NCBI RefSeq assembly: GCF_001194135.2
Contig: NC_068998.1
Coordinates: 32,009,279-32,041,667, forward strand
Source of the DNA: Octopus bimaculoides
Lineage: Eukaryota
Direction: 5' to 3'
DNA length: 32,389 nt
Each line of letters begins with the position of its first letter. The stretch's first letter is position 1. The notes below the pieces were generated by a model that searched no databases, was not told the DNA's origin, and saw only the letters and a list, made by a program, of their open reading frames with translations. Shown here in pieces: positions 1-32,389 of the stretch. The position numbers and the translations under genes were made by a program.

Positions 1-42
1 TATACATACATACATACATACATATATATATATTTATATTTA
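1..42. repeat. (TACA)n/(TA)n microsatellite
   Basis: Direct reading: tatacatacatacatacatacatatatatatatt. Confidence 0.9.
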
Positions 43-46
43 TAAT

Positions 47-336
47 CTTTTACTTGTTTCAGTCATTTGACTGCAGCCATGATGAGGCACTGCTTAGAAG
101 GGTTTTAGTCAGACAAGTCAACACCAGAACTTTTTTTTAAAATCTGGTACTTATTCTATTGTTCTCTTTTGCCAAACTGCTAAGTTGCGGGGATGTAAAC
201 ATATCAGCACTGGTTGAAAAGCACTAGTGGGTGGCATGCGTGCACACACACACACACACAAACACATACGATGGGCTTCTTTCAGTTTCTGTTTACCAAA
301 TCCACTCACAAGGCTTTGGTCCGCCCAAGGCTACAG
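47..336 (-). mobile_element. SINE family A copy lacking its tRNA head
   Basis: Reverse complement aligns by eye to the body and tail of the copy at 5343-5752 (ccttgtgagtggatttggta-acagaaactgaaagaagcc, internal (TG)n, tail cagtcaaatgactgaaacaagtaaa). Confidence 0.85.
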
Positions 337-447
337 CTTCTTATGTAGGCTACACCTGTGCCTCTATATATACAAACACAAGTGTTAGGAGGCATAAGGA
401 ATTATTTTGGTAGTATTTCAGAATGAAATATTTGTGACGAAGAAACC

Positions 448-575
448 TTAAACCTTTAGCATTTAAACTGCCAGATCTGAACTCTCAAACCTACCCTACA
501 ATGTCATTCTCAAAATATACAGTCACATCATTGAAATCTCAATACAACATGAATAAATAAGTATAAAACTTTACA
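448..575 (+). mobile_element. Possible left-end remnant of a piggyBac-like MITE
   Basis: Begins TTAA-acctttagcattt, resembling a TTAA-CCCTTTAGCATT terminus. The interior (ccagatc...cctaccctacaatgtcattct) matches an abundant octopus MITE recalled from memory. No right TIR found. Confidence 0.4.
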
Positions 576-584
576 GGCTTGTCC

Positions 585-858
585 TGTCAGGTAGCAGTGC
601 CACATAAAAAGCATCCATGCTGGTGGTGTGTTAATGCACCCATGCTGGTGCTGCATAAATATACCCATGTCAGTGGCATGTAAAAAGCACCCAGCATACT
701 CTGTAAAGTGGTTGATGTTAGGAATAGCATCCACCCATAGAATCCATGCTAAATCAGGCTGGAGCCTGGTGCAGCTCTATAGCTTGCTAGCTCTGGTCAA
801 ACTGGCCAACCTATGCAAGTATGGACAACAAACATTAAATGATGATGATGATGATGAT
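585..858 (+). mobile_element. 3' UTR fragment of the RTE LINE family seen at 29631-30877
   Basis: Shares gtggttgatgttaggaa..gcatcca and the terminal aacc-atgc-agcatgga...taaat(GAT)n with 30722-30876. (GAT)n tail at 841-858. Confidence 0.85.
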
Positions 859-1003
859 TGTGTGTGGTGGGTGGGTGTGTGTGCATGTATATATATATAA
901 ATTAAAACAGTAGGGTAAAAAATTGGATATTAATTAATATCAATTTAATACCAGGGAACAAGCACATTAAAAGAATCAAGGAGATTCAGAAAAAAGTCCA
1001 CAT

Positions 1004-1042
1004 NNNNNNNNNNNNNNNNNNNNNNNNNNNNNNNNNNNNNNN

Positions 1043-1084
<42 letters not shown>
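1004..1084. repeat. Assembly gap (N 1004-1042) followed by (AC)n
   Basis: Direct reading. Confidence 0.95.
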
Positions 1085-1086
<2 letters not shown>

Positions 1087-1089
<3 letters not shown>

Positions 1090-1841
1090 ATTCAGCCCTT
1101 CCACTTTGTGCCAAAATAGGTTACACTAGAAATGAACTTAAAAACAATTCAGCCCTTCCACTCGGTGCCAAAATAGGATACGCCAGAAATGGACTTGCAT
1201 GCATCCAGAGTAAGTGCAGCAGGACAGAGGACAAGGTGACCCACACCACACACTTTCTAGAGGTATTGAAAACCAACGGGTACCCTATATCCATTGTAAA
1301 TCAGCTTAAGTACTCAAGACGACAAACACGCCGAACACACATAAAACCCAGCAGCACATGCTTCCTTAAAATACCCCATTTTAGCGAGAGGATAACTACA
1401 ACCATCTGAAGAGCCATAAGAAGAGAAGGATTAGACATACAACTAGCCCACTCTGGCCCCTCTCTGAGAGGACACCTCGCAAAGAAACGAGCAAGAGACA
1501 GCAATCAATGCACATTAACAAATTGTCCTATCCGTGACACAGATTTATGCCAATGGGTAAATGTTGTGTATAAAATACAATGTAACAAATGCAACAAGTT
1601 CTATGTGGGAAGCACAACAAGACCGTTACACGTCCGCATCAAAGAACATCTGAACACACGAGCCTCCTCCTTCAGAAAACATCTAGACAGGTGCCGGAAC
1701 ACCAACAAAAGCATAACAGTCATAATTGAGGCCAATGAAAGAAATTTGGGAAATCTAAGAATTAAGGAAGCTACCCTCATAGACAGACCAGGGCCCCAAA
1801 TTAACAGCAGGCTGGAGGTTGGCAATCATTATATTATTTAG
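1087..1841 (+). pseudogene. 5'-truncated Penelope-like element: RT thumb, Cys-rich linker and GIY-YIG endonuclease
   Basis: One frame reads NSALPLGAKIGY...KCS...LKTNGYP...FLKIPHF...(TGA at 1407)...CTLTNCPIRDTDLCQWVNVVYKIQCNKCNKFYVGSTTRPLHVRIKEH. NGYP and VVYxIxC..C...YVGxT.R.L..RI.EH are established PLE signatures. Confidence 0.9.
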
Positions 1842-3019
1842 CTACATCTGTATGCTTGTAAGTTCATTTCTGATAACATGTTCATGTATTATAAAAAAAA
1901 AAAAAGAAACTGCACATATAATACATAACTTAGCAGCAGTACCGTGGATGTGTCACCACACATGAACTTGAAACATGGCCGCCCTCTCACACTTCTCATG
2001 AGGAATTCTAGAAGGAGCTTTGTGAGACCACTGCAGAGATACTTCCGAAAAAAAAAAAAATTCAGTAACTGTTGGAAAACCGATTATAGCAGTGACTCGA
2101 TCAATTCCGAGTGATACCTCAAGAAGGAATTTTTTTATATTCTGAAATATAATATCAGACTAGTTATTATAGTTCACTCTACATTGTTGTGCCATTCATG
2201 ACATGTTATATTTCACAAACAATACACAATGCTTCAAGCGAACTACAATACTCTCATATATGTAACTGAAATTTTCAAGGCAATGCTACTAATACTACTT
2301 CTGATTTTTGTTAAATATTTTAATTTTTAAAAATAAAGTAATATATATAACAAACTGATCTTAAAAAATAGACTGAATGCAAGAACGTTTTAAAAAAGCT
2401 TTACTATATAAAGATAAAATTTTGAATCTATTGAAGGTTTATTCACCTTTACCTTAAAGATAAAAGTGAATAAACTTTCAATAGATTCCAAATTTTAGAA
2501 ACAGTATTTTCTAATTATTGATATACTTTTATATAGGTATTTTGTTACTGTTCTTTTTCGATTAACTTTGTTATTAGAAAATTGGTATTCAGGCGTTCAG
2601 GCTGGAAATCTATTATACTGTTAGAAAAGGAGATATCAAACATAAAGACTGCCAAAGTGATTATGATTATGCCAGTTTTTGCATTTGAAAATAAATTTTG
2701 AATATTTGTGTGGATTCTATTATGATAATGGACAGGCAGATTTTTTATCTTGATGTATTTGTTCTGGCTTTTTATGTTCTGAGTTCAAATCTTGCTAGGG
2801 TCAACTTTTCTTTTTACTTTTTTAGCATCAGTGAAATAAAGTACCAGCCAAGTACTAAGGTTGATTTAATTGGCTGCCAATTTGTATCAACTTGCAGTAG
2901 GGTAGCATGGAAAGGTAGAATGGGCTTCAATGGCATGTGAAGTAACCAATTATAGCTGTAACATCCCATATAACACAACAAATATTCACATCTACACACC
3001 TTTATCATTTTATCATACA

Positions 3020-3368
3020 CATCATCATCATCATCATCTAGCATTTGTTTTTCATGCTGGCAAGGGGTAGACAGTTTGACTAGAATTGGTAAACCAGAGA
3101 GCTGTATCAGGCTCCAGTTTGGTTTGGTTTGGTTTCTACAATTGGATGCCACTCCGCAGAGGGTAATGGGTGCCTTTTACATGTCACTGGCATGGGTGTC
3201 TTTTATGTGCCACTGTCACAGTTGCCTTTTACATGTAACCAGCACTGGCCATGACTACAATTTCACTTGGCTTGATGTGTATTCCCATGCACAGCAAATT
3301 GCTTAAGGTCTTGATCACTTGTTATCACCTCCATGAGGCTCAACATCTGAAGATCATGCTTCAACACC
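3020..3368 (-). mobile_element. 3' end of RTE LINE (last codons, 3' UTR, (GAT)n tail)
   Basis: Minus strand reads VLKHDLQMLSLMEVITSDQDL..., homologous to KKHDLRTLGVMQGMTSD at about 30345-30395. The same UTR follows, with (CAT)n at 3020-3038 on the plus strand. Confidence 0.85.
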
Positions 3369-3462
3369 TTGGAAATCTCTTTATAAAAAAAGATAACATA
3401 AAAGAAAGAAGTAACAGTGTCATACATACATATGTGTGTAAGTAATAGAAAGCAACTCTTAC

Positions 3463-3521
3463 CTTCTCATCAAATGATGAGTTTAGAAATGTCATGTTTG
3501 CCAAATAAGTACCATGTAAGT
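3463..3521 (-). CDS. Candidate internal coding exon (59 nt) of an unidentified host gene
   Basis: Minus strand ttcattaattttcttgcag|ACTTAC...GAGAAG|gtaaga. Only one frame is open (phase 1 to 0): xLHGTYLANMTFLNSSFDEK. No homology could be tested. Confidence 0.55.
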
Positions 3522-4456
3522 CTGCAAGAAAATTAATGAAATTATTATTTTTGTAGCAAGAATTTTTTTGTATTTTTTTTTCCTGAAATATATATATCTA
3601 AATCAACATTTTATGGTTTTCAGACTAGGCACCTTTTCCATGTAAATGATGTTAAGGAATAAATCAATGAGTTTAAACACTGGTAATTCTGTATCACCTT
3701 CTCTGATATTTTATGATGATCTTGTTTTTAGCATGGAAATAGAATGACATAAAGAATCTCCTCTTACTAACAATGCCAACATAAAAGAAAAACTACAGAA
3801 ATGCTGAATTTACAAAAACTGTGCATGGAAATTGCTTTAAATATATTATTATTTTACAAATATTAAAGTAACTTCCATAAAGCGGAGTTAAGCTCATTGT
3901 GAGTAGTTTTATTGCAGACTGACGCTCTTTTATTAAAATATTTTGTCAATGTTTTATCAAAACAACAGTGATGAATATATCAAATTCTCAGTTAAAAGGC
4001 CAAAAGAAAGCAATATTTTGCAATTATTACAGTTTTATGCCATTAAAATGTTATTGGAGATATTTTAATGCAAATAACTGCTTGCTATATCTCAGCATTC
4101 TTTAAAACCTGCTGGTATTGCAACAGAATATTGGGGCAAGTGTAAGAATACCAAATTAGTTACTTGACAATATCTAGCTTATTTCTCTTATTTCTGTATT
4201 AAATCATGTGAGATTAGTCTTTCCCTTTCTTCACCCAACAGGTTAATAAATAGGTACAAGCAGTATATATATTACATACATACATACATAAAAGATAAAT
4301 GAAATTTTCGTCAGGGTAACTCAGATTGATAGGTATGCATTCTTAGTGCTCAAATAGGTGTACTACTAAAAATTCCACTTTGAACAGTAGTCAAAAATAT
4401 GGTATGTGACTGTGTTGTTCAAAGTGGCTAGAAGTGGCTTTGCCATGAGGAAGTAA

Positions 4457-4548
4457 GTATAGGTTAAAGTAGTGAGGAAAAGCAAACAAATAGGCAAGAC
4501 TTGACAAGGACATAATTGTTTGCCTTTCCTCACTACTTTAACCTATAC
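4457..4548. repeat. Inverted repeat, 33-bp arms (32/33), 26-nt spacer
   Basis: 4457-4489 gtataggttaaagtagtgaggaaaagcaaacaa pairs with 4516-4548. The single mismatch is 4481/4524. Confidence 0.95.
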
Positions 4549-4874
4549 ATACATATAAAAGTATTTACTATAAAATTTTTTTTTTAATGTGAATGTCTTC
4601 AAAGACTCATGAATTCTATTAAAGCCAATGCTTAGCTCAGTATTGAGGAATATGAAACAAATATTTTCTTGCATACTTTCTATCTTAGATGATATTCATT
4701 CATTATTTGTTATACTTTTAACATCAGGGTAAACTGATGAAAAACAATTTAAATGCTGTGTACAAATGTATACATATATATGCTTATATAAATATACATA
4801 GAACCCCTACAGTGGATTTGAATGCTTTGACCTAGTTACTTAATACTATGATTTGCTCCAAATAGCTAAAATGC

Positions 4875-5113
4875 TGCAGTAGTCACCATGAGAGAAACTC
4901 TCATGTTGGCTTTTGGTGCAAAATGTACTCCTGTTTATATCACTAGCAGTTGAGTGTCTGTCATTGACAAGATCAAGGAAAGTCGAAATCATGTGATCTG
5001 GTGGTCTTAGCACTGAAGGTGGTAGGGATTAGTCTCCCTGCTAGTGATATAAATAAGAGTGCATTTTACACCAAAAGCCAATATGAGAGATTCTTCTCGT
5101 AGTAACTACTGCA
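4875..5113. mobile_element. MITE-like element with about 75-bp inverted repeats
   Basis: 4875-4949 vs the reverse complement of 5038-5113: about 65/75 identical, 88-nt spacer. No clear TSD, so the MITE label is inference while the IR is direct. Confidence 0.65.
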
Positions 5114-5342
5114 ATATAGTTTGTTCCAGCAGCACATCTACATTTAAGTGGGGATGAATATTACCTCTGTCACTAATAAATATTTATTAACAAACTAAAA
5201 TACTATGCTTTCTTTACATAATAACCTATGTACTTCTAAGCAGAAGTAATGATTACAGAATAGAATGGACTTTTGCAAGAAACATAGCATGCACAATAAA
5301 AGAGCATCATAATTATAAGTACATTTCAATATCATTTCAATA

Positions 5343-5752
5343 GGCATAGGAGTGGCTGTATGGTAAGTAGCTTGCTTGCGAACCACGTGATTCCAGGCTC
5401 AGTCCCACTGCGTGGCACCTTGGGCAAGTGTCTTCTACTATAGTCTTGGGCCAACCAAAGCCTTGTGAGTGGATTTGGTAGACGGAAACTGAAAGAAGCC
5501 TGTCGTATATATGTATATATATGTGTATGTGTGCGTATATGTTTGTGTGTCTGTGTTTGTCCCCCCAAGATCGCTTGATAACCGATGCTGGTGTGTTTAC
5601 ATCCCTGTAACTTAGCAGTTCGGCAAAAGAGACCAATAGAATAAATACTAGGCTTACAAAGAATAAGTCCTGCGGTCGATTTGCTTGACTATAGGCAGTG
5701 CTCCAGCATGGCTGCAGTCAAATGACTGAAACAAGTGAAAGAGTAAAAAGAG
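5343..5752 (+). mobile_element. Full-length tRNA-derived SINE, family A (CORE-like)
   Basis: A-box-like gtggctgtatggtaag, B-box-like ggctcagtccc, MIR/CORE-like accttgggcaagt, internal TA/TG tract. Degenerate 13-bp TSD tatcatttcaata (5330-5342) / tatcactttgata (5753-5765), 10/13. Confidence 0.9.
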
Positions 5753-6007
5753 TATCACTTTGATAAATTAAAAATATTTTAGCTAATCACTGTCTTATAC
5801 TTGCTAATTTCATAAACACGTAATTTAGAATTCATTAACACATAATAATAATATTGAAATTTTCACATTGAAGATACTCTGGAATCGATTTAAAGAAAAG
5901 ATGTGTTGATATGATTTATAAATTTTGCTATGAATTTAATTCATTTGCTTTAATCCCTACAATCTGTAGGAAAGTGGGCAGTGAATCAATGAGAACACAA
6001 AAGCACT

Positions 6008-6040
6008 AATAATAATTATAATTCATGCTGCTACCACTGC

Positions 6041-6082
<42 letters not shown>

Positions 6083-6266
6083 TAATAATAATAATAGTAG
6101 TAGTAATAATAATAATGATAATAATAATAATAGTAGTAGTAATAATAATAATAATAATAATGATAATAATAGTAGTAGTAGTAATAATAATAATAATAAT
6201 AATGATGATGATGATGATGATAATGATAATAATAATAAGAGGAATGAGAATAATGATAATAATAAT
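6008..6266. repeat. Compound (AAT)n microsatellite with AGT and GAT variants
   Basis: Direct reading. Source of the poly-Ile, poly-Leu and poly-Tyr ORFs. Confidence 0.95.
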
Positions 6267-7440
6267 GGTTCCAAATTTTTGGCACAAGGCCTGCAAAAAA
6301 AGAAACTTCATGAATTAAAATGTGGAAATAAATAAAATATGAATATATGGCAAATGAAAATGCTTTCTGGCTAAAGGAACATCTTTTTCCAAAGCAGTAC
6401 ATAATTGAATTTTCTTTAATTCTTTCAGGATTTGGCCAAATATAATTAAGTGCATTTTTTAAATTTTAGAATATTTCATTAGGCTTCTTTATGTAATTAA
6501 ATCATCGCTTATTTGTTTGTAAGTGTTTGTATTGCAATTCATACCTTGTGGTGTAAACCAGAATTAGGAGAGATACTAATTCATGTTGATATGGATGAAG
6601 AATAAATTGTGAAAATTCTCTCCTTGAAAAGTGCATTGGTACTTGTGTGATAACAACAATATGATCATGAGTTGTGAAGAAGAGAACAAATAAGCTTTAG
6701 TTAATCATATAATAAAGACACGAGCATCTGTTCAATATTAAATATTTATTTCTATAAATTTAAGTAATCCAGGAATATGGATGGGAAAAGTAAAAGATAG
6801 CCAAATAGAAAGGTACCACTTCTGGCAGAAATATGATGTCATGTAAACAAAACTATTTATTCACTAATAAATAGTTTAACTACAATTTTATCTAAAGAGT
6901 GAGCAATTCTTATAAGAGAATGTTAGTGATATTCTAGGTAATTAGGAAATGATTTTGTTGTTCTTTTTGTCAAGTTATATACATCATCATTGTCATTTAA
7001 CTTCTGCTTTTCTGTTGTAGTATGGATTGGGTGGGTCTTACAATATTTTGTCACTTTAGAGACTGCAGAAACCAGCCATCATTGTTGTTGGTTGTAGCTT
7101 TGCCAATGGCAGAACTAAAGAATCCTAAACTGTTCTGTGAAACATGCAGTGTTATTGGCTCGTAAAAAGTTAATAGAACCGTTCCAAATTGCATAAATTG
7201 TTTCTGCTTCACTACATGATGTGAGATCAAAAACAAAAGTTGACATTTCTATCAGCTGCATATTCATGTGAAGTATAGCAACAGCAATTAAAAGTTTGGA
7301 TCTTGCAATTTTGACTAGTTATATCTTAGCTGTTATCAGATAATACTTATCAATAAAAAGAAAAGAGCAAAAGAGCATTTTACCACCTTATAGATGTTAT
7401 GCAACATCTATACCCTCAAACACTGAAAATGACATAAGAA

Positions 7441-8045
7441 ATGTTTTACAGTATTAAGTATGATAAGTTCTGATATTTAAGACATAAATTTCAAAGTTCT
7501 TTCATTGAAAGTTGATATTTTAACAGGATGCTTGCATCTGGCAAATTTCAATTTTGGTTCTGTAGCTGACTTGTTGAATGCAGGTGTCAGAACTAGTGCC
7601 CCTGGTCATGACTCTTGGTAATCCACACGATGATTGATGTGGTATGAGTTTCTGGAGTGATCCATAATCATGACTAGTCTTTCGATAGCTCAGTATAATC
7701 ATCAGTGTGAGTCACATCTATTGATGATTGCAGTATTTCTCTGACTGAACTGGTTGACCCTGGCCATTGATCTGTTTTGGATTTCTGTGTCCAGCATCTT
7801 GTGCATCTTATTGTTGACTAGGTTGACAGTTCTTCCACCAAGGTTTCACACCTGCTATACTGCTCCCCATGCAGGTAACCAGAGCCCTGTTTGCCAGTTA
7901 GGGTTCAGCATCAAACTGCCTGTCTTGGGTTGCCCTGCCAGATTACTGGAGGTGATCTTCCTGTCTATGGCCAGAGCAGGCAAAAGTCTCCTTCATCGGA
8001 TAGTATTGCTTAATGAATTAATCCCAGACTGTTGTCATCACCACA
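7441..8045 (-). mobile_element. Inverted 5' portion of an RTE LINE (5' UTR and start of the APE endonuclease)
   Basis: Minus strand reads ...FNKSATEPKLKFARCKHPVKISTFNERTLKFMS*ISELIILNTVKH. KISTFNERTL (7521-7492) matches APE motif I (xIxTxNVRTL). Homology stops at about 7441. Confidence 0.75.
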
Positions 8046-9451
8046 TGAACTATGATGAGGTGTTGGAATTTGTGCAACTCTGTATATCATCAAAGTGAGA
8101 TAAAAGTCTGGACAAAAGGATGTATTCTACCTTTCCCCAAAAAAGGGGATCTGGGCCTTGCAATAAACTACACAGGAATTACATTAATACCAGTTGCAGC
8201 AAAGGTTTACAATGCATTTCTACTCAATCGAATCCAACCTCAAATTGAAAGAGTTCTTAGGAAAAATCAAAATGGATTCAGGAGGAGCTGCTCTACATCT
8301 GGTCAAATTCTCACAGTTAGGAGGACGTTAGAAGGAGTACAAGCCAAAAACCATAACGCAGTTCTGTTCTTTGTTAATTTCTCCAAGGCCTTTGACTCTG
8401 TACACAGGGATAAGGTGGCAGAAATCCTTAGAGCATATGGAATCCTTGATGAAACAATAAAGGCAGTAATGATGCTGTATAAAAACATCCGAGTGAAAGT
8501 GCAGTCACCAGACAGAGATACTGACTTCTTCGATGTTTGTGCAGGAGTACTGCAGGGTGACACACTAGCTCCTTGCTTGTTCATCTTGTGCCTCAATTAT
8601 GTATTGCATACCTCAGTAGTTCAACACAATGTTCTGGGTTTCACTTTACAGAAGTCTAGAAGCAGAAGATATCTGTTCACCAACTAGACTGACGCCAATT
8701 ATGCTGATGACATAGCGCTCTTCACATGCAACACAAAAAAATGCTGAACATTTACTCCATCTCCTGGAAAATGCAGCTGCTAACATTGGGCTCTATGTAA
8801 ATGAAAAGAAGACAGAGTTTATCACCCTGAACACAACAAGTGAAATCAAGACCATCAAACAAAAGCCCTTGAAAAATGTCAACAAGTTTACTTATCTAGG
8901 CAGCAATATCACATCCACTGAAAAATATATTAAATCTCATATTGCTAAGACTTGGGCAGCTATAGACAGTCTTAGGACAATATGGAAGTCAATGCTACCA
9001 GATAAATTGAAGAGACAGTTCTTCAGAGCAGTTGTTGAATCTGTGCTTGTATAGGGATCTCTGACTTGGACTCTCAACCAAGAAACTCAGGTGCATGCTG
9101 GATGGTGCCTACACCAGAATGTTATGTGCAGTTCTCAAAGTCTCTTGGAGGGAGCACCCAACAAAACAACGATTATATGGGAATGTACTAACTTTCTCAT
9201 CAACCATCCAAGAGCAGAGATTGAGGTTTGCTGGCCACTACTGGAGAAGTAAAGAAGAACTTGTGAGTAATGTGTTGCTGTGGACACCAAATCCTGGTAC
9301 CACAGCTGCTGGAAGGCCATGGAAGATGTATACACAACGGCTTGCAGAAGATGTTGGATGCCAAATTGAAGACCTAAAAGCACTAATGGAAGATCGGAGT
9401 GATGGAGAGAGGTAGTCAGGCTGGCCAGGGCAATCAGCCTGACTGGATGAT
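8046..9451 (+). pseudogene. RTE-clade LINE, RT domain to 3' end, decayed
   Basis: PFPKKGDL, NYTGITL, NQNGFR, NFSKAFDSV, GVLQGDTLAP, YADD (8700-8711), FTYLGS, RLRFAGH, GRP motifs, with several stops and frameshifts. Short tgatg tail near 9447-9451. Confidence 0.95.
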
Positions 9452-10156
9452 GCCTCAATAAAAAAAAAATACAATAAAATAAATATTGGTGTTGCTAAAT
9501 CATAATTAGCTTAAAAGTAGATTAAATAAAAAAAAAGAGGTCTTTTCTTAACTTGAGTGACATTCTAAGTAGTTAACACTATGTTGTACATATTTTTAAA
9601 ATAGCAAACAACCAAATTTTTGTACAATTTTATTTTTATTTATTCAACTCCACAGTATCTGATCTAAAACTTAGATAATTCTATTAACCATGTGAAACAC
9701 TGAGCAGATATTGCCAAAACACTGCCTTTTCTGAAGTTACTTCTGAAGTTTATTTGTGTATTTGCGTAAGATATTGTTTATTTCTTTACAGAATTATTTT
9801 GTGTTATCCTTATCAGTTAGCATTTAGATATAGTCAATAATAGTATAAAGGACAAGATAGAGTTAAGGCAACTCCATGAATTAGAATGTTGCTTTAAATC
9901 CACCTTTTTAAGGGAATATGCATATTCAATTAGGTCAACCCCAAAATACAACTAAATTATCTGATCACATACATCATAAATAGATAAATCATTTGCACAA
10001 CATTTGAAATTAAAAAATGAAGGGGAACAGAACAATGTAAAATTTTTGTCATCGCCCAATTTTTAATTAATTACCAATATGAACATATAACTTTAAATTT
10101 AATTTATTTGCCATTGACATTGGGTATAGTGAGCTTTTAGTGTGTGTGTATCTATA

Positions 10157-10371
10157 TGTTGGTTTGTCAGATAAACTGGTTAATTTTTTCATTTATTTTA
10201 ATCTTTGCTTTCCATCAACAATTTTAACAAATCAATCAATATTTTATACTCCTTCATTGCTCATGACATCTTGCCAAAGGTCTGCTTGCTTGTCAATGTC
10301 TTGATGGTAGAAATCCCGAAGTATTGACTTAAGAAATTCGTGGAACCACACTTTCAACTCCACATCATTGT

Positions 10372-10376
<5 letters not shown>
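10157..10376 (-). mobile_element. Mariner transposase C-terminus and right terminal repeat remnant
   Basis: Open minus-strand frame YNNDVELKVWFHEFLKSILRDFYHQDIDKQADLWQDVMSNEG fits the mariner C-terminal pattern (FY..GI..L..RW..V...G.Y). TA at 10155-10156 is followed by TIR-like tgttggtttgtcag. Confidence 0.7.
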
Positions 10377-10438
<62 letters not shown>

Positions 10439-10468
10439 TCTCCCCCTCCCCCTCTCTCTTTCTCTCTC
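10377..10468. repeat. (TC)n microsatellite
   Basis: Direct reading. Confidence 0.95.
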
Positions 10469-10537
10469 GTTCTATCACACTGCATTTTTCTGAAATAGTG
10501 CCTTCAGATTATCACTTTTTTTTAGTCACTCTCCAAC
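10469..10537 (+). mobile_element. Mariner third-aspartate motif fragment
   Basis: Plus strand VLSH-(fs)-HFSEIVPSDYHFF-(fs)-SLSN vs consensus VLxHPPYSPDLAPSDYHLFRSLxN. Confidence 0.65.
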
Positions 10538-10569
10538 AGGCTGTGTGAGTGTGTATGTATATGAAAGAA

Positions 10570-10576
10570 AGAGAGG

Positions 10577-10608
<32 letters not shown>

Positions 10609-10645
10609 GAGAGAGAGGAGAGAGAGAGAGAGAGGAGAGAGAGAG
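10570..10645. repeat. (GA)n microsatellite
   Basis: Direct reading. Confidence 0.95.
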
Positions 10646-11031
10646 TACTGCAAGGATTGAAAGTGAAAGTGACGGAATGTGTAGCAGTGAAGGACAAAAA
10701 GTAGAGAAATGAAATGGCAAGGTGATCATTGTGAATGAAGTTTGTGAGAGAAAAGACAAAGACCAAAGGGACAAAGACGGAAAAAAACCCCAAAAAACCA
10801 TCAATATGTTACCTAGCAACAGATGCTAAGTTGTTTTAGGTAGAAAAATAATCCAAGTCTTTCATTATTCAAAGGGCCATGGTCAACACATTTGTCTATA
10901 ACGAAACAAAATTTCTGAGTAACTCTGAACTGATAAATAATTATAGTGCAAAACTTTTCCCAAATTTTCTTGAAATATCTTATAGCAAAACTTTGTAAAC
11001 GCTTTTAATGAAAGCACTCAAATAGAGCAGT

Positions 11032-11152
11032 AGAGAGAGGGGGAGAGAGAGAGAGAGAGAGAGGAAGAGGAAGAGGAAGAGGAAGAGGAGAGAGAGAGAG
11101 AGAGGAAGAGGAATGAGAGAGAGAGAGAGAGAGGAAGAGGAGGAGGAGAGAG
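11032..11152. repeat. Polypurine (GA)n/(GAGGAA)n tract
   Basis: Direct reading. Confidence 0.9.
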
Positions 11153-12043
11153 ACAGAAATGTATGCAGCAATGAATATAAACTAGTTTTGTGATTGATTG
11201 CAGTGAATAAAAATTAGTTTTTTGATTAGCATGTAGTTGAAATCTTTAGTAATAAAACAATTTGAAAATCTCAATTTGATAAAATATATTAAGATTAAAA
11301 TTTATTACACATTGTAGGTTTTGATAATTCCTTTCTTTTAGTAGAAGATACACAATTGCAGCTAATTTATAAAGAGCTTTATTTATTGCTATAAATTATT
11401 GCTCTTTGAAATGCATTGGTTAAAGATTTCTCAGCTTTAAGATTCTGCTGACTAAAATTTTTGGTTTGTGTTTTTATTAGCAGTGCTATCTCTCACTATT
11501 TTTTAGTTATTCTTTCTTTTGTGCTTCATGAATAGATTTTGATATGGAAGAGATTACATTCACCTTAAGTAAGTCAATGTTTAATTGTAAAATTTTGACA
11601 ATATTGATAGCCAAAATGACTTGTAATTCTTTGAAAAACAGGCCAGTAACAGAGTGGCCCATGGGGAACTGAAGCTGGAGTTAAGTATTGGATCTACTGA
11701 TCATTATGATTCATAGAATGCTTATCAATATCCTAGTACCTTGATAGTAAAATCTCAGTGATGGTTTTTTGCTGACTTAATAAGGAGAAAAATTGTTTAG
11801 TGGTTTCCCATTAAGTATAATGAGATATTTTCATTTGACCAAATAGTTTCTACTAATTTGAAATATAATTTTATGTGTTCATAGACATAATGAATTTTTG
11901 AATTAGTTTTTATTTTTCCTTCTATTGTTTTTTTCACATCTTCCCATATTTTGTTGTTGAAACTCATAAGAACGAAAATAATTAATCACAAAAATGGTCA
12001 TTCATTTCTATATTCTATAATTTTATCATTCAATTTTTCTTAC

Positions 12044-12059
12044 TCCATCAAATGTCTCT
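12044..12059 (-). CDS. Weak candidate micro-exon (16 nt)
   Basis: cttttatctcattttcaccag|AGAGACATTTGATGGA|gtaaga. Splice signals only. Confidence 0.2.
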
Positions 12060-12091
12060 CTGGTGAAAATGAGATAAAAGAATCACATACA

Positions 12092-12122
<31 letters not shown>

Positions 12123-12810
12123 GTACTATATCACATTATATCATTATATTATGTGTGTGTATGCACACATATATATTATATCTATATATATAAATTATAT
12201 ATATATCATATGCACATATCATATATATTTATATATATCATGTATATAAAATACACACACACACATTATCTCTACAATTGTAAAAGCAAAAATGAAATAA
12301 AAACAGATATATAATACTGAAATGAATAACATTTTTAAATGCTTTGAAGATGACCTGTAACATTGAATATATTAAATTCTAGGAATTTACTGTTTCACCA
12401 TTGACAGATAACAGTCAATAAAGAAAATATAATGAATGAAATTAATAAATATTTTATATTAAAATCTTATGCCTAAATAGATGAATAAAGCTTGTAAATA
12501 TGTCTGCTCTTATTACTGCCAAACAGTGAAAGTTTCAGACAATCTCATAGCTCAAATGTTGTTTACAAATAATTGCAGATATTTATTAGACATTGGCATA
12601 TGGTAATTTTGGACATTTTCCAAATCTGACGTCCTGTTAATTACTTTCTCATATATCTCTCTAATTATTGTTTTTGCTAATAACTTTGCATCAACTTATA
12701 CTGTTTAAAGCAAGATCTATCAGATGTGAAAGATATTTGGAGCAAACATTGACATACACATACATGAAGAATCATGAACATGTATATATATATATATATA
12801 TACATACATA

Positions 12811-13505
12811 TATCATCTCATCTAGGTCGTCCCATAGGACACCCCAAGACTGTTTCCACATGTTTTCCCCATTCATCTTGATCTTCCATAATGGTCCTCG
12901 CCGCTTGTAACCCTTTCATACCAGTATCCTCCAGCAAGTAGTCAATATAGGTCATTTTCTTCCTTCCTCTCTTGGTTCTTCCTTCCGTTGGTTGCCAGAG
13001 CACTAGTTTGTTAGTAATTTCATCGGTGTGTCTGATGCAGTGTCCACCTAGCCTCATCCTTCCAAGCTGTATCTTCAATGTTACTTTTGGTAGTCCCTGA
13101 TATAAGTCGGTGTTTGTTGTATGACTCTTACAGGAGACATTGAGTCCATTCTAAGCATCCAACTGCTTCTTCAATGCTCTAGTGAACATCCATGTTTCAG
13201 CTCCGTATAGAAGAACAGACTCCACTATTGCCAGAAACAACCTAATTTTCAATTTCCTTGCTAACTTTGAACTCCATACCTTTATAAATGTATGGCATGT
13301 ACTCCAGGCAAGAGCTTTGTTTGCTATGATGTCTTTTTCAGTACTTTGTGTACATGCACCAAGGAATTTTGTAAATTTTCTACTACCTTCAGTGACTAAC
13401 TGTCTCTCACTTTCACTGACACAGGCATTTCGTGGTTGAATGCTTGCAGCTCTGTTTTGTTTGCCTTACAGTACAATCGTACCTTTCCCAATTCCTGCTC
13501 TAATC
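12811..13505 (-). pseudogene. RTE LINE, post-YADD region to 3' end
   Basis: EQELGKVRLYCKANKTE...FLGA...STEKDI...KALAW...ESVLLYGAETW...RMRLGGHC...RGRKKMTYID...PR*, followed by a gatgagatgat tail. Confidence 0.9.
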
Positions 13506-14257
13506 AAAATGGATTCAGATCAGGATGGTCAACAACATCTCACATTGTTGCACTTAGAAGACTGATAGAGGGAGTTAAGAGCGGTGAGCTGGCAGAATCG
13601 TCAGCATGCCGGGCGAAATGCTTAGCGGTATATTGTCTGCCATTACGTTCTGAGTTCAAATTCTGATGAGGTTGACTTTGCCTTTCATCCTTTTGGGGGT
13701 CAATAAATTAAGTACCAGTTACGCACTGGGGTCGATTTAATCGACTTAATTGCTTTGTCTGTCCTGGTTTGTCTCCTCTATGTTTAGCCCCTTGTGGGCA
13801 ATAAAGAAATAAGAGGGAGTTAAGAGCCATAACACCAAGGCTATCATTATCTATGTCGATTTAAAAAAAAAGCTTTTGATTCAATACTGAAAGGAATGAT
13901 GATGAAGATACTTAAAGCATATGAGATTCCACCAAGAATTCTGAGAGCAATAAGTAAGCTGTATGAGAACACCAGAGTGAAAGTGATCACACCTGATGGA
14001 GAGACGGAATACTTTGGAATCAAAGCTGGAGTATTACAAGGTGACATGCTAGCACCTTATCTCTTCACCATCCTTCTGGACTATGAAATGTGTAGAACGT
14101 TTGAGGGCAAGGATGAAGAACTGGGAGTCAAACTGCATAGGCAAAGAAGTAGACGGCATCAAGCAGTAACAGTAACTGACCTAGACTATGCTGATGACCT
14201 GGCATTACTAACAGAGAGGACAGATCAGGCACAGGAGGTGCTGATCAGATTAAAGCA
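13502..14257 (+). pseudogene. RT core of the same RTE element, inverted and split by a SINE
   Basis: NQNGFRSGWSTTSHIVALRRLIEGVKS[SINE]HNTKAIIIYVD..KAFDS...GVLQGDMLAP...DYADDLALLTERTDQAQEVLIRL. Confidence 0.9.
13583..13811 (+). mobile_element. tRNA-derived SINE, family B, with perfect 16-bp TSD
   Basis: Head ggtgagctggcagaatcg, B box gttctgagttcaaattc, central gactttgcctttcatcctt..ggggtcaataaa. AGAGGGAGTTAAGAGC at 13567-13582 and 13812-13827. Confidence 0.95.
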
Positions 14258-14261
14258 TACA

Positions 14262-14283
14262 TGTGTGTGTGTGTGTGCGCGCG

Positions 14284-14337
<54 letters not shown>

Positions 14338-14352
14338 CGTGCATGTGTGTGT
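14262..14352. repeat. (TG)n with (CG)n inserts (alternating purine-pyrimidine tract)
   Basis: Direct reading. Confidence 0.9.
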
Positions 14353-14745
14353 GTGTATGTACATACACACACACAGATACATACATTGCACACATACACC
14401 TTTATGTGTATGTGTGCATGTATATATACTTGTCATTTGTAGAGACAAACATTCACTTAGTCAGCTCTTTCTGAAAAATTTCCATTTTGCATTTAGTGTG
14501 CAATTTCCGGTTTGAAAATAATCATATTTGTCATCATTGTGATTGCAATGATTATGATACAAATATGCTGATGACAATCCTAATAAAGATGATGACACTC
14601 ATCATCATTACAATAAAAACACTCATCAAGATGCTCATAATCTTCAGTACCCTGCAATAAGTGTTGAGCTATCATAATAAGCAGGCATACTCTTCTCTTC
14701 CTATCAGTCTTGTGTTGTGTATACATGTGTATTTATGTACATACA

Positions 14746-14746
<1 letters not shown>

Positions 14747-14793
<47 letters not shown>

Positions 14794-14808
14794 CATCTAT
14801 CTATCTAT
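14747..14808. repeat. (ATCT)n tetranucleotide repeat
   Basis: Direct reading. Confidence 0.95.
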
Positions 14809-15126
14809 CACAAACAAACACACACATATACATGCACATATATGTATGCACACACACACACACACACACAAGCATATAATTATACAGATATACACATCAA
14901 TATAGATAGATGCATCCATATATATATATATATATATATATATAACTTAATATATGTTGTCTATTGACTTTTTATACATGCTAGGCCACTGGTAGTGAAA
15001 TTTCTAAAAAATCTCGCTACCCTATATTTTACGCATATATATAACTTAGACTGTTTTCAGCCATTATCATCCCAGGCCATGAGTAACTCAATAGCAACAC
15101 CTATAAAAGTCTTTTAATTAATTATT

Positions 15127-16149
15127 TCAGGACACTATGGACCTCTCAAGCAGAGAGTTGTTGTTGGCTGAGACGTATCCAGGTGTAGTTAGTTTGTTTG
15201 GTATTTCCTGGAGGAATTTGTCCAGGTAACATTTGTAAGTTATGGGGTCTTTTTCTACTTTAATTTCTTTTGGGTTAACATTGAAAAGAGCAGGACCATT
15301 TGCAGTGAAGAAATTGTGCTGCAATATTCTTATGTCATGCGATCTCAACCTTTGTAGTGGATGCATTGCATGGGGACATAGTCTTGGGTGAATTGTAAAC
15401 ATAATATCGATATCATTTGGATATTATTGGTGGAATATTTTCCACATGGTGCAAATAATGTATTGCTCATGGCAGTGTTGCGGAAAATAGAGTTTCAGAT
15501 GTTTAAGTCAAGCCCAATAATCAAGTCTCATCATGCCTTTTATTTTTTAGTGATTGATCTTTGTGGTGCTTCGATCCTCATTATGTCTTGCTTTTTGTAG
15601 GGGACCACAATGTGCAGCAGTATTCAAGCCTAGTAAATGTGGAGGAGAGAAGAATGATGGTTTCAGGATCCCTAGATTGAAAAGTTCTGATGATCCATGA
15701 GCACATTCTGCAGGCAACATCAACTTCTTTGTTGATGTGCACACTCCAGCTAAGGTTTCTGTTGACAGGTATACCTAAGTCTCTGATATTATCTGATGGT
15801 TCAAGTAAGTCTCCCGACGGTAGTGTGTATAGTTGTTTGAGCGTGCCCTCTTTTCCATAGTGGATGAGTTCAAACTTTTCCTCGCTCGGCTGCATATTGT
15901 TTTTTTGTGCCCACTGGGTTACTATGCATAGGTTTGATTGAAGCATCATTCGATCATATGCTCCTTTAATGACTTTCTGAAGCTTAGAGTCATTTGCAAA
16001 TATTGTAATGGTGCTATGTTCAATGGAATCTGCAATGTCATTGATATAAACAATAAAAAGAAGTGGACCCAGCACAATACCCTGCAGGACTTCACTGATG
16101 ACTTTTGCTGGTCTTGAGGGAATGCCATCAACCACAACATACTGGGTCC

Positions 16150-16150
<1 letters not shown>
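15127..16150 (-). pseudogene. CR1-group LINE, RT motif 4 to C-terminus
   Basis: VLQGIVLGPLLFIVYIND, IFANDSKL (FADD variant), RDLGI, LSWSVHI, RLEYCCTLWSP, GPALFN, LDKFL, NNNSL in ORFs 15581-16195 and 15127-15402. Confidence 0.9.
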
Positions 16151-16200
<50 letters not shown>

Positions 16201-16330
16201 NNNNNNNNNNNNNNNNNNNNNNNNNNNNNNNNNNNNNNNNNNNNNNNNNNNNNNNNNNNNNNNNNNNNNNNNNNNNNNNNNNNNNNNNNNNNNNNNNNNN
16301 NNNNNNNNNNNNNNNNNNNNNNNNNNNNNN

Positions 16331-16371
<41 letters not shown>
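16151..16371. repeat. (TA)n/(CA)n tracts around an assembly gap (N 16201-16330)
   Basis: Direct reading. Confidence 0.95.
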
Positions 16372-16374
<3 letters not shown>

Positions 16375-16378
16375 GAAT

Positions 16379-16468
16379 AAAATAGAGTCAAGAAAGAGTA
16401 CAGTTAGACAGCCATTTAATAAGCACTATGCATGTATCAAAATGTGTACTCTTTCTTGACTCTATTTT
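16379..16468. repeat. Perfect 24-bp inverted repeat, 42-nt spacer
   Basis: aaaatagagtcaagaaagagtaca (16379-16402) / tgtactctttcttgactctatttt (16445-16468). Confidence 0.95.
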
Positions 16469-16599
16469 TCACACACGATGAATACATAAACCTAGACTTG
16501 GAAGTATACTGTAATACTACCGGCAATTTGGTAATTCTAAGGGTGAACGAGCTCTATTTTGTACTCTACTACGTTCCTAATGGAATACACGTTATATAT

Positions 16600-16980
16600 G
16601 TGTTGGCACCCCATCGCTTACGACGTCAAGGGTTCCAGTTGATCCGATCAATGGAACAGCCTACTCGTGAAATTAACGTGCAAGTGGTTGAGCACTCCAC
16701 AGACATGTGTACCCTTTACGTAGTTCTTGGGGATATTCAGCATGACACAGTGTGACAAGGCTGACCCTTTGAATTACAGGCACAACAGAAACAGGAAGTA
16801 AGAGTGAGAGAAAGTTGTGGTGAAAGAGTACAGCAGGGTTCGCCACCATCCCCTGCCGGAGCCTTGTGGAGCTTTAGCTGTTTTCGCTCAATAAACACTC
16901 ACAATACCCGGTCTGGGAATCGAAACCGCGATCCTATGACCGCGAGTCCACTGCGCTAACCACTGGGCCATTGCACCTCC
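16600..16980 (-). mobile_element. Full-length tRNA(Arg)-like SINE, family C, with 13-bp TSD
   Basis: A box TGGCCCAGTGG (16970-16960), B box GGTTTCGATTCC (16927-16916). ACACGTTATATAT at 16587-16599 and 16981-16993. Confidence 0.92.
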
Positions 16981-17429
16981 ACACGTTATATATATATACA
17001 CACACACATATACATACATGTATCTGCGCGCAAACAAGCAAATTTTCAACAATACAGAAAGCTACTATAACAAGGCACTTAGTAGAAGTGGATACTCTGA
17101 AAAAAATCTCTTATATACCAAGTACAACACCCAAAACTACACTGTAGTGCATTAGATTTGATCTTGCCTTTATGTATTATCCGTTGAGTTAAAAATCATC
17201 AAACCCACACGCCCAAAGATGATTTTAACTCAACAAAGATTATATAAAGGTAAGATTAATTCTAAAGCACCACATTCTGATGATGGCTTAGCTGGATGAA
17301 ACTCCAAACTTCCTGTCAACAACATTCTTCCTTAAGAATAATAAATTTGTACCCTACAAAAGTGTAGAGTCACCCATTAGATTAATGTAAAATTGTTTTT
17401 ATTATAACTGGTCATAAGAATAAACATTA

Positions 17430-17464
<35 letters not shown>

Positions 17465-17492
17465 TGTATGTATGCATGTATATGCATGTACT

Positions 17493-17850
17493 GCATAGCT
17501 GTGCAGTAAGAAAATTGCTTCCCAACCACATGGTTCTGAGTTCAATAGCCACCTTGTGCATGTGTCTTCTGCTATAGCCCCAAGCTGTCAAGGGCTTTGT
17601 GAGTGGGTTTGGTAGACAGAAATTAAAAGAAGCCTGTCTCAGTTATGTGTGTGTGTGTGACTGTCATAGTTATGCAAGCACTGCCCTTCAGTTCAAATCT
17701 TCTGTGAAAACATGTCTAACTATGGGTATATATTTTTTTTACTTGGAAGCAGGTGAGGGTTGGTGACAAGAAGGGCATTTGACTGTAGAAAATCTAATTG
17801 AATAAACTCTAACCCAACAAGCATGGAAAACTGGATGTCAAAATGATGAT
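17493..17850 (+). mobile_element. SINE with family A head and core but an RTE-type 3' tail
   Basis: Head and core as 5343-5500 (gctgtgcagtaag, ggttctgagttcaa, ccttgtgcatgtgtcttc, gtgagtgggtttggtagac). The tail ggttggtgacaagaagggcat...aacccaacaagcatggaa...aaatgatgat is like 30724-30860. Confidence 0.75.
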
Positions 17851-18350
17851 CATTGTACATCAGTTTTAGCAGAGAGCAGTTTACTGAATGGATTGGTGTG
17901 AAGTCACTAATCAATACACTTCAGTATCTGGCCCATAGATGTGCTGTCTTCTTTGTTTGCATTTTTGACCACTACTACAGTGGTCTCTGTTCTTCAGAGC
18001 TGGCTAGTTGTTCCAATGTTGCCTCCATTTAGTCACTTGCATCTTATTTATCTCTCTTCTCATCATGTATATTGTTTCCACTCACCCAGGCTCTTGTGCT
18101 AACTACTATCCCTAGTCCTTTCTTACTATAACATTAGCCCATTGGAACGATAAAATCCTCTACCTGCACATGATATTCATGTAGCTGCCATCTTGCAAAT
18201 TTTGAAGAACAATGCTTTGTCAATTTCACATTTAAGCAAAATTTGCAAAGCCATAGTCATATACCCTTTCCCCAGATGAATCCACTTAAAAATACTATTG
18301 AGTGATTGTTTTCTTCCTTGTAGTTCTCAGAAAATAAGTTCATTATTTAC

Positions 18351-18378
18351 CTTGATAAATCTTCAATAGTGGGTGTAA
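18351..18378 (-). CDS. Candidate micro-exon (28 nt)
   Basis: ccaaattttcttctag|TTACACCCACTATTGAAGATTTATCAAG|gtaaat. Open as LHPLLKIYQ (phase 0 to 1) or xTPTIEDLS (phase 1 to 2). Confidence 0.4.
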
Positions 18379-18789
18379 CTAGAAGAAAATTTGGTCCTCA
18401 CAGATATCATTGGATCAATGGTACTGCTAATCCGTGATGGATATCATTCTTCAGGGAACAGGGAGGAATTAACTCAATCTTTTCATGATAGAGCAACCAA
18501 ACAAAGTTAAACAGTGACTGAGATCCCATTCTCTATATTTCAATAAGGTTAGTGATCTGTTGTTTGGATATATCTGACAACTTCTAAGAGTGAGTTGAAA
18601 TTTTATTATATGCTTTGGCATAGTTTCTCTTCAGTTCATTATCTCGTGAGAAGAGAAAATTGAATGTTTTCTATTTGTCTGTGCATAATTAGCTCGATTA
18701 GTTGGTTGAGGTAGATGACATTTCTCACTTGCAGTCATGTTTATATTATAGTGGAAGACAATTTCTACTTTTATACCACTCGGAAGCTT

Positions 18790-18920
18790 AATGTGAGCTC
18801 AAATCAACTACAGTTTTTCCCTGGTATTTTTTTTATTGATTCCTGTTGAAATTCAAGGTCAGCCTTGGAAGAATTTGAATTCAGAGCTTACAGGGATGTA
18901 ACTAAACATTACAAAACATT
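18790..18920 (-). mobile_element. Degenerate family B SINE fragment
   Basis: Reverse complement reads ctctgaattcaaattcttccaaggctgaccttg...tcaataaaaaaataccag. Confidence 0.55.
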
Positions 18921-21006
18921 TTGTTGATATTCAACTTATTATGTTATGTTTCACATTAATAATAAAGTATAATTAGTTATTTATCAGTACAAGAGCTCAC
19001 ATCCAATTAGAACACTTATTTAGATCATTGAGGGTCTCTGAACTGAGTTTCAACACTGGTACAACTTCTTGTTACTTTCTCCAAGATCAATTCCAAATGA
19101 TTAGTAAGTTCAAAGTGATTAACATGACACAGATGAATTCTGTCATGTAAGTTATTGAAGAATGCATGTTATTTGGTGTCCCATTGCAGATTTTCAGAAG
19201 TGAGCTGTGTCTAACACCTGGTATTTCCTTAGAGCTTGGCAGATAGAGACATTTAACAATAAAGCTTTAGTAAAGGATAAATGTGTGATGTTGGTGATAT
19301 AATATAGACACTTTTGTCTTTGGTCTGTAAATTGATCTAATTCAGTCACCATCAGAACTCTTTCAACTGGTGAAAATGCTGAAGCACCAAACAAAATAAA
19401 AGACTTTTTATATCCTATTCGGTTTAGTCTGTGACTATTCAAATCTTCTCTGGTTGATTTTATCTTTCATCCATCCAGGGCCTATAAAATTACTACCAAG
19501 TATTATTCTAAGCTGAATTCCTTTCAGCCAAGTTTATCCAAATTCTGACTTTATGTTCAGTGTAATAAATCAATATTTTTCTGGAATAAAAGGTGTGGAT
19601 TTGGCTCAGTTTGTTGTTGGGTAAACTAGAACTGGCATAGTGCCTAAATAAGAAATCAATATTATTTCAAATGACATGAAAAACAAAATAGCTGGATTGA
19701 ATTTCTTACTCAATATCAAGATGTCATTTGGATTCAAGCTTTTGCAAACTTTCAGCAGAACTTTGACAAACTTCACTAACAATTGGTTGAAGATTGATAC
19801 TTTGAGATTTTCCAGGTAATTCTTTAGTATTCTTTTATTAGAGTAACCACATTTATTCTATCTATACAACTTTTTTTCTTTTTTTAGTTTATCATTCATA
19901 TTTTAAATGTCTGCATAGGTGTGGCAACATAGTTTGTATGAAATTTGGAAATTTGCTTATTATTGAAGCTATTAGCACTTATTTAATTAATTAATCTTAC
20001 TGAAGAAAAGCAAAATTATGTTTTCGTACGAAAAAGCACAATAAAATGACTGCAGTAATCCATTCAATAATGTCATGGATTCAATACATTAAAAACTTTC
20101 ACTGGCACAATAAAAAAATTGTAATTGAAGATGTTAATGCATTTCTAAAGGCACTTCGTGCCAATTAAAATGAATTGATCACAATCTGGAACTAAAATTG
20201 GCTGTCACTCCAGCTCAGTGATAACATATCAAAGAATTATACTTCAGCTCTTCTGGTTTGAAATTTAAGACTTCACTTTGGTCATCTTGTTGCAGAGCTC
20301 ACTCACCACCTACACAAATAAAATTTGAACCAAATTAGTACCAAATTAATACTCAGTCGAATTTAATCAGTAATTCCTCTCCCTCATAAATTTGAGGCAG
20401 TGAACCATTTTTAGAAATCAGTATTATTTAATCACAACAAATACTCACTCGTATTTGAAAAATTAATCATGTTTGATCATTGTATCAGTCAGTCACACGA
20501 ATTTAGCTTTACCACAAACATGCTACAAATATTTTTTTTACATCAATTGTTGTTTGTTTTCTGTTTCAGGTTACACAGATTGTCATCTATCCTGACTTGA
20601 GGATTTTGTATTGAAATACACAGATATTGCTTTTCTATAAATACAAAGTCTGGGCACAATCATAGTAAATAGCCTTAGATACCTCTGTTTTAATAATTCT
20701 TCAGATTACATTTGATAGAAATTTCCATTGACACTTGGTCACAGAAATAAATGTATTTGTTTATAAATGCTGCTATCAAAAGTATCATGCTGCTTAAAGA
20801 GTGAATCCTTTCAACATGCTAAAAATGTTATGATAGGTTTGTTGAGAAAAGATAATAATCGTAACAGTGGAGGTAAGGTATAAGTTTAATTGTATTTAGA
20901 GAATTTAGTTACCTTACATTTATGATCTCAATTCAAATTATGTAGTTGTGTTTTGCCTTTTATCTTTGAGCATTCAATAAAATCTAGATCAATATTATAC
21001 TTGAGT

Positions 21007-21183
21007 CGAGGGCAGCAAGCTGGCAAAATCGTTAGCATGCTGGGAAAAATCCTTTCTGAGTTCAAATTCTGCTGAGACCAACTTTGCTTTTCATCCTTTC
21101 AGAGTCAGTAAAATAAGTACCAGTTGCTGTAATCGACTATGCCCCCTCCTCCAAAATTTCTAGCTTTGTGCCAAAATTTGAAA
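21007..21183 (+). mobile_element. Family B SINE
   Basis: gcaagctggcaaaatcgttagcatg, ttctgagttcaaattc, aactttgcttttcatcctttc. Candidate TSD caatattat(ac)ttgagt at 20990-21006 and 21184-21197. Confidence 0.85.
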
Positions 21184-21714
21184 CAATATTATTGAGTTAC
21201 TTTTATTAACAAATTTTCTATAAAAATTAACTTTGTGATTAGTAAAATGGCCATTATAAAAAATGCAGAAAATACAAATGAAGCATGGGGGTTTTATTTT
21301 CTCTCCCTTATATTAAAGTGCTGTTAATATATTGTACAAAATTTCAATTAATTTCTATAAATAATTTGTCAGTGTTTGATGGAAGATAAATACTAATTAG
21401 GACATTTTTATCATGAAAACTAATCTACCATCTCTCAAAGATAGATAATTAGTTTGTAATTTATGAACATTGTAAGATTATAAAGTTAATAAATATCATA
21501 AGTTGTAATCTTAATAAAACTTTACACATGCTTATAGACTGAAATAATTGAGTAGCAGATGTTAAAGATGCAGTCAAGATATTGTTAAGAACAGAAACTT
21601 TATAAATTCATCAAGTTAAATAAGTATTTACTAATTTTAGGCTGATAGTTGGGAAACAAAATTTCACTTCTAAGTCTTGTAACAAAATAGGCTGATGTGA
21701 ATACTGGAAGATGT

Positions 21715-22000
21715 TATGATAATAATGATCATTGTCATCCTCATCATGATTGTCATGCACATCATATGATAGCTATTTTTATAACTGTCACAATTAAACC
21801 TTCTGAAATCATGAGTAATAACATTATCAAGAACAAGATGATCCTCATGAACACTGCCATCAAAATAATTGTAATCATCATGATTGTCAATGTTATCATT
21901 GTCATCATCACTAATGTGATGATCACCATGATTTCTGTAATAATCATCATGATAGTGATTGTGCTCATAGTTATCTTCACGATCTTCCTTATTATTAATA
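21715..22000. repeat. Decayed ATC/ATT low-complexity tract
   Basis: Cryptic trinucleotide periodicity giving Ile/Met-rich ORFs on both strands. Confidence 0.75.
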
Positions 22001-22799
22001 TTCTAAATTGTTAAAGGTTGAGCAATAGATGAACAAGACCAGTACACAGTCAATAATTATTTTCATGTGTGTTGCTACACTATTCTATTATTATTCATTC
22101 TATTATGCAACTGACCTTTTCTATATGAAAATAGGTTGAAGAAGGCTTTATTCTTGAAGTGAATCACAAATCTACTATCCCACCACTTATATATGTCGAT
22201 TTATATTATTTATATAAAATGAAGTCTAAATTATTAGATAACTTATAATACTTTTCATTCCATAACACTGTTTATAGTTTAGAAGAACACTGTTTCAGAA
22301 TGGTGGTAAATTTCAAGCAATCTTAATTGCAGGATGTAAATTCAGTTCCACTTGAACCATATCACATCATTTATTCCTCAGAGCTGTAATTCCTTAAAAT
22401 AGTCAAGCAACTAAAGAGACATGAACTTCAATAAACTGCTTTGCTTATAACACTGTTTGAAATGGTGGGTAGATTCATTTGACTATACATGTCCTTTTCA
22501 AAAGAAATATCACCATTGAAAACTGATAGTTAAGAAGTTGCTCAAGTCACATTCCTAGTAATAACTTCTTATAATTCTCTTCTGGTGTCACTTTAACTCA
22601 AGTTAAACTCTTTAGCATAAGAATTGAAAAAATTTTCTGAAGGAATGTGAAAAAAGACATTACAAATAAATATTGTCAATTATATCACCCTTGAGTTTTC
22701 AAAATGAGTATTCAAAATTAACCACTAAATTTTTCTAGAAAAAGTTTTATTATTTTTTTATTCACAGAGTAGGGGATTGGTAAAATTAGTAGTCTTGTG

Positions 22800-22905
22800 G
22801 TGTTTTGTCACGTCTCTTTACATTCAGAGTTAAAATCTCAATAAGAGGAATTTTGCTTTTCATCATTCTGAAGTTAATAAGCATCAGCAAAATACTGAAG
22901 TTCAA
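22800..22905 (+). mobile_element. Highly degenerate family B SINE fragment
   Basis: tctttacattcagagttaaaatc...ttttgcttttcatcattc...aataag. Confidence 0.4.
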
Positions 22906-23924
22906 TTTAAGTGATTGTCCTTGACTGTTTTGTTTTACATATGTTCATTTTGTCATAAGATTTCTTGTCAAATATATTTTGTTATCCAAAATATGTGAAC
23001 TACAGCACAAATCTTTGCAGTAAATTCAAAGTTTAGACATTTAGCATCTCTTTTGTTTAATCAAAGTATATTTTGATCTGAAACAAAAACACCAACTTTA
23101 TGGTATATATGAAAGCTCACTAAAATTAGAATATTACAATTATTTGCTCAAGATAATTTTTTCTCTGCTTTTTTGTGTGTTCTTTGGATGTTTTAAACAT
23201 ACGAAACTCCCTGTTTATAAACTTTAGCTTAAAGATTGAATTTCATGTTCAGGCTTTTGGTAATGACTATTTTCCCATGTATCACAATATATGTTTGTTA
23301 GTTTTTCTTTGTGCATTCGGTAGTTCTGATTATTTTAAATGTGTGTGTGTATTTGTAGAAGACTCTTAAATGTGATTGGTGTTGTGTAATATCTTTCTTT
23401 AGTACCAGATGAAACAAATCTACCTCTTTTTTGGCATCTATCCAATCAACTTCTAGACTGACTACCATTTCCCTAATAACTATCAAATATGTAAAGAAAT
23501 CAATGTACCAATATTTGTATCTATAGAAGATATGCAATCCATTGCCACTGAAGAATGAAGGATGATACCCCCACCCACCCCACCACACCTTCTGAAAGAA
23601 AAAAGACCTTCCAGATTAGTATAATCATTCTTTTTTTCACTTTCTTTGATAGTATATTCAAAATGGATACTAAAAGAAGTGTCTTGCTGAGATTTCAATT
23701 CTCCATTCCAACTTACTATCTGCAGTCTATTTCTCATGAAAAGAAATATTAATTCTTATTGCTGCATGTAAAGAATTGACTTATCTACTAACTTCTACAT
23801 TGAAGTTTCTGCTCTTTTATGTTTGTTTTAGACTGGGCTTTCTTTGTTCATTTCTTGAATACAGTCCACTATAATAAAACTATAGGTTCTGTTCTTTTAC
23901 ATTTCTCTCCCCCACCTCTCAGAT

Positions 23925-24390
23925 ATACACACATACACACACAGAAACTCTCACTCTCCCATCTCTCTCAATTCTGACTCAAGTGCTCATATACGTGCAC
24001 ACACACATACACACATACACACACACACAAACACACACACAAACACACACACAANNNNNNNNNNCACACACACAAACACACACACAAACACACACACAAA
24101 TAATATATACAGATACAAAATGTAAACAGAGACACATATGTAATGCATGCATAAATTCTCATACATATACTCATAAAAATACAAATGTACTCATAATTAC
24201 AACTGAATACACAAACATGCACACACAAACACAGACAAATATAAACACACATACACACACTTACAAATGCATGCATAAAGAAATGCAAGCAAAAATGCAA
24301 ATATAATTGCACAGATAGGGGCATATATGTACATACATACACACTCACATGCATACACATGCGCACACACAATGTATATGCATGCACACG
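23925..24390. repeat. CA/TA-rich degenerate microsatellite with a small N gap
   Basis: Direct reading. Confidence 0.85.
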
Positions 24391-25167
24391 CTAAAATGTT
24401 TGTATATATTATTGCATACTCCATTAGTTCTTTATTTATTAGAAACTCTCCTTATCTAGGAAATTCACCCATGCAGAAATGCTGTAAGAATCAAAATATT
24501 TTCATGGCCCTAAGATCTTATACAAAACTTAATGTATTCATTGTGTTCTGTTCATGGAAACTAGATGTAAAATCACAGATTTGTATCAATGATTTCTTCA
24601 CAGTGTCTTAGATTTTATAGGTATAAAAATAAAGATGAATACAATTTTAGCTGTATAATATTTCCTTTTGACCATTTATTTGGCCACAGAGAATTAATTC
24701 AATGTTGAGCGTACAATGTTTTTACTTGTTTGTCTAGATTTTAGAAGTCATTGTAGAATTATGTGTTTTTGATATAATAAACTAATACCTAAGATAGCTT
24801 CAAAACCTATAGTAAAAACAAGCAGTTTAGAAGCTTACAAATGATATTTCTCTGTATTACATTATCTTTTGGTTATTTGCTTAGAGCTGATAGATGGACA
24901 TGATGAAGTTGTTTCTTTAGTAGGATCTAGAAAATAACAAGATTGGATAAAGTATAACTTAACACGTGTCTTTCATAACTCTGATGGCTAAACATTTTAT
25001 ACTGGTTAGTTATATTCACTTAAAATGCAGGGTTGCCTTCCTCAACTTTCTTAGTTGAAACTAATTATCAAACTGAATGAATATTTCTTCTCAAAACCTG
25101 AGTAATTCTACTTAAATAAACAATCTGGAATTGGGTTTCACTACATCAACTATGTTAACCCTGTTAC

Positions 25168-25180
25168 CACCATCACTTAA
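25168..25180 (-). CDS. Weak candidate micro-exon (13 nt)
   Basis: aatatttccttttatttag|TTAAGTGATGGTG|gtaaca. Only phase 0 to 1 (LSDG) is open. Confidence 0.15.
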
Positions 25181-25251
25181 CTAAATAAAAGGAAATATTT
25201 GCGTCTATATTTTATTATTTTATCAAAGCATTACAGGTGAATTAAATTTTA

Positions 25252-25285
<34 letters not shown>
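25252..25285. repeat. (ACT)n microsatellite
   Basis: Direct reading. Confidence 0.95.
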
Positions 25286-25287
25286 TT

Positions 25288-25490
25288 GCGCTGGCAAAAT
25301 AATTAGCATGCTGGGTGAAATGCTTAATGGAATTTCATCCATCTTTACATTCTGAGTTCAAATTCCTCGTCTGTCATTACGTTCTGAGTTCAAATTCTGC
25401 CAAGGTCAACTTTGCCGTTCCTCCTTTCATGATGTAATCGACTAGTCACCTCCCCACAAAATGTCAGGCCTTGTGCCTTTATTAGGAAAG
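25288..25490 (+). mobile_element. Family B SINE with duplicated B-box segment
   Basis: gctggcaaaataattagcatgctggg head. ttac(a/g)ttctgagttcaaattc at 25345-25365 and 25377-25397. Confidence 0.85.
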
Positions 25491-26138
25491 ATTATTATTA
25501 TTACTAATCAACATTTGGTGGTTTCAGGCAAATTTTTACTGCATCACCTGCTACACCTCCATGTTGCTGAGATGTGTGTAGCATTGTTAGTTCTTTTTTA
25601 TTGTCAGAGGAGTGCAAGCTCTTACCGGTATTGTATTGCATCAGTTTCTTTTGTTATGAGACCTGGTGCAGTCTTTTGTTGTATTAGTGTTTGTATTGTG
25701 TGTTGTGTGTAATGTGCTGGGTTAACGACCTACTGGTGGTTGTTTATTTTATTGGATATTTGCTATATTAAGTGTCTTGTGTTTGAGAATTGTCTTGTTT
25801 GGGTTGTATTATTGAATTGATAGTGTTTTGCATAGAATGTGGGCTGTTCCTAACAGGGCTATCTTTTGGATAGTGTGTAGAATTGAGGGTTCAGGTGTAG
25901 CTTCTACATTTTTGTTCATATCCTTTTACTTGATTTAGTCATTTGACTCCAGCCATGCTGGAGCAACATCTTAAAGGATTTTGTTTTAGTTGAAGAAATT
26001 GACCCTAAGACTTATTCTTTTTAAGCCTAGTACTTATTCTATCCTTCCCTTTTTGCTGAACCACTTAGTTATGGGGACATAAACACACCAACACTGGTTG
26101 CCAAACAGTCATAGGGTAACAAGCATAGACACAAAGAC

Positions 26139-26213
<75 letters not shown>

Positions 26214-27815
26214 AATGACGGGCTTTCAATTTCTGTCTACTAAATCCACTTATAAGGCACTTGCCAAAGGTGCCATGTAGTGGGACTGAACCTAGATCCA
26301 TGTGTTAGAAAAGTAAGCTTCTTACCACACAGCCATACCTAATGCTCCAGTTATTATTGTATTGTTTTCACCTTCATGTCTCACATCTTGACTACTTTAA
26401 TATCGAGGTATTTGTACTTTACCAATTTTTCCACTTCTTTTCAGGCAATATTTTGTACAATGTCTATCAGTAAACAGGTGTTTTTTTTTCCCATCCTTGA
26501 TTATTATGTCTGGGTGATTTGCTTTTATTTCTTTGTTAGTATCAACAGGCATATCTCAGATGGTCGTTGTCATGTACCTTGTTTGGCACATGTTTATACC
26601 ATTTATTGTCAGTTTTTATATTGTAGTATTGGCATAATATCTCAATGATCTAACTACTTACTTGGTCATGTCTGTATATATATTCAGATTTGGTAAGGAC
26701 TGGACATCCAAAGATGATGTGGTCAACTGTTTCATTGTGCTGATTGCGCATTCTGCATTTGGTGTAATGGTCTGTTTTCATTATTTTGCTTTTATAGTTG
26801 TTTGTAGTCAGACATTGATCTTGTGCAGCAGGAATCATTCCTTCCATTTCAGCTTTTAGTCCAGAATTTTTGAGCCATTGTTGGCTTATACTGAGGCTCA
26901 CTTTTCTGTCAAGCCTTGTGGGGTATTGGCCATGGAGTGATTTTTCTCTCCATTTCTTCTTTAGCAAGTTTTGTAGTTCAGTTTTCTTGTTGCTTTTTGT
27001 CTTTTTAACCGTTTCTGCTCTGTTGTCATCTGAGATCAGTGTATCAGTGTAGTTTGTTTCTGTTTTGTATTTTGTCACTTCCGAGAGAAAAGCACTTTCT
27101 TTTCCTTGTGATGTTTTATCACATGTAGTAGTCTTCCACTTTTTGTTTCTAAGTACATTTCTTGTTCAACTGTTGGTATTTTAATGTAGTTCTCTATCTA
27201 TGTCATGGCCTGACCACATTCTGAGTTGAGTAGACATATTCTGTTTGCATCTGTGGGGGTGACTTTGGTGTGCTGGTATTAGTTTTTTGGGTTTTTCTAT
27301 CTAAGTTTTTCAATTCACTGATCTTCCAGTTTATTATTTTGAAGCTGTAATTTATAACTGGAATGGCTAGCATGTTTATCCCTATTATCTTATTTTCCTA
27401 TTTTGGTTTGGGACACTTTTCCCTCTTGCAGGATATATCACCACACATTTGTAAGGGTATTTTCTGAGACTATTTCTCCTTCTCCATATTTGATATGTTT
27501 CTTTTATTATTCTTGTGTGTTTCAGGCATAGTTTTGCAGTGTAAAATACATATAGCACTTCAATGTAGTCGTCCTTTGTTCACTGTGCTCTTTTGGCTTT
27601 GTTTCACACTTGGGTAGTGACATTAAGAGAGAGGTCTGTTTGTTCAGTGTTGACATTTTGGCAGAATACCATCTCTGGACATGTGCTAAGGCTACTTTTG
27701 TATTCTGATCACCTGAGACTCACAGATAGAAATTCACCTCTATTTGTTTTCATAGTTTTATTATCAAGCATATCCGTTTTTTTCTCTGTTTAAAATGAGA
27801 CACGTTGCATCTCAT
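25491..27815 (-). mobile_element. R4/Dong-clade non-LTR element (RLE endonuclease), internally deleted
   Basis: Minus strand: N-terminal KAKRAQ*TKDDYIEVLYVFYTA...ETYQIWRRRN; then NKIIGINMLAIPVINYSF..INW...LDRKT; WREKSLHGQY; LKAEMEG..AAQDQ; KCRM..NETVDHIIFGC..Y..RHD; ANHPDIII...CLLID; KE.EKL.KY; GALG; IQKIALLGTAHIL..TLSIQ* (stop 25809-25811). The 3' boundary is either about 25491 or about 25547. Confidence 0.88.
25925..26337 (-). mobile_element. Family A SINE nested in the R4 endonuclease C-terminus
   Basis: Head tatggctgtgtggtaagaagc directly follows the GALG codons. Expanded internal (TG)(TA) tract. R4 coding resumes after the SINE tail as KKDMNKNVEA. Confidence 0.88.
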
Positions 27816-28443
27816 ATTTATTATTATTTCTCTCTTTTAAATTGTTTGACATTTGACAATTTCAGGCAAATTTCTACTGTATCAGAACGTAAAGACATAC
27901 AGTCATAATATACAAACATTTCTCATGACACCAGTACATTGTTTAAAGATGCTTACATTTTTTATGTTTTCCGTGAATTTTTCATGGGTCCAGCTAGTTA
28001 TTATTATTATCCATATTATTATTATTATTATTATTATGGTTTATGTACTAATTTTGATATTTTTAAATAAAATGCATACAACTATAATTACAACATGTAC
28101 TTTTTAAATAAGTTCCATGAAAAAATCAAATTCTGTATACATATATATGAATACACTTTTGCTTGTCCATATATGAACGTGCATGTATGTATATACAGAC
28201 TCTTGAAATGCTGTATTGTTTTTAGTATGTATTAATAATCTTTGTGAGAGAAAATTCGTTTTATCTGTGTATCTACAAACCAAGGAACTATTTTTGAAGT
28301 CTTGTATAATCTTGTGCAAGCTCTCATAGCCTCATCCAATATAGTCATCAACATTCTTAAGTGAACACTTGAAAAGTTTTGAATTTCCCACATGAAACCA
28401 TTGGTAGCATTGTTAATCTATGAAGAAAGAATATATGAATATG

Positions 28444-28481
<38 letters not shown>

Positions 28482-28849
28482 CGCGTGTGTGTAACCAAAA
28501 ACTGCAGACGTTTAGATGTTTCGTTCAAGCTAAATACTGGTTTATATAAAGTACATCATAAAAATAATGAAAATATGCAAGATATAAACCATAATTCTAG
28601 TCATCAACATGGAATAATCAAGTTGTTTCACATTTTACTTCAGAAATTTCAGCTAGTGAAGAAATAGTTTCTCATTATGCAAATTATTACAATTCAGCAC
28701 TTTCTAGAGCTTGTTACAATGACAAAATTGAATGTATAACTAATACCAATGAAAAGCACAAATTGTATAATAATAAGCCATTTATTGAAGTTAAATAAGA
28801 AACGTAACAATACAGAATATCATAAAATTTATAACTGTAAATACAAATA

Positions 28850-29180
28850 AATAATGATAACAATTATAATACACCAACTGATAAAACTAGTTAGGATTAT
28901 AATAGCCATAATTCTTTACATAACATCAGTAGCAGTGGTAATAAAATGGTTAATAATAATAATAATAATAATAATAATTTTGATGATATTAATGATCTTG
29001 ATAATTGCAATGGTAATAATAATGATGATAACAATAATAATTACATAATTATAATAAATGAAAGATTTGTTGCCATAATTGTAGCAATAATCGTAATAAC
29101 AATAAATTTGATAATAAATTTCAGCATATATTACTTTTTAAAATTTATAATACTAGAATCAAATACAATTATAAGCAAAT
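28850..29180. repeat. Decayed (AAT)/(GAT) low-complexity tract
   Basis: Direct reading. A similar tract lies at 29480-29630. Confidence 0.75.
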
Positions 29181-29630
29181 AATAAAAGTTTTAAATCTAG
29201 TAAACCATTCAATTGGAAACTTGTATGATATAATACTCCTTTTAGTATTCATGTGTCTACTTTCTTTATTCTTTCAAGCATTAGAGAAACATGAAACATT
29301 TGCCTACTAATAATTAATGCCATAAAATATTCAACAGACACACAGTTAAATTTTCCTATTCAATGACACCTAACTTACATGATAACATATCTTCATTGAG
29401 CAAAAAAAAAAAAAAANNNNNNNNNNAAAAAAAAAAAAAAAATATTGATTATCATTATACTAATAATATAAAAAAAAAATAGAAAAATGACTACCACTTC
29501 TATTACAAATATTTTTACTACTGATAATAGTAATAATACTTATAATTATTATTATTATCATGATTATTATTGTGATATTGATTATAATTCTAATAACAAT
29601 AATGATAATAATTATCATAATATAAATTAT

Positions 29631-30877
29631 GTAGGAAGGCAGACAAATCACAAATCCTTTCCAGTAGATGGCCCTGCTTAACTATAGAAAAGGCATAGGT
29701 AGAAACTCCATAAGATGTACCTAGCGTACGCTACTGACACATAAGAGGTGCAGGAATATCAGAGAAAGGTTAACAGAGAAAATAGCTTTTGTGTGTGGAA
29801 GATGCACAGGTAAAATAAAAGCAATAAATGTACAGAAAATAGACTCCATCAAAAGCTAGAGATAGTAGATAGCTTCACTTATCTAGGTGACCAAGTTTGT
29901 AGCAGAGATGGATGTTCTGAAAGTGTAGCTGTGAGAATAAGAATAGGCTGGGTAAAGTTCAGAGAGCCCCTACTTGTGCTGGCAACAAAGGGATTCTCCC
30001 TCAGAGTGAAAGGCAGATTGTATGACACCTGTGTGTGAACTGCTATGTTTCACAGCAATGAAACATGGGCTGTGGCAATCGAGGACATGCATAGGCTTGA
30101 AAGAAATGAAGTCAGTATGCGTTACTGGATGTGCAATGTCAGTGTGCATGTACAACAAAGTGTAAGCATCTGGAGAGAAAAATTGGGCATAAGAGGCATC
30201 AGATGTGGTGCTCAAGATAGACAACTGCATTGGTAAGGTCATGTGCTGCATATGGACGACAAACTTTGTAAAGAAGTGCCAGTCTCTAATTGTGGAGGGA
30301 ACCTGTAGTAGAGGTAGACTTAGGAAGACATGGGATGAGGTGAAGAAGCATGATCTTCGAACTTTGGGCGTCATGCAGGGAATGACTAGTGATTGAAACC
30401 TTTGGCAATATGCTGTGCTTGAGAAGACCTGTCAAGCCAAGTGAAATCGCAGTCATGGCTGATGTTGGTGTTATGTAACTGGCACACATGCCGGTTGCTC
30501 ATAAAAAAGCACCTTTCAAGTGTTGGGCCTCACAGAGGCAAGGTTTCTGGTGGCATGTGAAAAGCAGCTTTCATGACGAATGACCAAGACCATTTGGCAT
30601 TATGCCATGCTTGAAAAGAAGACCCATCAAGACAAGTAAAATCGCAGTTGTGACAGATACTGGTGTCATGCAAATGGCGTACATGCTGGTGGCATGTAAA
30701 TGCAACCATTACACTCTCGGAGTGGTTGATGTTAGGAAGGGTATCCAGCTGTAGAAACCATGGTAAATCAGACTTGAATTTGGTACAGTTTTCTAGCTTG
30801 CCAGCTCTGTTCAAACCATCCAACCCATGCCAGCATGGATGACAGATGTTAAATGATGATGATGATGATGAAGATGA
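29631..30877 (+). mobile_element. 5'-truncated RTE LINE with PHD-type finger, long 3' UTR and (GAT)n tail
   Basis: RKADKSQILSSRWPC...; LEIVDSFTYLGD; RIRIGWVKFRE; KGRLY; ETWAV; RLERNE; HW*GHVLHM; RGRLRKTWDE. The UTR is shared with 585-858 and 3020-3368. Confidence 0.92.
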
Positions 30878-30886
30878 ATATTGAAA

Positions 30887-31101
30887 GGTGGGGAGCTGGC
30901 AGAATCCTTAGTATACTAGGCTAGATGTTTAATGGTACTGTGTCCATCTTTACATTCTAAGTTCAAATTTCACTGAGGTCAACTTCGCATTTCATCCTTT
31001 CAGGGTCAATAAAATAAGTACTAGTTGAATAGCTCTGGTGCTAGAGAAATTGACTACCTCAATCCCTGCAAATTTTCAAGCCTTGTACCTAGTGAAGAAA
31101 G
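30887..31101 (+). mobile_element. Family B SINE
   Basis: ggggagctggcagaatcc head, attctaagttcaaatt, gtcaacttcgcatttcatcctttcagggtcaataaaataagtac. Confidence 0.85.
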
Positions 31102-31250
31102 GTATATTCCTTATAGTGGCAATTCAAAAAATAATGATTATTATTATCATAATTATAATGACTTTGGATGTAACAATGGTAATAAGAATAATTATAACAT
31201 TATAAGACCTAATATAATCAAATTATGTTATTGTCGAAAAATCGTCTTAC

Positions 31251-31268
31251 CTTTTAAGCAACAAATGT
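31251..31268 (-). CDS. Candidate frame-preserving micro-exon (18 nt)
   Basis: aataatgttttcttgtag|ACATTTGTTGCTTAAAAG|gtaaga. Open as xICCLK (phase 1) or xHLLLK (phase 2). Confidence 0.45.
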
Positions 31269-31719
31269 CTACAAGAAAACATTATTCACAAGTGATCTCT
31301 TCATACTGATCAAAGAACATACTGATATATAGGTGCTACATCTACTAAATTCAAATTAAGATATAACCATTTGTGTTCCTTTAAATATTGAAGAAAATCT
31401 AATAATACTTCTTTGGCAACTTTAATATGAGACTTAAAAGATAAAAAGGTAGAATACTCACTATCTTAGACTATTATAAGAAATGCTGTTCCCTATAAAC
31501 AAGGTAGTAAATTTTATAATTTATGTTTATTAGAAAGTGTGGAAATATTAAATTGTAAAAAATTGCATTAAATAAAATGAACAATCATTAATCCAATGCC
31601 TACACAGAAAATATAAGATATTTCAATTTTTCAAAAATTCACAATAAAAGATTATAATAATGCAAAGCAAATTATTATCTAAATTTTAAAGTTTTTCATG
31701 TTTGTATTGGTATCTATAT

Positions 31720-32025
31720 ACACATATGTGAGTAAACACACACAGTTATGTGAGCATGTGTATATACACACAATTATTTATCTATATATGTATGTATGTG
31801 TATTGTAATTTATATATATGTATGTGTATGTATATGTGTTTATTGTAATCTGTATATATGTATGTGTGTGTATATGTATGTTTATGTACTTAGTCTATAT
31901 GTATGGTAGTGCATATGTATATGTGTATGCATGTGTTTGCATCCATACTTGTGTTAGTGTGTGTATATATGTATATGTACGTTTATATATGTGTATGCAT
32001 ATATATATATATATGTATATATATA
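31720..32025. repeat. Degenerate TA/TG microsatellite
   Basis: Direct reading. Confidence 0.85.
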
Positions 32026-32389
32026 AGTCAGTAAATAGTGGAGTTGTGTTAACCGCACGTAGAGAAATAATAGGAAAATGAAAAAAAGCCAGAATGCTGA
32101 ACTGGAAGCATAATTTAATAAAGATTTTTTCTAACTGGTTTTCATTGCGAAGAAGCAAATTATCAAGAAGAAGGAGAATGAAAATGTTTTTTTACAAAGA
32201 AGTACAAAATGAAGAAAATAATATATAAAACAATAATATATAAAAAAATAAATATACCCATACATTATATTGTCTTTGAGCTTTTGTAGTTCAATAGTAG
32301 TTCATGTATAAATTGGTAGGAAAAATAAGGATGCATGAGAGTTGAGAGTTTTGTTAGGTTTAAAAAAAGGGTTAAAAGTTTGTGTTAAG

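What the first reader, a model, noticed from the sequence alone, without database searches (positions are those of the whole stretch)
12811..14257. RTE LINE with twin-priming geometry
Seen: the RT core (NQNGF to QAQEVLIRL) is on the plus strand at 13502-14257. The immediately following coding sequence (EQELGKVRLYCKANKTE to the 3' tail) is on the minus strand at 13505-12811. The two parts overlap by about 10 nt of element sequence (GATTAAAGCA at 14248-14257 vs GATTAGAGCA, minus 13505-13496). The inversion junction shares a 4-5 nt microhomology ((T)AATC, 13501-13505). CATACAT (12803-12809 and 14256-14262) is a weak TSD candidate. Established: this layout is the hallmark of twin priming described for mammalian L1, and to my knowledge it is little documented for RTE elements.
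Basis: partly seen in the sequence, partly recalled or inferred. Interest (0 to 1): 0.8.

Follow-up and report, generated by a model that had tools for sequence, protein, structure and literature searches.

The report
Twin-primed (5'-inverted) RTE LINE copy in octopus
A dead copy of an octopus RTE-type jumping gene has its front half flipped relative to its back half, in the pattern that "twin priming" leaves in mammalian L1 elements; this extends a known insertion mechanism to another element clade and host but is not a new kind of biology.

Summary
Window 13502-14257 (+) encodes the N-terminal half of a LINE reverse transcriptase. It is interrupted by a later SINE insertion at 13583-13811. 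Window 13505-12811 (-) encodes the directly following C-terminal half, through the stop codon and a short microsatellite-like tail.

A collinear copy in Octopus sinensis and intact family copies in public read sets fix the breakpoints to the base:
- The two halves overlap by 10 nt of element sequence, GATTA(A/G)AGCA.
- They are joined 5'-end to 5'-end through a 4-nt microhomology, AATC (13502-13505).
- The outer end of the inverted half shares 2 nt (CA) with a 7-nt candidate target-site duplication, CATACAT.

Zero-mismatch contigs at single-copy depth from two other samples span the inversion junction, so it is not an assembly error.

Twin priming during one retrotransposition event is the best explanation (about 0.85). 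The target-site duplication is weak because the flanks are low-complexity, and no empty site could be recovered. Assignment to the RTE clade is well supported but was not tested by phylogeny.

At least three more 5'-to-5' inversion joints were seen in other copies of this family. Novelty: a new member of a known kind. Interest is modest.

The parts
12803..12809 (.). Left copy of the candidate 7-nt target-site duplication, CATACAT. It lies inside a (TA)n(CATA)n microsatellite.
   Evidence: Read directly from the sequence. Chance estimate is 0.9-4.3%.
12810..12815 (-). Degenerate microsatellite-like 3' tail of the element (sense ...GATGATAT). The exact element/flank boundary is ambiguous within this stretch.
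   Evidence: Family contigs diverge from this locus before 12813-12820. Many carry an (AGAT)n tail instead. The L001 tail differs after CCTAGATGAGA.
12811..13505 (-). 3' segment of the RTE copy in sense orientation on the minus strand. It covers the RT C-terminal half (LEQELGKVRLY...GRPR*), the stop codon and the tail. It carries several frameshifts and stops.
   Evidence: It aligns to L001 6161-6867 at 85% identity. Family contigs continue beyond 13505 as TGCTCAGCAC, the reverse complement of GTGCTGAGCA.
13502..13505 (.). Inversion junction. The 4 nt AATC/GATT are shared by the 5' ends of both segments (microhomology).
   Evidence: Zero-mismatch contigs at single-copy depth span it in X2 (13417-13531) and X3 (13445-13531).
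13502..13582 (+). Inverted 5' segment, part 1 (NQNGFRSGWSTTSHIVALRRLIEGVKS).
   Evidence: Family copies continue upstream as ...GACAAACAATTGCAACCA|AATCAAAATGG, which this locus lacks.
13583..13811 (+). Later SINE insertion into the inverted segment. It is flanked by a 16-nt TSD, AGAGGGAGTTAAGAGC (13567-13582 and 13812-13827). It is not part of the twin-priming event.
   Evidence: Sequence. Its depth is 10^5-10^6 against 20-50 for single-copy DNA. Other RTE copies read straight across the site. Related copies lie elsewhere in the window.
13828..14257 (+). Inverted 5' segment, part 2 (HNTKAIIIYVD...YADDLALLTERTDQAQEVLIRLK). It has one frameshift, in an A-run.
   Evidence: Together with part 1 it aligns to L001 5667-6170 at 89.5% identity.
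14248..14257 (+). Ten nt of element sequence, GATTAAAGCA, present twice. The second copy is GATTAGAGCA on the minus strand at 13505-13496. This is the duplication at the switch point.
14256..14262 (.). Right copy of the candidate TSD, CATACAT. Its first two bases (CA, 14256-14257) are also element sequence, giving a 2-nt microhomology at the internal priming site. A (TG)n microsatellite follows.

Best explanation
This is one retrotransposition event of an octopus RTE-clade LINE that was resolved by twin priming. All steps below are inferred. What is shown directly is the arrangement of the segments and the base-exact junctions. The steps are described in the element's sense orientation, which is the window minus strand.

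1. The element endonuclease nicked the window plus strand in a compound microsatellite, ...TATATA CATACAT^GTGTG... That 3' end primed reverse transcription on the microsatellite-like 3' tail of the RTE RNA. The product is cDNA 1, now 12811-13505.

2. The other strand was cut 7 nt away. Its 3' end (...ATGTATG-3') annealed through its last two bases to a CA inside the same RNA (...GAUUAGAG-CA-GGAAU...). It primed cDNA 2, which ran about 510 nt further towards the RNA 5' end. This is now 14257 back to 13502, ignoring the later SINE.

3. cDNA 1 ran 10 nt past the internal priming site, which produced the 10-nt duplication.

4. After RNA removal, the 3' ends of the two cDNAs (...AATC-3' and ...GATT-3') paired through 4 nt, were filled in and were ligated. 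This created the 5'-to-5' inversion junction.

Later events were a SINE insertion into the inverted half and point and frameshift mutations that killed the copy.
For: - Geometry and 10-nt overlap relative to a collinear relative and to protein homologues.
- Both breakpoints are fixed to the base by intact family copies in read-derived contigs.
- A 4-nt microhomology lies at the inversion junction, and 2 nt at the flank/inverted-segment junction.
- No RTE sequence lies beyond 14257, and no non-element bases lie at 13502-13505.
- The 3' segment keeps its stop codon and tail, while the + segment has no 3' end of its own.
- The junction is present at single-copy depth with 0 mismatches in two independently sequenced samples.
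- The candidate 7-nt TSD is within the 7-15 nt range reported for RTE-clade elements (PMC6007223).
- Microhomologies of 2-5 nt are typical of 5'-inverted L1 (PMC2912911).
- Other copies of this family also show 5'-to-5' joints.
Against: - The TSD is only 7 nt and lies in low-complexity DNA, with a chance level of about 1-4%.
- 1-3 unassigned bases (ATA) lie between the TSD and the recognisable tail.
- No empty site was recovered. Contigs of the two organisms that carry the left flank break at the microsatellites.
- A TSD would also survive a post-insertion inversion, so it does not discriminate between the two readings.
- Only short-read contigs support the junction. No long reads were available.
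- The one experimental comparison found 5' inversions almost only with human L1 in human cells, and argued that overhangs of about 5 nt are too short for second priming (PMC4245944).
Confidence: 0.85

Rival explanations
1. Post-insertion inversion. An ordinary 5'-truncated RTE copy (NQNGF to the tail, all on the minus strand) later had its 5' 511 nt inverted by a two-break rearrangement or a replication template switch.
For: The end product has the same order of segments. Microhomology at breakpoints is also typical of end-joining or replication-based rearrangements. The flanks are microsatellites, which are fragile.
Against: One breakpoint would have to fall exactly at the element/flank boundary. 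No host base lies inside the inverted block, and no element base is left outside it. A simple two-break inversion does not create the 10-nt duplication. Several other copies show the same 5'-to-5' polarity, against one 3'-to-3' joint.
Confidence: 0.08
2. Two independent events. A 5'-truncated RTE insertion on the minus strand sits next to an unrelated RTE fragment on the plus strand, through nested or adjacent insertion or a DNA-level capture.
For: RTE copies are abundant. Depth is tens to hundreds of times single-copy, and a second RTE-like copy lies 4 kb away.
Against: The + fragment has no 3' end or tail, which target-primed insertion requires. Its 3' limit coincides to within 10 nt with the 5' limit of the other fragment, in an element whose ORF alone exceeds 3 kb. 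The two abut with no spacer.
Confidence: 0.04
3. Assembly artefact. The inversion is a mis-join of two repeat copies in the reference assembly.
For: The element is repetitive, and the assembly has gaps elsewhere in the window.
Against: Contigs built independently from two other samples' reads cover 13417-13531 and 13445-13531 with 0 mismatches at single-copy depth (41 and 56). The nearest N-run is at 16201.
Confidence: 0.03

Closest known systems
5'-inverted (twin-primed) mammalian LINE-1 insertions (Ostertag and Kazazian 2001; characterised in PMC2912911 and PMC4245944)
   Same: - The upstream segment is inverted and joined 5'-to-5' to a 3' segment that keeps its tail.
- There is a small duplication at the switch point.
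- Microhomology is present at the inversion junction (4 nt) and at the internal priming site (2 nt).
- Candidate TSDs flank the whole composite.
   Different: - The element belongs to the RTE type, not L1: no poly(A), a microsatellite-like tail and an almost absent 3' UTR.
- The host is a cephalopod mollusc.
- The candidate TSD is 7 nt, whereas 5'-inverted L1 copies typically have 10-20 nt (PMC4245944).
Octopus RTE LINEs (RTE-2_OV of O. vulgaris and the RTE consensus of O. bimaculoides, PMC9115989; RTE families in PMC13282606)
   Same: Same genus-level host, and an element with AP-type endonuclease plus RT, of the clade reported as recently active in octopus.
   Different: This copy is dead, 5'-truncated and rearranged. 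It is about 85-90% identical to an O. sinensis copy.
The single 5'-inverted Nimb-2_DR (zebrafish, non-L1) insert obtained in chicken DT40 cells (PMC4245944)
   Same: A 5' inversion produced by a LINE outside the L1 clade.
   Different: That was an experimental de novo insert of a different clade. The case here is a fixed genomic copy of an RTE-type element.

Membership tests
Twin-primed (5'-inverted) LINE insertion | Two segments of one element lie in opposite orientation. The 3' segment keeps the element's 3' end, and the inverted segment lacks one. | tested here: met
Twin-primed (5'-inverted) LINE insertion | The inverted segment is the sequence directly upstream of the 3' segment, with only a small deletion or duplication at the switch point. 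| tested here: met
   A 10-nt duplication, at L001 6161-6170. Family contigs confirm it.
Twin-primed (5'-inverted) LINE insertion | Polarity: the 5' ends of both segments meet at the inversion junction, usually with microhomology, and the 3'-most base of the inverted segment abuts the flank. | tested here: met
   AATC is shared at 13502-13505, and 14257 abuts the flank.
Twin-primed (5'-inverted) LINE insertion | Microhomology between the target 3' overhang (the end of the TSD) and the internal priming site. | tested here: inconclusive
   Only 2 nt (CA, 14256-14257) are shared. This is consistent but too short to be significant alone.
Twin-primed (5'-inverted) LINE insertion | A target-site duplication flanks the whole composite. 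| tested here: inconclusive
   CATACAT, 7 nt, in low-complexity flanks. Chance is 0.9-4.3%.
Twin-primed (5'-inverted) LINE insertion | An empty (pre-integration) site shows that nothing but the element was added. | not testable with these tools
   The left flank is present in organisms D (about 99% identical) and E (about 96%), but their contigs stop at the microsatellites. No assemblies of sister species could be searched.
RTE clade of non-LTR retrotransposons | LINE-type reverse transcriptase. | tested here: met
   RVT_1, E 7e-18. 1746 homologues, all with RVT_1.
RTE clade of non-LTR retrotransposons | An AP-type (EEP) endonuclease lies N-terminal to the RT in full-length members. | tested here: met
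   The region upstream of the RT in the collinear O. sinensis copy has homologues annotated PF03372 or PF14529, one of them named 'Craniofacial development protein 2-like' by UniRef. Direct Pfam and PDB scans of the decayed sequence were negative.
RTE clade of non-LTR retrotransposons | A very short 3' UTR ending in short tandem repeats, with no poly(A). | tested here: met
   The TGA stop lies about 10 nt from the element end. The tail is GATGATAT here and (AGAT)n in many copies.
RTE clade of non-LTR retrotransposons | A single ORF (no ORF1), and phylogenetic placement of the RT within the RTE clade. | not tested
   No reference set of classified LINE RTs was available. The literature shows that RTE, Dong-R4, CR1, L1-Tx1, Hero and R2 all occur in octopus (PMC13282606).

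The most novel reading that the evidence does not exclude
Twin priming may be a regular outcome of retrotransposition for octopus RTE elements, not a one-off, and it may operate with short (about 7 nt) target overhangs and only 2 nt of priming microhomology. That would contradict two proposals: that 5' inversion depends on L1-specific features or human host factors, and that it needs overhangs of 10 nt or more (PMC4245944). It would also make 5' inversion a general property of AP-endonuclease LINEs.
Probability: 0.4. Interest if true: 0.5.

Novelty: new member of a known kind. Interest (0 to 1): 0.35.

Why it matters
Twin priming is the textbook explanation for the roughly 30% of human and chimpanzee L1 insertions that are 5'-inverted (PMC2912911). 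Experimental work found such inversions almost only with human L1 in human cells, and concluded that they depend on the LINE species and the host (PMC4245944).

A base-exact example in an RTE-type element of a mollusc, together with hints of further examples in the same family, shows that the second-strand 3' end can prime on an internal RNA site in a very different LINE and host. It also appears to do so with a short overhang. This gives a concrete starting point for a genome-wide census of inversion frequency, overhang length and microhomology in RTE elements.

The finding has no bearing on host gene function. The copy is dead and, as far as was examined, not within a gene.

Tried and rejected
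Shorter stretches were used instead.
- Search for the empty site or a shared insertion. Organisms D and E carry the left flank, but their contigs end at the (TA)n and (TG)n repeats. No junction-spanning contig was listed for D, E, F or a low-coverage run of organism A. Presence or absence in sister taxa therefore stays open.
- Pfam and PDB sequence scans of the endonuclease region of L001 found nothing. A homology search was needed to show that it is EEP-type.
- The supplements of the octopus RTE paper do not contain the element sequence.
- Ostertag and Kazazian 2001 and Ichiyanagi and Okada 2008 are not held in the library. The latter may contain data on 5' inversions in RTE-clade elements that I could not check.
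- A tblastn extension of the + strand frame upstream of 13502 (13400-13501) is spurious, at about 20% identity.
- ARAGORN and Rfam found nothing real in the SINE or the flanks. The sub-threshold miRNA hits are microsatellite artefacts.

Full report
**What is in the sequence**

The window is octopus DNA. The best named protein hit is from Octopus sinensis, and public runs of one coded species hold 55-65% of the region's words.

On the plus strand, 13502-13582 translates to NQNGFRSGWSTTSHIVALRRLIEGVKS. After an interruption, 13828-14257 translates to HNTKAIIIYVD(frameshift)FKKAFDS...YADDLALLTERTDQAQEVLIRLK. On the minus strand, 13503 downwards gives LEQELGKVRLYCKANKTELQAFNH... Across a few frameshifts and stops it continues to ...WQPTEGRTKRGRKKMTYIDYLLEDTG...GCPMGRPR*.

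The joined conceptual protein matches Pfam RVT_1 (E 7e-18). It also matches 1746 database proteins that read straight through the join.

**Exact geometry**

Three independent references fix the breakpoints.

1. Protein coordinates. With P0001, the + part covers residues 233-402 and the - part residues 400-631. With the O. sinensis protein P0055, the + part covers residues 1-57 and the - part residues 55-266.

2. A collinear, nearly full-length copy in O. sinensis (locus L001). The + part with the SINE removed aligns end to end to L001 5667-6170 at 89.5% identity. The reverse-complemented - part aligns to L001 6161-6867 at 85.0%. The two alignments share exactly L001 6161-6170. Side by side, L001 reads ...GTGCTGAGCAGATTAGAGCAGGAATCAGGG... 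The window + strand reads ...GTGCTGATCAGATTAAAGCA|TACATGTGTG. The window - strand reads ...CCATTTT|GATTAGAGCAGGAATTGGG.

3. Read-derived contigs of other family copies in the same species.
   - They continue from 14257 as GGAATCGGGGAAGGTAGGATTGTACTGTAA, which maps to revcomp 13495-13466.
   - They continue past 13505 as TGCTCAGCAC, the reverse complement of GTGCTGAGCA.
   - They continue upstream of 13502 as ...GACAAACAATTGCAACCA.

Three conclusions follow:
- The 10-nt overlap GATTA(A/G)AGCA (14248-14257 and 13505-13496) is real.
- The two segments are joined 5'-end to 5'-end.
- Only AATC (13502-13505) is shared at the join.

The 3' end of the family lies at about 12813-12816 and is followed by a variable tail. 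The tail is GATGATAT here, GATAAGAT... in L001 and (AGAT)n in many other copies.

**Is the junction real?**

Contigs assembled independently from two other samples cover 13417-13531 (depth 41) and 13445-13531 (depth 56). Both have no mismatch and sit at the single-copy depth of those runs. The nearest assembly gap is at 16201. An assembly artefact is therefore unlikely.

**What kind of element**

In L001, the RT is preceded by decayed ORFs carrying AP-endonuclease-like motifs. Direct Pfam and PDB scans of that region found nothing. Its database homologues, however, are annotated PF03372 or PF14529, and one O. vulgaris protein is named 'Craniofacial development protein 2-like' by UniRef.

The stop codon lies about 10 nt from the end of the element. 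The tail is a short tandem repeat, and there is no poly(A). From established knowledge of the clade (Malik and Eickbush 1998, recalled rather than checked here), a near-absent 3' UTR ending in short repeats is the RTE hallmark.

RTE elements are known in octopus and have been proposed to be active there (PMC9115989; PMC13282606). I did not place the RT in a phylogeny, so the RTE assignment is well supported but not formally proven.

**Flanks and TSD**

The composite sits between a (TA)n(CATA)2 repeat on the left and a long (TG)n repeat on the right. CATACAT occurs at 12803-12809 and 14256-14262, and the match cannot be extended.

A shared 7-mer or longer within 15 nt on each side occurs at 0.9% of arbitrary position pairs with this spacing. 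It occurs in 4.3% of random pairs of low-complexity flanks from this window. The TSD is thus plausible but weak. RTE-clade TSDs are reported as mostly 7-15 nt with a peak at 10-12 (PMC6007223; PMC4245944).

The first two bases of the right copy (CA) are also element sequence, and 1-3 bases (ATA) separate the left copy from the recognisable tail.

The TSD does not discriminate between twin priming and a later inversion confined to the element, because both would keep it.

**Mechanism**

The layout is what twin priming predicts (model as summarised in PMC2912911, and PMC4245944). The steps below are inferred:

1. First-strand synthesis started from the nicked + strand at ...CATACAT-3', on the RNA tail. 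This produced 12811-13505.
2. The second-strand 3' end (...ATGTATG-3') annealed by its terminal TG to an internal CA of the same RNA. It primed the second cDNA, now 14257 back to 13502.
3. The first cDNA overran the internal priming site by 10 nt, which gave the duplication.
4. The two cDNA 3' ends (...AATC-3' and ...GATT-3') paired over 4 nt and were filled in.

Microhomologies of 2-5 nt at the 5' junction, and similar ones at the inversion junction, are the norm for 5'-inverted L1 (PMC2912911). What is shown directly is the geometry and the junction sequences. The order of events is inference.

**Rivals**

- **Post-insertion inversion.** One breakpoint would have to coincide to the base with the element's 5' truncation point, and this reading does not explain the 10-nt duplication.
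- **Two independent insertions.** These would require a + fragment with no 3' end, whose limit happens to match the other fragment's limit within 10 nt, with no spacer between them.
- **Assembly error.** This is contradicted by the independent contigs.

I put twin priming at about 0.85.

**Recurrence**

While laying contigs of several octopus species on the - segment, I saw further opposite-strand joints in other copies of the family:
- 13105|13369 in organisms C and F (contigs of 712 and 661 nt, at single-copy depth), and 13099|13369 in organism A.
- 13106|13501 in two runs of organism A.
- A contig of organism E that leaves the antisense strand at 13446 and continues in sense at about 13979 of the + segment.

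Where the contig pieces were listed, the joint is of the 5'-to-5' type, with the inverted piece lying upstream in the element, as in twin priming. One joint of the opposite (3'-to-3') type, 12863|12957, was seen in organisms B and C.

The numbers are too small for statistics. Two of the joints also share nearly the same breakpoint (13105 and 13106), so they may not be independent. They do suggest that the window's copy is not unique.

**Literature**

In the searchable library, no paper connects twin priming with RTE or BovB insertions beyond citing the original L1 paper. The one cross-LINE experiment found 5' inversions only with human L1 in human cells, plus one Nimb-2_DR insert. It found none with ZfL2-1, and proposed that short overhangs cannot support second priming (PMC4245944). 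Ichiyanagi and Okada 2008, which analysed RTE-clade junctions, is not held and may contain relevant data.

**Verdict**

This is a known mechanism seen in a new element clade and host: a new member of a known kind. It is a neat, base-exact example and a reasonable seed for a census, but a single dead copy is of modest interest (0.35).

Noticed in passing
window 13583-13811 (TSD 13567-13582 and 13812-13827): A 229-nt SINE-like element is inserted into the inverted RTE segment, with a perfect 16-nt TSD (AGAGGGAGTTAAGAGC) and an A-rich 3' end. It is extremely abundant: word depth is 10^5-10^6 against 20-50 for single-copy DNA. Diverged copies lie at about 2772, 21054, 25287-25427 and 30890 in the window. 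ARAGORN and Rfam find no tRNA or other known RNA head.
   Followed up: partly
window 8061-9436 (+): A second RTE-like RT copy. It is collinear (not inverted), about 35-50% identical in protein to the same database homologues and about 70% identical in DNA over short stretches to the studied copy. It therefore belongs to a different, older family.
   Followed up: partly
read-derived contigs laid on window 12816-13578 (organisms A, C, E, F): Other copies of the same RTE family carry opposite-strand joints of the 5'-to-5' type: 13105|13369 (C, F; 13099|13369 in A), 13106|13501 (A, two runs) and 13446|~13979 (E). Two of them share nearly the same breakpoint, so they may be related loci or mark a preferred stop site.
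   Followed up: partly
contigs of organisms B and C laid on window 12863/12957: One opposite-strand joint of the other polarity (3'-to-3', 12863|12957) is shared by two species. Twin priming does not explain it, and its origin is unknown.
   Followed up: no
window 12813-12847: In each run of the source species, about 10-15 contigs match only the last 33-35 nt of the RTE (12813-12845 or 12847) and then diverge into heterogeneous sequence. They could be very short 5'-truncated copies with a preferred truncation point, or a non-autonomous element that borrows the RTE 3' end.
   Followed up: no
window 12813-12826 and family contigs: Many family copies end in CCTAGAT followed by an (AGAT)n tetranucleotide tail, whereas this copy has GAGATGATAT. 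The stop codon lies inside the terminal repeat region, so the 3' UTR is practically absent.
   Followed up: partly
window 12396-12782 (left flank): The unique left flank is about 99% identical in coded organism D and about 96% identical in organism E. It is not found at 85% or better in organisms B and C. D and E are therefore the taxa in which an empty or filled orthologous site should be sought.
   Followed up: partly
window 13145/13146 and 13863-13871: Relative to the family majority, this copy lacks a G after 13145 and has an expanded A-run in the + segment. Both shift the reading frame. Together with several stop codons, they show that the copy is non-functional.
   Followed up: yes
window 14259-14400 and 12756-12830: Sub-threshold Rfam hits (mir-466, mir-297, SCARNA2 and others) fall entirely on (TG)n and (TA)n microsatellites and are artefacts of low complexity.
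   Followed up: yes
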